Shown here in pieces: positions 1 through 64,000 of a stretch of DNA of 64,000 nucleotides. A program made the translations under genes and the position numbers. Within the stretch, counting starts at the first letter, position 1. Every line of letters begins with the position of its first letter. The notes beneath the pieces are model-generated. The model saw nothing but the letters and a program-made list of their open reading frames with translations, was not told the origin of the DNA and did not search any database. This stretch comes from a virus, in UHGV virus genome UHGV-1455077; one strand, written 5' to 3'.

Positions 1-610
1 TATTAAAAAGAATGAAAATGAAAAATTATCTAATCAAGAAGCATTTAAAAAAGTTCTTGATGAATATTCATCTTACCAAAATTTAAGAAATGTTAGATAT
101 TTGGCTTCAGATAAAAGATTATATATGGATGATATATATCATTGCTTGAGTAATAAAGAAAAGATGAAGTTATTAGGTACACGAAACATTACTGTAATGA
201 ATGACCCATTTGGTACAGCTACAACAGCTTCAAAAACAGGTTCAATTGATTATAACTGTGCAAAAGCAGGTTTTGCAAATTTATATAATACAGGAAATTT
301 AATTCAACTTAAAATTAAAATTTTAGGAGACCCATATTGGTTAGATTTATTTTCTGAAAAAAACATTAATGGTGATATTAAAACAATGATGAATTTGTCA
401 AATGCTAAATATTTTGTATTTGATATGAAAACAGCCGTTGAACAAAATTCTAATGGAAATGGTTTATATGATTTAGAAAATGCTGTTGATATTTCTGGAA
501 TATATCAAGTTTTATATGTAACAAGTTATTTTGAAAATGGTAAATTTACTCAAACTATTGAAGGTGCAATACACGCATCATTTATGCATAGTAATTTTAT
601 GAAGGTTTAA
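1..610 (+). CDS. C-terminal part of a larger protein that continues upstream of the window (structural or baseplate neighbourhood)
   Basis: The reading frame is open from base 2 through the listed ORF 101..610 with no stop. It is adjacent to the tail lysin gene. Confidence 0.5.
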   Translation, partial: IKKNENEKLSNQEAFKKVLDEYSSYQNLRNVRYLASDKRLYMDDIYHCLSNKEKMKLLGTRNITVMNDPFGTATTASKTGSIDYNCAKAGFANLYNTGNLIQLKIKILGDPYWLDLFSEKNINGDIKTMMNLSNAKYFVFDMKTAVEQNSNGNGLYDLENAVDISGIYQVLYVTSYFENGKFTQTIEGAIHASFMHSNFMKV

Positions 611-612
611 TA

Positions 613-2577
613 ATGGCAAGATTAGATACTCATTTAACACAATCTGAAAAACAATCTCGTGATAGAACTTTTGATAAAAGTCGTATTTATATGGCAGAAG
701 TTATGGATACACGTTCTATTTTACGAGGTGGAGAAATTAAAGTATGGATTTTAAGTTCTAATAATGATAAAACAAATCCAACAAATTGGATTACAGCATA
801 TTATGCTTCTCCTTCATATGGAACAACGCCTGTTAGACCAAATCAAACAAATATTGATGCTCCAGTTAGTTTTGGTTGGTGGAATCCAATGCCATATGTT
901 GGTAACTATGTTTTTATTTTTTATGCTTGTATTTCTGGTGAAAACTCAAATCCTTATTGGTTTTCTTGTCCAGTTAATCCTAATATGAATTTTATGTTAC
1001 CAGGTATTCCAGGTGCATACACTTCTGATAATCACGATGCATTATGTGAAGTAAATATGAAATCAACCAATCCTGATGTTAATTCAGATGTTTTAGCATA
1101 TAGAAAAGAACAATATCAAGCACCTTATAAACCAATAATTGATGCGTTAAAAAGACAAGGATTAGATAAAGATAAATTAAGAGGTATCTCAACAGCAGGT
1201 TCAAAACGTGAATCTCCAAGTATGTGTTCTGGATATACATCTCCAACAGGACATTCATTTGTTATTGATGATGGCTGGCTGGAAACAGATAATAAAACAA
1301 ATTGGCTTACTGAAACAACTGACCCAAATATTTTGGGATTAAAAGGAGATAATGGTAAAGACCCATCTCATATTGAAAATTCTTATAGATATGATTCTGG
1401 ATTTCGTTTTAGAACAAGAAATGGAACTCAAATATTAATATTAGACAATGGTAATATCTATATGATTAATAGAGATGGAACTGCTTGGGTAGAATTATCA
1501 GATGATGGTTATATTGATTGTTATTCTAAACGAGGAATTTCAGCTAATACAGATGGAGATATAAATTTTCATTCTGGTGGAAGAATAAAAATGGAAGCTA
1601 AACAAGGTTTTACTTTTAAAACAGATGGTGATATATCAGTAGAATCTGCGGGTAATATAAATGTATCTGCTCCACGCATTGATACCGATAGTATTATTAC
1701 TGCTCCTGAAATAGATACAAATATTGGTAATATTGAATCATTTATATCTGCATCTGCACAAATTAATGGTACATTTTCTGGTACATTACAAGGTATTGCT
1801 GAATATGCAACTAATGCTGGTATAACTCCTGCACCACAACCTATACCTTTAACACCTTCACCAGAAGTTCCTTACCCTGTTATTGAGCAACCACAAGAAC
1901 AAGTTGGAAAAATTGGTGAAACAATTAGTACAATTGTTTCAAGAATACCTACTGCTGAACCTTATGGTGGACACGATAGAAATAATACAATACCTGAATT
2001 AGATACTTCATTTAAAGTACCGACAACAGAATATTATACATCTACACCAACTATTATTTCAAATCAAATTGAAACAACACCATTACCAACTGTATCAACA
2101 GAAAATTCACCAATTCCATCATTGCAATTATCTGAACATTTTACATTGCAAGATTTATGTTACTCATCAACTGCATCTAAATTAGGTATAAATAATACAC
2201 CACCAAGTGATATTATTGAAAAATTAAGATATTTAGCAATTAATGGTTTAGAGCCTATTTATAAACAATTTGGTAAATTAACAATTAATAGTGGATATAG
2301 AGGAACAGCTCTAAATGTTGCTGTTGGTGGAGCAAGTACAAGTCAGCATTGTAAAGGTGAAGCGGCAGATATTGAGGTTTTAGGTGTAAATAATTATGAT
2401 TTAGCTGTTTGGATTAGAGATAATTTAGAATTTGACCAGTTAATTCTTGAATTTGCAACTAATTTATCTTCTGACCCAAATAGTGGCTGGGTTCATTTAA
2501 GTTTGAAATCAGCAAATAATAGACATCAATTATTAACAATTGATAGTTCTGGAACAAAATCAGGATTATTAAAATAA
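613..2577 (+). CDS. Tail-associated lysin or baseplate hub protein with a C-terminal peptidase M15 (D-Ala-D-Ala carboxypeptidase-like) domain
   Basis: 654 aa. The C-terminus LQDLCYSSTASKLGINN...INSGYRG...SQHCKGEAADIEV matches the H-x-D / metallopeptidase M15_3 fold of phage lysins. The gene starts 3 nt after the previous ORF. Confidence 0.6.
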   Translation: MARLDTHLTQSEKQSRDRTFDKSRIYMAEVMDTRSILRGGEIKVWILSSNNDKTNPTNWITAYYASPSYGTTPVRPNQTNIDAPVSFGWWNPMPYVGNYVFIFYACISGENSNPYWFSCPVNPNMNFMLPGIPGAYTSDNHDALCEVNMKSTNPDVNSDVLAYRKEQYQAPYKPIIDALKRQGLDKDKLRGISTAGSKRESPSMCSGYTSPTGHSFVIDDGWLETDNKTNWLTETTDPNILGLKGDNGKDPSHIENSYRYDSGFRFRTRNGTQILILDNGNIYMINRDGTAWVELSDDGYIDCYSKRGISANTDGDINFHSGGRIKMEAKQGFTFKTDGDISVESAGNINVSAPRIDTDSIITAPEIDTNIGNIESFISASAQINGTFSGTLQGIAEYATNAGITPAPQPIPLTPSPEVPYPVIEQPQEQVGKIGETISTIVSRIPTAEPYGGHDRNNTIPELDTSFKVPTTEYYTSTPTIISNQIETTPLPTVSTENSPIPSLQLSEHFTLQDLCYSSTASKLGINNTPPSDIIEKLRYLAINGLEPIYKQFGKLTINSGYRGTALNVAVGGASTSQHCKGEAADIEVLGVNNYDLAVWIRDNLEFDQLILEFATNLSSDPNSGWVHLSLKSANNRHQLLTIDSSGTKSGLLK

Positions 2578-2587
2578 GGATTTAAAA

Positions 2588-3526
2588 ATGGCAAATGGAG
2601 ATGATTCATTAATTTTTGAAGAAGGAAATGAAAAAGATACTGATACATTTAGTGATATTCAACTAATTGATAAGTCGGTATATGATAATTTTGATGATTC
2701 TGAAAAGCCAAATTGGGTAAGATATTCACCTTCATTGCAAAGTCAAGCCTATGCTCAATGGATTGCGGCTCAAAATCAAATGATAAAATTATTTGGAGAA
2801 TTAGGGCCAGTATTTGATAAATTAATGCCATTTACAAAAGGTGGAATGACACTTCAACCAATCCCTTTAACTTCTTTAATTAATTCTATAAAAACGGTAA
2901 CATCAGTTGCAGAAACAATGGGAGACGTTGTTAATACAATTGCAAGTACAGCAATTGTAAATATTGTTGCTGAACCATTAAAAAATTTATTTGGCTTAAT
3001 TGGAGCATTGGGTGGACTAATTTATGCATTATATATGAATCCTTATCAATTTATTGAACCTTATACATCCGCTATTAAAGCAGTTGATTTAACAAATTTA
3101 AAAGAACAATTTAATGCTGAAACAACTCCTAATTTAGATTTATATACAACTAAAGTTGAAGAAATTCCAATTCCAGACCCAGATATTAAAGGAGAAATTG
3201 AAACTGCTAAAAATCAAATAAAAAATTTAAAGCCAACTGCTGAAGATATGCTTGCAACTGCTGATGCATTAAATGAAACAGCAAAAACGTTAGAAGGAAT
3301 TCCTGAAACTTTACAAGCTGTATCTACAATGGGTTGTTCTTGGGCATTTAATGCCGCATTAGATGAATTTAATATTAAATTTGACCAAACAAAATTGCCA
3401 AATGTTGACCCTAATAATCAAGCTAAACAATGGGCGGAAAACGTTAATAATTTAGTTAACAAATTACCAGTTAAATATATTAAAGTTTCAGATTTAGAAA
3501 AATTAAAACAACTTGACAAATCTTAA
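2588..3526 (+). CDS. hypothetical structural protein
   Basis: 312 aa ORF. A GGA SD lies upstream. The middle is hydrophobic and Gly/Ala-rich, and the tail is coiled-coil-like. Confidence 0.5.
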   Translation: MANGDDSLIFEEGNEKDTDTFSDIQLIDKSVYDNFDDSEKPNWVRYSPSLQSQAYAQWIAAQNQMIKLFGELGPVFDKLMPFTKGGMTLQPIPLTSLINSIKTVTSVAETMGDVVNTIASTAIVNIVAEPLKNLFGLIGALGGLIYALYMNPYQFIEPYTSAIKAVDLTNLKEQFNAETTPNLDLYTTKVEEIPIPDPDIKGEIETAKNQIKNLKPTAEDMLATADALNETAKTLEGIPETLQAVSTMGCSWAFNAALDEFNIKFDQTKLPNVDPNNQAKQWAENVNNLVNKLPVKYIKVSDLEKLKQLDKS

Positions 3527-3568
3527 AATATATTATAATATAAGCATAAATGTTTATAGAGTAATGCA

Positions 3569-4009
3569 ATGGTAAAAGAATACAAAAATAATATTTTTGA
3601 TGTAATTAAACAAATTGATAAAAAGAATTATCAATATTTTGATTCTTTAAATGAAGAACAAAAAAAAGAAATTCAACCATACACATTAGCAAGATGGATG
3701 TCAACAGTTGCTGATGAGTATGACCATAAGAAATATAATATGGATATTAATAATAATGTGAATATGTATTTCTGGAATTTATCAAAATATAAAGATTTAC
3801 AATTTAAATTATTATGTACTTGTGGTCAAACAGGTTTTAATAAACATCAATGGATTCCTATTTCTAAATCATCAACAGATAAAATTTTAAATTCAATTAA
3901 AGATTATTTTTTTGGATTAACTGAAAAAGAAATTCAAATGAAATATGGAAGAATGACAAAAGAAGAAATTAAAAATATTCAAAATTTTTTAGGTTCAACT
4001 ATAAAATAA
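3569..4009 (+). CDS. hypothetical protein
   Basis: 146 aa ORF with usage typical of the phage coding strand. Confidence 0.45.
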   Translation: MVKEYKNNIFDVIKQIDKKNYQYFDSLNEEQKKEIQPYTLARWMSTVADEYDHKKYNMDINNNVNMYFWNLSKYKDLQFKLLCTCGQTGFNKHQWIPISKSSTDKILNSIKDYFFGLTEKEIQMKYGRMTKEEIKNIQNFLGSTIK

Positions 4010-4038
4010 ATACTTATATATAATACAAAGGACTTATT

Positions 4039-4539
4039 ATGGAAATATTCACCGATGGTAGTCACTCTTTAAAACCAAGGATGAGTGGAGTCGGTGCGGT
4101 TATTTTGAATAATGGTCACGAGCATCAAATAGGTGCATATACTGATAAATGTGTGGATAATAATGTGGCAGAAGTTGTAGCAATAGCTTTTGCCATTAAA
4201 TATATTAAAGACCATAAAATTATTGATAATTCAAAAGATAAAAATTTAATAATTTATTCTGATTCTGCCAATGCTTTAAGAAAAATTCGTCAATTATCAC
4301 CAGGTAAAGATGAATTTGAACAAACTGCGTTAGATTTTATTCAAGATTTTTTACAAACAACATCAAAAAAAGTTACATTTTTTCAAATTAAAGGTCACGT
4401 TCACGATGGAACAAAATTATCTCACTATAATAATATAGCTGATAGTTTAGCATCTGATTATCGTTATCTTGGTTTAGTTAAATTACAAAATAGATTATAT
4501 AATCAATCTTTAAAACATAAAAAATCTAAATATAGATAA
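4039..4539 (+). CDS. rnh: Ribonuclease H (RNase HI-like)
   Basis: The catalytic D-E-D-D/H pattern is present: TDGS near the N-terminus, AEVVA, YSDSANAL, KGHVHDG and NIADSLA. Confidence 0.75.
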   Translation: MEIFTDGSHSLKPRMSGVGAVILNNGHEHQIGAYTDKCVDNNVAEVVAIAFAIKYIKDHKIIDNSKDKNLIIYSDSANALRKIRQLSPGKDEFEQTALDFIQDFLQTTSKKVTFFQIKGHVHDGTKLSHYNNIADSLASDYRYLGLVKLQNRLYNQSLKHKKSKYR

Positions 4540-4603
4540 AAACTATTGACATTTATTTTTATTCTGTTATATTGTTGCTAACATATATCATAAGGAAAAA
4601 TAA

Positions 4604-5092
4604 ATGTTAAAAATGATTTTATATATTTTAATGAGAAATGATTTGCCATCAATGAATGTTGGTAAAGCAATAGCACAGGCATCCCACGCTTCTGCACAAT
4701 TTGTAGAAAATTGTTCTAATAATTCAAATAAAGCATTTGATATTTGGAAAAATGAAGGTATTGGGTTTGGAACAACTATTGTATTAGAAGGTTCAAAAGA
4801 TTCAATTGATAAACTTATTGATAATGTTAAAACTAAACATTATTGTTTTTATAATGGAGTAATTGTAGATTTTACATATCCATTTAAAGCACAGAAAGAG
4901 TTACTTGATATTGCATCTTTTGAAGCAAAGTATAATATTCAAATTGTTGATGATACAATTGATAAATTTGGTATGGTTTCTTGTACAAGAAACGAACATA
5001 CTTGTTCATATATATTCTTGTCAATAACAGATGAAGAACAAGAAGAATTTAAAAAATTGTGTGAAGAATATAATATATATCTTCATAGATAA
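4604..5092 (+). CDS. Peptidyl-tRNA hydrolase, PTH2 family-like
   Basis: The N-terminus MRNDLPSMNVGKAIAQASHAS resembles the PTH2 motif (R.DL.MG.GKIAAQCSHA). The -10/-35 promoter at 4549 and an SD precede it. Confidence 0.55.
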   Translation: MLKMILYILMRNDLPSMNVGKAIAQASHASAQFVENCSNNSNKAFDIWKNEGIGFGTTIVLEGSKDSIDKLIDNVKTKHYCFYNGVIVDFTYPFKAQKELLDIASFEAKYNIQIVDDTIDKFGMVSCTRNEHTCSYIFLSITDEEQEEFKKLCEEYNIYLHR

Positions 5093-5106
5093 GAGGAGAA
5101 ATAAAA

Positions 5107-5544
5107 ATGTCCAATATAACAATTGAAGATTTTAAAATTTTTAATTATTTATATGAAAAATTTGATAAAAAAATTGATTTGCTTTGGGAAATATTTTATC
5201 ATCCACATATTGATGAAGATGGTGAAGAAAAAGATGATGAATTTGAATATTGGTATCCAGTTTGTAATATTAATAAACATATTAATTCAGATGGAACTTT
5301 AACAGATACAATTGAAATTACAGGAAGTGCTGAAGATGGTTGGCACGATACTTATTATCACTCTATCTATTTGCCTTCGGAGTACATATTTAAAAATGAG
5401 CAAGAATTAAGAGATATTCGTCAAAAACAAATTGAAGAATATAATAAAAGAAAAGAAAAAGAAGAACAAAAATTAGAAAAAGAACAATTAACTAAAGAGT
5501 ATGAAGAATATATCAAGTTAAAAAATAAATTTGAAAAGGAATAG
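5107..5544 (+). CDS. hypothetical protein with an acidic and K/E-rich tail
   Basis: 145 aa ORF with a GAGGAG SD. Confidence 0.45.
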   Translation: MSNITIEDFKIFNYLYEKFDKKIDLLWEIFYHPHIDEDGEEKDDEFEYWYPVCNINKHINSDGTLTDTIEITGSAEDGWHDTYYHSIYLPSEYIFKNEQELRDIRQKQIEEYNKRKEKEEQKLEKEQLTKEYEEYIKLKNKFEKE

Positions 5545-5863
5545 TATGAAAAATATAGCTGATTTAAGAGAAATATATAATAATCATACTGATTTAAATC
5601 ATAAAGTGGAACAAATTTATGAGATATTTAAAAATTGTTCTCATTTTTATGTAGGAATAAGTCAGCCTATTAAAACAGAAAAGCATACATTTGCATTTTT
5701 TGAAATTGCACCAATTGCACCTTTGTTACATATATGGGTTAATTATATAGATGATAAAGGTGAATTAAATTGTTCACCTTTATTAAGAGTGCCATTGGAT
5801 TTTTTATTAAAAAGTAAAGAAGATTTATTAAAAATTAAGGAAGAAAATGAAAGACAAATATGA
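5531..5863 (+). CDS. hypothetical protein
   Basis: 110 aa ORF that overlaps both neighbours by a few nt, as in operon-style translational coupling. Confidence 0.45.
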   Translation: MKRNSMKNIADLREIYNNHTDLNHKVEQIYEIFKNCSHFYVGISQPIKTEKHTFAFFEIAPIAPLLHIWVNYIDDKGELNCSPLLRVPLDFLLKSKEDLLKIKEENERQI

Positions 5864-6035
5864 ATATGAAGAAGTTGAAGAATTTCAAGATGAAATTTTA
5901 AAAAAGCAAAAAGGAGAGTTTGATTTAAAACAAGAAAGACTTAATGCAATTTATAAAAATAAGGAGCAATATAAAAGTTTAAAAATTGCTGAAAGATTAA
6001 GACAGGAAGTATTAAGAGAGAAATCAAGAAAATGA
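5847..6035 (+). CDS. small hypothetical K/E-rich protein
   Basis: 62 aa ORF. It is coupled to the next ORF by an ATGA overlap. Confidence 0.4.
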   Translation: MKDKYEYEEVEEFQDEILKKQKGEFDLKQERLNAIYKNKEQYKSLKIAERLRQEVLREKSRK

Positions 6036-6241
6036 CGAGATATGATGAAAATAAAAAAATAGTTTCAAAAATTTCTGAATTTATTGAACGATGTCCAGAT
6101 ATGAGGTTTATTCAACTTTTATGGGCATTAGGAATTGTAAATTCAGAAGATAGATTTTATGAAGAATCTGAAACAACGTACAAAATTGTGGAAAAATATT
6201 GTAATAAAGTAATTGGAATTGATGAAGATGCAAATATATAA
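6032..6241 (+). CDS. small hypothetical protein
   Basis: 69 aa ORF. Confidence 0.4.
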   Translation: MTRYDENKKIVSKISEFIERCPDMRFIQLLWALGIVNSEDRFYEESETTYKIVEKYCNKVIGIDEDANI

Positions 6242-6521
6242 ATGTATGAAAAATCGTTACATTGATAAACACGGAAGTATCAGGGAATATGTTAGTTTTA
6301 TTCATCAAAAGAAAATGTCAACAAATGAGAAAGAAGATTGCTTTTTTAATGTTAATGATTTAATTGAAAAAACAAATGGTGGGCAATATATTCAATTACC
6401 TGAAAATCAAAAACAATATCAATATTATAAATTGGTATATGATTTGATTAAAGTTTCGGAAGATGGGTTAACAGTATATGAAGTACCAATTAATTTACGT
6501 TTAGAGGAATATAGTGAATAA
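6213..6521 (+). CDS. hypothetical protein
   Basis: 102 aa ORF. It overlaps the previous ORF by 29 nt, so the true start is uncertain. Confidence 0.4.
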   Translation: MELMKMQIYKCMKNRYIDKHGSIREYVSFIHQKKMSTNEKEDCFFNVNDLIEKTNGGQYIQLPENQKQYQYYKLVYDLIKVSEDGLTVYEVPINLRLEEYSE

Positions 6522-6960
6522 TAGATTTAAATATAGATTATGGGATGAACTTGAACAGAAATTTAATTATTATGATTTATTAAATTCTGAAAGTGTATTC
6601 AATTTTGGATATGATATTGAAGAAGATATGATTAATTATAATGGAAGAGTTTCTCTTAAAGATACTGATAAAAGCTTTGTTCGTTTAGAACAAGGTTGTT
6701 CACTTATTGATGAGGATAATAAAAATCTTTATGAAGGCGATATTGTAAGTGTAACAAGATATATCAATGAATGGTCGGATGAAAAAACAGAATATATTGG
6801 TATTATTAAATATTTTTCTGATTTTAATTCATTAGGAATTGAAACTATTGATAAACAATTTAATACAGCATTTGCCATTGATAAATTAATAACAAATATT
6901 AAATTACTGGGAGATATTCATCAAAATAAAGATATTTTAAAGGATTATAATTATGAGTAA
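6514..6960 (+). CDS. hypothetical protein
   Basis: 148 aa ORF with coupled stop/start on both sides. Confidence 0.45.
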   Translation: MNNRFKYRLWDELEQKFNYYDLLNSESVFNFGYDIEEDMINYNGRVSLKDTDKSFVRLEQGCSLIDEDNKNLYEGDIVSVTRYINEWSDEKTEYIGIIKYFSDFNSLGIETIDKQFNTAFAIDKLITNIKLLGDIHQNKDILKDYNYE

Positions 6961-7660
6961 TGAATATAAAGATTGGTTATATGATATTCAATACGATGAA
7001 GCATTTGAATATGCTTATTTTAAGCATTTAAACCAACGAAGAAAATATACAGATGAAAATTATATTAATCATCCAATCAGAGTACAACAAATTTTTTATG
7101 ACCATATGAATACTGCTGAAACTTATGGATATTTTGACCGTAGTGAAGAATTAGCATTATCTTGTGCCTGTATTTTACACGATGTGGTTGAAGATACAGA
7201 TGCAACATTTGTTGAAATTGAAGAAAAATTTGGAATATATGTTAGAAATTTGGTATATTGGTTAACAAATGTTTCAACACCAGAAATGGGTAATAGAGCA
7301 TATAGGAAAAAAATTGATTTACAACATACTTTACAAGCTCCAATTGAAGCAATTTGTATTAAGTTAGCAGATGTTATTGATAATTGCTCAAATATTGTCG
7401 AATCTGAACGATTTTATAATGATAACTTACGATTGGTAACAGAACTTCCTTCAAATTTTGCTGAAAAATATCTTAATGAAAAGAAAACATTTTTAAAAGC
7501 ATTATGGAAACTTAAAAAAGATAAATTTGATAAAATACCATCTACTATTGATTCTAATAGTATGTTTTATTGGAATAGATGGCTAATAGTATTTGAAAAA
7601 TTATATAATGATTGCTATAAAATTATTGAAGAACAATTAAAATTATTAAATAATTCGTAA
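6953..7660 (+). CDS. HD-domain (p)ppGpp hydrolase, a small alarmone hydrolase of the RelA/SpoT hydrolase family
   Basis: HPIRVQQ is followed about 40 aa later by ACILHDVVEDTDAT. This is the His...HD...LHDxxEDT signature of SpoT/Mesh1-type hydrolase domains. No synthetase domain is present. Confidence 0.6.
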   Translation: MSNEYKDWLYDIQYDEAFEYAYFKHLNQRRKYTDENYINHPIRVQQIFYDHMNTAETYGYFDRSEELALSCACILHDVVEDTDATFVEIEEKFGIYVRNLVYWLTNVSTPEMGNRAYRKKIDLQHTLQAPIEAICIKLADVIDNCSNIVESERFYNDNLRLVTELPSNFAEKYLNEKKTFLKALWKLKKDKFDKIPSTIDSNSMFYWNRWLIVFEKLYNDCYKIIEEQLKLLNNS

Positions 7661-7963
7661 ACCGTTTTTCCAATAAAATTCTAAATCATCATCTGAATCA
7701 TACCGAATTTTAGCAAATTGTAAATGGGATATTGCATCTTGTGGAGATATATTAAACCATTCGCCACAAGATTTTTTATCTTTTAAATCTCTATGAATTA
7801 AATGTTCAATAATTCTTACTTTAGAATCTTGAACTTCTTCTTTATAAAATAATTGTAACTTATTCATATTTCCTGTTTGTAGTTGTTTTAATCTTTTTTC
7901 AGGAGTTTTTGAAAAGCCAATTTTAACTTGATTTTCTGTGCCGATTACATATATATAACTCAT
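7646..7963 (-). CDS. T5orf172/MUG113-type domain protein (GIY-YIG-like)
   Basis: MSYIYVIGTENQVKIGFSKTPEKRLKQLQTGN matches the YVYxxG..KIG.T.n...RlkqL signature. It is the only minus-strand gene in this block. Confidence 0.5.
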   Translation of the reverse strand: MSYIYVIGTENQVKIGFSKTPEKRLKQLQTGNMNKLQLFYKEEVQDSKVRIIEHLIHRDLKDKKSCGEWFNISPQDAISHLQFAKIRYDSDDDLEFYWKNGLRII

Positions 7964-7998
7964 AAAAATATTTATTTTTGTATTTTTTGTAAAAAAGG

Positions 7999-8031
7999 TA
8001 TTGACAAATGATTTTATATATAATATAAATA
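7999..8031 (+). promoter_or_regulatory. sigma70-like promoter (TTGACA, 17 nt spacer, TATAAA)
   Basis: TTGACA at 8001-8006 and TATAAA at 8024-8029. Confidence 0.55.
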
Positions 8032-8035
8032 TGAT

Positions 8036-8226
8036 TGTAAAGAGGTTATGGAAAAGAGTTCGCTTGATAGACGATTATTTGTATTTTTCAATTTTTAAAG
8101 CAAATAATACAAGAGGAGATTAAAATTGATGTTCATAACAGGGTGTTAATAAATCCCTAATGCCAGAGGACATAGCGTCTGGATATTTTTAAAGGAGATG
8201 ATTACCTTTCGTCATCTCCTTTTTCT
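8036..8226 (+). ncRNA. Candidate small RNA of about 190 nt, bounded by a promoter and a terminator
   Basis: The consensus promoter at 8001-8029 and the strong terminator at 8192-8226 enclose no ORF above 17 codons. Internal hairpin CCAGAGGACATAGCGTCTGG at 8163-8182. Confidence 0.4.
8192..8226 (+). terminator. rho-independent terminator
   Basis: Stem AAGGAGATGA / TCATCTCCTT with a 10-nt loop, followed by TTTTT. It covers the ATG listed at 8198, so that start is unlikely. Confidence 0.6.
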
Positions 8227-8239
8227 TATAAATAATAAT

Positions 8240-8734
8240 ATGAAATTGAATGAACTTATACATAATACTTTATTAGATTTTTTATTGGAAGCAGAACGAA
8301 GCCATCCGAAAACTTCGTTTGATACTTATAAACAGTTACAAACTTTAAAACGTTATGGTTTTGATTTAAGTAAAGATATTCTCCAAAACCAAATGGATAA
8401 TGATTATGTTGCTCGTGTATATCAAATCATTCATAATCATTGTAAACTACTTAATATTGAAATATATAATTGGTTAAAACAAAACTATCATTTTAGAAAA
8501 ATAAGTTGGCAAGAATCTAAAACAACTATTTCACAATATATTCATATTATTTTAATGAATGGAAAACATATTGATATTCGTATATCTGACCATCGTGGTC
8601 AATTAAATGATAGTAGTAGAATTAATACATTAAACATTTATTATAATACACCATTTAATGATATTCTTAAAAATAAAATTAAATATTTTATTGAAACACA
8701 CTCTGAAAAATCCAAATTTCAAAAAACTGCTTGA
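8240..8734 (+). CDS. hypothetical protein; start moved to the internal ATG
   Basis: The ORF track begins at 8198 inside the terminator hairpin. The ATG at 8240 (MKLNELIH...) is the plausible start. Confidence 0.4.
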   Translation: MKLNELIHNTLLDFLLEAERSHPKTSFDTYKQLQTLKRYGFDLSKDILQNQMDNDYVARVYQIIHNHCKLLNIEIYNWLKQNYHFRKISWQESKTTISQYIHIILMNGKHIDIRISDHRGQLNDSSRINTLNIYYNTPFNDILKNKIKYFIETHSEKSKFQKTA

Positions 8735-8762
8735 CAAATAATTTATCTGTTTTAATATACGA
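8735..8762 (+). promoter_or_regulatory. sigma70-like promoter
   Basis: TTGACA, a 16-17 nt spacer and TAATAT lie upstream of 8777. Confidence 0.4.
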
Positions 8763-8776
8763 TTAGTATTAACTTT

Positions 8777-9505
8777 ATGAAAGAAAAAATTATGTATATT
8801 AAAACAGTTTATGATTTGATTGAGTATTCTAAAAATCATCCAAATTATGAATATACCTATTATGATGGCGATTGGATTGTTTATGATGATAAAGATAATT
8901 TGATTGATGAAAAAGAAGTTAAACTGAACAGTATAATGATGCGACAACTTGCAGATATGAATGTTATATCTTTTAAAGGTTATGTTATTTCACATAGAGC
9001 CGTTAGAAGGTATTGTGTTGATGAAAGTTTTGAAGAAAAAATTGCAATTATCAAAAAAATGCTAACCGATATTATTGTTACTGTTAAAGATGTTAAAATT
9101 AAATCATTAAAACACATTTCACAAATATTTGAAGATAGATATAAAATTTTTGCCGATACTGAAACAGAAGAAGGTTCTTATTGGGGTGGTTGCTATGAAG
9201 TTAGAAAACTTCATTTTTGTAATGATTTAAAATTTTGGGGCAGTAAAGTTGTATGGGAATATACTTACTATGTGGCTGGCAATTGCTTGGGGTCAAAGTT
9301 TTATAAAAATATGATTAATTTGTATTCTCAAGTATTTGGTGGTTGGGATGTATCCAGTAAAAATTATAAAAGATATATTGATGATAAACATAATTCATTT
9401 GTTACTGATGATGAATGGTTTAAACTAAGAGATGAAGCATTTGAAAAATCATATATTGAATGTTTAGAATATGTAAAAGGACATAAAAATGACACAAACG
9501 ATTAA
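8777..9505 (+). CDS. hypothetical protein
   Basis: 242 aa ORF. Confidence 0.5.
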   Translation: MKEKIMYIKTVYDLIEYSKNHPNYEYTYYDGDWIVYDDKDNLIDEKEVKLNSIMMRQLADMNVISFKGYVISHRAVRRYCVDESFEEKIAIIKKMLTDIIVTVKDVKIKSLKHISQIFEDRYKIFADTETEEGSYWGGCYEVRKLHFCNDLKFWGSKVVWEYTYYVAGNCLGSKFYKNMINLYSQVFGGWDVSSKNYKRYIDDKHNSFVTDDEWFKLRDEAFEKSYIECLEYVKGHKNDTND

Positions 9506-9788
9506 TACATTTACTTGGAAAACAGCATCAGGAGAAATTTATACTCTTGACGAACTTAGTACAGAACATATTTTGAATATTATTAAATTTTTGGAAAAAA
9601 GAATGACTATTCATAAAGAAAAATATATTGAAAAGTATGGTTTTACAGAACGTTCGTTAATACGAATGACTATTTCAGCAATTAGAGTTTTTGAAGATGA
9701 ATTATTTGATAGAGGAGTTGATTATTTAACTATACGAAATCACATTGAAGATACATCTTTTTTAAAAAATGTTAAAAATGCCTATTGA
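9489..9788 (+). CDS. hypothetical protein
   Basis: 99 aa ORF that overlaps the upstream gene. Confidence 0.45.
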   Translation: MTQTINTFTWKTASGEIYTLDELSTEHILNIIKFLEKRMTIHKEKYIEKYGFTERSLIRMTISAIRVFEDELFDRGVDYLTIRNHIEDTSFLKNVKNAY

Positions 9789-9812
9789 CAAGTAATTTTT
9801 ATATGTTATATT
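9785..9812 (+). promoter_or_regulatory. sigma70-like promoter; first of three identical 32-nt promoter copies (see 41559 and 61553)
   Basis: CCTATTGACAAGTAATTTTTATATGTTATATT, with TTGACA at 9785-9790 and TATATT at 9807-9812. Confidence 0.6.
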
Positions 9813-9843
9813 CATAATAGTTTTAATTTATTGGAGAAAATTA

Positions 9844-10053
9844 ATGCTTAATAATCATAATGAATATAACGAAAAATTAACAGAGTTATTTTGGAATGGA
9901 TTATTAGAAGATGGATTATATGAATGTAATCTAACCAATGGAACAACAGATGTATATATTTTACGAGATGGAAGTTTTTATAAAACTTCTATTTCTAGTG
10001 GTGAACCTATTGACTTATTTGAAATTATGTCAATTATAAGACAGTTTGATTAG
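9844..10053 (+). CDS. small hypothetical protein
   Basis: 69 aa ORF with a GGAG SD. Confidence 0.4.
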   Translation: MLNNHNEYNEKLTELFWNGLLEDGLYECNLTNGTTDVYILRDGSFYKTSISSGEPIDLFEIMSIIRQFD

Positions 10054-10064
10054 GAGAAATAAAA

Positions 10065-10181
10065 TGAAAAAGAAATTTGTTGTATGGAAAAACCAAGATT
10101 CATTGTGGAAACATATTCGCAAGGCTCGTAAAAAACAGTTTTGGAAAAAAGTTCGTCAATTTCTTAAAACTACTAATTAAT
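10065..10181 (+). CDS. very small basic protein (38 aa, K/R/W-rich)
   Basis: A GGAG SD precedes ATG at 10065 (MKKKFVVWKNQDSLWKHIRKARKKQFWKKVRQFLKTTN). It is below the cutoff of the ORF track. Confidence 0.3.
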
Positions 10182-10192
10182 GGAGAAAAATT

Positions 10193-10375
10193 ATGAGTAA
10201 TGAAAAGATTTTTGATTTATTAGTTTTAGAAGATGGTTGCAATTTTCAATTACCATATTCAATTTTAATTGAAGAAAAATCTAAAAATTTCATTAAAAAA
10301 TTAGATGAATTAGAAGTTTTTGAAAAAATTATGGATGAATCCAATCCATATTTAGAAATTAGACGTATTAAATAA
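10193..10375 (+). CDS. small hypothetical protein
   Basis: 60 aa ORF with a GGAG SD. Confidence 0.4.
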   Translation: MSNEKIFDLLVLEDGCNFQLPYSILIEEKSKNFIKKLDELEVFEKIMDESNPYLEIRRIK

Positions 10376-10394
10376 TTAAAAAGGAAATAATATT

Positions 10395-10814
10395 ATGGCA
10401 TTACATACTGATTATATTCATATAGTTTCTAATTCTGATAAAACTAAAGATGTATATTTTTTTGATGATAAATTAAAAGGAAAACAAAAAAATAATTGGC
10501 AAATATATTTTAATAAAGATTTTTTGAAATCTAAAAATATTGCAACTTTTAAAGTTGAAAATGAAAAATTATTTGCAAAATTTCATACAATTGTTAAAAT
10601 TGAAGAATGGCAAGAAATTGGTGATGCCATTACAAAAGAAAGTATTAAAGAACATCATTATATGAAAATTGAAAACGAAAAAACCAAAGAGGGAAAGGAT
10701 TTATTAAGCCAAAAAATTGCAGATGAAAAAAATGCTTATGATGTTATAATGTATGCTTATTGGAAATTTAAAGAACAATATCCTGAATTTGTAAGAATTA
10801 CTATGCAAGAATAA
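10395..10814 (+). CDS. hypothetical protein
   Basis: 139 aa ORF with an AAGGAAA SD. Confidence 0.45.
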   Translation: MALHTDYIHIVSNSDKTKDVYFFDDKLKGKQKNNWQIYFNKDFLKSKNIATFKVENEKLFAKFHTIVKIEEWQEIGDAITKESIKEHHYMKIENEKTKEGKDLLSQKIADEKNAYDVIMYAYWKFKEQYPEFVRITMQE

Positions 10815-10845
10815 TAAAAATTGTTTAAAATATAAGAGGAAACAA

Positions 10846-12111
10846 ATGAGAACTTATTTAGTTGGCGGAGCAGTAAGAGATATGCTACTTGGAAAAGAAC
10901 CACACGATAAAGATTATGTGGTTGTAGAATCATCAGTAGATGAAATGTTATCATTAGGTTATCAACAAGTAGGTAAAGATTTTCCTGTTTTTCTTCATCC
11001 AATAACAGGTGAAGAATATGCACTTGCAAGAACTGAAAGAAAAACTGGAAATAAACATACTGATTTTGAATTTTTTGCTGATTATGCTGTTACCTTATTT
11101 GAAGATTTAGGTCGCCGTGATTTTACTATGAATGCTATTGCTTTTAATATTGAAAATGAAAGTTGTTGGAGTTGTTGCTTAAATGACCCTTTTAAAGGCG
11201 TAAATGATATTAGAAATAAAATTATTCGTCATATTAGTGATTCATTTAAAGAAGACCCACTTCGTGTTTTACGAGCTTGTAGATTTTCAGCACAACTTGG
11301 ATTTGAAATTGCTTCTGAAACTATGGAATTAATGTCAAATATGGTAAATGATGGAATGTTAAATCATTTAACTGTTGAAAGAGTTTGGAAAGAAACTGAA
11401 AAAGCATTATCTTCTGGCTATGATTCTGAAAAATATTTTGAAACTCTTAATCAATGTGGTGCATTGAAAGTATTGTTTCCAGAAATATATAGACTTGTTA
11501 ATACACCTGAACAAGTAAAATATCATCCTTCTGGAAATACTTTTAAACATACAATGATTGCTTTATCAAGAGTTAAAAATGAAAATTCTTTAACAAAATT
11601 TGCCGTTGTTTGCCACGATTTAGGAAAAGGTACAACTCCTGTTGATATTTTACCTAAGCATAGCGGACACGATGAAAGAGGATTAACAGAAATTGATTCT
11701 TTGTGTGATAGACTAAAAGTTCCAAATAATTATAGAAATTGTGCAAAAACATTTTGTAAAAATCATATGCGTATGGCTCGTTTTAATGAAATGAATGTTA
11801 AAAAACAATATGATATGATTAAAGAATTATCAAATAATTTTAAAGAACAAATGCTTTTGGAATTATATATTGATTGTTTTTATGCTGATTGGACAGGTGA
11901 AAATGAACAAACAGCTTGGAATAATTTAGATGAAGCAGATGCAATTACGACAAAAATGAGAAAAATATTTTCTTTAATGGAAAGAATTACTTTAAAAGAT
12001 TTACCAGAAAAAACACAAGAAGATTTAAGTAAACAAAAAGGTGAAAAATTTGGTAAACTTTATCGTGATGCAATGATAAGTTATTTAAAATATAAATTGA
12101 AAAATTCTTAA
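10846..12111 (+). CDS. cca: tRNA nucleotidyltransferase (CCA-adding enzyme) with an HD domain
   Basis: MRTYLVGGAVRDMLLG...DKDYVV is the canonical class II Pol-beta head motif. RRDFTMNA and a later HD region (CHDLGKG) are also present. Confidence 0.85.
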   Translation: MRTYLVGGAVRDMLLGKEPHDKDYVVVESSVDEMLSLGYQQVGKDFPVFLHPITGEEYALARTERKTGNKHTDFEFFADYAVTLFEDLGRRDFTMNAIAFNIENESCWSCCLNDPFKGVNDIRNKIIRHISDSFKEDPLRVLRACRFSAQLGFEIASETMELMSNMVNDGMLNHLTVERVWKETEKALSSGYDSEKYFETLNQCGALKVLFPEIYRLVNTPEQVKYHPSGNTFKHTMIALSRVKNENSLTKFAVVCHDLGKGTTPVDILPKHSGHDERGLTEIDSLCDRLKVPNNYRNCAKTFCKNHMRMARFNEMNVKKQYDMIKELSNNFKEQMLLELYIDCFYADWTGENEQTAWNNLDEADAITTKMRKIFSLMERITLKDLPEKTQEDLSKQKGEKFGKLYRDAMISYLKYKLKNS

Positions 12112-12192
12112 AAATGTGCAATAAATAGTTCTTGTAAGGATGCCTTATGGGTCTTTACAAGAACTTAACTTGCTTTTTATAAGGAGATAAAA

Positions 12193-12684
12193 ATGACAAA
12201 TAATTTAATGTCAATTTATGATAATTTTTTTAATAACAAAAATTCTTTTGTTGGTTTCAATGATTTTTTTAAAGATTTAAATATGTTTGATTTAATGCTT
12301 GATGAAAGAGGTATTAAAGATTCTTTCCCTGCATATAATGTTTATACAAAGGCAATTAATGTTGCCGCAGAAAATGAAGACCCAATTCTCATTGACCATA
12401 CATTTATTGAAGTTGCCTGTGCTGGATATGGAAAAGATAATTTAGAACTTAATTATGATGAAGATTTCCATATTTTAACAATTGAAGGTAATAAAGTTGC
12501 AAATGATTCAAAAGAACAGAATTATAATTATAAAGGAATTGCAACTCGTTCATTTAAACGTATGTGGAAATTAAATGAAAAATTGAAATTTGTTAAAGCT
12601 AAATATGAAGATGGTATTTTAACAATTGAATTTGAACCAGAAATAAAAGCAACAAGTGAAATTAAATCACTTCCAATTGAATAA
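12193..12684 (+). CDS. Small heat-shock protein (Hsp20/alpha-crystallin family)
   Basis: It has an alpha-crystallin-like beta-sandwich: PAYNVY...DPILIDHTF.EVA.AGY.KDNLEL.YD.D.L.I.G, ending with ILTIEFE. Confidence 0.7.
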   Translation: MTNNLMSIYDNFFNNKNSFVGFNDFFKDLNMFDLMLDERGIKDSFPAYNVYTKAINVAAENEDPILIDHTFIEVACAGYGKDNLELNYDEDFHILTIEGNKVANDSKEQNYNYKGIATRSFKRMWKLNEKLKFVKAKYEDGILTIEFEPEIKATSEIKSLPIE

Positions 12685-12711
12685 AAAAGAGGAGCATTTG
12701 CTCCTCTTTCT
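12685..12711. terminator. bidirectional rho-independent terminator
   Basis: AGAGGAGCA tt TGCTCCTCT lies between convergent genes. Confidence 0.7.
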
Positions 12712-15700
12712 AATCATTCGCACCCCATTTAATTGTATCAATATTTCCATAAATTTCTTTTAAAAACCAACCAAATTTTTCTTTTGTAATTTCTATTGCA
12801 TCATCAATATCGTCATCTTCTGAAATATAGGGCCAAACTAAAACTTCATTGTTATCTCCTAATGTACCAACAATATCACCATCAACATCAGCATATTCCA
12901 TAACTGCACCGTGCATAGCAACGCCAGCATCCCATACATATAATGTTTTTGATTGAGAATTATATACAAATCTAAAAGCTCCATATTCTGTTTTACTAAA
13001 AGTATTTCTTATCCATTCTGCCGAAGGATTTTTCCAAACTTTTAATTGAATATAATTTTCACTATATTCATCATAAACTTCTTCATTAAAATATAATGAT
13101 TCATTTAAATTAAATCTTTTAACATCCAGAACTTGAACATCTTTAGGATTAAATATAACAAAACATCTTCCATCTTGTTCACCAACATAAGTAATACCTT
13201 TAATACCATATTTTAGTAATACCATAGATGCTTTTTTAGAAGTTTCAAAAGCGTAAACCATTTTAGAATAAATTTCTTGACCTGTATCTGTATCTTCAAA
13301 TTCTAAATTAAATATGTTATTAATTTTATACAATTTATCTTTGATAGATGGAAATTGTTGATTTAAAGTTCTGTCTTCATATAAGTACCCATTTTCAGGT
13401 ATATCGCAAGTATAAACATAAGAAGGTTCTTGTTTAATATAATCTAATAATTTTAATTGAATTTTCTTTTGTTTAATTCTTTTTTTGATATTCTCAAGCA
13501 TTTGTGAGTTATTGTTACCCATAGAATTCCAATGTTTTAAACTTAATTCGTAATCTTTTATTAAATAATTCAATTCTTCTCTATAATCTGGAATAGTATA
13601 AGATGTAACATTAGCAAAAAAATTATATAATGTTTCATTATCTTTTTGATTTATTTTTTTATTTCCAAGATAAACACCAGTATCATTCCATTTTATTAAT
13701 TGACCTTTAAAATATGTTTTTTTGTTTACAGAAAATGTTTTAGCATATTTTTCGCCAATTTTTCTATCTAATGCATAATATAATCCCCAACCGTGTGCTT
13801 GATTTCCTTCGCCTGAACCAATAGCAATCAAAGAAGGTTTTTCATACTGTGTTGGAGAACCAGCATAAACTCTCATTTCATTAATTTGATGTTTGCCATT
13901 ATATTTTTCAATAAGAAGTTTATATAATTTTGTATCTAAAAAGTCATCAGTTCTATAATAAACAACAAAATTTTTACAAATAATCATATCATCAAAATAA
14001 TCATTTTTTCTATCAAAAGAAAAATAATCATTTTCATCAATTAAAATAGCAGGAAGATTTTCCCAATATTCATCTTTTTCACGTTGATTTTTAAAATTAT
14101 AATAACCTGCTTGAATAGCATAATCAAATAATTGATTATGTATATTAAATAAAGAATTGCCAATAATATATAAATTTTTATTTGTATCAATTAAAACTCT
14201 CATAGAAGGAATTTTATTAGTTAATTTAATAACATCGTAAACATTATTTGTAATATAAATTGGTGTATGAATAGTTTCAATTGTTTGTAATGATTCTTTT
14301 ATAGTATTATTTGAATCCCACATTTTATGCAATGTATCGTAAATAACTTGTATTTGATGCTCATCAAATTTCCATAATTTACCAATGTTTTCATCAGCCC
14401 ATTCAAAAGGTGTATTTCCGTAATATTCTGACATAGCACACCAATCTGCACACATTTCATATAATGCTTCATCGGGCATTTTACCTCTTACATCTGGTGC
14501 TTTAAAATAACTATTTTTATCCCAATGTTGAGAATGATGAGCATTATTACGATAATGTAATTCTTGAGCTACTTTAAATGATTTCCATTCCTCATCAGTA
14601 CAATTCATTTTACCCCAAATAAAACCTTTAATGTAAGGAATTAATAATTCTTTTGAAAATTTATCAGCATCGTGATTTGGATATTGTTTGTTTATTTTAG
14701 AAGCATATTTATTAACTAAATTTTTATGATTTTCATAATGTTGTTTAAATTCTTTTACATCTTCTTCAGATATTTTTTTATTTTCAACATTTTCATTTAA
14801 ACATTCATCAACATTTTCTGAATAAGGAGACCATAATCCTTTATTATAAACAGATTTAATTTGTGAAGGATTCCAAACAATATATTCATCTATAATATTA
14901 TTTGAACCACCCATTGGTGTACAATTATCAAGTACATTTTTAAAAATTACTCCATCAAATGATTCTTGCTGTATATATTCATCATTTTCTTCATCATAAG
15001 TTTCTAATTTATTAATAATATCATAATATAAATCTTCATCAAATAAATCATTGTTAAAATCAACATTACCTTGTAATGTTGCAATGATGGTATGACGAAC
15101 AGAATGGTTAAGCATACCCCCCTCAAAATCATAAATATAAGGATTTTCAATTTGAAGAAATGATGGGTTAATAGTTGGATTTTCTAATTTCTTTTCTCTA
15201 ATTTCTTCAGCATAAGCATACCAATCTTTTTCTTTGTCTATACCTTTATCATAAAATTCACTTTCTTTTGCTCTTACTTCAGCTTCACCTGAATAATCAA
15301 GAGCGGCATCTTTATCTGATGTGAAATAAAATGCACCTTCTTCATTATTACCTGTGTTTAAACTACAATAATTTTTATCAAATCTTTTAATATTAACATT
15401 GCTTCCGTGATAACAAATTAATGGATTACCATTCACATCAACAACTTTGGAATTACCAAACCATTTCCAGAAATTATCATTTAATAAATATTCTTGTTTT
15501 AATTCTTTTGAATTATTTGAATTAATCTTTTTATTTTCAAAATCAATGTCATCTCCAACATTTACTTTATTAAATGTTCCTTCTCCAAACCAGTTATCTA
15601 TAATTTTTTGATGATACCATTGTCCATCATCTAATTTGATTTGATTTTTATATTTGTCTTCAACAACTGATTCATCTAATAAACCTAAATCGTCATCGGC

Positions 15701-17233
15701 ATATAATTCTTCCCATTTTTCTTTTGGAATAGTATTTGTAGAATTATCTTTTGAATTATATCCTAATTTATTAAACCAATCACTAAATGTAAAACCCCAA
15801 ATATCATAATCATTTTTTCTAAACATTACATTAGCAAAACCATCTCTGAATTTTTTATCAACTGGATAAATGTATCTTCTAAAAATATCATCGTGAGTTC
15901 CGTAATATGCATCCCAAACATAAATATCATCATTAAAATGAGGACCAACAATTGCTCTTAATTGTTTATTCTTGGAATTTTTTAATAAATCATTAAATTC
16001 TTTTTTAGTAGGATTTTTTAAAATAGTGAAAAAAACGTCATCACCTTGTTCATCTTTCCATTGAGATGCGTGATGAATACTTTCTTCTAAGAAACCATTT
16101 TTTATTAAATATTGTGGAACTAATGCATTATAAAAATTAAATTTACTTGTAAAATCTTTTATTGCATCAAGTTTATTACATTCATATATTTTTGTATATT
16201 TTTTATCATTTGTATAGATAATAATTTCAGAATGTTCAGAAATATTATTAGCTTTTTTAATATCTTCCTGTTTAAAATATTTTTCATCAAATACTGGTTT
16301 TTTTGTATCTAAATCAAACATATCAATATTTAAAATTAACGCTGATATTCTATCATATCTTCCATCTTCACTTTCAACAATACATATTTGGTCGCCATCA
16401 GCATCAGTTTTAATATCAGTAATTGTCCATTTAATATTATTTTCATCAATGTAAGACATTCCAACTTCAAATTCAATATAATCATCATCAAACATAACAC
16501 CTGTATTTGCAAATTCAGATTTTCGTTGAACATATCCTTCATCTAAATTTCTTGGAGTCGCATTGCCTATTAATTTAATTTGTTTATTTTCAAATACAGC
16601 ATAATTCTTTGTTCCATTTTCAGTAACTTGCATAGAATTATAAGCTGTTTTAATAATATCTGTATAATCTTCAACAATTTCCCAGTTATTATCTTTTAAT
16701 GGTGATTTTATATATTCATTATAATTAGTAAAATATTGTTCATTACCATTTGCATCTTCATAAGAAAATTTACCAACTTTTTTTAGAAGCCAATTAAAAT
16801 GTGAACGTTCATTAAAAATAAAACATTTACCAATATCTAATTGTGCTTTATAAATGTATTTCCCCCAATTTTTAGCAAATTCAATTTCTGATGTCCAAAA
16901 AATAGATTTTGTATTGAATTCTTTAATGTTTTTTTTATCTGAACCGTGGTAATATATAGAAGCACCAAAACCTTCAAATATTGGACGAGCAATAATTTTA
17001 ACATAATCATTTTCATATACTAATGAAACATTAAGTTTTTCATTTAATAATTTAAATGATTCAGTTAAATTACTTGGTTTTTTAAAAGAAATTTTTTGAA
17101 GATTATTCTTTAATTCTTCTTTTGAAATGCAATTAACAATATTATTATTTTCAATTAAAATATCATCATTTTTAATTTTTAATACATTATAAATTTGATG
17201 TCCGAAACGTATTTTATTACCGATGTTCAACAT
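12710..17233 (-). CDS. Giant 1507-aa multidomain hypothetical protein
   Basis: One uninterrupted minus-strand ORF, rich in N/K/Y/D. It is the only long antisense gene in the region. No diagnostic catalytic motif is recognised. Confidence 0.6.
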   Translation of the reverse strand: MLNIGNKIRFGHQIYNVLKIKNDDILIENNNIVNCISKEELKNNLQKISFKKPSNLTESFKLLNEKLNVSLVYENDYVKIIARPIFEGFGASIYYHGSDKKNIKEFNTKSIFWTSEIEFAKNWGKYIYKAQLDIGKCFIFNERSHFNWLLKKVGKFSYEDANGNEQYFTNYNEYIKSPLKDNNWEIVEDYTDIIKTAYNSMQVTENGTKNYAVFENKQIKLIGNATPRNLDEGYVQRKSEFANTGVMFDDDYIEFEVGMSYIDENNIKWTITDIKTDADGDQICIVESEDGRYDRISALILNIDMFDLDTKKPVFDEKYFKQEDIKKANNISEHSEIIIYTNDKKYTKIYECNKLDAIKDFTSKFNFYNALVPQYLIKNGFLEESIHHASQWKDEQGDDVFFTILKNPTKKEFNDLLKNSKNKQLRAIVGPHFNDDIYVWDAYYGTHDDIFRRYIYPVDKKFRDGFANVMFRKNDYDIWGFTFSDWFNKLGYNSKDNSTNTIPKEKWEELYADDDLGLLDESVVEDKYKNQIKLDDGQWYHQKIIDNWFGEGTFNKVNVGDDIDFENKKINSNNSKELKQEYLLNDNFWKWFGNSKVVDVNGNPLICYHGSNVNIKRFDKNYCSLNTGNNEEGAFYFTSDKDAALDYSGEAEVRAKESEFYDKGIDKEKDWYAYAEEIREKKLENPTINPSFLQIENPYIYDFEGGMLNHSVRHTIIATLQGNVDFNNDLFDEDLYYDIINKLETYDEENDEYIQQESFDGVIFKNVLDNCTPMGGSNNIIDEYIVWNPSQIKSVYNKGLWSPYSENVDECLNENVENKKISEEDVKEFKQHYENHKNLVNKYASKINKQYPNHDADKFSKELLIPYIKGFIWGKMNCTDEEWKSFKVAQELHYRNNAHHSQHWDKNSYFKAPDVRGKMPDEALYEMCADWCAMSEYYGNTPFEWADENIGKLWKFDEHQIQVIYDTLHKMWDSNNTIKESLQTIETIHTPIYITNNVYDVIKLTNKIPSMRVLIDTNKNLYIIGNSLFNIHNQLFDYAIQAGYYNFKNQREKDEYWENLPAILIDENDYFSFDRKNDYFDDMIICKNFVVYYRTDDFLDTKLYKLLIEKYNGKHQINEMRVYAGSPTQYEKPSLIAIGSGEGNQAHGWGLYYALDRKIGEKYAKTFSVNKKTYFKGQLIKWNDTGVYLGNKKINQKDNETLYNFFANVTSYTIPDYREELNYLIKDYELSLKHWNSMGNNNSQMLENIKKRIKQKKIQLKLLDYIKQEPSYVYTCDIPENGYLYEDRTLNQQFPSIKDKLYKINNIFNLEFEDTDTGQEIYSKMVYAFETSKKASMVLLKYGIKGITYVGEQDGRCFVIFNPKDVQVLDVKRFNLNESLYFNEEVYDEYSENYIQLKVWKNPSAEWIRNTFSKTEYGAFRFVYNSQSKTLYVWDAGVAMHGAVMEYADVDGDIVGTLGDNNEVLVWPYISEDDDIDDAIEITKEKFGWFLKEIYGNIDTIKWGAND

Positions 17234-17297
17234 AATACTTGACTTTTCCTAAAAATTGTTATATACAATATTTATAGAAATAAATTTAGGAGATTAT

Positions 17298-17501
17298 ATG
17301 ACATTAAAAGAAATTCTTGAGAAAACGAAAAATGATAATTCTGGTTATGTTCAAAGAAAATCAGCGGCAAAATATGATTATATTGTTATTGATAAACATA
17401 ATTCTATTTTAGATAATAATGGATTTTTAAAACCATTGACAGAAGAAGAAATTAAAGCAACAGATTGGGAAATTAAAAGCTGGGATAATTTAAATGTTTA
17501 A
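17298..17501 (+). CDS. small hypothetical protein; start set to the ATG after the AGGAG SD
   Basis: The ORF track starts at 17256, but an AGGAGATTAT SD precedes the ATG at 17298. Confidence 0.4.
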   Translation: MTLKEILEKTKNDNSGYVQRKSAAKYDYIVIDKHNSILDNNGFLKPLTEEEIKATDWEIKSWDNLNV

Positions 17502-18066
17502 ATGTGAATATTGCGGGAAGGTATTAAAAACTGAAACAGGATTTCAGAAACATATGTGCGAAAAAAAGAAACGCATATTTAATTTTAATTATGGTGCATT
17601 TAATTGCTATATTGATTATATGTGTTTTTCACGAACAAGAATTTCAAAAGACCCTGAAAAACAAAAATTAACTTTTATTAATTCACCACTTTATAAAACA
17701 TTTGTAACAGTTAATGAGTATTTAAAAACTATTGATACTTTATTTCCACATCAATATATTCAATGGCTTGCAAATAATATGATAGAAAGTAAAAAATGGG
17801 CTGATGACCATACATATCATTGCTTTTTATATGATTATTTGCATAGTGAAGAACAAGAGAGAGCAATTCAAAGAAGTGAAGAATTTCTTAAAAAAATAAA
17901 TGAAAATCTTGAAACAATTTCTCCCTATGATTTATATGTTGCGTTATATAATGGAAAAATTAGTTACAAGTATATTCAATATTTAAATTTTGATTATGTA
18001 AATAAAATTGATATTGTGTTATCATCTACTGAATTAAATCAACTTAAATTTTTCTTGGAGTGTTAA
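17494..18066 (+). CDS. hypothetical protein with an N-terminal C2H2-like zinc finger
   Basis: CEYCGKVLKTETGFQKHMC. Confidence 0.5.
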   Translation: MFKCEYCGKVLKTETGFQKHMCEKKKRIFNFNYGAFNCYIDYMCFSRTRISKDPEKQKLTFINSPLYKTFVTVNEYLKTIDTLFPHQYIQWLANNMIESKKWADDHTYHCFLYDYLHSEEQERAIQRSEEFLKKINENLETISPYDLYVALYNGKISYKYIQYLNFDYVNKIDIVLSSTELNQLKFFLEC

Positions 18067-18302
18067 CAATGAGTTTGGAATTATTAAATTTTATTTTTTC
18101 AACTGTTATGTATTGTGCGTGTTCCTATTTAGCAATGGCATTACTTACAGTTGATTGTTTAGATTCTAATTATTCAGATAATTTTTTATTTAAAAATGAA
18201 AAAAGAATAAATTTAGCATTGAAACTATCTCCGATTGCATTACCTTTATTTTTTATATATGGAAGTTTACTTGGATTGAGAGATTGGTTATGGAAAAAAT
18301 AA
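18060..18302 (+). CDS. small membrane protein
   Basis: 80 aa ORF with two hydrophobic helices. Confidence 0.4.
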   Translation: MLTMSLELLNFIFSTVMYCACSYLAMALLTVDCLDSNYSDNFLFKNEKRINLALKLSPIALPLFFIYGSLLGLRDWLWKK

Positions 18303-18886
18303 AATACAATATTCCAGATTTAGACGTTGATATGAGCCAAAAAACACGTGATACAATTATTAAAAAATTGTATCACATTCCTGCATCTAAAATAAATGAT
18401 AAAGGAATCAATCCTCACGGCGTTGGCGTTTATTTTTGTAATATTCCTTATGATAGATTAACAGGATTAGCATCTTTAGATTATAAACACGCCGAAGAAG
18501 ATTTAGGATATATAAAAATAGATTTTTTACATAATTCCATTTATGATTCTTTTGATGATAGACAACAACTTTTTAATGTTATGGAACAAGAACCAAATTG
18601 GAATTTATTATATAAAAAAGATATTGTTGAACAACTACCACATATCAATAATTATTTTACATTATTAAATCAATTACCAAAAATTGATTCTGTTGATAAA
18701 TTAGCAATGTTTATTGCTATTATTCGTCCTGCTAAAAAATATTTAATTTCTGAAGTTACAAACAATGGGTGGGATTCAATTATTGATAAAATATGGATTA
18801 AAGAAGATACTGGATATATGTATAAAAAATCACACGCTGTTGCGTATGCATTATCTATTACTGTTGCAATGAGTAAATTTATTTAG
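18284..18886 (+). CDS. hypothetical protein
   Basis: 200 aa ORF. Confidence 0.45.
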   Translation: MVMEKIKYNIPDLDVDMSQKTRDTIIKKLYHIPASKINDKGINPHGVGVYFCNIPYDRLTGLASLDYKHAEEDLGYIKIDFLHNSIYDSFDDRQQLFNVMEQEPNWNLLYKKDIVEQLPHINNYFTLLNQLPKIDSVDKLAMFIAIIRPAKKYLISEVTNNGWDSIIDKIWIKEDTGYMYKKSHAVAYALSITVAMSKFI

Positions 18887-19284
18887 TAGCCGCAGGCATA
18901 CCAATCAAAACCATCTGTCCACGAATATTTTCCAATAATAATAGAGGTGTTGTTTTTAGTAAAAATAAATGGCGGATAAGCAGTACCTAAACCGTTTTCA
19001 GTTGAATATTTATTTGCACACGAAGTAAATGTATAATTTGTATTTGTAAATGATTTTTTAAATGTAATTGTTTTAGAATTATAGGAATCTCCTGATGTTA
19101 TTAATCCAGTTGTTCCGCCTTGTTCAATCCAGCCATCTGACCAAATACGATACCATTCAGTTCCTTCATTCCAAGTTTCAATTATTCTTTTTGAATTTTC
19201 TAAATTAATTAAACGGTTATTTATTTCATCTAATTTTGAAATTAATTCATCTACTCGTGATATAGGTAATTTACTTGTATCCAT
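18883..19284 (-). CDS. Paralog family member 1: coiled-coil N-terminus with a variable beta-rich C-terminus (possible fibre/adhesin-like protein)
   Basis: MDTSKLPISRVDELISKLDEINNRLINLEN...WYRIWSDGWIEQGG is shared with the genes at 19344 and 36590. The C-terminal 70 aa are unique. Confidence 0.55.
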   Translation of the reverse strand: MDTSKLPISRVDELISKLDEINNRLINLENSKRIIETWNEGTEWYRIWSDGWIEQGGTTGLITSGDSYNSKTITFKKSFTNTNYTFTSCANKYSTENGLGTAYPPFIFTKNNTSIIIGKYSWTDGFDWYACGY

Positions 19285-19325
19285 TTGAATTATCCCCTTT
19301 GTCTGTATTTAATAAATACAGACAA
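19110..19325. repeat. ~215-bp direct repeat copy A (paralog N-terminus plus upstream palindrome), >90% identical to 36820-37035
   Basis: Both copies run from CC(G/A)CCTTGTTCAATCCAGCCATCTGACCAAA through GTCTGTATTTA.TAAATACAGACAAACT. Confidence 0.7.
19291..19313. promoter_or_regulatory. perfect palindrome (operator-like or hairpin) upstream of the paralog gene
   Basis: GTCTGTATTTAATAAATACAGAC, located 6 nt upstream of the minus-strand RBS AAGGGGA. Confidence 0.5.
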
Positions 19326-19343
19326 ACTACACAGATGAATAAT

Positions 19344-19808
19344 TTATGCTTTAAATCCAGCAACAAACCATTTAAAATTACTTGTGTTTGGATTAAGATA
19401 ATGAGAAAATATTGTTATTTGAGAAACTGATGTTGGAATGCCACCAATACCCATTTCAGTATCACCAATAGCACGACCAGAAGATTGTGAAACAAGAACT
19501 AAATAGTTTGTATTTAACATTGTAATATGTAAATTAACTGCTTTTGTTGAGTTTTCATCAATTGTATTTTGTCCACCCTGTTCTATCCAACCATCACTCC
19601 AAATTCTATACCAATCATCTCCATTGGAATATGTTTCAGTTATATATCTTCTTGATTCTAATGTTAATAAACGACTATCTAATTGTAATAAAGAAGAATT
19701 TATATTGGTGATATTTGTATTAATATTAACAATACTATTATTAATTTCTGATAATTTATCAATCAATTCATCAACACGAGAAATAGGTAATTTACTTGTA
19801 TCAACCAT
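19344..19808 (-). CDS. Paralog family member 2
   Basis: MVDTSKLPISRVDELIDKLSEINN...WYRIWSDGWIEQGG, followed by a divergent C-terminus. Confidence 0.55.
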   Translation of the reverse strand: MVDTSKLPISRVDELIDKLSEINNSIVNINTNITNINSSLLQLDSRLLTLESRRYITETYSNGDDWYRIWSDGWIEQGGQNTIDENSTKAVNLHITMLNTNYLVLVSQSSGRAIGDTEMGIGGIPTSVSQITIFSHYLNPNTSNFKWFVAGFKA

Positions 19809-19820
19809 AATATAATCCTT

Positions 19821-19845
19821 TATGGATATTTAATAAATATCCATA
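19821..19845. promoter_or_regulatory. palindrome upstream of paralog 2
   Basis: TATGGATATTTAATAAATATCCATA. It has the same ATTTAATAAAT core as the other two sites. Confidence 0.45.
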
Positions 19846-19867
19846 AACTGTTTAATTCAGCAGATAC

Positions 19868-20179
19868 TTACTTAGATTTTGTTAAATCCAAAAGATTCAT
19901 AAATTTTTGTTTATAGGCTTTATCACCATCTGATAATTCATCATCAGATTTAGATAAAAATTCATCAAAAACATAATTTAAATAAGTTTTAATTTCTTTA
20001 TCGTGGTCTTTAATTGGTTCTTTGGTTGAATAACCATCCCAAATAGATGGAATACTAAATTCTGAAAATAAAGTTTTGCAGTCGTTTGCCAGAACATCAT
20101 TTATATAAATTTTTAAAGGTTCTTTAAATTTGTAAGTTTTTCGTTTATATATAAATTTTTTTATAGGATATACAGCCAT
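19868..20179 (-). CDS. hypothetical protein
   Basis: 103 aa ORF on the minus strand within the minus-strand cluster. Confidence 0.4.
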   Translation of the reverse strand: MAVYPIKKFIYKRKTYKFKEPLKIYINDVLANDCKTLFSEFSIPSIWDGYSTKEPIKDHDKEIKTYLNYVFDEFLSKSDDELSDGDKAYKQKFMNLLDLTKSK

Positions 20180-20186
20180 TTTAACC

Positions 20187-20528
20187 TCAATCTAAATGTA
20201 TTATTTTTCTCTTTATACGCTTTTCTGAAAGATTTTTCAATTTGATTCCTTCAAAGCCATTTGATATAATATAATCATTATTAGAAAGATGCTGTTTACA
20301 ATAGTCAAATTGGTCAAAAATTTGTTGATAATATAAGGAGATAGGAATATTTGGAGAGTTTTTCCACCAGTTATCTGCTAAACGAATAAATTTTTCAACA
20401 TCCATTGGTTTTAATTCTTTAACATTATAAAATGAAATATAATTTTTAGATACTGATTGGATTAAACAGATAATTGATGTTTCAAATTTTTTATTAAATA
20501 ATTCAGTTAAATATGGATATTTTAACAT
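20187..20528 (-). CDS. hypothetical protein
   Basis: 113 aa ORF. Confidence 0.4.
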   Translation of the reverse strand: MLKYPYLTELFNKKFETSIICLIQSVSKNYISFYNVKELKPMDVEKFIRLADNWWKNSPNIPISLYYQQIFDQFDYCKQHLSNNDYIISNGFEGIKLKNLSEKRIKRKIIHLD

Positions 20529-20607
20529 TTTTTCTCCTTAATATGAAAATATTTATAGCCTTCAAACAGTAATTTTTTAATAGAAAAGTTTTTTATAAAG
20601 GATTTTT

Positions 20608-21234
20608 ATGAAATGGAATATAGAAAGAAATGAAAATAAAATAACTTTAGATTATGAATCTTATTTAAAAAATATTAGTGAAAAAGTAATTAAAAAATTG
20701 GCGGTAAAATCAATTTATAGAATTAGTGAAATATTTAAAGTTTCTATTAAGCAAATAATATTTGACAAACATTTAATTTATGTTATCTTAGATGAGGATA
20801 ATGTACCTGTTTTATTTGAGTTTTTATATTCAATTAAGACAGCATTAGATTTATATATTATTGAAAGAGAGGAAAAAATGAAAAATTTGTATCAGTTTAA
20901 ATCTATGTCTGATATGGAAAAGGTTTTTGATAAAATGCGTATTAATTATGACGATGAAGATGAACCCGTATTGACAAATGATTTTATTATTGAAGGAAAT
21001 TCGTCAACTACGTATGGTTGGCTAAAAAATGTTGCAACAAATATTGGTGTAACTAATGTGTATATTCTACAAGAAGATTATGATGGAATTATGGATAGTG
21101 ATTATCAATTTATTGATACTATTTTTTTGGATATTAAGAATATTGATTGGTTATCTTTTAAAAATGAAATTGATATTGCGGCAGATAGAGTAACATTGGA
21201 TAAAAATGGAATGTTATTGCTGTGGTGGGATTAA
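20608..21234 (+). CDS. hypothetical protein
   Basis: 208 aa ORF. Confidence 0.5.
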   Translation: MKWNIERNENKITLDYESYLKNISEKVIKKLAVKSIYRISEIFKVSIKQIIFDKHLIYVILDEDNVPVLFEFLYSIKTALDLYIIEREEKMKNLYQFKSMSDMEKVFDKMRINYDDEDEPVLTNDFIIEGNSSTTYGWLKNVATNIGVTNVYILQEDYDGIMDSDYQFIDTIFLDIKNIDWLSFKNEIDIAADRVTLDKNGMLLLWWD

Positions 21235-21256
21235 ATTAATCCCACTTCTTTTTTAT
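21226..21256 (+). terminator. rho-independent terminator
   Basis: GTGGGATTAA att TTAATCCCAC followed by TTCTTTTTT. Confidence 0.6.
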
Positions 21257-21288
21257 AAATATTATTATAATTTAAGGATGGTAAACAT

Positions 21289-22107
21289 ATGCAAAAAATT
21301 TATTTATTTGTAAAAAAAGGATATTATTATAATTTATCATCTGGTCAAACAGGAGAAACACGTATGTTCAATGTTCCAATGTATAATACTGATTTTAAAT
21401 TATGGAAAGGTATTGATAATAAAATACAATTTTCAATTCGTGACCACGACCGTAAAGCATATCCTTTAAGAGATAGAGAAATATTTTTAAATATTATTAA
21501 TACAAAATTAAATACTAAATTAGTTAAAAAATTATGGTGCTTGGATGCATATAAAGGATTATATGAAACAACTATTACAGAAGTTGAATTAAGAGATTTT
21601 GAGCCAACATCATATCAGGCATCAGTAATTACAAAAGACCCAGAAGGTCAAGAAGATATGTTATATACTGGTGTTGATTGGAATCCATTATTTAATATTA
21701 TTGTTGAAGAAGGTTTTAGAGATGTATTTAAACCATCTGTTGAATTAGACCCATCAACATTTTTACATAATTTTTATATAGATAGAGTTGATGGACAGCG
21801 TTATGATTATTATGTTTCTTCACGTATAAAAGCTGATGAAACAGATTCTCATACATCATCTATTACTGTTAAAGATTATTTTTTAGGTACTATTACAATG
21901 GAAGGTTCAGTTGAAGTTAATCCACAAGAAAATGGAGATACAGATTGGTTTCCAATTGAAACTAAAGAATATACTGATGAAACAAAAGTTGAAGCTGAAA
22001 CATTTCAATTCAATAAACAATTAAGTTGTATGTGGGTACGTTTTAAATATACAATTAAAGCCGCAAATCATAAAGGTATTATTTCTGAAATTCTTTATAG
22101 AAATTAA
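21289..22107 (+). CDS. hypothetical structural protein
   Basis: 272 aa ORF with an AAGGATGG SD. Confidence 0.5.
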   Translation: MQKIYLFVKKGYYYNLSSGQTGETRMFNVPMYNTDFKLWKGIDNKIQFSIRDHDRKAYPLRDREIFLNIINTKLNTKLVKKLWCLDAYKGLYETTITEVELRDFEPTSYQASVITKDPEGQEDMLYTGVDWNPLFNIIVEEGFRDVFKPSVELDPSTFLHNFYIDRVDGQRYDYYVSSRIKADETDSHTSSITVKDYFLGTITMEGSVEVNPQENGDTDWFPIETKEYTDETKVEAETFQFNKQLSCMWVRFKYTIKAANHKGIISEILYRN

Positions 22108-22136
22108 AAAAGAGGATATTTAATATCCTCTTTTAA
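22108..22136. terminator. bidirectional terminator
   Basis: AGAGGATAT ttaa ATATCCTCT between convergent genes. Confidence 0.65.
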
Positions 22137-23310
22137 ATTCACTTCCCCAAAAATTATAATTACCGCCTGAATTATATCCTTTAAAGAAAGAAGCTCTACC
22201 ATATTGGTTATAAGTTTGATAAGTTTTTTGAGATAAACTTATAGCCATCGAAACATCGTGAGTTTTATTTTTTGGATATTTATATACTAAATAATAATTA
22301 CCTTTTTTAGTACGGACATATACCCTATTATTTTTTTCATCATAAAATAATGTTCCGTTTGGTTTTTGAGAATCTTTTACATTTTCACTATTTCCTACAC
22401 GAAATGTTGGAGAAATAGTTATTAATGCATCTCGTAATGCAATATCTCCAATTGTACCCATTCCATCTTTTGGATTTTCATCAAAATAATATATAATATT
22501 TGGAGTTGATTGCCAAGTATTATTAACTTTTTTATATAATGTTTGTAAAATAGCTACACTTGAATACATTCCATTTGTAAATGTATATTGAGATAAACTA
22601 TCAGATTTTGTTAATTGAGCGGCATTAATAAATAAGCCATATGAATCATTAATAGTTGAAAAAACAGGATTATTATTTTTATCTAATAATTTAATAATAC
22701 CTTTTAAAATTAAAGATGTTTTAAATTTAGCAGTAACATAAACTCTATAAATATCATCACTAATTTTTACAATTCCACCATTATTAATTTGAATTTCACC
22801 AAAATCAGTATCTATTTTTTGTATATCAGCAGTATTATTACTAATATTACATAAAACATTTACGCCAAATGTTTCTTTATTGTCCATTAAACATATTGCG
22901 ATATTTGTTAACTCAACAGTTTTAACATATAAACTAAATGTATATGTTGAATTTAAATCATTATAAAAAATATATTCTGCACGATGTTCAGCATTAGTTG
23001 TTGATGCTGTCATTTTTGAACATTGATTATATGGAAATAAAACTAATGGTTCTTTTGTTATTTTTGTATTAGATTTAATCCAATTTGGAGCATTAAAATT
23101 TTCTGAATATTTAATATAATTATATAATCTTAAATATTTCGCATAATAATCACCATTTTCACCAATATCATCTGTTGGTAATTTTTTCTCATTTTTATAT
23201 AAATGCTGGTTAATTCTATCCCATTTAGTTGAATTTTTGACCCATAATGTACCGTCAAATGAAGGGGATATTAAGTCAGTTTTATGGTTAATATTAATTG
23301 AATTTTGCAT
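22120..23310 (-). CDS. hypothetical structural protein (396 aa, beta-rich; possible tail/receptor-binding protein)
   Basis: Long minus-strand ORF ending in the shared terminator. Confidence 0.5.
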   Translation of the reverse strand: MQNSININHKTDLISPSFDGTLWVKNSTKWDRINQHLYKNEKKLPTDDIGENGDYYAKYLRLYNYIKYSENFNAPNWIKSNTKITKEPLVLFPYNQCSKMTASTTNAEHRAEYIFYNDLNSTYTFSLYVKTVELTNIAICLMDNKETFGVNVLCNISNNTADIQKIDTDFGEIQINNGGIVKISDDIYRVYVTAKFKTSLILKGIIKLLDKNNNPVFSTINDSYGLFINAAQLTKSDSLSQYTFTNGMYSSVAILQTLYKKVNNTWQSTPNIIYYFDENPKDGMGTIGDIALRDALITISPTFRVGNSENVKDSQKPNGTLFYDEKNNRVYVRTKKGNYYLVYKYPKNKTHDVSMAISLSQKTYQTYNQYGRASFFKGYNSGGNYNFWGSEFKRGY

Positions 23311-23436
23311 ATTTTTCCTATATTTAAACTAATTATAATAATATTTACCCTTGTATTAAAATAAATTTGTTATTGACATTTTATCTTTTTTCATATAAAT
23401 TGGGTAAATAAAAATACAACAACTTAAAAAGGTTAT

Positions 23437-24141
23437 ATGAAAATATTGAAAAATATTGGGTTTGTTGTTTTGTTTTTATGTATCTTTACATCTCCAATAT
23501 GTTATTCTCATACATTTGCGAATAATTTATTTGGAACAAAGGTGGAAAGTAATATTCAAACAAGTGACCTTCAAACTCAAAAGAAGATAACAATATTAGA
23601 TACCCTTGCAAAAGAGAATTTAATATTAACCGAAGTAAAGAAGTTGAGGAAAAATGAGCAAGAAGATGTGGTGTGTCTTGCTTTAAATATGTACCACGAA
23701 AATAGGGGTTCCTCAATTGAAGATAGAATTGCATCAACATATGTGGTTTTTAATAGGCAATTTGATAAGCCAAATAAATCGCTATGTGATGTTATTTTTG
23801 AGAAATGGCAATTTTGTTGGACAAATAATACAAAAATTTCTGTTCCTAGAGAACTTAAAATATGGAATGAGATACAACAAGATGCTTATAAAATGTACAA
23901 AAATCCTAAATTTAAAACTTTGGCATCACAATTTCGCTTAAAACATTATGTAGCAACATATATGATACCAATGAAAACGAAGCCAAAATGGATTGATAAA
24001 AGATATTTTAAAATAGATATTGGTAAACATTCTTATATTTCATTAAATAAAGATGATGTTAAATATCAACAAACATTAATGAAATATGTTATCCAAGGCG
24101 AAAAATTAATTCACAACAAAATATTTGTTCAAAAGAGATAA
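23437..24141 (+). CDS. Secreted cell-wall hydrolase, SleB/Hydrolase_2-like
   Basis: An N-terminal signal peptide is followed by CLALNMYHENRGSS...STYVVFNR......QFCW. This matches the Hydrolase_2 motif (N.Y.EARGE...V...V.NR...QF..W). Confidence 0.55.
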   Translation: MKILKNIGFVVLFLCIFTSPICYSHTFANNLFGTKVESNIQTSDLQTQKKITILDTLAKENLILTEVKKLRKNEQEDVVCLALNMYHENRGSSIEDRIASTYVVFNRQFDKPNKSLCDVIFEKWQFCWTNNTKISVPRELKIWNEIQQDAYKMYKNPKFKTLASQFRLKHYVATYMIPMKTKPKWIDKRYFKIDIGKHSYISLNKDDVKYQQTLMKYVIQGEKLIHNKIFVQKR

Positions 24142-24160
24142 AGAAATTTATCTCTTTTTT
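24134..24160 (+). terminator. rho-independent terminator
   Basis: AGAGATAAA gaa TTTATCTCT followed by TTTTTT. Confidence 0.65.
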
Positions 24161-24241
24161 GATATAATACTTTATGCTTATACTTTTATAACACTTTATT
24201 TTTAAGTAAATATTTAAAGATATACTTAAAGGATAATTTGG

Positions 24242-24556
24242 ATGAGTTTACAGCAGTATCAATGGAAGATTAAACCAAATCATTTATACATTGTTCGAAA
24301 ATTAAACAGTTTAGTTTCTAATCAGCAAATTGAACCTAATATTATGGTTAATGGAAAAGTTAATGTATATGGTTTAAATTCAGATGTAAAACCAACATTA
24401 ATAGATGAAATGTGTTTGCCTGTTGTTAATCATAATGTTTCTGGTTTTGCGGCGTTTGAAATTATTCCAACATATCTTTATTGTCGTGGAGAAGCAGTTG
24501 AAATTATTCTTACAGGTATTGAAGTATTAGAAGATTTAGGTGAATTACAAGGATAA
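24242..24556 (+). CDS. hypothetical protein
   Basis: 104 aa ORF. Confidence 0.4.
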   Translation: MSLQQYQWKIKPNHLYIVRKLNSLVSNQQIEPNIMVNGKVNVYGLNSDVKPTLIDEMCLPVVNHNVSGFAAFEIIPTYLYCRGEAVEIILTGIEVLEDLGELQG

Positions 24557-24559
24557 TAA

Positions 24560-25684
24560 ATGGTAAAATTATTCCAATATATAAATTACATTGATTATAA
24601 TGAGTTAATCAATAAACCTTTAATTAATAAAGTTATAGTTGAAGGGGATAAATCATTAGCTGATTATGGTATTCAGCCAGCAGGAAATTATGCTCATTTA
24701 AATGAAAATGGAAAAGTTCCATTGGAAGAACTTGATGATTCATTATTAGGTAATTTACAATTTCAAACTTTATGGGATGCTGAAAATAATAATCCTCAAT
24801 TACCATTAGTTCCAACTCAAAAAGGACAATATTGGATTGTTTCAAATGGTGGAGAAAGATTTGGTTTAACATTTAATACAGGTGATTGGTTAGTAGCTGG
24901 TGATGGAGTATGGCAAAAAGTTGATAATTCAGATGCAGTAACATCAGTTAATGGTAAAATTGGTAATGTTATTTTAACTTCAAATGATATTTCTCATAAT
25001 AATGAAACAGTTGCATCTGCTATTGAATCTAAACAGGATAAATTAACCGCAGGAAAAAATATTACCATTAAAAATGATGTTATTTCCGCAGAATTTAATA
25101 CAGCTATTATAGATTATAATTTAACTTATAATAAACCATCAATTAATGGAGTTGAATTAATTAATGCGAAAACTTTAGAAGATTTTGATATACAAAGAAC
25201 TATTAAAGCAGGTGAAAATGTATATTTAACACAAAGTGAAGCTAATAAAATGTCTGATACTGTTAATGTGTATGATGCTTCTGAAACCAGAAAAGGTGTT
25301 TCAGAAATAGCTACACAGGAAGAAGTTAATACAGGTACAGATGATTTTAGATATGTAACTCCAAAAAAATTAAAAATTGTAACAAATGAAATTAATACAA
25401 CAATTCAAAATAATTATGAAACATTAGATACAAAAATTGATGATGAAATATCCAGAGCTAAAAATAAAGAAACAGAAATCAATAATGATTTAACAACACA
25501 TAAAAATTCAACGAATAATCCACATAATGTTACACCAGCACAATTAAATGTTTATACAAAAACTGAAGTTGATAATTTAATACTCGAGTTAACAAAAAAT
25601 TATAATCAAATATCTGAAACTATAATAAAATTAAATGAAAGATTAACAAAATTAGAAAACAATATTGATGGTGGTAACGCTTAA
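24560..25684 (+). CDS. Tail fibre protein
   Basis: It shares the N-terminal module Y(N/D)..INKP.IN.V.L.G.KSL.(E/D)(L/Y)GIQ..G.Y with 26330 and 27457, and has a C-terminal coiled coil. Confidence 0.6.
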   Translation: MVKLFQYINYIDYNELINKPLINKVIVEGDKSLADYGIQPAGNYAHLNENGKVPLEELDDSLLGNLQFQTLWDAENNNPQLPLVPTQKGQYWIVSNGGERFGLTFNTGDWLVAGDGVWQKVDNSDAVTSVNGKIGNVILTSNDISHNNETVASAIESKQDKLTAGKNITIKNDVISAEFNTAIIDYNLTYNKPSINGVELINAKTLEDFDIQRTIKAGENVYLTQSEANKMSDTVNVYDASETRKGVSEIATQEEVNTGTDDFRYVTPKKLKIVTNEINTTIQNNYETLDTKIDDEISRAKNKETEINNDLTTHKNSTNNPHNVTPAQLNVYTKTEVDNLILELTKNYNQISETIIKLNERLTKLENNIDGGNA

Positions 25685-25731
25685 GTTTTAATAAATATTT
25701 TTATAAAATATATTTTATAAGGAAAAATAAA

Positions 25732-26319
25732 ATGATTCAAGGAACAAAAATTTATAGTGTGTCAGTAGCAAATGCCGCTGGAGCTTCAAATGAAGAAAAA
25801 GGATTTTTAGATAATAAAAAAGTTTCTGATTATTCAGATTTTGATATTTCATTACAACCAATTGATGGTGAAACTTTAGAGCAATATAAAATTAAAGCTC
25901 GTGGTTTAGTTCGTTACAATCAAATGTGCTTAAACTTACAAAGAGGTTTAGATTATTTGGGTGAAGTTGTTACAACTGGTGCTAATCATATTACACCACC
26001 AACAAAAATTGAATTTAAATTATCTTACACTCAACCAGATGGTTTAGTTGTTGAAGTTGACAGTTCTGAATTTGCAGAAGATGATGAAATTTTTAAAACA
26101 AGAGATGGCAGAGTATTTTTCAAAGGAACAAAAGCTATTAAAAGATTAATTGCAATGGCATTGGTTGATGATTATATAGTAATTGCAAATTATTTTGATA
26201 ATACTAAAACACCATCTGGAAACCCATTGGGTTGGCAATTAAAAGAATTAGTTGTTAAAGGCCCAAGTGCAAATTTAACTACTGCCGAAGCATTAGTAAC
26301 TGTAACTGAATTATTATAA
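25732..26319 (+). CDS. hypothetical structural protein
   Basis: 195 aa ORF between the fibre genes. Confidence 0.45.
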   Translation: MIQGTKIYSVSVANAAGASNEEKGFLDNKKVSDYSDFDISLQPIDGETLEQYKIKARGLVRYNQMCLNLQRGLDYLGEVVTTGANHITPPTKIEFKLSYTQPDGLVVEVDSSEFAEDDEIFKTRDGRVFFKGTKAIKRLIAMALVDDYIVIANYFDNTKTPSGNPLGWQLKELVVKGPSANLTTAEALVTVTELL

Positions 26320-26329
26320 GGAGTAATAA

Positions 26330-27439
26330 ATGGCAACTGATACTGCTACAAAAATACAATTAAGACGTGATTCTTCTGCAAATTGGTTTGCTAATAATCC
26401 AGTTTTAGCTGAAGGTGAAATTGGTATTGAATTAGATAAAAATAGAATGAAAGTCGGAAATGGGGTTAATGCTTATAATGATTTAGAATACTTTTCTGAT
26501 ACAGTTGACTATAACAAAATGATTAATAAACCTCAAATTAATAGTGTAGGTTTAATAGGTAATTTATCTTTACACGAATTAGGTATTCAGGCTGAAGGTG
26601 AGTATGCAACATCTTTAATGTTAACAGAAGGTTTAGCTAAAAAAGCTGATAAAGAAGATACATATACAAAAACTGAAATTGATACTGAATTTTCATCAAT
26701 TGTTAGATTACCATCAATTGATGGTCACGATGGTGAGTGGTTACACGTTAAAAATGGTACTATTTTATGGGAAAGTCTTTCAAATACTGTTGTTACAAAT
26801 GAAGATTTAGCAAAAACTTTAGAAACTTATGCATTAAAAACAGATATTCCAACAAAAACTTCTGAATTAACTAATGATTCAGGATTTTTAACAAGTATTC
26901 CAGAAGAATATGTAACAGAAACTGAACTTGCATCAAAAGGATATGCAACTGTTGATTCTGTTAATAATAAAGCTGATAAAGCAACAACATTATCAGGTTA
27001 CGGAATTACAGATGTATATACAAAAACTGAATCTGATAGTAAATATGCATTACAATCTTCATTGAATACATATGCAACTAAAGAAGAATTAAATAATAAA
27101 GCTGATGAAACAGAATTATCTAATTATTTAACTAAAACAGATGCATCTTCAACTTATGCAACACAATCTAGTATGACAACAGAATTAGCTAAAAAAGCAG
27201 ATACATCTACATTATCTAATTATTTAACTAAAACAGATGCATCTTCAACTTATGCAACAAAAGCAGAATTGTCATCTAAAGCAGATACATCAGCTTTACC
27301 AGCATCAACTTCTTTAATGAATGGTTCAGCACCAACTGTTTCAGATATTAGTACAGAAACAGTTACAGATATAGCAGGTTTAATTAATGCAATTAATGCA
27401 ATTTTAGCTCAATTAAGAACACGAAATGTTATTGAATAA
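26330..27439 (+). CDS. Tail fibre protein with T(K/S)(S/T)(D/E)LTNDSGFLT and LSGYGI(T/S)D.YTKTE.D.KYA repeats
   Basis: It has the typical phage tail-fibre repeat. The tail LSNYLTKTDASSTYAT is duplicated. The C-terminal ...LAQLRTRNVIE is shared with 27457. Confidence 0.65.
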   Translation: MATDTATKIQLRRDSSANWFANNPVLAEGEIGIELDKNRMKVGNGVNAYNDLEYFSDTVDYNKMINKPQINSVGLIGNLSLHELGIQAEGEYATSLMLTEGLAKKADKEDTYTKTEIDTEFSSIVRLPSIDGHDGEWLHVKNGTILWESLSNTVVTNEDLAKTLETYALKTDIPTKTSELTNDSGFLTSIPEEYVTETELASKGYATVDSVNNKADKATTLSGYGITDVYTKTESDSKYALQSSLNTYATKEELNNKADETELSNYLTKTDASSTYATQSSMTTELAKKADTSTLSNYLTKTDASSTYATKAELSSKADTSALPASTSLMNGSAPTVSDISTETVTDIAGLINAINAILAQLRTRNVIE

Positions 27440-27456
27440 ATTAAAGGAATAATTTT

Positions 27457-28146
27457 ATGACAGAAAGAATTGATATTAAATATGTATTAAAAGATACAAA
27501 AGCAAATTGGGTAAGTTTTAATCCAACTTTGTCAAAAGGTATTATAATTTATGAAACTGATACTAATTTAATTAAGTTATGTGATGGAATTTCTGATTAT
27601 AATTCATTATCATATATTGGTGGAACAGGTGGTTCATCTACAACAGTAGATTATACATCTTTATCTAATAAACCACAAATTAATTCAATTGAATTAACAG
27701 GAAATAAAACGTTAGACCAGTTAGGTATTCAAGCTAAAGGAAATTATTTAGTTTCAACTGATTTAAATAATTATGCTTTAAAGACTGAATTGCCAACAAA
27801 AACAAGTGATTTAACAAATGATTCAGGATTTTTAACAAATATTCCTTCAGAATATGTAACAGAAACTGAATTAAATAATGAATTGCAAGATAAAGCTGAT
27901 AAAGCAACAACTTTATCTGGCTATGGCATTTCTGATGCATATACTAAAACAGAAACTGATGGTAAATATGCAACAAAAACTGAATTAGCAACTAAAGCAG
28001 ATTCAAGTGCTTTACCTGCATCTACATCATTAATGAATGGAAATGCTCCATCAATTGCTGATTTTACAGGAACTGATGCAGAAGAATTAAAAACTGAATT
28101 GAATGCATTATTAGCTCAATTAAAAACTCGTGGTGTAATTGCTTAA
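27457..28146 (+). CDS. Tail fibre protein (short paralog of 26330)
   Basis: It has the same repeat modules and C-terminal LLAQLKTRGVIA. Confidence 0.65.
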   Translation: MTERIDIKYVLKDTKANWVSFNPTLSKGIIIYETDTNLIKLCDGISDYNSLSYIGGTGGSSTTVDYTSLSNKPQINSIELTGNKTLDQLGIQAKGNYLVSTDLNNYALKTELPTKTSDLTNDSGFLTNIPSEYVTETELNNELQDKADKATTLSGYGISDAYTKTETDGKYATKTELATKADSSALPASTSLMNGNAPSIADFTGTDAEELKTELNALLAQLKTRGVIA

Positions 28147-28171
28147 TCAAATTTTTAATTTGTATAAATAA

Positions 28172-28206
28172 AAACACTTGTGATATATTTCATAAGTGTT
28201 TTTTTA
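28172..28206 (+). terminator. rho-independent terminator
   Basis: AAACACTTGTGA...TCATAAGTGTTT followed by TTTTT. Confidence 0.55.
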
Positions 28207-28218
28207 TTGGAGAAAATA

Positions 28219-29496
28219 ATGAAAAAAATTAAATGGTCTGCAATAATTACAATGATTGTTTCATTGTTAATATCAATTGTATCAGGTTATTGTACAGTTG
28301 TTGGTATGGGAAAAGTTTTTGTTTCTGCGGCGGCTGTAACTATGTTTATTGCATCAGTTATTGAATTAGGACGAGTCGTTTTAATTTATGACTTACACCA
28401 TTATTGGGAACAAATGAAATTACATCAAAAAATACCAGGTATTTTAATGTTATTAATTGCAATTACTTTATCAGCTATGGGTATTTTTGGTTTTATGTCT
28501 AATGCTCATTCTCAAAGAACTCAAGAAGTTATTCCAATTGAAATGGAAATTAAACAAAAACAATCAGAAATTAAAATATTAAACGATGCTATTATTGTAA
28601 ATAATCAACAATTAGAACAATTTAATGGAAAAGCATTTGAAAAATATACAGAAATGGGATATGTAACAAAAGCTGTAAATTTACAAAAAGAACAACAAAA
28701 AGTTACAAATAAATTATATGATGATAATCGTTCAAAGCAACAAGAAATTACCAAATTAAATCAAGAAATATTAAATTTACAACTAACAGCAGAACAAAAA
28801 GCTCCCACATTGGCACATTTAAAATATTATGCTAAATTATTTAATGTTGATAATGATACTGCTATTATTATTTTTATTGTAATGATTATGACTGTATTTG
28901 ATACTTTAGCAATGTATTTAATGATAACATCTGATTGGATTTCAAAATTAGATTATAAAAAAGAAGATGAATATGTTAATGATGAACCAGTAAATAATAA
29001 TTTAGTAAATTATAATAATAATGATATTATTGAAAGAATTGAAAATTTACTTAATAATTATAAATCTGAATTGAATGTTGAACAACAGAATGTTGATTTT
29101 TCTCCCGTATTCAATGCCATAAAACAAGATTCAGATTATCAAGTTGAATCATTAAAAAAGGTTGTAAATGAAAATAACAAATATGTATTAAATAAATTAA
29201 ATGAAGAATTTATTAAATTACAACATAATATGAAATCTGATGGTGATTTAGCAGATAAATTACAAGCTATTGAAAAATCATTACAACAAATAAAAAGTAA
29301 AGAAACTTCTGAAAATAATAATGTTATTTTTGACAATGATACCTTAAGAGTGATAAACTTGATTAACAATGGTGAAATATCTATTAGTTCGCCACAATTT
29401 AGGAATTATGTTTTAGCTAATCCATCTGTATTGGAAGATTTAAAAACATATTTCAAAGATAATAAAAAAATATTAACACAACTTAATAAATTATAG
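28219..29496 (+). CDS. Membrane-anchored coiled-coil protein
   Basis: The ATG at 28219 follows a GGAG SD. It has an N-terminal TM helix and a second TM segment near residue 230, with long coiled-coil segments. Confidence 0.45.
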   Translation: MKKIKWSAIITMIVSLLISIVSGYCTVVGMGKVFVSAAAVTMFIASVIELGRVVLIYDLHHYWEQMKLHQKIPGILMLLIAITLSAMGIFGFMSNAHSQRTQEVIPIEMEIKQKQSEIKILNDAIIVNNQQLEQFNGKAFEKYTEMGYVTKAVNLQKEQQKVTNKLYDDNRSKQQEITKLNQEILNLQLTAEQKAPTLAHLKYYAKLFNVDNDTAIIIFIVMIMTVFDTLAMYLMITSDWISKLDYKKEDEYVNDEPVNNNLVNYNNNDIIERIENLLNNYKSELNVEQQNVDFSPVFNAIKQDSDYQVESLKKVVNENNKYVLNKLNEEFIKLQHNMKSDGDLADKLQAIEKSLQQIKSKETSENNNVIFDNDTLRVINLINNGEISISSPQFRNYVLANPSVLEDLKTYFKDNKKILTQLNKL

Positions 29497-29505
29497 TGAG
29501 GAAAA

Positions 29506-29727
29506 ATGAAAACTTATAATCCAAAAAAATCTGGAAATATTATATATGTTATTGATAATGATATTGGAAAAGCATTAAATCGTTTAAGACACGAAACTGC
29601 TCCATTATTGAAAGAATTAAAAATGAAACGTTTTTTTGAATCTAATTCTGAAAAGAAAAGACGTAAAAGAAAAGAAGCAATTACTCGTGAAAAAATGAGA
29701 CAGCGTAAGGCAGAAATGTTTTTTTAA
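29506..29727 (+). CDS. small basic protein
   Basis: 73 aa with a K/R-rich C-terminus. Confidence 0.4.
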   Translation: MKTYNPKKSGNIIYVIDNDIGKALNRLRHETAPLLKELKMKRFFESNSEKKRRKRKEAITREKMRQRKAEMFF

Positions 29728-29734
29728 AAAAGTC

Positions 29735-29770
29735 AAAATGATTCTTTTATTAAGAATCATTTTTTATTTT
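29735..29770 (+). terminator. rho-independent terminator
   Basis: AAAATGATTCTT ttat AAGAATCATTTT followed by TTATTTTT. Confidence 0.6.
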
Positions 29771-29918
29771 TGCGTAAACAATTTGTATTGTGTTATTCTC
29801 ATTTTATCAAAGAAATTTTGATAAATATTTGTTGTGGGAATTTAGAAAAGCTTAATAGAATTTTTTTAGAAACGCACAATAGAATCGCAATTAGACAAGC
29901 ATTTAGGAGAGTAAAAAT

Positions 29919-31070
29919 ATGAGTACAATTGAAGAATTAAGAAAAAAAATTAACGCAAAAATTGCAAAAGCAGAATCAAATTCATCAAGTATTGGTGGCA
30001 CAATTTTTCCATTTAACAGTTTAAAAGCAGGTGATACAGTTGCTATTCGTTTTATTAACGATGGTGAACCTAATGATGTATTCTGGAGAGAAAGACGTAC
30101 CAGAACTTTTGAATTTCCAGCAGTTAGACAAGCTAATGGAATGGTTATTAATAATCGTTGTTTTGTAGATGTTCCAGCTTTTAATTTAAAAAGAGATGAA
30201 GTAATTTATAGTGATTTACCAGAAAGTTATCTTTATAAATCTGATGAAGATGTAATTCAAAAAAGAATTAAAAATTTCTGGGGTGAATCTGATGAAGAAA
30301 AAGCTTTATATTATAAGTTTGCAAGAAGAAAATCTTATGTTTTCCAAGGTTTTGTAAGAAGTGGTTTTGAAAATAATAAAGCATTAGAACCTAATAAACT
30401 TTATCGTTTTTATATTGGTGAAGATTTATTTAATGCTATTAAAACATTTTTGAATCCAACAATGGGTATTAATTGTATGCCAACTGACCCTGATAATGGT
30501 TTAGATTTTATTCTTTCAGTAACCAGTAAGAAATCAGGTAATAAAGAATTTAAGGATTATTCTATTTCTCAATGGGCAAGAACTAATTCAGCATTAACTG
30601 CTTCTGAAAGAGAAACATTAGAAATTACTAAACCTTTTGTTTTGAAGAACTTTATTTATGAACGTCCTTCACCTGAACAAGAAGAAGTAATGATTGAAAT
30701 GTTTGAAGCATCTTATAATTCTGAACCTTATGATGTTGTTAAATGGGGAAAATATTTTAAACCAAATAATATTTTCTTTGATGCTGATGGAAATATTAAA
30801 GATTTAAAATCAACTCCAAATGCAACTCCAGCACAGACAAGAGAAATTCCTGAATCAACTTGGAATGTTCATACTCCGCAACATACATATGAACAACCAG
30901 TTGCACAACCTGCTGTTCAGTATGAACAACCTGTTTCACAATTAGTTGCACAACCTGCTGTTCAGACAGCTCCACAAATTATTTCACAACATACTGAAAA
31001 TGTAAGTGGAGATAATCCAAAAGATGTTATAAATTCTATCTTGGGAAAATATAATATTCAAACAAATTAA
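29919..31070 (+). CDS. Putative ssDNA-binding protein (distant gp32-like) with a Q/P-rich C-terminal linker
   Basis: There is weak local resemblance to T4 gp32 around VAIRFINDGEPN. It lies immediately before a RecA-like ATPase. Confidence 0.3.
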   Translation: MSTIEELRKKINAKIAKAESNSSSIGGTIFPFNSLKAGDTVAIRFINDGEPNDVFWRERRTRTFEFPAVRQANGMVINNRCFVDVPAFNLKRDEVIYSDLPESYLYKSDEDVIQKRIKNFWGESDEEKALYYKFARRKSYVFQGFVRSGFENNKALEPNKLYRFYIGEDLFNAIKTFLNPTMGINCMPTDPDNGLDFILSVTSKKSGNKEFKDYSISQWARTNSALTASERETLEITKPFVLKNFIYERPSPEQEEVMIEMFEASYNSEPYDVVKWGKYFKPNNIFFDADGNIKDLKSTPNATPAQTREIPESTWNVHTPQHTYEQPVAQPAVQYEQPVSQLVAQPAVQTAPQIISQHTENVSGDNPKDVINSILGKYNIQTN

Positions 31071-31150
31071 TAATAAAAAATGGGAAAATAATATTGTTTT
31101 ATTTTCCCAACATAATTTATAATTTAATTGTATATTAAGGAGAATATTAT

Positions 31151-32248
31151 ATGAAACCTATTGATTTAACTAAATTTCAAAAAACAATTACAAAAAGTTT
31201 AGATACCATTTCTGTTGGTTTTACAAATCCAAAAGTTTGGATTCATACTGGTAATTACGCTTTAAATTATCGTATTTCAGGAGATTTCTTTAAAGGATTT
31301 CCGTTAGAAGGTAAAATGACACTATTAGCTGGTGATTCAGGTACTGGAAAATCATTTTTAGCTTCTGGTAATGTTGTTAAATGGTGTCAAGATAATGGTG
31401 TATTGCCAATTATTATTGATACTGAAAATGCATTAGACGAAGAATGGATGAAAAATTTTGGAATTGACCCTCACGGTTATGTAATGAAAATATCTGCGGC
31501 AATGCTTGATGATATTGCAAAAATTATGTCTGAATTCTTATCATCTTATAAGTCTGAATATGGAGATAAAGACTTTGATGACAGACCAAAAGTTTTGTTT
31601 ATTATAGATAGTCTTGGTATGGCAATAACAACAACAGAAGAAGACCAATTTAATAAAGGTGATATGAAGGGCGACCTTGGTCGTAAGCAAAAACAAATTT
31701 ACTCAATTTGCAGAAACTTCATATCTAGTTGTGCGAATGAACCTATTGGTTTGCTTTGTACACAACACACTTATGCATCTCAAGATATGTTCAATCCAGA
31801 TGCAGTTATTGCGGGTGGAAAAGGATTAGAATTTACTCCATCAGTAATTATCGCAATGACAAAAAGAAAACTTAAAGAAGATGAAAATGGTACAAAAACT
31901 AAAGATGTTAAAGGTATAAAGGTATCAGCAATGGTACGTAAAACCAGATATACACAGCCATTTCAGCAAGTTGATTTTACAATTCCTTGGGATACTGGTA
32001 TGAATCCTTATTCAGGTTTATTTGAATTATTTGCTGAACAATTAATGTGCAATGGTAAATTTGTTCTTTCAAAAGAAGGTTCTTGGGTTGCATATTATTC
32101 ACTTTTAACAGGTGAACAAATTTTCAAAAAATATCGTAAAGATATTACAAATGAAGATTATGATATGATTATGAAAGATTATGTTAATTTTCAAAATAAT
32201 AAATTTGATTTAAAACCTGTTGAAAAAAATCCATTAGAATTTGAATAA
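31151..32248 (+). CDS. RecA-superfamily ATPase, putative recombinase (UvsX/Sak4-like)
   Basis: Walker A LLAGDSGTGKSFLA and Walker B-like LFIIDSLG are present. It is 365 aa. Confidence 0.45.
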   Translation: MKPIDLTKFQKTITKSLDTISVGFTNPKVWIHTGNYALNYRISGDFFKGFPLEGKMTLLAGDSGTGKSFLASGNVVKWCQDNGVLPIIIDTENALDEEWMKNFGIDPHGYVMKISAAMLDDIAKIMSEFLSSYKSEYGDKDFDDRPKVLFIIDSLGMAITTTEEDQFNKGDMKGDLGRKQKQIYSICRNFISSCANEPIGLLCTQHTYASQDMFNPDAVIAGGKGLEFTPSVIIAMTKRKLKEDENGTKTKDVKGIKVSAMVRKTRYTQPFQQVDFTIPWDTGMNPYSGLFELFAEQLMCNGKFVLSKEGSWVAYYSLLTGEQIFKKYRKDITNEDYDMIMKDYVNFQNNKFDLKPVEKNPLEFE

Positions 32249-32326
32249 AAAACTCTTGACAATTCTATTTTATATGATAAGTTAATATCCGTAAGTGGTT
32301 ATTAACTTATTTTTTAGGAGAAAATA

Positions 32327-32548
32327 ATGACAGTTAGTATTTTTTGTATTTTAATTGTTTTGGGTATTGTATGTTGTTCATATCTAAAATATAAAAGTTG
32401 GGTTTCTCACGAAGATTTCCGTGAAAAACTTAAAAATGATAAGGGTTTTATGAAATTGTATGAAGAATACAAAAATTTTGTAGAACAGAATCCTGATTTT
32501 AATAAACATAAAACTGAAATTGAAAACTTTATGAAAGGAAAAAATTAA
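32327..32548 (+). CDS. small membrane protein
   Basis: 73 aa with an N-terminal TM helix. Confidence 0.4.
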   Translation: MTVSIFCILIVLGIVCCSYLKYKSWVSHEDFREKLKNDKGFMKLYEEYKNFVEQNPDFNKHKTEIENFMKGKN

Positions 32549-33702
32549 TGATTAAACAATTTGTGGGTATTTTTGGTCTTATTGCTGTTGTCGTATTGGT
32601 TTGGCTATCTGGCTCGTTGTTTGAAACAAATAAATTTGGTAATTATCAGATTAAACAAGCCGCAATGACTGGTACAATTTCTGTAAGAAATGAACCTGGT
32701 TTCTATTGGCAGGGTGGTGGTTCAATTGTAACGTATCCTGTATCAGAAGATGTTAATTTTGAAACAGAAAATTTGAAAGTAAGATTTAATGATGGTTCAG
32801 TTGCAAGTGTAGTTGGTACTGTAAAATTTAAGTTGCCAACTGACCCTGAAAAGCAGAAAGAATTGCATAGAGATTATGGAAATTATGATAATGTTGAAAA
32901 GAACTTGATTGTTCGTAATGTTAGTGAAGCTTTGTCTAATACTGCAACTTATATGGTAGCTGAAGATTCTTATGCATCAGGACGTGCTGTATTCTCTGAT
33001 TTGGCAATGCAACAGTTGAAAGATGGTATTTTTAAGACATCAACTAAAACTGTTGAAGTAATTGATACTGATGGAACTAAATTTAAAAAGAAAGAAATTA
33101 GAGTAGTTTATGATGAAAATGGTAATCCTGTAATTCAGAAACCTTCTTTGCTTAAACATTATGGTATTGAAATCTTGCAGTTTGTTGTAAATGACTTTGA
33201 ATATGATGAAAAAATTAAGGATTTGATTGCTCGTAAAAAAGATGCTGAACAGAATAAAGTTGTAGCTATGGCAAATGCTGAAAAAGCAAAGCAGGATGCT
33301 ATTACTGCCGAAGAACAAGGTAAAGCTCGTGTAGCAGAAGCTCGTGCTAATGCAGAAGTTGAAAAAATTACTGCGGTAGTTGAAGCCCAGAAGAAAGCAG
33401 AAGTTGCAGAATTGGAAGCAAAACAGGCAAAATTTGAAGCCCAGAAAATTGCTGAAAAGGGTAAGGCTGAAGCAGAAGTTGCACGGCAGAAGGTTGCCGC
33501 TGGTTTGACACCATTGGAAAAAGCAACTCTTGAAAAAGAAACAGCTATTGGTGTAGCACAGCAGTTGGCTAATGTTAAATTCCCAGACACTATGGTTATT
33601 AGTGGTGGTTCAGATGGAAAAGCTAATCCTTGGGATGCTGTTGGTTTGAATCAGATGATGGAAATTACAGCAAAAATTAAAAACGCTAAAATGATTCAGT
33701 AA
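32548..33702 (+). CDS. SPFH/band-7 (flotillin/HflK-like) membrane protein
   Basis: An N-terminal TM helix and an SPFH-like core are followed by a long Ala/Glu/Lys-rich coiled coil (AEARANAEVEKITAVVEAQKKAEVAELEAKQAKFEAQKIAEKGKAEAEVARQKVAAG). Local GC is noticeably higher than in the neighbours. Confidence 0.6.
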   Translation: MIKQFVGIFGLIAVVVLVWLSGSLFETNKFGNYQIKQAAMTGTISVRNEPGFYWQGGGSIVTYPVSEDVNFETENLKVRFNDGSVASVVGTVKFKLPTDPEKQKELHRDYGNYDNVEKNLIVRNVSEALSNTATYMVAEDSYASGRAVFSDLAMQQLKDGIFKTSTKTVEVIDTDGTKFKKKEIRVVYDENGNPVIQKPSLLKHYGIEILQFVVNDFEYDEKIKDLIARKKDAEQNKVVAMANAEKAKQDAITAEEQGKARVAEARANAEVEKITAVVEAQKKAEVAELEAKQAKFEAQKIAEKGKAEAEVARQKVAAGLTPLEKATLEKETAIGVAQQLANVKFPDTMVISGGSDGKANPWDAVGLNQMMEITAKIKNAKMIQ

Positions 33703-33704
33703 TA

Positions 33705-33730
33705 AAAAGGTGGGAAAACCCACCTTTTTT
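33705..33730 (+). terminator. rho-independent terminator
   Basis: GGTGGG aaaa CCCACC followed by TTTTTT. Confidence 0.75.
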
Positions 33731-33808
33731 ACAAATAAAATTTTAATATTTGATTTTAAGATAATAAAATGATAAATTCTTTATGTAAAAAATATTAGGA
33801 GATTTTTA

Positions 33809-34045
33809 ATGACTGATGAAGATATTTACTACATATGGAATATATTAAAAGAATTTATTCAATCTAAAGATAGAGAAGAAGCATCATTGGCAATGCTAGA
33901 ATACGTTTATAATAATGATGGTTGCGTTGCTTCAATTAGAGATGCCGCTCAAGAAGAAGATGATGAATTTATAGTTAATTTAATTGATAAACATCAAGAA
34001 GATTTATTAGATGCTTATGATGATGGATATGAGGAAGATTGGTAA
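33809..34045 (+). CDS. small acidic protein
   Basis: 78 aa ORF with a GGAG SD. Confidence 0.4.
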   Translation: MTDEDIYYIWNILKEFIQSKDREEASLAMLEYVYNNDGCVASIRDAAQEEDDEFIVNLIDKHQEDLLDAYDDGYEEDW

Positions 34046-34500
34046 TGCAATATTTTCAATTTATTAAAAAAGATGAAACAAAATTAGAAGAAGTTTTAAA
34101 TTATTTTAATGATGAATATGAATTAGCCCGTGAAGAAATTAAAATTAAAGGAAGATTAAATAAATGTATTGCAGAATTACCTTCCTTATTTGAAATTAGA
34201 TTTTCTCAATTACAAGAATTAGAAGCAATTTTAGCTTATTTTAATAATAAATTAAATGGATTAAGAGGTTCAATTTATAGACAATTACAAGAACATTCAA
34301 AAAGACAGTTAAATTCAACTGATATTAAACAATATGTTGATAGTGATGAAAAAGTTCTTGCAATGCAAACAATTATTAATGAAATTGCATTAGTTAGAAA
34401 TAAATTTATTTCATTGTCAAAAGGATTTGAAACTAAAAATTGGCAGTTAAGTAATTTAACAAAATTACAATGTGCAGGCTTAGATGATATTCAAATTTAA
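34039..34500 (+). CDS. hypothetical protein
   Basis: 153 aa ORF. Confidence 0.4.
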   Translation: MVMQYFQFIKKDETKLEEVLNYFNDEYELAREEIKIKGRLNKCIAELPSLFEIRFSQLQELEAILAYFNNKLNGLRGSIYRQLQEHSKRQLNSTDIKQYVDSDEKVLAMQTIINEIALVRNKFISLSKGFETKNWQLSNLTKLQCAGLDDIQI

Positions 34501-34518
34501 CTAATTTTGTGAGGAATA

Positions 34519-34929
34519 ATGAAAGTTTATACAACTGTTAAAACACATCAAAATTTTAGTAATATTGGTGTTGTTTTGTTAAGTGATAAAAATGACATAT
34601 ATATGATGAATAATTTTCAAGTTTCTGAAAAAGATAATGTCAAATCTCATATTTATGGAATTAAAAGAGCATTGAGTTTTGTTAAAAATATGAAGCTTTT
34701 ATATGCCAAAAATGATATGGAAATATTAATTCCAGAAGACATTGAATTAAAAAAATTTCAAGAAAGTATTGCAAATGATGAATATATTGTAATGGTTTCA
34801 AAACAATTAGATATTAATGTAGTATCAAAAGAAAATTTATTGCCTAATGATGATTACTTTAAAATGATTGCAAAACATCAATTAAAAAATATTATAAATC
34901 CTATTTTTAATATTAAAGAACGAGAGTAA
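34519..34929 (+). CDS. hypothetical protein
   Basis: 136 aa ORF with a GAGGAATAATG SD. Confidence 0.4.
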   Translation: MKVYTTVKTHQNFSNIGVVLLSDKNDIYMMNNFQVSEKDNVKSHIYGIKRALSFVKNMKLLYAKNDMEILIPEDIELKKFQESIANDEYIVMVSKQLDINVVSKENLLPNDDYFKMIAKHQLKNIINPIFNIKERE

Positions 34930-34950
34930 ATAATTAAAAAGGATATTTTT

Positions 34951-35187
34951 ATGAATAAAGAACAAGCATATTTAAGTATTATTAATGCAACTATTCGAAC
35001 ATTGAATGAATGTATTCAAAGAATAGATTCTCACGTCAGAAATTATTCTCAAACTCATCCAGTTTCTTCTAAAGAAAGTGATGAACATATGAATTATGTT
35101 GAAAATGTTATTAAAGTTTTAACTCGTATTGCTAAAGTTGTTAGTTCAAGAGCAAATACTGTATATAAAGCAGGAAAATATGATTAG
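34951..35187 (+). CDS. small hypothetical protein
   Basis: 78 aa ORF. Confidence 0.4.
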   Translation: MNKEQAYLSIINATIRTLNECIQRIDSHVRNYSQTHPVSSKESDEHMNYVENVIKVLTRIAKVVSSRANTVYKAGKYD

Positions 35188-35253
35188 ACTTAATAAATAT
35201 TTAAAGATAATGAAATAAATTGTTATCTGTATAATTTATTTAAGGAGAAATTT

Positions 35254-35985
35254 ATGGGAAGACCTCTTGCTGGTTTTGGATTTTTTAATGCCGAAAAAAG
35301 ATTTGATGCTGAAGCAGAAAACTTTGAAAAAGTTAAAATTCACGCATTTTTAGAACAAGATGCTGAACCTGCTGTATGGGTAAAAAATACTCAATATGAA
35401 GTTGGTGATAAAGTTAAAAATGGTTCAAAATATTATATTTGCACAACAGCTAATTCACAAGCAACATTTAAAGCAAAAGAAACTGCTCCTGCCGCTTGGG
35501 TTGCCGCAACTGCATATAATGTTGGTGATAAAGTAACAAATAGTGGTTTATATTATATTTGTAAAACTGCTCATACTTCAAGTGATGACTTTGCAACTGA
35601 TTCAGCAAATTGGGATTCATACACATTAATTACCTACTGGACAGAATATACTTTAGGTGGTGGTGCAATTGAAGATGCAAAAATTATTAAACAAACAGGA
35701 TATAACAAATATTTAGTATCTGCTTCTGCTGATGTAAATCGTCAAGGTATTGTTATGTTAGTTGATAAAACTGATGCAACTGTTGCTGGAACTGCTTATA
35801 TTTCAGTAACTAAGTTAGCTGATTCATCAACTAAATATGCAAGTAAAATCGTTCGTAATGTTATTGAAACATTTGATGGTGAAGTTTTAACTTATCAATA
35901 TGATTTAACCGAAGAAGATGGCGAATTTTCAGGTGCATTTAATAAAGATAAAACAGTTGTTGAATGTTATCCAGAAGTATTTTAA
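35254..35985 (+). CDS. Structural protein with two tandem CBM5/12-like (chitin-binding-type) carbohydrate-binding motifs
   Basis: The two repeats are AVWVKNTQYEVGDKVKNGSKYYICTTANSQ and AAWVAATAYNVGDKVTNSGLYYICKTAHTSS. Both fit the W..aYttG..V.y.G..Y.C pattern. Confidence 0.5.
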   Translation: MGRPLAGFGFFNAEKRFDAEAENFEKVKIHAFLEQDAEPAVWVKNTQYEVGDKVKNGSKYYICTTANSQATFKAKETAPAAWVAATAYNVGDKVTNSGLYYICKTAHTSSDDFATDSANWDSYTLITYWTEYTLGGGAIEDAKIIKQTGYNKYLVSASADVNRQGIVMLVDKTDATVAGTAYISVTKLADSSTKYASKIVRNVIETFDGEVLTYQYDLTEEDGEFSGAFNKDKTVVECYPEVF

Positions 35986-36060
35986 TTAATATTTGACATT
36001 TAATCTAATTAAACCTATCATTAATTTGATAGGTTTAATTTTTAATATAAGGAAAAAATA

Positions 36061-36564
36061 ATGACAGTTAGAGTTGGTAAATTTGAAAAAATTAGTTTAG
36101 AACAATGGCATAAAGATTTTGACAACGATTCATCTAAAATTGTTGATAAAATGTTAAATGAAATTATTAAAATTCCAACCAGAGCTACAAAAGGGTCGGC
36201 AGGTTATGATATTGTTACACCATTTGATATAGATTTGCAACCAGGTGAATCAAGAAAAATCCCGACAGGATTAAAATGTCAAGTAGATAATGGTTGGTTT
36301 CTTGGTATTTTTCCAAAATCTGGTCTTGGTTTTAAATATTCGTTAAGATTAGGTAATTCAGTTGGTATTATTGATGAAGATTATCATAATAATGAAAACA
36401 ATGAAGGTCATATTTGGGTTAAAATTCAAAATGATGGATATAAAGAAGTTCATATAGATGCTGGTAAGGCATTTTGTCAAGGTATTTTTTTGCCATATGG
36501 TATTACTTATGATGATAAAACAGAAGGTGTTAGACAAGGCGGATTAGGTTCTACTAATTCATAA
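36061..36564 (+). CDS. dut: dUTP diphosphatase (dUTPase)
   Basis: The conserved dUTPase motifs are present: ATKGSAGYDI, PGESRKIPTGL, GIFPKSG, LGNSVGIIDEDY and RQGGLGSTN. Confidence 0.85.
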   Translation: MTVRVGKFEKISLEQWHKDFDNDSSKIVDKMLNEIIKIPTRATKGSAGYDIVTPFDIDLQPGESRKIPTGLKCQVDNGWFLGIFPKSGLGFKYSLRLGNSVGIIDEDYHNNENNEGHIWVKIQNDGYKEVHIDAGKAFCQGIFLPYGITYDDKTEGVRQGGLGSTNS

Positions 36565-36591
36565 AAAGAGGGTTTAATAACCCTCTTTTTT
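36564..36591. terminator. bidirectional terminator
   Basis: AGAGGGTT taat AACCCTCT followed by TTTTT. Confidence 0.7.
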
Positions 36592-36991
36592 AATATCCAC
36601 AAGTGTACCATCTTCTTATATTTAAACCGTTACCAGAATAGAAATGAATTACAAATGAAGAATTAGTTACACTTACTATTGTTGCAGGAATATGCCAACC
36701 TGTAACAGTTTGTGACCAAGCACCATTAAATCCAGTTGTTTGAGTTATAAAATAATCAGAATTTGTATAAGGTTTGTGTAATTGAATTGTAATTTCAGAA
36801 TCAACTGCATTATAAGATTGTCCACCTTGTTCAATCCAGCCATCTGACCAAACACGATACCATTCAGTTCCTTCATTCCAAGTTTCAATGATATATTTTC
36901 TATTTTCTAAATTAATTAATCGGTTATTTATTTCATCTAATTTTGAAATTAATTCATCTACTCGTGATATAGGTAATTTACTTGTATCCAT
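36590..36991 (-). CDS. Paralog family member 3 (N-terminus identical to 18883)
   Basis: MDTSKLPISRVDELISKLDEINNRLINLEN...WYRVWSDGWIEQGG. The first ~170 nt of the gene are nearly identical to 19110-19284 at the DNA level. Confidence 0.55.
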   Translation of the reverse strand: MDTSKLPISRVDELISKLDEINNRLINLENRKYIIETWNEGTEWYRVWSDGWIEQGGQSYNAVDSEITIQLHKPYTNSDYFITQTTGFNGAWSQTVTGWHIPATIVSVTNSSFVIHFYSGNGLNIRRWYTCGY

Positions 36992-37035
36992 TTGAATTAT
37001 CCCCTTTGTCTGTATTTATTAAATACAGACAAACT
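36820..37035. repeat. ~215-bp direct repeat copy B
   Basis: See copy A. The copies are 17.7 kb apart, in the same orientation, and flank the fibre/structural block. Confidence 0.7.
37008..37030. promoter_or_regulatory. palindrome upstream of paralog 3 (same site as 19291)
   Basis: GTCTGTATTTATTAAATACAGAC. Confidence 0.5.
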
Positions 37036-37090
37036 TTATAAAGAAAAAATTATACAATAAATATTATTATATTGATAGGAGAATATACTA

Positions 37091-37609
37091 ATGTTTAATG
37101 AAATAGTTACTCAATATGGTTCATCTGAACCTATTAAATCCTCTGTAACAACTTCTGAAAGTTCGGATAAAAAAATTGTTATTTCTTTTCCTTTATTGAT
37201 GAGAATTATGGAGTGGTGTCACGAAGATGCTAAAGATGATGTTGAAATGCACAAAGTAATGGAAAAATTAATAGCATTTAATGATGGTATGAATCCATTA
37301 ACTATTGATGTTTATGATTGCTTAATTGCAGATGTATCAGAAAATAATTGTCAAGATATGGTAGAACCTATGCAAACAGGTTGTTTTTCTGAATATGATA
37401 TGACTGATGCCGTTAGTGCTGTAAAAAAATCATATGATGAAATGATACCTTTAGATACCAAATCTTTTTCTTGGGAAAAAGGTTTAGATGATAATTCTAC
37501 AACAATTACATTAAATGGTGATGAAGAATGTTCTTCTGAACAACCACAAGAAGTTGATGCAGAATTAGAAGAAGAAATTCAAAATTTAATTAATTTAAGT
37601 AAATTATAA
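37091..37609 (+). CDS. acidic hypothetical protein
   Basis: 172 aa ORF, strongly acidic (D/E-rich). Confidence 0.45.
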   Translation: MFNEIVTQYGSSEPIKSSVTTSESSDKKIVISFPLLMRIMEWCHEDAKDDVEMHKVMEKLIAFNDGMNPLTIDVYDCLIADVSENNCQDMVEPMQTGCFSEYDMTDAVSAVKKSYDEMIPLDTKSFSWEKGLDDNSTTITLNGDEECSSEQPQEVDAELEEEIQNLINLSKL

Positions 37610-37621
37610 TTAGGAATATTA

Positions 37622-40360
37622 ATGGCAATTAATTGGATAACACCTCAAGGAATATTAATAAATGATTATGAAGAAACACCTGTAAATAATTTATTCATAC
37701 AGGTTGAGCCAACTAATGCAATTATTGAAAAAATTGCTGGGGAATATCCAATGAATATGGATTTAAACTACGTTGAACCAGGAAAATATCAATTAGTCAG
37801 TTCAACAGGCAAATTACCAATTGTAAATGAAGAAACAAATTATTATTTCACATTAAGAGCATCTGTTGATGATGAATATTCTGACAGATGGTTTGGAATA
37901 ACAATTTTAAATAAAACAACCGATTGGAATATGCCTGAAACGGCATTTGAATATTCTGAAACATCATACGTTTCATTACAATTAAAATTATTAAATGCTC
38001 AAGGTAATGAAGAATTTTTTAAAATATCTGGTGAATTGCCACCAAATTTATTAATTAATAAAACTGGTTTAATTTATGGAATTGTAAATGAACAAGAAAA
38101 AGAAAAAACATTTTATTTTACAATTGGGGTTAGAAGAAATGATGAAGTTATTTTAACAAAAGATTTTAGTATAAAAGTTGTAAAATTATCTTCATTAAAT
38201 GAACCAATATGGATTACTGAAGCAGGTTTTTTAGGTGTATTAAATTATGATGAAGTTTCAACATTATTTGTAAAAGCATATGACCCTAATAATTTGCCAA
38301 TTACCTATACATTATCAACATCAGGAAATGATAATTTACCACCAGGTTTAACATTAGATACAAATACTGGAAAAATTAATGGTCGTTTGTCAACAAGATA
38401 TACTGATACTTGGAATTTTTCTGTTAATGTAAACAATGGAGAATATACAGTTTCCAGAGATTTTTATATTAATACAAATGTGATTTCTGAAAATAATAAA
38501 ATTGAATGGGTTTCTGAATCATTATTAGGAAATATTGCAATTGGTAATAACGTTTATATACAATTAGAAACTAATTCTAAAAAAACAGTTAATTATACTA
38601 TTGTAAGTGGTCAATTACCAGATGGATTAACATTTTCTTCAACTGGTTCAATAAACGGCGTATTATCATATCAAGATATTAAATCATATTCATTTATTGT
38701 TGAAGCATCAAATGGTTCAAATGTTATTCAAAAAGAATTTACTATTAATGTAGTTAAAGGCTTAGGTCAAAATGCATTAAAATGCTTTTATTATATTAAT
38801 AATGAATATATGGTTGAATATAATGAAATGAAAAATTCTTTTGATGTTGAAACAGCTTATCAACCATTAAATATTAAATATGATATTGCTACAAAACCTC
38901 GTATTGATATTTGTACTTTGAATTGTTTTGATAAAATTTTATTAAAACATTTATTAAACTTTAATACAACTGATACTTATCATTGGAAAAGAACAGTAAA
39001 ACAAAATTTTAATAATGAATATTCTGTATATTATAAAGAATTACAAGAAGATAATAGCGATTCTAATACATATCATATTGCTGGAAATAAAACATTTATT
39101 AAACCATCAGAAACTTCACCAACAGGTTGGGTTACAGAATATAATGATACACCAATTCAACCAAATGATACTTTAGGAAATGATTGGATTGATGGAAAAA
39201 CATATTATATTAACTCATTTAATGAAAAAATTTATATAGAATACTTAAATGATTCTATGTATTATGAAACTGAATCATTAAAAATTGTACCAAGTGGAAC
39301 ACCAATTTTTAAAGAACAAGTATTATTTCAAAATGAATTAATAGAATATCTTTATATATTAAAAGATGGTGTAAAATATTTTGTTACTAATGCGGCTGAT
39401 AATCAATTGTTAAATGTAGAAACACAAACTGTTTTAGCGGATACCCGTGAAAATATTGAACCATTAAAAGATGAAAAAACTCGTAGATGGTTCTTTATTC
39501 CAAATAGTTCATTAAGTATTGTACCAGCATCAGTATCTGGAATTCGAGATATATTGAATACTCAAATATTTGTTGAAAAAAATAATAATGAAAATGTTGT
39601 ATATGATGTTGCAACTCAAGTTATTATTGATGGAATTGATACAAGTAAGAAATTCATTATTAAATGGGATGAAAAAAGAAAAACATATTATACTGAATTT
39701 AATGGGGAAGAAGTATATTTAGATGTTTATGCAATTCTTGATACCGACCCAACAAAAACTCCAATTCAAGTTGAAGGTTTTATCAATGGAACAAATTATC
39801 AATTAGTTCGTGTATGGCAACAATTTAATAATACAGATGTTGATTATTTAAATTATTTAATATATGAAAAAGGAACTAATAAATTAGAAGAAAATATAAT
39901 TTTTGAATTAGATTGGAATCGTGGTAATGAGTTTGTGATTCAAAATGGTGTTGTTCATTTTATTAGTTACATAGATAATCCTTGGATGTATAAACCTGAA
40001 TTAAATGAATCTGTTGGTTATGGAGAAGAAATCGTATTACCTTATATTTTAGATTATGATGTAAGAGATATTGATAGTAAACCGTATATATATTTCTTTG
40101 ATAAAGCCAACGAGTCATTAATTGAATGGAAAGAAAGATATTTTCCAACTCTTGATTTATTTTATTCAAATCTTAATACAAATGTGGTATCATTATCTGA
40201 ATTAAATCAAAAAGAAAGAAAAGGTGAATATTGGACTGGTAAAAAATTTGTATTTTTTGAAGTAACATTTGAACCAATTTATAATAAAAATATTGACATA
40301 TTTGGGATTCAATTTTATAATCATAATCAACCTAATTCACCAGAATTTCAATTAATTTAG
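37622..40360 (+). CDS. Large structural protein with repeated putative Ig-like (dystroglycan/cadherin-type) domains; baseplate or fibre candidate
   Basis: It has three repeated ~90-aa modules, each ending in ...TGxINGxLS...F.V.(A/V).N.......F.I.V (near residues 140, 240 and 340). It is 912 aa. Confidence 0.55.
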   Translation: MAINWITPQGILINDYEETPVNNLFIQVEPTNAIIEKIAGEYPMNMDLNYVEPGKYQLVSSTGKLPIVNEETNYYFTLRASVDDEYSDRWFGITILNKTTDWNMPETAFEYSETSYVSLQLKLLNAQGNEEFFKISGELPPNLLINKTGLIYGIVNEQEKEKTFYFTIGVRRNDEVILTKDFSIKVVKLSSLNEPIWITEAGFLGVLNYDEVSTLFVKAYDPNNLPITYTLSTSGNDNLPPGLTLDTNTGKINGRLSTRYTDTWNFSVNVNNGEYTVSRDFYINTNVISENNKIEWVSESLLGNIAIGNNVYIQLETNSKKTVNYTIVSGQLPDGLTFSSTGSINGVLSYQDIKSYSFIVEASNGSNVIQKEFTINVVKGLGQNALKCFYYINNEYMVEYNEMKNSFDVETAYQPLNIKYDIATKPRIDICTLNCFDKILLKHLLNFNTTDTYHWKRTVKQNFNNEYSVYYKELQEDNSDSNTYHIAGNKTFIKPSETSPTGWVTEYNDTPIQPNDTLGNDWIDGKTYYINSFNEKIYIEYLNDSMYYETESLKIVPSGTPIFKEQVLFQNELIEYLYILKDGVKYFVTNAADNQLLNVETQTVLADTRENIEPLKDEKTRRWFFIPNSSLSIVPASVSGIRDILNTQIFVEKNNNENVVYDVATQVIIDGIDTSKKFIIKWDEKRKTYYTEFNGEEVYLDVYAILDTDPTKTPIQVEGFINGTNYQLVRVWQQFNNTDVDYLNYLIYEKGTNKLEENIIFELDWNRGNEFVIQNGVVHFISYIDNPWMYKPELNESVGYGEEIVLPYILDYDVRDIDSKPYIYFFDKANESLIEWKERYFPTLDLFYSNLNTNVVSLSELNQKERKGEYWTGKKFVFFEVTFEPIYNKNIDIFGIQFYNHNQPNSPEFQLI

Positions 40361-40369
40361 GAGAATGAA

Positions 40370-40642
40370 ATGCCTATGATTTTTTTTGAAGCTGATAAAT
40401 TGAAAGATTTATCAAACATTGACCTTATACATAAACAACAAGAAATAGAAGAAAAACTATCTAATATTAAAAAGAATTTAATTTCACCTGATATTTTAGC
40501 ATCTATGAATATGATGAATGAATATTATAATAATGAAATTGAAAGAAGAATTATTTCTGGTGATTTAGATATGGATGAAATTGAGGAAATTGAAGAAGAA
40601 AACTTTTTTAAGAATTTAAATAATGGAAAATCAAGTAATTAA
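40370..40642 (+). CDS. small acidic protein
   Basis: 90 aa ORF with a GGAGAATGAAATG SD. Confidence 0.4.
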   Translation: MPMIFFEADKLKDLSNIDLIHKQQEIEEKLSNIKKNLISPDILASMNMMNEYYNNEIERRIISGDLDMDEIEEIEEENFFKNLNNGKSSN

Positions 40643-41153
40643 TTTAGGAAATAGAATTATTGATACTGATGGTAATGTTGTCTATTGTATAGACGCATTG
40701 ATTGAATTATTATACAATGGAGAAATACCTTCGGAAATATTATTTCCATATAATAATGAGGATGTTTTATTATTTAATAAATTTTCATATGAAAACTTTG
40801 ATGATATTTTATATAAATTGCCTGAAAAATTATTAACAACAAAAGAAAGACAAAACGATTGGTTTTTTCCTGATTATTATAAAGAAATTAATTTAGAAGA
40901 TTATTTCTTAAATTTATGTCAAACGGATATTGAAAAACAAAGAGTTATTGAAGAAACAAAATTATATAATGAAAAAGGATTTGATAATTTTTTAAGATTT
41001 TGTATATTCTTTTCTGATAAAATTAAAGAAAATAATTGGGTAATTGGCGTTGGCAGAGGTTCATCTTGTGCATCATATCTATTGTATTTGCTAAAAATAC
41101 ATTTAGTTGATTCTATAAAATATAATTTAGATATTAAAGAATTTTTAAAATAA
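40623..41153 (+). CDS. hypothetical protein
   Basis: 176 aa ORF. Confidence 0.4.
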   Translation: MENQVINLGNRIIDTDGNVVYCIDALIELLYNGEIPSEILFPYNNEDVLLFNKFSYENFDDILYKLPEKLLTTKERQNDWFFPDYYKEINLEDYFLNLCQTDIEKQRVIEETKLYNEKGFDNFLRFCIFFSDKIKENNWVIGVGRGSSCASYLLYLLKIHLVDSIKYNLDIKEFLK

Positions 41154-41168
41154 TCAGGGAGAGAATAA

Positions 41169-41540
41169 ATGGATAAAGAATTTTTAAATAATTTATTTCT
41201 ATGGCTTCAAGAACTTTACAATAATACAACAGGCGGACAATTTGGTGAATATGATGAAATAGAAACATATGGTGATGTAAATGAAAATGGCTATCCTGAA
41301 ATAATTAAAATTGAAAAACGCCCAATAGAAGAATTATATGAAATTGTTGATAAGCCAGAAGGAACAAAACAAGAATTTGAGGATGAATGTTATGATGATA
41401 TTCCAACAGCTTATAAATTTTTAACTTATGAGTATTGCGACCAATGGAGAAATGGTGGTTATTCAGGAGATGATTATGCTGGACATATGTATTACCCATT
41501 GCCAGATGGTAAATTTATGAAAGTTTATTATTCCTGCTAA
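41169..41540 (+). CDS. hypothetical protein
   Basis: 123 aa ORF with a GGGAGAGAATAAATG SD. Confidence 0.4.
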   Translation: MDKEFLNNLFLWLQELYNNTTGGQFGEYDEIETYGDVNENGYPEIIKIEKRPIEELYEIVDKPEGTKQEFEDECYDDIPTAYKFLTYEYCDQWRNGGYSGDDYAGHMYYPLPDGKFMKVYYSC

Positions 41541-41558
41541 TTTTTTTTATTTTTCCTA

Positions 41559-41586
41559 TTGACAAGTAATTTTTATATGTTATATT
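41559..41586 (+). promoter_or_regulatory. sigma70-like promoter plus conserved leader (copy 2; an 80-nt block identical to 61539-61618)
   Basis: TTGACA at 41559-41564 and TATATT at 41581-41586. The leader AACCTTATCAAAAACAACAATGAAAGGTTAATAAGATG is identical up to the start codon. Confidence 0.6.
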
Positions 41587-41621
41587 AACCTTATCAAAAA
41601 CAACAATGAAAGGTTAATAAG

Positions 41622-42080
41622 ATGACATTATACATTAACAAAGCACTTTACACCGATGTTCAATCTTGGAAAGTTATTGAATTGGATGAAGAAAAAGGTG
41701 AAGCAACTGTTATTGAAGTTGAAAAAAAGCCTGAAAATTTGAATTATGAGCTTGGTGGTTTTGTAGCTCATTTTAGCAATCTTAATGAAGCTTTTAGAAA
41801 TGCTCCTATTGTTGAAGTTAAAAATGCCAAACCTTTTAAATTGTATCGCAGAAAAAATGGTTGGTTTAAAAAACAAAATGTTGGTTATTCTCTTGACAAA
41901 AGGATTGTTGATTTAAATAATCTTAAAAAAGAACCAAATACAACTATTGTTGTTGATGAATTTTCAGTTCATTTTTTGAAAACAACAAAAACAGGTAAAC
42001 TTAAAGAAACATTCACAAAATTTTGTGATTTAAATGCAATGTCTGAAAATTGCAATTACTTTTACGACTACAATTTTTAG
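41622..42080 (+). CDS. hypothetical protein
   Basis: 152 aa ORF behind the conserved leader. Confidence 0.45.
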   Translation: MTLYINKALYTDVQSWKVIELDEEKGEATVIEVEKKPENLNYELGGFVAHFSNLNEAFRNAPIVEVKNAKPFKLYRRKNGWFKKQNVGYSLDKRIVDLNNLKKEPNTTIVVDEFSVHFLKTTKTGKLKETFTKFCDLNAMSENCNYFYDYNF

Positions 42081-42094
42081 TAAGGATAAAAACA

Positions 42095-42499
42095 ATGCCA
42101 TTGACCGATGATATTTTGGAAATATTAAAAGACCAACTGCAAAAAACAAATGATAACATTGCAGTTCTTGAAAAAAAGAAATTTGAAATTCAAGAAGGAA
42201 TTCAAAAATATATTCTCCAAGCAAAATTATATGAAACAGATTTCGTACCATATAAAGGTCAATGGCTTGATGAAATTACTTTAATTATTGAAGATAATTC
42301 TGGTATTCATCATATACATTATGATGGTGCATCTGTTGATAATAATGCTCATATTTCAGCATATCATACTGGAGAATTTAGTCATTGGGGATATAGTTGG
42401 AGTGATAAAGACCAATCTTATGTATATGATACCTGCTTTGATAATACAAAATTCCCCGTTAAAATAATTGGTTTTTATGATGTTAAAATGGATGAATAA
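42095..42499 (+). CDS. hypothetical protein; start set to the internal ATG (MPLTDD)
   Basis: The ORF track starts at 42050 inside the upstream gene. An AAGGATAAAAACA SD precedes the ATG at 42095. Confidence 0.45.
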   Translation: MPLTDDILEILKDQLQKTNDNIAVLEKKKFEIQEGIQKYILQAKLYETDFVPYKGQWLDEITLIIEDNSGIHHIHYDGASVDNNAHISAYHTGEFSHWGYSWSDKDQSYVYDTCFDNTKFPVKIIGFYDVKMDE

Positions 42500-42844
42500 A
42501 TGCTAATAGAAGATGAAGAATTTTTTAAAAATAGTGCTAAAATTAATAGATTATATGCCGAAAATAAAAAAGGGTGCTGTAAATTTGTTAAAATAGATAC
42601 AGATTATCCAAAAATTATTGATGTTTTAGTTGAAGTTGGTATTGTAGAATCAAAAAGTCAATGCAGAAGATTAATTGAACAAAATGGTATAACAATTGAT
42701 GAATCTTGGGAATGTGAACAAAAACCAACAGATATTAATTGTATTGTTGACTTATCTATAGATGATTTTTTTGATGTTAGAATTGGGAAGAAAAAGCATT
42801 TTAGAATTTTTTGTTTAACTCCTAAAGAATTTTTAAAAAATTAA
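42500..42844 (+). CDS. hypothetical protein
   Basis: 114 aa ORF whose start abuts the stop of the previous gene. Confidence 0.4.
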   Translation: MLIEDEEFFKNSAKINRLYAENKKGCCKFVKIDTDYPKIIDVLVEVGIVESKSQCRRLIEQNGITIDESWECEQKPTDINCIVDLSIDDFFDVRIGKKKHFRIFCLTPKEFLKN

Positions 42845-42980
42845 AAAAGTTTTGGACTTGGAAAAATCTTAATAGAAATAGAATTACAATTAAATTTATT
42901 GATTTAATTTTTCTTAAATGTTATTGGAATATTAAATTATTTAATAAAATAAATATTATCATATTAATAGAGGAATTAAA

Positions 42981-43316
42981 ATGATTGTTGATATTAACTT
43001 AAATAAACCAAATGTTTTTCAAAGTGAAGATTTATTAAATGTTTTGATAATGGATTATAAAAAATTAAAAAATAAAATTAATAATGTTCAAATTTCTATG
43101 ACAGATAGAAATTTATATAAAACTTTACTGCAATATGAAACTTCCTATATGGATGGAGTAGATTTAGAATATTTAGGAGATGGCGGTAATAAACAAAGTA
43201 AAGAATTCTATGTTAATTTTATTGCTATGGTTTTAGAAGCTAAAAAAAGAAATTTGCCATTAAATTATGAAAAATTGATAAGAAATATTGAATATGTTTG
43301 GGCAAATTATTATTAA
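42981..43316 (+). CDS. hypothetical protein
   Basis: 111 aa ORF with a GAGGAATTAAAATG SD. Confidence 0.4.
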   Translation: MIVDINLNKPNVFQSEDLLNVLIMDYKKLKNKINNVQISMTDRNLYKTLLQYETSYMDGVDLEYLGDGGNKQSKEFYVNFIAMVLEAKKRNLPLNYEKLIRNIEYVWANYY

Positions 43317-43388
43317 TAACATTTTTTGTTATTTTTAGTGATATATAAATAGATTCTAAAAATTTTTTAAATTTTTTATAAAAAATTC

Positions 43389-43417
43389 TTGACAAGTAAA
43401 ATTATTTATATTATATA
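43389..43417 (+). promoter_or_regulatory. sigma70-like promoter P1 of a tandem cluster
   Basis: TTGACA at 43389-43394, a 17-nt spacer and TATATA. Confidence 0.55.
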
Positions 43418-43642
43418 TGAATGTACAGAGAGGAAATAAGGTGAAATACCTTATTGAGAGAATTTAGTAAGAAGTACAATGAAAAATTTTCGATGGTGTA
43501 TAAAAGCAACACTCTGACTGCTATAAAAGTATTTTACAATATTTTTAATAGAGATATTATAAAATATTTTTAAGGTTTTTAATTTATTATTATAAATATC
43601 TTATGAACAAATAAATATTTTATGAAAAAAGAAAAAAATTCT

Positions 43643-43670
43643 TGACAAGTAAAATAAATAAGTTTATAAG
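43643..43670 (+). promoter_or_regulatory. sigma70-like promoter P2
   Basis: TTGACA at 43643-43648 and TATAAG. Confidence 0.55.
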
Positions 43671-43867
43671 ATAGATATTGAAAAGGAAAAAAGTGATACA
43701 CAGTAATGTGGAAAATAATTCAAGAGATTATCAAATGTTTGCGATTAAACCTGCAAGCAAAAGGGCTTATATGTAACTATACAAAGGTATAAAATAGATA
43801 CAAAATAAGCTCTAAAAGAAAATCTTTAGAGCTTTTTCTTTTTAATAAAAATAAATTAAAAAAGTTC

Positions 43868-43896
43868 TTGACATTAAAAAATAAATGATGTATAAG
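43868..43896 (+). promoter_or_regulatory. sigma70-like promoter P3
   Basis: AAATAAATTAAAAAAGTTCTTGACA, a 17-nt spacer and TATAAG. Confidence 0.55.
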
Positions 43897-43963
43897 AACA
43901 AACATTGAAAGAAATTGAAAACATAAGTTGAAAAATCTTTCAAAAATAAATTAAAAAAGTTCT

Positions 43964-43991
43964 TGACAAACAAAATTAAATAGTTTATAAA
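43964..43991 (+). promoter_or_regulatory. sigma70-like promoter P4 (its upstream 25 nt duplicate P3)
   Basis: AAATAAATTAAAAAAGTTCTTGACA and TATAAA. Confidence 0.55.
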
Positions 43992-44438
43992 GAACACATA
44001 AAGAACGAAAGTTCTTGTTATAAAAGAAAAAATGGAGACCTTGCTCCTTGATAAACTTCAAATAATCTAAATCACCAAGGGATAACCTGACGACTATATG
44101 GTGTAACAGCAGATATAGAGAACGGTTAGAGGGAGATAGCAAAAACCCCTCAATTTATATAAGTGGTTAATAATGTGGAACTCATAAAAGTAATATTATA
44201 AGTATGCGATAAACGACATAGATGTAAGTGAAAGTAATATGAAATGAACGGAGTTTAAATTCCATAGACCATATGCGAAAAGATTAGGTATGGACACTTT
44301 TTAGTTTATTAACCATTTATATAAATTTATTTGAGCAACAAGATATTCGGGTCTCTACCGAATACGTTAGAACCTTCGGCGATTTTAGCAACAGTTCTTC
44401 ACGATAATTACGATAAGATTATCAAAGATTTTTTTAAT

Positions 44439-44524
44439 GCAGAGTTATACCGTAGGAGTAGCGGGACAGACTGTAAATCTGTTGCCTTTTGGCTCGGGTG
44501 GTGCGACTCCATCACTCTGCACCA
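44439..44524 (+). tRNA. tRNA-Tyr (anticodon GTA), class II, CCA encoded
   Basis: Acceptor GCAGAGT/ACTCTGC. Anticodon stem ACAGA/TCTGT with loop CTGTAAA. Long variable arm. ACCA at the 3' end. Confidence 0.75.
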
Positions 44525-44534
44525 TTATTTTAAT

Positions 44535-44610
44535 GGCACTCTAGCAACCACGGTTGATGCGTCTGTCTGAAGAACAGAATAACTCGGTTCGACTCCGAGG
44601 GGTGCCACCA
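44535..44610 (+). tRNA. tRNA-Phe (GAA)
   Basis: Acceptor GGCACTC/GGGTGCC. Anticodon stem TCTGT/ACAGA with loop CTGAAGA. T-loop GGTTCGACTCC. CCA encoded. Confidence 0.8.
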
Positions 44611-44618
44611 ATTTTATT

Positions 44619-44698
44619 CGGGTAGTTGGGGAGTTTGGTTACCCCGCTTGCTTTGGGAGCAAGAGAACTCGCAGGTTCGAATCCTGCCTACCCGACCA
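44619..44698 (+). tRNA. tRNA-Pro (TGG)
   Basis: Acceptor CGGGTAG/CTACCCG. Anticodon stem CTTGC/GCAAG with loop TTTGGGA. T-arm GCAGGTTCGAATCCTGC. CCA encoded. Confidence 0.7.
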
Positions 44699-44782
44699 TT
44701 TTTAATAAATTAAATGTTCCAATAGTTTCTAACTAGCTAGTAGAATAAAGGATAATAACCTTTTTGGAACGCCGAGTTTCTT

Positions 44783-44860
44783 GGGCCAGTAGTTCAGTTA
44801 GGGAGAACGCCTGCTTTGCAAGCAGGATGTCGTGGGTTCGATTCCCACCTGTGTCCACCA
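44783..44860 (+). tRNA. tRNA-Ala (TGC), possibly defective or pseudogene (acceptor stem mismatched)
   Basis: The D arm (GTTC/GAAC), anticodon arm (CCTGC TTTGCAA GCAGG) and T arm (GTGGG TTCGATT CCCAC) are perfect. The 5' GGGCCAG pairs with the 3' strand only with 2 mismatches. Confidence 0.45.
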
Positions 44861-45146
44861 ATTTTTAAAAAGATTTGTGATAGGTGAAAACTATCATAAA
44901 AATGGGTAAATGCATACCGTTAGTCACAAGCATTCGGAGTCAGCCGCTTCGTTAGATAAGGGTATCGCCGTTTGAGATTTTAAGCGTTATTAATAAATCT
45001 CACCAGTTAGGTAGACAACTCCTGATTTGACTAATCCAGAACATTAGGTGAAGATGTTTTTAATATATATTGAAAAGAGAAGCCGAGCGTCACTCGCTCT
45101 AAAGGAGTAATTGTAAATCGCTCACCAATTTATTTAAGTTTAAAAA

Positions 45147-45491
45147 ATGATAGAATTAAGAAATTGTAAAAAACACGGTTTAACAGAATTTTCATATCAT
45201 AAATCTGGTAATAGATGGAGATGTAAAAAATGTATGGTTGAAGCTGTTAAATTAAGAAGGAAAAAAATTAAAGAAAAAGCTGTCGAATATAAAGGTGGAA
45301 AATGCGAAATCTGTGGATATAATAAATGTATAGATGCATTAGAATTTCATCATTTAAATCCAAAAGAAAAAGATTTTGGAATTGGAGAAAAAGGTTATAC
45401 TCGCAGTTGGATAAAAATTCAAGAAGAACTTGATAAATGTATTATGGTGTGTGCAAATTGCCATAGAGAAATACATAATAAAGATACGTAA
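45147..45491 (+). CDS. HNH homing endonuclease
   Basis: CEICGYNKCIDALEFHHLNPKEK....CANCHREIH is the HNH/Zn motif. It lies inside the tRNA array and ends 2 nt into tRNA-Asn. Confidence 0.65.
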   Translation: MIELRNCKKHGLTEFSYHKSGNRWRCKKCMVEAVKLRRKKIKEKAVEYKGGKCEICGYNKCIDALEFHHLNPKEKDFGIGEKGYTRSWIKIQEELDKCIMVCANCHREIHNKDT

Positions 45492-45565
45492 TTTTTATTC
45501 TGACGTAGCTCAGTTGGTTAGAGCGTTCGCCTGTTAAGCGAAGGGTCATAGGTTCAAGTCCTATC
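45489..45565 (+). tRNA. tRNA-Asn (GTT)
   Basis: Acceptor TCTGACG/CGTCAGA. GTAGCTCAGTTGGTTAGAGC D arm. Anticodon stem TTCGC/GCGAA with loop CTGTTAA. CCA encoded. Confidence 0.85.
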
Positions 45566-45770
45566 GTCAGAGCCAATATTTAATAAAAAATTTGTATGAA
45601 AGCTAGTGAGTAATACAGATAGTTTAACCCATCTGTACTTCAACAGGGTTCTTGCCATAGAAATAAATGGTCGTTGGATAGAAAATGTCAATGTTATGAA
45701 AAGGAACATTCAAAGTTTTAGTTTTTGAGTGGTAGTTACTAAATTAACAAATAAACTACCATACTTTTAT

Positions 45771-45846
45771 GGTTCGGTGACAGAACGATTAATGTACCCG
45801 TCTGCAAAACGGTGTTTAGTGGGTTTGACTCCCACCCGAATCTCCA
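45771..45846 (+). tRNA. tRNA-Cys (GCA)
   Basis: Acceptor GGTTCGG/CCGAATC (one GU). Anticodon stem CCGT/ACGG with loop CTGCAAA. T arm GTGGGTTTGACTCCCAC. CCA encoded. Confidence 0.6.
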
Positions 45847-45875
45847 TTATTGTTTTTTCAAAATTTTTAAGAATG

Positions 45876-45942
45876 GTGAGAAATTGATTTACATAGACTG
45901 GAAATCCGTGTGTAGAAAGTTCGATTCTTTCCCCATCGACCA
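45876..45942 (+). ncRNA. tRNA-like 3'-half module (T arm, acceptor 3' strand and ACCA) preceded by the conserved GTGAG...TTTACATAG leader
   Basis: GTGAGAAATTGATTTACATAG...GAAAG TTCGATT CTTTC CCCATCG A CCA. No matching 5' acceptor lies upstream. The complementary strand CGGTGGG lies downstream at 45948. Confidence 0.4.
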
Positions 45943-45947
45943 TTTAA

Positions 45948-45975
45948 CGGTGGGTAGCTCATTGGTAGAGCAACG
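45948..45975 (+). ncRNA. tRNA 5'-half-like element (acceptor, D arm: CGGTGGG TA GCTCATTGGTAGAGCA ACG); duplicated at 55886
   Basis: It complements the upstream 3' half perfectly, with one GU. It is followed by A-rich sequence and TTATGTTCCTT, as in the second copy. Confidence 0.4.
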
Positions 45976-46652
45976 TAAAATGATAATCAATTGTTATGTT
46001 CCTTCTTAATTTTAAAAGTTTTGGTAGTTGGAAGTTAAGCTTTTGGGGCAGGAGCAACTTAACTTCCATCTATTGATGCGTGTCCTGATTTAATTAATTA
46101 CCTTCTCGTGGTTCAGGATGTAAGTAAGAATTGCAGTTTTTGACATAAGACAATTCTGAAACTAAAGATTAATATTAAAATGATTTAATTGAAGTATAGT
46201 AAATTAAATAAGTTGATTAAATAAGTGAGCAAGATAGAATCAACTAAAGGTAATAATATGCAGATTATATGCCGAACTACTAACGCTTAAGGTAGATGTA
46301 GGAAATAACCTCGGTAGGGCAATTTAATTGTTAATCTCTTAGAAGTCCTAAAAAAATAAACCGTTTTAAAAAACTGCGTTAAATTAAAATTTTGAAATTG
46401 TTGTTCTCCTTTCATTGTTTTTCATACAACAAGAGTAAAAATATTCTTAGTATCGGGAGAGGTAATATCTTATCTCTCTCTTTTTATAAAAATGCTGGCA
46501 ATATTGGTTCGAATCCAATATGTATATCTTATCCTAAAAATTACTATTATAGTATTAGATTTAAATAGTAATGATATGTCAAATTTAATAAGAACGTGTT
46601 ATTGAATTATATACATTAGTTTAATGGTAGAACCCCAGCATTTCTATAAGAA

Positions 46653-46738
46653 GATTTTTATGGGTGTATAAGTCAACGGTTAGACTAACAGCCTTTTAAG
46701 CTGTAGATTCGGGTTCGATTCCTTTATAATCAATAATG
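46653..46738 (+). pseudogene. degenerate tRNA-Lys(TTT)-like element
   Basis: The D arm AGTC AACGGTTA GACT and the anticodon arm ACAGC CTTTTAA GCTGT are perfect. The T stem and acceptor cannot be paired. Confidence 0.3.
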
Positions 46739-47219
46739 TATAAGAAAAATAACAAATTTCTTTCTTGATAATTAGGTAATGAAATTAATGCCTAATTATG
46801 ACAAGTATTTAACAAAATTTTCTGACTCTAATCAAAGAATTAGTGATTGATAGTTTAAGAATTATCTGTATACGTGAATGACACCCTTTATCAACGTTTG
46901 CATACATAACTGCATAAATCAAGATGGGTTAGGTGGTCGTTTATCCGTTTCACCTTTCATATGATAAACAAAACGAAAAACGGATTGCATTTTTTATAAT
47001 ATTCAAAATGGGTATTAGATAAGATATTGGTAGCTAGATAACCCAATATATGATAAAAACCATTATTGATAAGGTTTAAGATTTCGACCTTTAACCCAAT
47101 GGAAATCCAGTTTATCTATTGTACTTGGTTAACAATAGCGTAGAATTGGTCATTCTCAAAAAGGTACGTAAGCCTTTTTATATTAAATAAATATCTTATA
47201 TAATTTATGAGGTATTAAA

Positions 47220-47642
47220 ATGAAATTAATTGACATATTAGCATTATTTAAAGCTATAAAAAATACTGCTAAAAAATATCATTGGAAAACTGTTGGCACA
47301 ACATTTATGTCTGACCATTTATTATTTGATAGAATTTATGATGATATTGATGATGACCAAATTGATACAATTGTTGAACAATATTATATGGGTCTTGGAA
47401 GAAAAGATATTGATGATTTAGATAATTTAATTGCATTATCTGCTCAATATGAAGGACAGTCTTTTACTGCTTCTTCTGAAAATTTATTAATGATGTATCA
47501 AGAATTAGCAAGAATGATGAATACATTTTTAGTAAATGTTGAAAAATTAAATTTATTAAGAGGTATAAATTCTGAATTAGATAATATTGCATCAACAATT
47601 ACTCAATTATATGGTTTAGTAACTGCAAGATTAATTCAGTAA
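47220..47642 (+). CDS. hypothetical protein
   Basis: 140 aa ORF with a GAGGTATTAAAATG SD, inside the tRNA island. Confidence 0.45.
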   Translation: MKLIDILALFKAIKNTAKKYHWKTVGTTFMSDHLLFDRIYDDIDDDQIDTIVEQYYMGLGRKDIDDLDNLIALSAQYEGQSFTASSENLLMMYQELARMMNTFLVNVEKLNLLRGINSELDNIASTITQLYGLVTARLIQ

Positions 47643-47673
47643 TTTATAAATTTAATATTATAAACATTTAAAT

Positions 47674-47750
47674 GACCCCATCGTCTAAATGGTTAGGATA
47701 CCACCCTTTCAAGGTGAAGATTACGGGTTCAAATCCCGTTGGGGTCGCCA
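47674..47750 (+). tRNA. tRNA-Glu (TTC)
   Basis: Acceptor GACCCCA/TGGGGTC. Anticodon stem CACC/GGTG with loop CTTTCAA. T arm ACGGGTTCAAATCCCGT. GCCA at the 3' end. Confidence 0.75.
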
Positions 47751-47978
47751 ATTTTGGTTGCTATCGGAAATCAAGTGCGAATTTATGATATGATATATCG
47801 GATAAATCATATGGAAAAATGGTAACTTGTGGTACGCCAAACTTAATATGTACCGATAATGTATTAAGTTAAAAATAGCGTTTTAATATTCAATTTGTCC
47901 TTGCCTTTACTTTATAAAGGACTTACAGGCGAGGGGGTGGTCTGGAGTTTAAATAGAGGAAAGTCCCCCAACATTTTT

Positions 47979-48052
47979 GGTGTATTAGTTTAATGGTAAA
48001 ACTCCCGACTGTCTATCGGAAATCAAGGGTTCGATTCCCTTATACACCGCCA
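47979..48052 (+). tRNA. tRNA-Asp (GTC)
   Basis: Acceptor GGTGTAT/ATACACC. Anticodon stem CCGA/TCGG with loop CTGTCTA. T arm AAGGGTTCGATTCCCTT. GCCA at the 3' end. Confidence 0.75.
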
Positions 48053-48377
48053 TTTTTTATTTTATGGGAATATTATCATTCGATATTATATTTTTATCTA
48101 TCAAATAGTGATAAATCAACAGCTTAAGATTAGGACACTTAATAAATGAAACAATGTAATTTTTGTGTGTAGTAAAATTTATTGGTAGTAATTTATTAAT
48201 ATATGGAAAATCTAATGAATCATTAATGTAGAAATACACAACTTTAATGATAGTGAAAAATAATTGTCAATGGTATTTCAAACAATTGTTTGATTTGATA
48301 TATAACCACGATATAATTATATAATCAAGGTTTTACCTTGGTATTCCCCACCAAATTTATTAGAAGGATTTTTAATA

Positions 48378-48704
48378 ATGAAATATAAAAAGAAATATAT
48401 TGTAGTTGGTGCATACAAGATGAAAGATAATACAATTAATTATTCTTTTTATTATATGAATGAATGCTTTTTAAATACTTTTGCAACAACTTATTCATTA
48501 AATGAAGCTAAAGAAATTGTTAAACAGCTTTATAAAAATGTTAAAAAAGTTAATAAGCTAAAGAAAAATCGAAAAAGATATACATATTTCATTGTTAAAG
48601 CACATACATCAAAAACAAAATTATCTAATGGAAAATATTTATATATTAATAGAGATATACTTGATGAATTTAGTTCATATTGTATTAAATGTGAAATTAA
48701 ATAA
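48378..48704 (+). CDS. hypothetical basic protein
   Basis: 108 aa ORF with an AAGGATTTTTAATAATG SD. Confidence 0.4.
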   Translation: MKYKKKYIVVGAYKMKDNTINYSFYYMNECFLNTFATTYSLNEAKEIVKQLYKNVKKVNKLKKNRKRYTYFIVKAHTSKTKLSNGKYLYINRDILDEFSSYCIKCEIK

Positions 48705-49021
48705 AAATGAGATATATGCCTAATGTTTTCGGTAAAAAATCAAGAAAACAAATGCCTAAATGGTCAAGACATATATCAATAGTCTGTGGTACCAAATTCC
48801 GTAAGGTTCAGCGGGAACTCCTGTATTTATACTTTCCTGCTGGTAAAAAGTTCAGTCATCGAACATAGAATGACCAAACCAGCGATAAAGGTGGAAAGCC
48901 TTTAACAATATATGTGTAGATATGGCGAAAGTTGGTAAAAGCTCCGAGTGATATTGGTTTTAGGTTGTTTGAATTTTGAAGGTTAAAATTCAATTCCTTT
49001 TTCTATGTATATAATTAATTT

Positions 49022-49097
49022 GGGTGTGTAACTTAATTGGTAGAGAAACTGACTCTTAATCAGTATGATGAGGGTTCGAGTCCCTCTGCACCCACCA
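49022..49097 (+). tRNA. tRNA-Lys (CTT)
   Basis: Acceptor GGGTGTG/TGCACCC (two GU). Anticodon stem ACTGA/TCAGT with loop CTCTTAA. T arm GAGGGTTCGAGTCCCTC. ACCA at the 3' end. Confidence 0.7.
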
Positions 49098-49113
49098 ATA
49101 TGTAAATTTAATT

Positions 49114-49189
49114 GCACCCATAGGCTAATTGGACAAACCCAAAGTCTTCTAAACTTTTATTACAGGTTCGAGTCCTGTTGGGTGTGCCA
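49114..49189 (+). tRNA. tRNA-Arg (TCT)
   Basis: Acceptor GCACCCA/TGGGTGT. Anticodon stem AAAGT/ACTTT with loop CTTCTAA. T arm ACAGGTTCGAGTCCTGT. GCCA at the 3' end. Confidence 0.75.
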
Positions 49190-49201
49190 TTTATAAAAAA
49201 T

Positions 49202-49324
49202 GATGAAACGGTGTGGCGGTGTACACGTCTGAAAGTAATAGACCTAGACTTTTAGTTTGAAAGTGAAAGCTAAACAAAGGTATTACCGTTAGAGGAAGTA
49301 AGAAGTCATTGGTTCAACTCCAAT
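49202..49324 (+). ncRNA. Elongated (~123 nt) tRNA-like gene; a tRNA with a ~50-nt insertion, or a tRNA-like sRNA
   Basis: Acceptor GATGAAA/TTTCATC is perfect. D arm GTGT GGCGGTGT ACAC. T arm ATTGG TTCAACT CCAAT. The body is too long for class I or II tRNA. No CCA is encoded. Confidence 0.4.
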
Positions 49325-49329
49325 TTTCA

Positions 49330-49406
49330 TCACAAATGCTCGGTTAGTTCAGTTGGAAGAACACCGCTTTTACACAGCGGGGGTCGGCAGTTCGAACCTG
49401 TCACCG
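49330..49406 (+). tRNA. tRNA-Val (TAC)
   Basis: Acceptor GCTCGGT/ACCGAGT. D arm GTTC AGTTGGAA GAAC. Anticodon stem CCGCT/AGCGG with loop TTTACAC. ACCA at the 3' end. Confidence 0.75.
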
Positions 49407-49415
49407 AGTACCAAA

Positions 49416-49444
49416 AAATATCTTGACAATAAATAAAATAAATT
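49416..49444 (+). promoter_or_regulatory. consensus sigma70 promoter inside the tRNA array
   Basis: TTGACA, a 17-nt spacer and TATAAT, directly upstream of tRNA-Gln. Confidence 0.65.
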
Positions 49445-49449
49445 ATATA

Positions 49450-49525
49450 ATAAAGTTATATTGGAAAGTCATCTAAGGGTAGGATAGCGGACTTTGACTC
49501 CGTTCATACTGGTTCGAATCCAGTC
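49450..49525 (+). tRNA. tRNA-Gln (TTG)
   Basis: Acceptor TGGAAAG/CTTTCCA. Anticodon stem GCGGA/TCCGT with loop CTTTGAC. T arm ACTGGTTCGAATCCAGT. GCCA at the 3' end. Confidence 0.7.
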
Positions 49526-49820
49526 TTTCCAGCCATTTTTTAACTGGGGTTATGACTGTTATTCCCCATTCAGGTAAATGATACAGCTATTGTTATGAAG
49601 TAACACGTTGAGGAATACTATCGTGAAAAAGTATTGGTTTGTTGGTTATTTGTTAGATATGTCAAAGTTTTGGAATTCCCAAAAACCTGAAATCAACAGG
49701 GTATAATAAAACATCCTTGAGTTATATTAAGTTTGTCTTAAAGCATTTAATATAAACATTAAAGTTTTATTCGTGAATACTGAAACAATGTTAAGTACGT
49801 TAATCTTAACAATGTTAATG

Positions 49821-49911
49821 GAATGTTACCCAAGTCTGGTGAAGGGGACTGTTTGCTAAACAGTTAGGAGCAGTAATGTTCGCAGAGGTTCAAATCCTCT
49901 ACATTCCGCCA
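49821..49911 (+). tRNA. tRNA-Ser (GCT), class II
   Basis: Acceptor GGAATGT/ACATTCC. Ser-type D arm. Anticodon stem CTGT/ACAG with loop TTGCTAA. Long variable arm. T arm CAGAGGTTCAAATCCTCT. GCCA at the 3' end. Confidence 0.8.
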
Positions 49912-49942
49912 TTTTGAAAAATAATTTTTCAAAAAAAGTTCT

Positions 49943-49970
49943 TGACAATATAAATTAAATATATTATATT
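49943..49970 (+). promoter_or_regulatory. sigma70-like promoter
   Basis: AGTTCTTGACA, a 16-17 nt spacer and TATATT. Confidence 0.55.
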
Positions 49971-50363
49971 AAGTTCATAAGGAGTTACCATTAGTCCTTA
50001 AATCACAATCATAATGGCGTTAGAATATCACGAGACGATATTTGGTTTGTAGTTATCCAGAACTATAATGTCACAATACGGACATTTCGTAAATTTAAAA
50101 ACTGTATTGCGTGGCTGATTACCCATACCATTACGACAAGATGGTTAAAAAATTTAGGTTAAAATGTGATTCCTATAAATCAAAAAAGACATTCTTTTAC
50201 TATTTTAGAGTTAGAAAATAGCGTTCATAATTAGAGTGAAATTATCGGTGAATTTGATATTACATCGTGATAAAAAATATTGAAGGAAGGAAAACCGTGT
50301 TGAAACCTTATTTAATCATTGTTATAAATGATTCGTGGTGATTCAATAACTATTACGTGAATA

Positions 50364-50441
50364 TAGTTTTTAATAGGCTCGTGGTGTTAATGGTTGGCAC
50401 GTTCGCCTGATAAGCGAGAGGTTTGTGAGTTCGAATCTCAC
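50364..50441 (+). tRNA. tRNA-Ile (GAT)
   Basis: Acceptor AGGCTCG/CGAGCCT. Anticodon stem TTCGC/GCGAG with loop CTGATAA. T arm GTGAGTTCGAATCTCAC. ACCA at the 3' end. Confidence 0.75.
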
Positions 50442-50487
50442 CGAGCCTACCAAATTAAAATTAATTTTTTGTGGGAGTATAAAATAA

Positions 50488-50700
50488 ATGCCAATGGAAA
50501 AGAAAGTTCTTACACAGGAAGAAAAAGAACTTAAAAAGAAAGAACAAGAATTTAATAAACATATGAATCAAGTATGGAAGCTAAGACCATATAAAATTAA
50601 TGGAATTTCTAAGAATGTTGGTAAAGCTCCAAAATGTAATACAAAAGTTAAAACTGAAAGACCAGTTGAAATGGTAAATCAGAAAAAGAAAAAGAAGTAA
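50488..50700 (+). CDS. small lysine-rich protein
   Basis: 70 aa ORF, K-rich at the C-terminus. Confidence 0.35.
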   Translation: MPMEKKVLTQEEKELKKKEQEFNKHMNQVWKLRPYKINGISKNVGKAPKCNTKVKTERPVEMVNQKKKKK

Positions 50701-50841
50701 TTAAAAAATATTTTTAATCGAAATTGAGTAAATCTTGAATATTTTATATTTGCAAGATAAATGCGATAGAGTAGCGAGAATCGAACGCTTGTAACAAATG
50801 TTCGGCTGTTAGAGTTCAGTATAAAAACTCATTTTTCTTAT

Positions 50842-50921
50842 TCTCTGGTAGCTAAACTGGTTGTAGCGGCGGTCTTATAAACCGTGTCTTTATGTGAGTT
50901 CAAGTCTCATCCAGAGAACCA
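50842..50921 (+). tRNA. tRNA-Ile (TAT), reads AUA (possibly a modified Ile2-type or Met-like tRNA)
   Basis: Acceptor TCTCTGG/CCAGAGA. D arm GCTA AACTGGTTG TAGC. Anticodon stem GCGGT/ACCGT with loop CTTATAA. T arm GTGAGTTCAAGTCTCAT. ACCA at the 3' end. Confidence 0.6.
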
Positions 50922-51319
50922 TTTTAAAAAATTTTTCAGAAATATATAAAATGGAACAAATGCTAGATAGTTCAATTCTATCAATCTTGTTAAAGATAAA
51001 GGACGGTATTTGAAAAGGTTTGAAGCCCATTATATTACTGAAATTTGGTTCAGACAATATCCATACAGCCGTATAACGTGTGGTGAGCCAATTAATTTAT
51101 GGGTCGCTCCCAATTAACGAATGGGTCTGATGACTTTTATAATTTTTCAATAAGAAAAAGTGTTGCAACAACCATTGATATAAAATCGTTTGCTAACAAG
51201 TTCGTGTATATCATATATGGTTAATAATGTTAGAGGAATAATTTGATATTTTGACTATGTAGAAAATATCCGATAGATTGGATAATCTTCATAAATCATT
51301 CGTTAAGTGATTATTTTAA

Positions 51320-51392
51320 TGCGGAATAGAGCAGAGGTAGCTTAACTGGCTCATAACCAGGAGGTCGGGCGGTTCGAATCCCCCTTCCGCAA
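51320..51392 (+). tRNA. tRNA-Met/Ile2 type (CAT), no encoded CCA
   Basis: Acceptor TGCGGAA/TTCCGCA is perfect. Anticodon stem CTGG/CCAG with loop CTCATAA. T arm GGCGG TTCGAAT CCCCC with one C-C mismatch. It ends ...A ACA. Confidence 0.55.
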
Positions 51393-51497
51393 CATCTAAC
51401 AAAAGCAAAACCTTTACGTGGTGTTAGATATAAGTAATTCGATTTGAATGAAACCAATTTGCTTAATTATTGAAAAATAGATATTTAAGGTTCAATA

Positions 51498-52163
51498 ATG
51501 TATTACCTAATTTATAAAATAACTAATAATGTAAATAATAAAATCTATATTGGAAAACATCAAACGGAAAATAAAGATGATGATTATATGGGTTCTGGAA
51601 AAATAATAAAAAGAGCTATTGAAAAATATGGTATAGATAAATTTACAAAAGAAATATTATATGAATGTAATTCATTAGAAGAAATGAATGAAAAAGAAGC
51701 AGAAATTGTTGATGAAGAATTTGTTGTTCGTTTAGATACATATAATATTAAATTAGGTGGTCAAGGTGGATGGGATTATGTCCATAAATATACTGATTGG
51801 AATGGATTTAAATATATAAATTCACAAAAGTTAAATAATAAATCGAATCAGTATAAAATATCTGCTGAAAAACTTAAAAATGATGAAAAATATGCAAAAG
51901 AATTTTCTTTAAAAATTTCTAATGGATTAAAATTATATTACCAATTACATAATAATCCATTTAAAGGGAAAAAACATACAATTGAATCAAAAATAAAAAT
52001 TGGTAAAGCAAATGCTATTAAACAAGCTGGTGAAGGAAATTCCAATTATGGAAAATGTTGGATTTATAATGAAGAATTAAAAGAAAATAAATCTATTAAA
52101 AAAGAAAATTTACAATCTTGGTTAGAGAAAGGTTGGAAAAAAGGGAGAAAAATGAAATTTTAA
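51498..52163 (+). CDS. GIY-YIG homing endonuclease (I-TevI/Seg-like)
   Basis: MYYLIYKITNNVNNKIYIGKH...YMGSGKIIKRAIEKYG is the canonical GIY-(10)-YIG module followed by R and E. A basic, DNA-binding-like C-terminus follows. It is embedded between tRNA genes. Confidence 0.7.
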   Translation: MYYLIYKITNNVNNKIYIGKHQTENKDDDYMGSGKIIKRAIEKYGIDKFTKEILYECNSLEEMNEKEAEIVDEEFVVRLDTYNIKLGGQGGWDYVHKYTDWNGFKYINSQKLNNKSNQYKISAEKLKNDEKYAKEFSLKISNGLKLYYQLHNNPFKGKKHTIESKIKIGKANAIKQAGEGNSNYGKCWIYNEELKENKSIKKENLQSWLEKGWKKGRKMKF

Positions 52164-52284
52164 ATTATTTATATAATTTAATTTTTTACTGGTAGGTACG
52201 AAGATAGCTCAAATACCTCGTTAAACTAAATAGTCGTGCTATCCGCAAACCTTTAGGAAGTAAATGGCGTTATAAGTAACTTCC

Positions 52285-52359
52285 TGTTTATAATGGCAAT
52301 GTAGTGAAAAGGTTATCACGACTGACTCATATTCAGTAATTTCAAGTTCGATTCTTGAC
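52285..52359 (+). tRNA. tRNA-Met (CAT), second copy, different sequence
   Basis: Acceptor GGCAATG/CATTGCT. D arm GTGA AAAGGTTA TCAC. Anticodon stem ACTGA/TCAGT with loop CTCATAT. T arm TCAAGTTCGATTCTTGA. ACCA at the 3' end. Confidence 0.7.
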
Positions 52360-52399
52360 ATTGCTACCATTCATTATTAACTTGTGGGATATTAATTTA

Positions 52400-53563
52400 A
52401 TGACAAATTACATTATAAATAATAATATCGTCAGAATTTTTGGCGAAGATGAAATCAATATTAAACCAGAAATTCCATTAGGAACATATTTGGTTAAAGA
52501 AAATGAATTAACAGGTGAATTGTTTTTAGAAAGAACAGCAGATTTTGTAAAGCCTGAAAAAATATATGGAGAATGTGAATTCCAATCTGAACGAATTATT
52601 AAAACATTTAAAGACAGACCTAATAATACTGGAGTTCTTTTAAATGGTGCAAAAGGTTCAGGAAAAACATTTTTAACTAAGTATATTTCCTATAAGCTTT
52701 TAAAAGATAATTATCCAACAATAATTATTAATGATATATTTAGTCCAACAAAGTTATCTTTATTAATTCAAACAATTAGTGAACCTTGTGTCATTATTTT
52801 TGATGAATTTGAAAAAATTTATCAATCAAATAAAAAAGATGATTTGCAAAACCCACAGAATGGTTTACTTTCATTGCTTGATGGTTTATTTCAAACTAAA
52901 AAGCTATTCATCTTTACTTGTAATGATGATAGTAATATTTCAGATTTGATGAAGAATAGACCTGGTAGAATTTTTTATAAATTGGAATTTAAAGGAATTA
53001 CTGAAAAAACAATTGAAGAATATTGTGAAGAAAAATTAAATAATAAATCATATATTTCTCAAATTTTTAGTATTCGTAAAATGATTAAAGATTTTACCTT
53101 TGATATTTTACAAGCAATTGTTGAAGAAGTTAATCGTTATAATGAAACTCCTTTAGATGTTGTTAAAATGCTTAATGTAACTCCAGAATCTTTATATGCA
53201 AAATATACTGTATCAATTAAGCCATTAAAGAATCAACAAATTGTAAAATTTGAAAAATCTTTATGGGTAAATCCATTATCTTCAGAAGAAGAATCAGTAT
53301 GGATTTATAGAACTAAAACATCAAATGCAGATGATAATAAATATGTTGTTGAAGACGAGGATATTAAAATTTGTGAGCTTAGTTGTGAAACTGATGATGA
53401 TGAAGATAATAATGTTAAAACAGTTACTGATTATTTTCCAGTATCATTGCTTACAATGGTATCATCTAACAAAAATACTTATGTGTATCAGAATGAAGAA
53501 TATCAGGTTACTTTAACTAAAAAGATTATTGATACTGATGATATGTGGAAGTATGCATTTTAA
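52400..53563 (+). CDS. AAA+ family ATPase
   Basis: Walker A LLNGAKGSGKTFLT and Walker B IIFDEFEKI are present. The start is set to the ATG at 52400, because the 52355 start of the ORF track lies inside tRNA-Met. Confidence 0.5.
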   Translation: MTNYIINNNIVRIFGEDEINIKPEIPLGTYLVKENELTGELFLERTADFVKPEKIYGECEFQSERIIKTFKDRPNNTGVLLNGAKGSGKTFLTKYISYKLLKDNYPTIIINDIFSPTKLSLLIQTISEPCVIIFDEFEKIYQSNKKDDLQNPQNGLLSLLDGLFQTKKLFIFTCNDDSNISDLMKNRPGRIFYKLEFKGITEKTIEEYCEEKLNNKSYISQIFSIRKMIKDFTFDILQAIVEEVNRYNETPLDVVKMLNVTPESLYAKYTVSIKPLKNQQIVKFEKSLWVNPLSSEEESVWIYRTKTSNADDNKYVVEDEDIKICELSCETDDDEDNNVKTVTDYFPVSLLTMVSSNKNTYVYQNEEYQVTLTKKIIDTDDMWKYAF

Positions 53564-53743
53564 AAAATTATTGACATATAAAAAATATTATGTTAATTGT
53601 TATAACAAAAGGGAAAATAAAAAACGCCCCTCTGTTAGAAATATATGAGTAGAAATAACAAGTCGTTAAGAAGATTCGCCTTATCTAACAAGGTTAAAGA
53701 GTTTTTTCCTAAAGATGATTTAGGTTTGATGATAAATCAGTAA

Positions 53744-53772
53744 AAAATATATTGACATATGTTAATTATTAT
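53744..53772 (+). promoter_or_regulatory. sigma70-like promoter
   Basis: TATTGACA, a 17-nt spacer and TATATT. Confidence 0.4.
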
Positions 53773-54347
53773 GATATATTTAATTATATTTTAATTTTAA
53801 GTAATATATTAAAATCATTTAATAATTGGTTGGCAAGACCAATAGGATGCCTTTTTAAGGCAATGAAAGTAAAATCTTTCTTTTAATATATGAAGATAAA
53901 TTATGTCGTGAATGATTTAGTCGGAGAGATAAGCGACTAAGATAAAATAAAAAAATCTCAAATTCCATAGACGTATGGACGGCATAATAAATTAAATTGT
54001 TGTAACTCAAACAATGGGTAGCCTGCCCATAAGAGTATGCTGGATAATCTGAAAAGATTTGAAGGTAGTTGTGAGTAATACGAATCATAAGGTTGAAATA
54101 GCCACGGTTGGCTAACCGTGAGTGACGTAAGAACCAGACAAATCGTACAGATGAATAGGTCTGATGGCTGTATCTGGTTGGGAGTAGTCATTCTCCCCAT
54201 CCATTAAGCAAAGGAGTAATTAACCTTTGTGGGTGTGACTGAATAATGTGTCGTATGAGGGGCTTGTTGGTAGTCAGGAGTCCAACCAATAATTTAATTT
54301 TAACAGTTTGTGGCAGTCGTTCTGTTTAAAAACTCTGCCTTTTTAAA

Positions 54348-54380
54348 CAAACAGATAGTGATTATTAGATTTACATAGTT
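54348..54380 (+). ncRNA. minimal member of the ATAGTGA...TTTACATAG element family (leader plus T-hairpin only)
   Basis: AGATAGTGATTATTAGATTTACATAG TTCGATTC TAT. Confidence 0.3.
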
Positions 54381-54475
54381 CGATTCTATATTTTTTCATA
54401 TAAAAAGGAAAAATGCCAAAAGGGTGGCGTTTACAATCTAATGAATTTTCTTCTGTTTATTTAAAAATTTTCGAT

Positions 54476-54540
54476 AGTGAGTATAAGATTTACATAGACC
54501 AGACTTTTAATCTGACATTTACAAAATCTTATAGATTGTT
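54476..54540 (+). ncRNA. family member with a Lys-like anticodon hairpin (CAGA CTTTTAA TCTG) but no T arm
   Basis: CGATAGTGAGTATAAGATTTACATAGACCAGACTTTTAATCTGACATTTACAAAATCTTATAG. Confidence 0.3.
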
Positions 54541-54560
54541 CTTCGAATTAATACTTTTTT

Positions 54561-54678
54561 GTGAATAGTGAGATATTAGGTTTACATAGCTAAAGTGGTT
54601 AAAGCATTTGACTTGAAATCAAAGTATTGTAGGTTCGATTCCTACTGTAATTTTAACTTAATAAAATGTTCTTTCACA
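54561..54678 (+). ncRNA. Y-RNA-like candidate: leader GTGAATAGTGAG, an embedded cloverleaf tRNA mimic (54580-54653, anticodon-loop TGA, acceptor GTTTACA/TGTAATT, no CCA) and a 3' strand TTCTTTCAC that can pair with the leader
   Basis: D arm GCT AAAGTGGTTAA AGC. Anticodon stem TTTGA/TCAAA with loop CTTGAAA. T arm GTAGG TTCGATT CCTAC. A canonical tRNA-Ser(TGA) is present separately at 54728. Confidence 0.4.
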
Positions 54679-54727
54679 AATTTAATTATTTGACACTTTA
54701 TTATAAATGTTATATAAATAATAATAT

Positions 54728-54813
54728 GGAAGGTAACTGGCTGGATGAAGACACCGACTTGAAATCGGCTGGGCGTAACTGCTTTGGGGGTTCGAGTCCC
54801 TCACCTTCCGCCA
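54728..54813 (+). tRNA. tRNA-Ser (TGA), class II
   Basis: Acceptor GGAAGGT/ACCTTCC. Anticodon stem CCGA/TCGG with loop CTTGAAA. Long variable arm. T arm GGGGGTTCGAGTCCCTC. GCCA at the 3' end. Confidence 0.8.
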
Positions 54814-54820
54814 TTTTTAT

Positions 54821-55513
54821 TTGGTATTGTGGGATATGATAAAAGTAAGTAGAAAAGAATACGAAAATAATCCAGAAAAATATATTATATATTGTACAAA
54901 ATGTAAAAAACCAATAATATTTAAAGATTATAGACATTATTGTGATAGAGTTAATAAAATTAATATTAGACATCATCAACCATTTTGTTCAAAAGAATGC
55001 TCATATGAATATCATAGATTATTTACAAATAAAGGAATTTGTGATTTTTGTGGTAAAGAGTTTATTAGACAAAATGTTTATGGGGATAAAAGACAAAAAC
55101 ATACATTTTGTTCACAAAAATGTTCTGCAAAATATTTTAATAGTCATAAAAAATTTGGTTATAGAAAATCAAAAGCTGAAGAATATATTGTAAGTCAATT
55201 AAAAAAAAGATTATCCGTATTTAAATATTAAAGAAAATGATGTATCAACAATAGGTAAAGAACTTGATATTTATTTACCAGATTTAAATTTAGCATTTGA
55301 AATTAATGGTATAGTTCATTATAAACCTATATATGGAAAAGAAAAGTTAAATAAAATACAAAATAATGATTTTTTTAAAAAAGAATTATGTGAAAGTAAA
55401 AATATTTTATTGACAATAATTAATATAAGTGATATAAAAGTATTTAAAGAGAATTTAATTATAAATAAATATAATTACATTAAAGAAATTATAAGTAATA
55501 CAATGCCACGATA
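54821..55513 (+). pseudogene. Split homing-endonuclease-like gene: the 54821-55231 ORF (Cys/His-rich zinc-finger N-domain) and a +1-frame continuation 55203-55513 (DUF559/Vsr-like PD-(D/E)XK nuclease motif), joined at an A8 homopolymer
   Basis: Frame 0 ends ...QLKKRLSVFKY*. Frame +1 reads KKDYPYLNIKENDVSTIGKELDIYLPDLNLAFEINGIVHYKPIYGKEKL... The D.YLP...LA.E..G..H motif is typical of the endonuclease-domain (DUF559) family. The run AAAAAAAA at 55201-55208 is the junction. Confidence 0.5.
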
Positions 55514-55580
55514 GCTCAACTGGCAGAGCAACCGATTTGTAATCGGTAGGTTGGGGATTCGACTTCCTCTCGTGGCACCA
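55505..55580 (+). tRNA. tRNA-Thr (TGT)
   Basis: Acceptor GCCACGA/TCGTGGC. D arm GCTC AACTGGCA GAGC. Anticodon stem ACCGA/TCGGT with loop TTTGTAA. T arm GGGGATTCGACTTCCTC. ACCA at the 3' end. Confidence 0.8.
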
Positions 55581-55711
55581 GATTTTAATAAGCTCCCCCG
55601 CTAAAGATACTTTGTGTATACAGCGAATATGGGTCAAAGTTTAAACTTTGCATTAAATTATAATAATTGTACAATAAAAAATTATGTGAGCATTTTTTAA
55701 TTTTGTATGGT

Positions 55712-55745
55712 AATAGTGACTTAAAGAATTACATAGATAACTGAT
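55712..55745 (+). ncRNA. leader-motif copy (AATAGTGACTTAAAGAATTACATAG) with no recognisable tRNA body
   Basis: It matches the family consensus ATAGTGA-N(9-12)-TTACATAG. Confidence 0.25.
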
Positions 55746-55805
55746 TATTGTCTGCCAAAACAAGAAATTCTTTAAAATTATTCTTTACCATTTAAACTAT
55801 TTTAG

Positions 55806-55877
55806 CAATAGTGAGAAAAGGATTTACATAGGTTTGTAACCCGTTGGTAATTGGTTCGAATCCAATCAAGTAATTGA
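55806..55877 (+). ncRNA. tRNA-like 3'-half module with leader (GCAATAGTGAGAAAAGGATTTACATAG ... ATTGG TTCGAAT CCAAT CAAGTAA)
   Basis: It parallels the 45876 module: leader, mini-hairpin GGTT tgt AACC, T arm and acceptor 3' strand. The complementary TTATTTG strand follows at 55886. Confidence 0.35.
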
Positions 55878-55885
55878 AATATATT

Positions 55886-55910
55886 ATTTGTAGCTCATTG
55901 GTAGAGCAAC
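55886..55910 (+). ncRNA. second copy of the tRNA 5'-half-like element (TTATTTG TA GCTCATTGGTAGAGCA ACG)
   Basis: 21 nt are identical to 45955-45975. The downstream sequence is A-rich and contains TTATGTTCTTT, as in copy 1. Confidence 0.35.
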
Positions 55911-55954
55911 GATAAAAAATAATCCTTTATTATGTTCTTTGCTAACAAATATTT

Positions 55955-56070
55955 GGTGATAGTGATTAATTAGGTTTACATAGCTTAATGGTTAGAGCAT
56001 TGATTTAACACATCAAACGTTACAGGTTCAACTCCTGTTGTAATTAATACCTAATTTACTATTCTTCACC
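55955..56070 (+). ncRNA. Y-RNA-like candidate directly upstream of the Ro60/Rsr operon: a long terminal stem (5' GGTGA.TAGTGA.TTAATTAGG / 3' CCTAATT.ACTAT.TCACC with bulges) enclosing a cloverleaf tRNA mimic (55974-56046; acceptor GTTTACA/TGTAATT, anticodon-loop AAC, no CCA)
   Basis: D arm GCTT AATGGTTA GAGC. Anticodon stem TTGAT/ATCAA with loop TTAACAC. T arm ACAGG TTCAACT CCTGT. It is followed by the strong terminator at 56089. Confidence 0.45.
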
Positions 56071-56088
56071 AGTTCAATTTTGCACCCA

Positions 56089-56121
56089 AGAACATATGTT
56101 CTTGGGTATTTTTTTATATAA
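56089..56121 (+). terminator. rho-independent terminator
   Basis: ACCCAAGAACAT ATGTTCTTGGGT followed by ATTTTTTT. Confidence 0.7.
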
Positions 56122-56126
56122 GTTAT

Positions 56127-56156
56127 TGACAAATCATCTATAAATGAAGTATATTA
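56127..56156 (+). promoter_or_regulatory. sigma70-like promoter of the Ro60 operon
   Basis: GTTATTGACA, an 18-nt spacer and TATATT, upstream of 56182. Confidence 0.5.
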
Positions 56157-56181
56157 ATAAAAAACGTAAAAAGAGGTAAAA

Positions 56182-56481
56182 ATGAGCTATATTACAAATG
56201 AAGATGAACATCAACATATGACATTGTTTGTCTATTTTCCTTGTTCATTAGGTTATGAATGTGCAAAAATTATATTGCAACCTGGTGAGAAATTTTTTGC
56301 TAATGATGATGAAATTATTATGAAAATAGATAATAATAAAAATCCATTAAATAAAGATTTTGTAGGAATTAAAAACGGTGTTTTATATGCTGTTGGTCAA
56401 GAAATATATAAATTAGGAATGTTTAGAGAAAAACCTAAACAAATGACATTTGCCACGACAATGTTTAAATATACAGAATAA
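56182..56481 (+). CDS. hypothetical protein
   Basis: 99 aa ORF with an AAGAGGTAAAAATG SD. Confidence 0.4.
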   Translation: MSYITNEDEHQHMTLFVYFPCSLGYECAKIILQPGEKFFANDDEIIMKIDNNKNPLNKDFVGIKNGVLYAVGQEIYKLGMFREKPKQMTFATTMFKYTE

Positions 56482-56505
56482 ATTAATTATAAGGATTAAT
56501 AAATT

Positions 56506-56688
56506 ATGGATTATAATGAAGAATGGACTTTAGCTGATATTGATAATAATCACGATACACAGATGCTCAATGAATATTTTTCACAAAAAAGTATTAAAGA
56601 AAGAATATTAGAAAATAAAGAAAAATATCGTGCAGAACAAATACTTAAAACTAAAATGATTAAAGAAAATTTAGGTCAAAAAAGATAA
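56506..56688 (+). CDS. small hypothetical protein
   Basis: 60 aa ORF. Confidence 0.35.
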   Translation: MDYNEEWTLADIDNNHDTQMLNEYFSQKSIKERILENKEKYRAEQILKTKMIKENLGQKR

Positions 56689-56760
56689 AAAAAGTAGTTG
56701 ACTAATAAAACTAAAAATGTTATAAAAACAATGTAAAATTAACTTATGGAGTGTTGAAAA

Positions 56761-58047
56761 ATGAAAACAAATAAAGCTGAAAAGAAACCAGCAATTTACA
56801 CTAATGAAGGTGGTAAAGCATCTCATATTAGTGATTTAGAAGAATTGAAAAGAGCAACAATGTCTTGTTTGCTTTGGGAAGATAACTTCTATGAAGATGG
56901 TGTATCAATTGCTGACAGAATTACCTCTTTAGTTAAAAATTGTATTGATAAAGGTCATTATGATGATGTAATTGATATTTTGAAAACTGTAAAATTTGAT
57001 ATGAGATTACGTCATTGTCCATTGTGGATGATTGTTGCAATTTATAAAGCAGGTAAAACTATTGATAAGAATGTTATTGCATCTATTCTTACAAGACCAG
57101 ATGATATGGGAGAATTACTTTCTCTTTATCGTAAAGACCAAGCAAATGCACCTATTCCAAATGCTATGAAAAAAGCTATGGCTATTGCCATTACTAAATT
57201 TGATGAATATCAATTGGCTAAATGGAATCGTGATGCTAATTACAAATTGGTTGATATTGTAAACATTTGTCATCCACAAGTAACTGAAGCTATTGATAAG
57301 TTGGTTAAAGGAACTTTAGAAACTCCAAAAACTTGGGAAGTTCTTCTTTCTGCCGCTGGTTCTGATAAAGAAAAGAAAAAAGAAGCTTGGTTGGATTTGA
57401 TTGAAACTAATAAATTACCTGATATGGCTCTTTTGAAGAATATTCGTGGTATGTTGGATGTAGGTGTTTCTAAAAACACATTGGTTGACCGTATTAATAA
57501 TATTAAAAATGGTAGATTATTGCCAATTGATTATATTAGAGCGGCAAATACAAATCCATCATTGGAAAATGAAATTGAAAAGAAATTCTTAAATTGCTTT
57601 GAAAAACCTTCTTTGAATGGTAAGACTGCAATTTTAGTAGATGTGTCAGGTTCTATGGATGGAGAAAGATTAAATTATGCAAATGCATTAGCGATGATTG
57701 GTCGTGAAATGTGTGAAAATGTTGATATTTACTCATTCTCTAATGAAGTCAAATTCATTCCAAATCGTAGAGGATTTGCTTTAGCAGAAGCTATTGATAA
57801 ATCACAATACCATAATGGAACTTATATGTGGGATGCTATTAGTACAGTTGAAAAAGCTCATTACGATAGATTAATTGTTATTACTGATGAGCAAACAATG
57901 GGTATGCCACACAACGCAGTTATTAAAAATGCATACATTATTAATGTTGCACCATATAATAAAGGTGTTGGTTACAATAATGGTTACAAACATATTAATG
58001 GTTTTTCAGATAAAGTATTTAATTATATTACTGAAATTGAAAAATAA
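56761..58047 (+). CDS. rsr: Ro60/Rsr-like protein (TROVE-like N-terminal region plus C-terminal von Willebrand A domain)
   Basis: The vWA MIDAS motif is AILVDVSGSMDG, with downstream ...VITDEQT. The N-terminal segments LLWEDNFYEDG and DDVIDILKT...RLRHCPLWMIVAI resemble the Ro60 family (L.FGSEGGTYY ... EVI.EI ... P.LFALAIA). Confidence 0.55.
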   Translation: MKTNKAEKKPAIYTNEGGKASHISDLEELKRATMSCLLWEDNFYEDGVSIADRITSLVKNCIDKGHYDDVIDILKTVKFDMRLRHCPLWMIVAIYKAGKTIDKNVIASILTRPDDMGELLSLYRKDQANAPIPNAMKKAMAIAITKFDEYQLAKWNRDANYKLVDIVNICHPQVTEAIDKLVKGTLETPKTWEVLLSAAGSDKEKKKEAWLDLIETNKLPDMALLKNIRGMLDVGVSKNTLVDRINNIKNGRLLPIDYIRAANTNPSLENEIEKKFLNCFEKPSLNGKTAILVDVSGSMDGERLNYANALAMIGREMCENVDIYSFSNEVKFIPNRRGFALAEAIDKSQYHNGTYMWDAISTVEKAHYDRLIVITDEQTMGMPHNAVIKNAYIINVAPYNKGVGYNNGYKHINGFSDKVFNYITEIEK

Positions 58048-58416
58048 TTAAATAAATATAATAAACAAACCCGATAGGCTTCTTATTTAATGAGTAGTAT
58101 GGGTATATTGGTTAAAGTTAGACTTGCCCCCCTCTGCTACTCACATCAATAAATGCTTCTCGTTAGTCCACGAAGATTAACCGCCTAGATATTGATGAGT
58201 TTAAATACAGCACAATTATCTTTCTGGAATTGACCAGATAAGTTTATTAATATTCCTAGGTTCAATTAATAAATGGGTAGATTTATTTTTAACTTAATAA
58301 ATTCCAATCAAAAAATTTAATTATAAGTATTAAAATATAAGTTGGAGTTTAGTGTTAATTAATTTAACAAGAAGGATTGATTTCTTTCTTGTTAAATTAT
58401 TTTTGTGAAAAAGGAT

Positions 58417-58641
58417 ATGAAAATGTTAAATTTGAAAAGTATTTTAAATGATAATATGAGAGTTAAATTTGATTTTTATCGTGATGGTGCTTTATGGTAT
58501 TCAACAATGAATGGGTTTCAATTTCCTGTTCCTGTGAGAACTTTAGCCGCAACATCAATATTAAAAGCTAATGATAAAGCAACAGCATTCAGTTATTATA
58601 TTAAAAAATACTATAATGAATTAAATAAAAATAAGGAATAA
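58417..58641 (+). CDS. small hypothetical protein
   Basis: An AAAAAGGATATG SD precedes it. The ORF track start at 58405 is a GTG. Confidence 0.35.
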   Translation: MKMLNLKSILNDNMRVKFDFYRDGALWYSTMNGFQFPVPVRTLAATSILKANDKATAFSYYIKKYYNELNKNKE

Positions 58642-58646
58642 TTTTT

Positions 58647-59066
58647 ATGAAAATGCAATTTTATGTTAGTACAAAAGAAATAAGTGAAAATAATTATTTG
58701 TATGGTGTAATGTCAATGATTAATGATGAACCATTTGATTTTATTGTTGGTCAAATGAATGGAGAAAAGGATGATATTATTAATTTAATATCTAAAAATA
58801 CATTGATAAAAAATAAAACAGTATTGAAAAATAATTATTATACTTTTAAATATGAGGATTTATATACAACAAAAAAAATGTTATCAAAATTTCATACAGA
58901 TGATTTTTATAAATCATATTCAAAAGAACAGCAAACTGATTTAGATGCTTTGCCAGCATTATTTCTTTCGGATACAACAAAAATGATGCCATTAAATAAA
59001 AAGATGAATAATTATAAACAAATGCTTCAATATTATCAGATAACAAAAGAAAAAAATCGGAAATAA
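58647..59066 (+). CDS. hypothetical protein
   Basis: 139 aa ORF. Confidence 0.4.
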   Translation: MKMQFYVSTKEISENNYLYGVMSMINDEPFDFIVGQMNGEKDDIINLISKNTLIKNKTVLKNNYYTFKYEDLYTTKKMLSKFHTDDFYKSYSKEQQTDLDALPALFLSDTTKMMPLNKKMNNYKQMLQYYQITKEKNRK

Positions 59067-59083
59067 AAAATCCGATTTTTTTC
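59054..59083 (+). terminator. rho-independent terminator
   Basis: AAATCGGA aataaaaaa TCCGATTT followed by TTTTT. Confidence 0.65.
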
Positions 59084-59111
59084 TTGACAGTTAATTTTTT
59101 TATGTTATATT
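59084..59111 (+). promoter_or_regulatory. sigma70-like promoter related to the 9785/41559/61553 family
   Basis: TTCTTGACAGTTAATTTTTTTATGTTATATTGACCTTATC. Confidence 0.5.
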
Positions 59112-59219
59112 GACCTTATCTTAAACAATTAAAGGAATATAACAATGATTTATCTTTTCTTTGCCTGCGTAATTTTTTTCATTATTTTTAATGATTCTAT
59201 TGGTTAATGGAGAAAAATT

Positions 59220-59459
59220 ATGAAATGGTACACACAACAAGATATGCCTTATGGAAAAGACCCAATTGTGATTAAAACAATTGATAAACAAATATTTGTT
59301 GGTAATCATCAACATATCCATAATTCAAGTCTTAAGCATAAATTTAAGAATGAAGAACAATGGGTATTAACGACTAATCAAAATAAAATTGAATGGTCAA
59401 AGGTTAAAGAATGGCATTATGTTCGTAAATTTATTGAAGTAATAGAAAGGAATTTTTAA
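59220..59459 (+). CDS. hypothetical protein
   Basis: 79 aa ORF with a TGGAGAAAAATTATG SD. Confidence 0.4.
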   Translation: MKWYTQQDMPYGKDPIVIKTIDKQIFVGNHQHIHNSSLKHKFKNEEQWVLTTNQNKIEWSKVKEWHYVRKFIEVIERNF

Positions 59460-59460
59460 A

Positions 59461-59730
59461 ATGTCAAATTATCTAATAATGGTCTATGGTTTTTCTCATT
59501 GGACTTGGATTTACGATTTTAAAAATAAAAAATGGGATAGATTTAATTGGTGTAATAAAAACGCTAATGAAAAATTTATTGAAGTTGTTAAAACTCATCA
59601 TACTTTATTTTTTAATGCAACTGAAATGGAAGAAGCATATACAAAATTTGATGAAGATGAACTTGAATATATGGGTTTTGAAAATCCTAATTGGAAAGAT
59701 TTTGTAAAGGTTGTTAGTTATGTTTGTTAA
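59461..59730 (+). CDS. hypothetical protein
   Basis: 89 aa ORF. Confidence 0.4.
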   Translation: MSNYLIMVYGFSHWTWIYDFKNKKWDRFNWCNKNANEKFIEVVKTHHTLFFNATEMEEAYTKFDEDELEYMGFENPNWKDFVKVVSYVC

Positions 59731-60070
59731 AAAAATATTGATTTTTTGGATTACATTAATTACACTTGTTTTATGTATTTCTATAAGTGAAGCTAATGCA
59801 AAATATGTTATTGCATCAAGTTATCAATATTCAACTGATGATTTTGCAACACTTATAGAAATTTCTGAATTAAAAGGTTGCCAATTAAAAGGTAATATTT
59901 TTAATATTTCAAATAATGTAATTGGTATATTAATGGAATGTCCTCATAATTTTGATTATGATAAAATCTTTGAAAGATATATGGAAATTATGGATAATGA
60001 ACATATGGAAATTATGGATAATGAACATATTAAAATTGAAATGCCACGAGATATAGGAAGATTTCTATAA
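59711..60070 (+). CDS. secreted or membrane small protein with a tandem duplicated 9-aa unit
   Basis: An N-terminal signal/TM segment is present. The in-frame tandem DNA repeat ATATGGAAATTATGGATAATGAACAT occurs twice at 59981-60034, giving MEIMDNEH twice. Confidence 0.4.
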   Translation: MLVMFVKKILIFWITLITLVLCISISEANAKYVIASSYQYSTDDFATLIEISELKGCQLKGNIFNISNNVIGILMECPHNFDYDKIFERYMEIMDNEHMEIMDNEHIKIEMPRDIGRFL

Positions 60071-60084
60071 ATATTTTAACAATG

Positions 60085-60172
60085 GTGGACGTAGCCAAGT
60101 TGGTCGAAGGCGTTAGATTGTGGCTCTAATACATTAGAAACATCGTGGGTTCGAATCCCACCGTTCACCCCA
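60085..60172 (+). tRNA. class II (long variable arm) tRNA with anticodon loop TTGTGGC (GTG, nominally His; architecture is Leu/Ser/Tyr-like); identity uncertain
   Basis: Acceptor GTGGACG/CGTTCAC (one GU). D arm GCC AAGTTGGTCGAA GGC. Anticodon stem TTAGA/TCTAA. 15-nt variable arm. T arm GTGGGTTCGAATCCCAC. CCCA at the 3' end. Confidence 0.5.
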
Positions 60173-60175
60173 GAT

Positions 60176-60252
60176 GGCTCGTTAGGCGAATTGGCATAGC
60201 CGTCTGTCTTAGGTACAGATGTTTGGGGGTTCGAGTCCCTCACGAGCTACCA
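60176..60252 (+). tRNA. tRNA with anticodon TAG (Leu by anticodon) but class I architecture (short variable arm)
   Basis: Acceptor GGCTCGT/ACGAGCT. D arm GGC GAATTGGCATA GCC. Anticodon stem TCTGT/ACAGA with loop CTTAGGT (G37). T arm GGGGGTTCGAGTCCCTC. ACCA at the 3' end. Confidence 0.55.
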
Positions 60253-60285
60253 AAAATTAAATAATCTATTTTGAGAGTAATATAA

Positions 60286-60843
60286 ATGTCAGACATACAA
60301 AAAGTTAAACAAGAAGAAGTCATTTATTGTGATGATGAATCTAAATGGGATAAAATTAAAGAAAAGTTTGATGATATTCTTTATGAAATATTACCTCGTT
60401 TTTTATATAGATTTTTACATAATTTATTTAATTTATCTATGTGGAGAGGAAAAATTAGAAGATTTTTCCAAAGAATAATAAGAGGATGGGATGATTCTGA
60501 TACTTGGTCATTAGATACAACTTTTTATCAATGGTTTTTACCAAGATTTAAAAGATTTCAAGAATTAAATTGTGGTTATTCTTGTGGTTATGAAACATTT
60601 GAACAATGGGATAATGAGTTAAAAGAAAAAATTTATGAGTTGGAAATGCTTATTAAATATATGGATGATAATAAAAATTTTCCAATTAACAAATATTTAA
60701 CAAGTGAATTTATTAAAGAATTTGATATTGATAATAATAAAATTAAAAATGACAAATCTTATCATAATTTATGGGCATATACAGCTTGTTTAGAAAATTT
60801 TAATAATTGGTTTGGTAAAAAAATTAATCATTTGTGGTGGTAA
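60286..60843 (+). CDS. hypothetical protein
   Basis: 185 aa ORF. Confidence 0.45.
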   Translation: MSDIQKVKQEEVIYCDDESKWDKIKEKFDDILYEILPRFLYRFLHNLFNLSMWRGKIRRFFQRIIRGWDDSDTWSLDTTFYQWFLPRFKRFQELNCGYSCGYETFEQWDNELKEKIYELEMLIKYMDDNKNFPINKYLTSEFIKEFDIDNNKIKNDKSYHNLWAYTACLENFNNWFGKKINHLWW

Positions 60844-60960
60844 AAAATGTTTAAAGATTTATGGTTTGAAATTAAAGAATGGTTATATGCTATTTGTTGG
60901 CTATTTAAATAAAAGTTGGAAAAGAAATTATAAAGGAAAACATCAATAGAAGGAATCATA

Positions 60961-61134
60961 ATGGCAACATTAAGTAAAGATTCTAAATATTATGATATTT
61001 CCAATGGCTCAAGAAAATATATAAAATATATTACCAAAAGAAAAGCCAGAAGAAATTTTAAAAAAGGATTGATGGAAGTTAATTCTAAAAAATTAATTGG
61101 CTGTAAAGAATATTATTTCGATAGATATTGGTAA
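60961..61134 (+). CDS. small basic protein (57 aa)
   Basis: An AGGAATCATAATG SD precedes it. It is below the cutoff of the ORF track. Confidence 0.3.
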   Translation: MATLSKDSKYYDISNGSRKYIKYITKRKARRNFKKGLMEVNSKKLIGCKEYYFDRYW

Positions 61135-61186
61135 ATAAAAAAAGAATTAAAAATAATTATTATGTCAAACTTAATTACTATGTTTT

Positions 61187-61477
61187 ATGGAAAATAAAGA
61201 TAGTTTAATTTTTCAGATGTACCACGTTAATAACGGTAAGTCCTTTGATTCAAAAAATTGTGTGCTTCTAATGGATTCAAAAGTTCATAAGTACCCAGAA
61301 GAAAAGTGTCCGTTTTGTAATAGTGTTCTGGAAGAAGGTCATTCAAAGGATTGTATGATGTATGAATATCCAGAAATATCTATTTGGTGGTTTATTTTAC
61401 CCATATTACTGTTAATTATGACAGGTTATATGTGGTTAAAATTTAAAATAAATGAATATCGTAAGCGAAAAAAATAA
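61187..61477 (+). CDS. small protein with a C-terminal TM helix and a CPFC zinc-knuckle
   Basis: 96 aa ORF. Confidence 0.4.
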   Translation: MENKDSLIFQMYHVNNGKSFDSKNCVLLMDSKVHKYPEEKCPFCNSVLEEGHSKDCMMYEYPEISIWWFILPILLLIMTGYMWLKFKINEYRKRKK

Positions 61478-61552
61478 TTTTTGCAACTAATTTTTTCATT
61501 TTAAGTGTATTACTGCTTGTGAAAGTCGTATACACTTTTTTTATTTTTCCTA

Positions 61553-61580
61553 TTGACAAGTAATTTTTATATGTTATATT
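61553..61580 (+). promoter_or_regulatory. promoter plus leader cassette copy 3 (identical to 41545-41624)
   Basis: TTGACA at 61553-61558 and TATATT at 61575-61580. The leader is identical to the start codon at 61616. Confidence 0.6.
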
Positions 61581-61615
61581 AACCTTATCAAAAACAACAA
61601 TGAAAGGTTAATAAG

Positions 61616-61813
61616 ATGTCTAAAATTGCTAAATTTGTTTTAAGATTTGGTTACAAAGATAAATTTGTTTTAAAAACAGGTAATTTATATTCTGAACGTG
61701 GCGTTAACTCCATTGAAGAAGCTAATCAATTAGTTAAAGAAGCAAATATGAAAATGTTTGATGAGGTAACTTTATTTAATCAGCGTAATTGGAGCATCGT
61801 TAAAAAGTATTAA
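61616..61813 (+). CDS. small hypothetical protein
   Basis: 65 aa ORF behind the conserved leader. Confidence 0.4.
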   Translation: MSKIAKFVLRFGYKDKFVLKTGNLYSERGVNSIEEANQLVKEANMKMFDEVTLFNQRNWSIVKKY

Positions 61814-61816
61814 AAA

Positions 61817-61878
61817 AGACTTGACAATATTGCAACTCCTTGTATAATACCAGTTATACAAGGAGTTTTTTATTTATA
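61817..61878 (+). promoter_or_regulatory. promoter (TTGACA...TATAAT) overlapping a hairpin with a T-run (AACTCCTTGTATAA...TTATACAAGGAGTT TTTTAT)
   Basis: The -10 element lies in the 5' arm of a 14-bp hairpin. This may be a terminator or an attenuator. Confidence 0.4.
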
Positions 61879-61894
61879 AAAAGGAATAAAATAA

Positions 61895-62160
61895 TGTGTA
61901 ACTATGATATTGATGTTTTATATGTCAGATTAGAAAACGCTGAAAAGAAAATTGCAGAATTAACAAATACTTTAAATGAAGTTATTAGAATTAATAACTT
62001 ATTTACTAAAGAATATCCAATAACAGTACCAATGGTAACAAAATTAATGGAAAAAACAGGTGAATGTTATTATACCTGTGAAAAAGCATTAATTAAAAAT
62101 CACGGTGATATGGAAAAAGCATTAGCGGGATTGGTTCGTTATACAAAGGAAGATATATGA
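61895..62160 (+). CDS. hypothetical protein (start at the internal ATG after an AAAGGAATAAAATAATG SD)
   Basis: The ORF track start at 61840 lies inside the hairpin/promoter. Confidence 0.4.
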
Positions 62161-62423
62161 AAACACCAATTAAAATTAAACCCTGTTCTTGTGGTTGTAA
62201 ACATCCAAAATTTTATTCAGAAATGAATAAAGAGAAAACAACTGTCCATAATAATGAAGATGGTATAATGCTAGAAAAAGAAAACTGGTTTCCAGTAGGA
62301 ACAGCTTATTTTGGAACAGTAAAATGTAATGTTTGTGGTAAAACTAATGAAATGATTTCGTGGGGAACATCTTGGGAATCTTGTGCTAAAATTGCTATTG
62401 AAGATTGGAATAAAGACAAATGA
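62157..62423 (+). CDS. small Cys-rich (zinc-ribbon-like) protein
   Basis: CSCGC near the N-terminus, followed later by CNVCGK. Confidence 0.4.
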   Translation: MKTPIKIKPCSCGCKHPKFYSEMNKEKTTVHNNEDGIMLEKENWFPVGTAYFGTVKCNVCGKTNEMISWGTSWESCAKIAIEDWNKDK

Positions 62424-62638
62424 TAGGTATGGAAAAAATTCTTGCTGAAATATTAATTGATAAGCAAAAAGAAGTAATTGCTCAATATGAAGAAATAATT
62501 AAAAAGAAAAATGAACAATTAATAAAAGAAATGAAAAGAGCTAACGAATTGTTTCAATTATCATATAAGAGAAAATTAAGAATTCAAGAATTAGAAAATG
62601 AATTATCTCAACTTAAAAATGAAAGAAATAAATTATGA
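62420..62638 (+). CDS. small coiled-coil protein
   Basis: 72 aa ORF. Confidence 0.4.
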   Translation: MIGMEKILAEILIDKQKEVIAQYEEIIKKKNEQLIKEMKRANELFQLSYKRKLRIQELENELSQLKNERNKL

Positions 62639-63048
62639 AAAAATATAAATGTACTTGGGGAAGTATTGAACAAATAATATGTTGTAATTCAGAAGATGAA
62701 GCAAGAGAGGAATTTGTATCATCTCTTATTTCTGATGAAGAATTAAATAATTTTTATTTTTATGAAGATTTACGTTTTGAAACAAAAGTTCAAGAAATTT
62801 TAAATATTGAAGTTGGTAAATGTTATCTGTCAAGAGATGGTAGAAAATGCTTTGTTTATTCTAAACCAAAATGCTTAAATGATACTTTTTTATTTAGCCG
62901 TGAAGAATTTCCAGATGATGTATTTTGGGAAACAAAATTAGATACAAAATTTTATCAATGCGATTCATCAGGAAAGATTTATAAAGATTATTGTGATAAT
63001 GAATTAAAAGAAATATTTAAAAATTTTGATTTAGTAGAGGAAATTTAA
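62635..63048 (+). CDS. hypothetical protein
   Basis: 137 aa ORF. Confidence 0.4.
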   Translation: MKKYKCTWGSIEQIICCNSEDEAREEFVSSLISDEELNNFYFYEDLRFETKVQEILNIEVGKCYLSRDGRKCFVYSKPKCLNDTFLFSREEFPDDVFWETKLDTKFYQCDSSGKIYKDYCDNELKEIFKNFDLVEEI

Positions 63049-63050
63049 TT

Positions 63051-63293
63051 ATGACAAAAACAGAAATAACTAATAGTGGTATATATGGATTTGGATTATT
63101 AATTATTATATTTTTATTTACACTTACATTAGCAATACCTGGTTGTATAGCTTATGACCAACAAAAAAGTAATCTTCGGTCAGAGGTTATAAATGATTTA
63201 TGCAATCAAAATAATGGAAAATATGATTTTTATGTATTAGATAAAACAACTTATCATTATATTGAAAAGGTCAATGAAAATGGCAGAAAATAA
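63051..63293 (+). CDS. small membrane protein
   Basis: 80 aa ORF with an N-terminal TM helix. Confidence 0.4.
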   Translation: MTKTEITNSGIYGFGLLIIIFLFTLTLAIPGCIAYDQQKSNLRSEVINDLCNQNNGKYDFYVLDKTTYHYIEKVNENGRK

Positions 63294-64000
63294 TAATTAT
63301 ATAAATTTTGATGGTAGTTATCCTCTTGTTAAAGAAGATGATACAGGTATAAGACCTGCGGGAAAACCTGATGAATGTTTTTATTGTGGTAGTAAAGTTG
63401 GTGAACCTCATAAACACGGATGTGTTACAGTTGTAAAAAAAGTTAAGTTAAAAGCAACAATTGAATATGAAAAAGAAGTTCCCGCCGATTGGGATGATGA
63501 ACAAATTTATTATCATTACAATTTAGGCACTTGGTGTGCAAATAATATTGTTGATGATTTAAAAGATTACATTGATGAATTAAATGAATATAATGATTGT
63601 TTATGTCATTATTCTGAAATAGAAGTTATTGAGGAACAAAAAATGAATGATATAAAAATTGAAAAGATAGATGTTAATTGTCCAGCAAGACCATTAAGTG
63701 AAGATTTTCAAGAATATTTTGATAAGTTATATGGTCGTCCTTGTACAGATATGTATGATTTTGAATTTCTTACTCTTGAAGAATGTGAAGAAAAAGGTTT
63801 AGATTGGGGTTGGAAATCTAAAAAGAAAGAAAATATTACAGAAGACCAAAAGATTAAAAAACAACGTGAAAAATATTCATATTTAGATATGAAACCTCTC
63901 ATTGTTACAGAAGAAATGACTAATATATCAACAGGTATAACTGAACAAGTTACAAATGAATTAAAAAAAGTTATTGATGAAGCAATTTTGGAAAGGCTAT
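63280..64000 (+). CDS. hypothetical protein, 3'-truncated by the window end
   Basis: The ATG at 63280 (MAENNNYINFDG...) is open to the end of the window. It carries Cys pairs CFYCG...HKHGC. Confidence 0.4.
   Translation, partial: MAENNNYINFDGSYPLVKEDDTGIRPAGKPDECFYCGSKVGEPHKHGCVTVVKKVKLKATIEYEKEVPADWDDEQIYYHYNLGTWCANNIVDDLKDYIDELNEYNDCLCHYSEIEVIEEQKMNDIKIEKIDVNCPARPLSEDFQEYFDKLYGRPCTDMYDFEFLTLEECEEKGLDWGWKSKKKENITEDQKIKKQREKYSYLDMKPLIVTEEMTNISTGITEQVTNELKKVIDEAILERL

What the first reader, a model, noticed from the sequence alone, without database searches (positions are those of the whole stretch)
55700..58047. Phage-encoded Ro60/Rsr-like protein with adjacent Y-RNA-like tRNA mimics
ORF 56761..58047 has a vWA MIDAS motif (DVSGSMDG) and N-terminal segments resembling the TROVE domain of Ro60/Rsr. 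Directly upstream, at 55955-56070 and again at 54561-54678, are RNAs whose 5' and 3' ends can pair into a bulged stem (GGTGA.TAGTGA.TTAATTAGG with CCTAATT.ACTAT.TCACC). That stem encloses a cloverleaf tRNA-like domain with no CCA. This is the architecture described for bacterial YrlA Y RNAs that bind Rsr. The 5'-strand motif UAGUGAG also recalls the conserved Ro-binding helix GGUAGUGAG of metazoan Y RNAs. The RNA candidate ends at a strong terminator (56089) and the protein operon starts at its own promoter (56127). A Ro60-Y RNA module inside a phage tRNA island would be a distinct RNA-surveillance or tRNA-mimicry system.
Basis: partly seen in the sequence, partly recalled or inferred. Interest (0 to 1): 0.85.

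Follow-up and report, generated by a model that had tools for sequence, protein, structure and literature searches.

The report
Phage Ro60 with seven Y RNAs
A large uncultivated phage encodes a Ro60 ring protein and at least seven small partner Y RNAs that imitate whole tRNAs or parts of them; this kind of system is already known in phages, so this is a rich new example, not a new system.

Summary
ORF 56761..58047 is a Ro60/Rsr ortholog. It has a Pfam TROVE hit (E 2.5e-17), an intact MIDAS motif, and an AlphaFold model whose best PDB matches are all Ro60 proteins.

I find seven, all with one shared "handle":
- a terminal stem P1;
- a one-base bulge;
- AGUGA (or GGUGA) paired to GUUCU (or GUUCC);
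- a second stem P2;
- a UACAUAG box.

Across 29 copies from 9 phages the handle is 94.7% paired, against 63% in shuffles, and most pairs show compensatory changes. In GC-richer relatives the motif reads GGCGA, which matches the published Rsr-binding GNCGAA.

The distal part of each RNA falls into one of three types:
- two are YrlA-type, with a T arm, a stem and a D arm (Rfam 42.5 and 35.4 bits, below the gathering score of 69);
- two are full cloverleaves without CCA;
- three are short, and two of these have a hairpin loop identical or nearly identical to a tRNA anticodon loop.

Phage Ro60 with Y RNAs is already published (22 phages in 2014; Thermus phage phiLo in 2025), and Caulobacter phage CcrColossus has a comparable seven-copy array. 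I therefore class this as a new member of a known kind. The anticodon-loop mimicry is the one possibly new angle.

The parts
45867..46009 (+). Y RNA module M0, YrlA type. Handle with GGUGA/GUUCC, then a T arm, a stem-loop and a D arm. It lies 10.7 kb upstream of the Ro60 gene, inside the tRNA island.
   Evidence: Rfam YrlA 42.5 bits, E 4.8e-6 in the 64-kb search, alignment. No shuffle out of 300 closed the stem as well. Fold.
54349..54458 (+). Y RNA module M1, short type. Handle plus a T-loop-like hairpin (AUAG-UUCGAUU-CUAU) and a second hairpin.
   Evidence: No shuffle out of 300 closed the stem as well. Copies with the same or a similar P1 stem occur in L138 and L002.
54470..54547 (+). Y RNA module M2, short type. 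Handle plus a hairpin whose 7-nt loop CUUUUAA is identical to the tRNA-Lys(UUU) anticodon loop.
   Evidence: 5 of 300 shuffles closed the stem as well. In the L135 ortholog the loop is kept and the stem changes from CAGA/UCUG to CAGU/ACUG.
54558..54680 (+). Y RNA module M3, cloverleaf type. The handle is attached at the acceptor end of a complete tRNA-like cloverleaf. The anticodon-type loop is CUUGAAA and there is no CCA.
   Evidence: Rfam tRNA 61.2 bits. ARAGORN calls it tRNA-Ser(tga) but it has no long variable arm. Consensus fold with covariation. No CCA.
55707..55791 (+). Y RNA module M4, short type. Handle plus a hairpin with loop CUGAUUA, which matches the tRNA-Ile(GAU) loop CUGAUAA at 6 of 7 positions.
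   Evidence: 1 of 300 shuffles closed the stem as well. The loop is kept in L002 3515-3592.
55802..55945 (+). Y RNA module M5, YrlA type (T arm, stem-loop, D arm).
   Evidence: Rfam YrlA 35.4 bits, E 4.3e-5. No shuffle out of 300 closed the stem as well. The orthologs in L002 and L003 score 38.9 and 38.8 bits.
55953..56072 (+). Y RNA module M6, cloverleaf type. The anticodon-type loop UUAACAC matches the tRNA-Val(UAC) loop at 6 of 7 positions. There is no CCA.
   Evidence: Rfam tRNA 59.3 bits. Folding z-score -3.46. The P1 stem changes from GGUG/CACC here to GAUG/CAUC in L002.
56084..56107 (+). Intrinsic terminator-like hairpin that ends the M4-M6 RNA cluster.
   Evidence: 10-bp stem followed by a T run. 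The same element follows the array in L002. In L135 it lies after the tRNAs that follow the array.
56126..56155 (+). Sigma-70-like promoter match (TTGACA-18-TATATT) ahead of two small ORFs and the Ro60 gene.
   Evidence: 11 of 12 consensus positions. This is a consensus match only. The total number of such matches in the region is no higher than in shuffles.
56761..58047 (+). Ro60/Rsr ortholog of 428 aa: a TROVE HEAT-repeat ring plus a vWA domain with MIDAS residues D294, S296, S298, T354 and D376.
   Evidence: Pfam TROVE E 2.5e-17. phrog_850, annotated 'RNA-binding protein', E 1.7e-28. AlphaFold model with pLDDT 87.8. The top Foldseek hits are Ro60 of phage phiLo, Xenopus Ro60 and Deinococcus Rsr. 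The MIDAS columns are invariant in 45 homologs.

Best explanation
This is a phage Ro60-Y RNA ribonucleoprotein module.

Parts:
- The 428-aa protein is a ring-shaped Ro60 ortholog.
- Seven small RNAs, transcribed on the same strand within the tRNA island, share a Ro60-binding handle.
- The handle is a terminal stem P1, a 1-nt bulge, and the 5' motif R-G-Y-G-A set against 3' N-U-N-C-Y. In that core, one R-Y pair covaries, one G-C pair is invariant, one position is a pyrimidine mismatch, and one is a conserved G.U pair. Then come an internal loop, a second stem P2 and a UACAUAG box.
- The UAC of the box plausibly corresponds to the conserved YUAY kink of YrlA. That is my inference.

Distal modules beyond the handle:
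- a T/D elbow (YrlA type; M0, M5);
- a whole cloverleaf without CCA (M3, M6);
- short forms, two of which carry a single anticodon-stem-loop-like hairpin (M2, M4). M1 instead has a T-loop-like hairpin.

What is shown here: the protein's identity, the RNA structure, and their co-occurrence.

What is inferred:
- Ro60 binds the handle. This is by homology with the GNCGAA/CGAA motif of bacterial and phiLo Y RNAs.
- The distal tRNA-like parts act as tethers or decoys for host factors that recognise tRNA-shaped RNA. PNPase is the documented case in Deinococcus, Salmonella and phiLo. Anticodon-directed nucleases are a proposed case.
- The net effect is to protect phage tRNAs and transcripts during infection.

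My confidence in the identity is about 0.9. My confidence in the tether/decoy function is about 0.35.
For: Protein:
- Pfam TROVE at 63.6 bits against a cut-off of 23.
- Full-length alignment to phiLo Ro60, E 1.9e-13.
- Model pLDDT 87.8, and the top 13 Foldseek hits are all Ro60 chains, with TM-scores up to 0.75 normalised to the query.
- MIDAS residues invariant.

RNA:
- 6 exact motif copies against 0.01 expected, plus a seventh.
- Stem closure beats shuffles.
- Across 29 distinct handles from 9 phages, 94.7% of cells are paired against 63.1% in shuffles and about 50% when the partner is slid by 1-3 columns. 14 of 17 pairs change on both sides. The covariation score is 0.81 against 0.22.
- The G.U pair is kept in 27 of 29 copies. 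On the opposite strand it would be a C-A mismatch, so the structure belongs to + strand RNA.
- Rfam YrlA hits M0 and M5 and their orthologs.
- Relatives at 57-60% protein identity (L005, L139, L140) carry GGCGA/UUUCC in place of AGUGA/GUUCU, directly upstream of their TROVE gene. This matches the published GNCGAA motif (PMC4201824).

Association with Ro60:
- In 97 TROVE loci, mostly viral contigs, a generic handle search gives 185 hits on the gene strand, 38 on the reverse strand and 43 in shuffles. Arrays of 2-6 often sit just upstream of the gene.

tRNA-part mimicry:
- The M2 and M3 loops are identical to the phage's own tRNA-Lys(UUU) and tRNA-Ser(UGA) loops. M4 and M6 match tRNA-Ile and tRNA-Val loops at 6 of 7 positions.
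- In 46 short modules, 25 of 56 hairpins have 7-nt loops. Of those, 15 start with CU and 14 end with AA, against 6 and 16 of 124 in shuffles.

Functional precedent:
- phiLo Ro60 with its two Y-like RNAs binds host PNPase and attenuates it (PMC12135203).
- A competitive-inhibitor role for the YrlA tRNA-like domain against an anticodon nuclease has been proposed (PMC7790460).
Against: - No expression or binding data exist for this uncultivated phage.
- The Rfam YrlA scores (42.5 and 35.4 bits) are below the gathering score of 69.
- The window's motif AGUGA departs from GNCGAA at two positions.
- In my handle alignment the 3' partners were chosen by a pairing search, which inflates the percentage paired. 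The shuffle test and the independent MAFFT/RNAalifold result only partly offset this.
- Folding energies of M2 and M3 are not better than shuffles (z -1.23 and -0.66).
- The relatives examined at 78%, 76% and 60% protein identity (L132, L134, L136) show no UACAUAG-type module within 4 kb of the gene. The generic search found 3 weak hits in L134. So the linkage is not obligatory at that distance.
- No PNPase, RtcB or nuclease partner was identified in the window.
Confidence: 0.8

Rival explanations
1. The Ro60-Y RNA particles serve RNA repair or quality control of the phage's own tRNAs. The tRNA-like Y RNAs would be a platform that brings Ro60 together with a ligase or nucleotidyltransferase, as proposed for the bacterial rsr-yrlBA-rtcBA operons. 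They would not be decoys or PNPase tethers.
For: The locus sits inside a tRNA island of about 20 genes. The window encodes a tRNA nucleotidyltransferase (10846-12111; Pfam PolyA_pol, and phrog_2244 at E 3e-119). A relative (L135) has Tpt1/KptA-type and phosphoesterase genes a few kb downstream. The jumbo-phage review places TROVE proteins among RNA-repair systems (PMC7824862).
Against: No RtcB or other RNA ligase was seen among the window ORFs scanned. The repair role of Rsr and Y RNA is itself unproven in bacteria (PMC7790460). The only biochemical data for a phage Ro60 point to PNPase binding and inhibition.
Confidence: 0.25
2. M3 and M6 are genuine decoding tRNA genes. Their long complementary leader and trailer are only processing signals, and the shared motifs are tRNA-processing or promoter elements unrelated to Ro60.
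For: ARAGORN and Rfam call both of them tRNAs (59-61 bits). They lie among real tRNAs. In Mycobacterium smegmatis a YrlA is cut by RNase P and receives CCA, so processing is conceivable.
Against: - The same handle flanks five modules that are not cloverleaves.
- 19 of 21 other tRNA calls in the island encode CCA, and these two do not.
- The acceptor stem has a U-U mismatch, and only 4 of its base pairs are supported in the consensus fold.
- 'tRNA-Ser' M3 has no long variable arm, whereas a real tRNA-Ser(UGA) with one lies at 54728-54812.
- The anticodon changes between close orthologs: UGA, UUU and GUU for M3, and AAC and UGA for M6.
- The handle co-occurs with TROVE genes in phages that have no tRNA island at that site.
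Confidence: 0.06
3. The repeats act at the DNA level, as small mobile elements, recombination sites or transcription signals, and not as structured RNAs.
For: They are short, repeated, clustered and flanked by inverted repeats. Homing-endonuclease-like ORFs are present in the island.
Against: The P1 and P2 sequences differ between copies while complementarity is kept, which fits selection on pairing and not copying of a fixed inverted repeat. A conserved G.U pair and other G.U pairs work on one strand only. All copies are on the strand of the Ro60 gene. Two copies match a curated RNA covariance model.
Confidence: 0.03

Closest known systems
Bacterial and phage YrlA Y RNAs with Rsr (Chen et al. 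2014, PMC4201824; Rfam RF02553)
   Same: - The RNAs are encoded next to a TROVE/vWA Ro60 ortholog.
- The 5' and 3' ends pair.
- The 5' strand carries a GNCGA-type motif (GGCGA in relatives at 57-60% protein identity), followed by a UAC that fits the conserved YUAY.
- M0 and M5 have the order T arm, stem-loop, D arm, with tRNA-type conserved bases.
- Phages are already among the reported hosts (22 phages).
   Different: - The scores are below the Rfam gathering score.
- The window's motif is AGUGA or GGUGA.
- Only 2 of the 7 modules have the YrlA arrangement.
- The others carry a full cloverleaf attached at the acceptor end, or only a short hairpin.
Thermus phage phiLo Ro60 with Yrl1 and Yrl2 (PMC12135203; PDB 9KOP, 9L5Y)
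   Same: - A phage-encoded Ro60 with Y-like RNAs immediately upstream.
- It is the best sequence match (E 1.9e-13) and the best Foldseek match in the PDB.
- The RNAs have a stem-bulge-stem form with a CGAA-type motif.
   Different: - About 20% sequence identity.
- 500 aa against 428 aa.
- Two RNAs against seven.
- In the passages I read, that paper does not describe tRNA-like modules.
- PNPase binding has been shown there and is untested here.
Caulobacter phage CcrColossus TROVE locus
   Same: About 1.1 kb of tandem modules lies upstream of its TROVE gene. I count seven by eye (L297 2307-3410); my script delineated two of them. They have the same architecture: P1, U, GGCGU-AG, P2, a UACUUCG box, then GUUCC and P1'. 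Most are T/D type. One has an anticodon-like arm plus a T arm. One is partly annotated as tRNA-Gln.
   Different: GC-rich, with a UACUUCG box in place of UACAUAG. Protein identity is 37%. The locus is not embedded in a large tRNA island.
Deinococcus radiodurans Yrn1 with Rsr and PNPase (RYPER)
   Same: As described in PMC4201824, Yrn1 has the Ro-binding stem at the acceptor position and an anticodon-like arm between D-like and T arms. That is the topology of M3 and M6. It also provides a functional model of a Y RNA tethering Ro60 to PNPase.
   Different: The Yrn1 handle is the metazoan type, with both strands conserved. M3 and M6 carry the YrlA-lineage handle and a complete D arm. The paper treats the two topologies as separate lineages, whereas here both sit in one array on one handle.

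Membership tests
Ro60 / Rsr (TROVE + vWA ring protein) | TROVE domain detected above the curated threshold | tested here: met
   PF05731, E 2.5e-17, 63.6 bits against a cut-off of 23. phrog_850, E 1.7e-28.
Ro60 / Rsr (TROVE + vWA ring protein) | C-terminal vWA domain with MIDAS residues (DxSxS, T, D) | tested here: met
   D294-V-S296-G-S298, T354 and D376 are invariant in 45 homologs. The model has a Rossmann-like beta/alpha C-terminal domain that matches vWA and integrin I domains. The Pfam VWA_2 and vWA_Ro60 HMMs alone are below their cut-offs.
Ro60 / Rsr (TROVE + vWA ring protein) | Overall fold like solved Ro60 structures | tested here: met
   AlphaFold model with pLDDT 87.8 and pTM 0.77. 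Foldseek hits: 9kop and 9l5y (phiLo Ro60, E about 1e-15), 1yvp (Xenopus Ro60, query-normalised TM 0.73-0.74) and 2nvo (Deinococcus Rsr). Ring closure was not inspected directly.
Ro60 / Rsr (TROVE + vWA ring protein) | Binds Y RNA and misfolded RNA | not testable with these tools
   Needs EMSA, co-purification or a structure.
Y RNA (Ro60-bound noncoding RNA) | Encoded close to the Ro60 gene, on the same strand | tested here: met
   M4-M6 lie 0.7-1.05 kb upstream, M1-M3 lie 2.1-2.4 kb upstream, and M0 lies 10.7 kb upstream. In L002, L005, L139 and L140 the array sits directly upstream of the gene, within about 130 nt.
Y RNA (Ro60-bound noncoding RNA) | The 5' and 3' ends pair into a stem that contains a conserved bulged or mismatched helix | tested here: met
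   94.7% paired, 14 of 17 pairs with changes on both sides, and controls near 50-63%.
Y RNA (Ro60-bound noncoding RNA) | Conserved Ro-binding 5'-strand motif (GGUCCGA in animals, GNCGAA in bacteria) | tested here: inconclusive
   The window has AGUGA six times and GGUGA once. Relatives at 57-60% protein identity have GGCGA(A/G), which fits GNCGAA. Across the surveyed TROVE loci, mostly phage, GGUGA is the commonest form. This reads as a graded variant and not an exact match.
Y RNA (Ro60-bound noncoding RNA) | Expressed as a discrete small RNA bound by Ro60 | not testable with these tools
   No transcript or binding data are available.
YrlA (Rfam RF02553) | Reaches the Rfam gathering score (69 bits) | tested here: not met
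   M0 scores 42.5 bits and M5 scores 35.4 bits. The E-values are 4.8e-6 and 5.3e-4 in the 64-kb search.
YrlA (Rfam RF02553) | tRNA-like domain in the order T arm, acceptor-like stem-loop, D arm, with the handle at the anticodon-stem position | tested here: met
   Met for M0 and M5 (alignments, folds). Not met for M1-M4 and M6, which are therefore Y-like RNAs but not YrlA in the strict sense.
tRNA (considered for M3 and M6) | Cloverleaf that scores above the tRNA model threshold | tested here: met
   61.2 and 59.3 bits against a threshold of 29.
tRNA (considered for M3 and M6) | Intact 7-bp acceptor stem with a free 3' end or CCA, and an anticodon kept among orthologs | tested here: not met
   There is a U2-U71 mismatch, and only UACA/UGUA is supported as a stem. 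There is no CCA, whereas 19 of 21 other tRNA calls in the island encode it. The ends are locked into P2 and P1. The anticodon differs between orthologs.

The most novel reading that the evidence does not exclude
Phage Ro60 loci may encode panels of Y RNAs whose distal ends are deliberate copies of particular tRNA anticodon stem-loops. In this window these are Lys-UUU and Ser-UGA exactly, with Ile-GAU-like and Val-UAC-like near matches, alongside whole-tRNA and elbow mimics. On this reading the array is a set of Ro60-mounted decoys or baits for host enzymes that read or cut anticodon loops, such as anticodon nucleases used in anti-phage defence. The identity of each mimic would turn over quickly between related phages; M3 orthologs, for example, read UGA, UUU or GUU. 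That would give the long-unexplained tRNA-like domain of bacterial Y RNAs a concrete role in conflict between phage and host.
Probability: 0.25. Interest if true: 0.75.

Novelty: new member of a known kind. Interest (0 to 1): 0.42.

Why it matters
This confirms that a first-pass reading of raw sequence can recognise a Ro60-Y RNA system. It also adds a divergent, AT-rich lineage that the Rfam YrlA model misses at its curated threshold. That lineage comprises contigs of about 200-390 kb, probably from gut phages.

The array is useful to people who work on Y RNAs for three reasons:
- One conserved handle carries three different kinds of tRNA-like cargo side by side.
- The YrlA and Yrn1 topologies, previously treated as separate lineages, occur on the same handle.
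- The short modules carry anticodon-loop-like hairpins far more often than chance allows.

What the tRNA-like part of bacterial Y RNAs is for remains an open question. A natural panel of defined mimics suggests direct binding and protection experiments. The system as a whole is already known, however, so the gain is incremental.

Tried and rejected
- **Motif scan of viral contigs.** Almost all had a single match, as expected by chance for 15 fixed bases, so it was not informative.
- **Eighth candidate at 50247.** The motif is GGTGA...TTACATCG. I rejected it because 136 of 300 shuffles closed as well and it overlaps tRNA-Ile.
- **Metazoan comparison.** From my own knowledge of hY1, that sequence lies in the upper stem, while Ro60 contacts GGUCCGA (also stated in PMC4201824).
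- **Rfam on bacterial relatives.** A gathering-threshold scan of 19 bacterial loci at about 40% identity and one misbinned phage contig (L143) found no YrlA. Reading L149 by eye nevertheless showed tandem modules with the same handle. The curated threshold therefore under-detects this lineage.
- **Close relatives without an array.** L132/L133, L134, L136/L137 and L143 show no UACAUAG-type module within the fetched flanks. I could not fetch more of those contigs.
- **DNA similarity to deposited phages.** It gave only tRNA matches and a short match to Lak megaphages outside the finding.
- **Literature not held.** The 2018 and 2020 Wolin-lab reviews and the supplement tables of Chen 2014 were not available. 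I therefore could not check how many Y RNAs per phage have been reported.
- **RtcB.** I did not search for it outside the window.

Full report
**Source and setting.** The window matches a 216,815-bp viral contig, IMGVR_UViG_3300045988_152892, at 100% protein identity over the ORF. It is AT-rich and has a tRNA island from about 44.5 to 60.3 kb, with 21 ARAGORN calls. DNA similarity to deposited phages is negligible. The closest cultured-phage homologs of the protein are at most 41% identical: Ralstonia RsoM2USA, Xanthomonas phages and Caulobacter CcrColossus.

**The protein.**
- ORF 56761..58047 (428 aa) hits Pfam TROVE at E 2.5e-17, 63.6 bits against a cut-off of 23. It hits vWA models only weakly.
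- It matches phrog_850, annotated 'RNA-binding protein'.
- It aligns end to end with the Ro60 of Thermus phage phiLo, E 1.9e-13.
- An AlphaFold model built from 45 homologs has pLDDT 87.8.
- The 13 best PDB matches of that model are all Ro60 chains: phiLo, Xenopus, human and Deinococcus.
- The MIDAS residues D294, S296, S298, T354 and D376 are invariant in the alignment.
- More than 5,000 homologs exist in the protein collection. At least 487 stretches in viral contigs encode relatives. About 430-aa forms also occur in Acidobacteriota, Planctomycetota and other bacteria at about 40% identity.

I conclude that this is a Ro60/Rsr ortholog.

**The RNAs: how many and where.** They belong to a larger set.
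- ATAGTGA-N-TTACATAG occurs six times on the + strand against 0.01 expected.
- A seventh copy with GGTGA lies at 45867-46009.
- The modules are M0 45867-46009, M1 54349-54458, M2 54470-54547, M3 54558-54680, M4 55707-55791, M5 55802-55945 and M6 55953-56072.

**The shared handle.** Each module has the same frame:
- a 5-8-bp terminal stem P1;
- a 1-nt bulge;
- the 5' motif R-G-Y-G-A facing 3' N-U-N-C-Y;
- an internal loop;
- a 7-10-bp stem P2;
- the box UACAUAG.

**Evidence that the handle is a real structure.**
- For six modules, the real 3' partner closes the stem better than nearly all of 300 shuffles of the downstream sequence (0 to 5 shuffles did as well). For M6, 16 of 300 did as well. 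An eighth candidate at 50247 fails this test.
- On 29 distinct handles from nine phages, 94.7% of cells pair against 63% in shuffles and about 50% when the partner is slid. 14 of 17 pairs change on both sides.
- Within the core, the first pair covaries (A-U 20 times, G-C 9 times), the second is always G-C, and the fourth is G.U in 27 of 29 copies. That G.U pair places the structure on the + strand RNA.
- An independent MAFFT/RNAalifold run on eight cloverleaf-type modules recovers P1, P2, a 4-bp acceptor-like stem, and the D, anticodon-like and T stems. 17 of its pairs are covarying.
- Folding energy alone is unconvincing for M2 and M3.
- One caveat applies. I picked the 3' strands by a pairing search, so the percentage paired is inflated. 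Searches are the checks on that.

**Link to known Y RNAs.**
- Rfam's YrlA model hits M0 (42.5 bits, E 4.8e-6) and M5 (35.4 bits) in the right order: T arm, stem-loop, D arm. It also hits the orthologs in L002, L003 and L005 and a module in L011. All are below the gathering score of 69.
- In GC-richer relatives at 57-60% protein identity (L005, L139, L140), four or five modules sit immediately upstream of the TROVE gene. Their core reads GGCGA(A/G) against UUUCC or AUACC. That is the GNCGAA motif that Chen et al. proposed as the Rsr contact.
- The UAC in the box fits their conserved YUAY. The structural preprint describes its UA as the kink nucleotides.
- The handle is therefore a derived YrlA-lineage handle.

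**Three kinds of cargo.**
- *YrlA type.* M0 and M5 carry the T/D elbow.
- *Cloverleaf type.* M3 and M6 are complete cloverleaves scoring 61 and 59 bits on the tRNA model, but they are not ordinary tRNAs. They lack CCA, while 19 of 21 other tRNA calls in the island encode it. Their acceptor stem has a mismatch and is continuous with P2. M3 is called tRNA-Ser yet has no long variable arm, and a real tRNA-Ser(UGA) lies at 54728-54812. The anticodon differs among orthologs.
- The topology of M3 and M6 is the one described for Deinococcus Yrn1, which the 2014 paper regarded as a separate lineage. Here both topologies share one handle in one array.
- *Short type.* M1, M2 and M4 are 78-110 nt long. 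M2 and M4 carry one main hairpin; M1 carries a T-loop-like hairpin and a second hairpin.
- The M2 loop CUUUUAA equals the phage's tRNA-Lys(UUU) anticodon loop. The M3 loop CUUGAAA equals that of tRNA-Ser(UGA). The M4 and M6 loops match the tRNA-Ile(GAU) and tRNA-Val(UAC) loops at 6 of 7 positions.
- The M2 loop is kept in L135 while its stem changes on both sides.

**How general this is.**
- A generic handle search over 97 TROVE loci, mostly viral contigs, gives 185 hits on the gene strand against 38 on the reverse strand and 43 in shuffles. Arrays of 2-6 often abut the gene.
- The commonest cores in that survey are GGUGA and GUUCC.
- In 46 short modules, 25 of 56 predicted hairpins have 7-nt loops, against 124 of 1,428 in shuffles. 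Of the 25, 15 begin with CU and 14 end with AA, against 6 and 16 of 124.
- CcrColossus, already listed as a phage with Y RNAs, has tandem modules with UGGCGUAG, a UACUUCG box and GUUCC upstream of its TROVE gene. I count seven by eye, and my script delineated two of them. One is partly annotated as tRNA-Gln.
- An Acidobacteria locus (L149) has the same handle in tandem copies.
- Arrays of this kind are therefore not unique to this window.

**Transcription signals.** A TTGACA-17-TATATT site with an extended -10 element lies at 53752-53780, ahead of a structured leader and M1-M3. An intrinsic terminator at 56084-56107 follows M6. A second promoter-like site at 56126-56155 precedes two small ORFs with no family match and then the Ro60 gene. 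The two small ORFs are absent in L002, where the Ro60 gene follows the terminator directly, so they are not part of the conserved module.

**Mechanism.**
- *Shown here:* protein identity, RNA structure, co-occurrence, and tRNA-part mimicry at the sequence level.
- *Inferred:* Ro60 binds the handle, and the distal modules engage factors that recognise tRNA-like RNA.
- *Precedent:* the only phage Ro60 studied binds two upstream Y-like RNAs, and with them binds and attenuates host PNPase. [quoted passage not shown]
- I favour a tether or decoy role that shields phage tRNAs and RNAs, with confidence about 0.35 for that step.
- An RNA-repair or quality-control role is the main alternative. It is supported only by context: the tRNA island, a tRNA nucleotidyltransferase at 10846-12111, and repair-type genes near the Ro60 gene of one relative.

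**Verdict.** I did not find the mixed-topology array or the anticodon-loop-like short modules described in the papers I could read. Two relevant reviews and the 2014 supplement were not available.

Noticed in passing
window 53900-54300: Noncoding stretch ahead of M1 with weak Rfam hits to manA RNA (54209-54296, 23.5 bits) and 6A RNA (53913-53967). The equivalent region of relative L135 scores 35.2 bits for manA. This is the only part of the region with blastn similarity to Lak megaphages (about 70% identity). It is probably a manA-like structured RNA transcribed from the promoter-like site at 53752.
   Followed up: partly
window 58048-58404: Noncoding gap directly after the Ro60 gene, conserved in position and partly in sequence in six relatives. 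It has a long-range ACCC/GGGU pairing, a CUGG/CCAG hairpin and an AU-rich stem, and it ends at a terminator (58360-58399). The window, L002 and L138 carry an insertion of about 55-110 nt. The consensus fold has some compensatory changes but a weak overall covariation term. Its function and any link to Ro60 are unknown.
   Followed up: partly
window 54821-55500: A zinc-finger ORF (zf-FCS hit) is followed, after an apparent frameshift at an A-run near 55205, by an endonuclease-like reading frame (ELDIYLPDLNLAFEINGIVHY). The whole block sits between tRNA-Ser and tRNA-Thr and is absent from relative L002, so it looks like an inserted and possibly decaying homing-endonuclease gene.
   Followed up: no
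window 55581-55700: Conserved noncoding sequence after tRNA-Thr (CUCCCCCGCUAAAGAUACUUUGUGUAUACAGCGAAUA). It is also present in L002 (about 3260-3300) and L135 (about 1085-1125). It may be another small RNA or a processing element.
   Followed up: no
window 54728-54812: A genuine tRNA-Ser(UGA) with a long variable arm and an encoded CCA. ARAGORN missed it, and Rfam scored it best as tRNA-Sec (30.7 bits, below threshold).
   Followed up: partly
window 10846-12111: A tRNA nucleotidyltransferase (CCA-adding enzyme family; phrog_2244, E 3e-119) is encoded although nearly all tRNAs of the island carry an encoded CCA. It might repair CCA ends or act on the CCA-less tRNA-like Y RNAs.
   Followed up: partly
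window 46010-46735: A 650-nt noncoding stretch after M0 contains an isolated T-arm-like hairpin (about 46497-46520) and a D-arm-like piece (about 46613-46635). It is followed by a tRNA-Lys(UUU)-like gene (46662-46732, 44.5 bits) with an imperfect acceptor stem and no CCA. These could be degenerate or unconventional tRNA-like elements.
   Followed up: no
window 58405-59066: Two small ORFs (78 aa, matching phrog_20427 of unknown function, and 139 aa with no family hit) follow the Ro60 gene. Relatives L132, L134, L135, L136 and L138 show the same arrangement after their Ro60 gene: a gene of 70-72 aa and then one of 119-138 aa. These are possible functional partners.
   Followed up: partly
L297 (Caulobacter phage CcrColossus) 2307-3410: Tandem Y-like modules with UGGCGUAG, a UACUUCG box and GUUCC lie upstream of the TROVE gene; I count seven by eye. 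The record annotates part of one of them (2628-2695) as tRNA-Gln. One module has a hairpin loop CUGCAAA (Cys-like) and another has CUGUUAA (Asn-like).
   Followed up: partly
L154 (contig binned as Planctomycetota), whole locus: A TROVE gene sits in the middle of a dense run of 21 tRNA genes on a 7.9-kb contig. This is the same arrangement as in the window and suggests a misbinned phage fragment.
   Followed up: no
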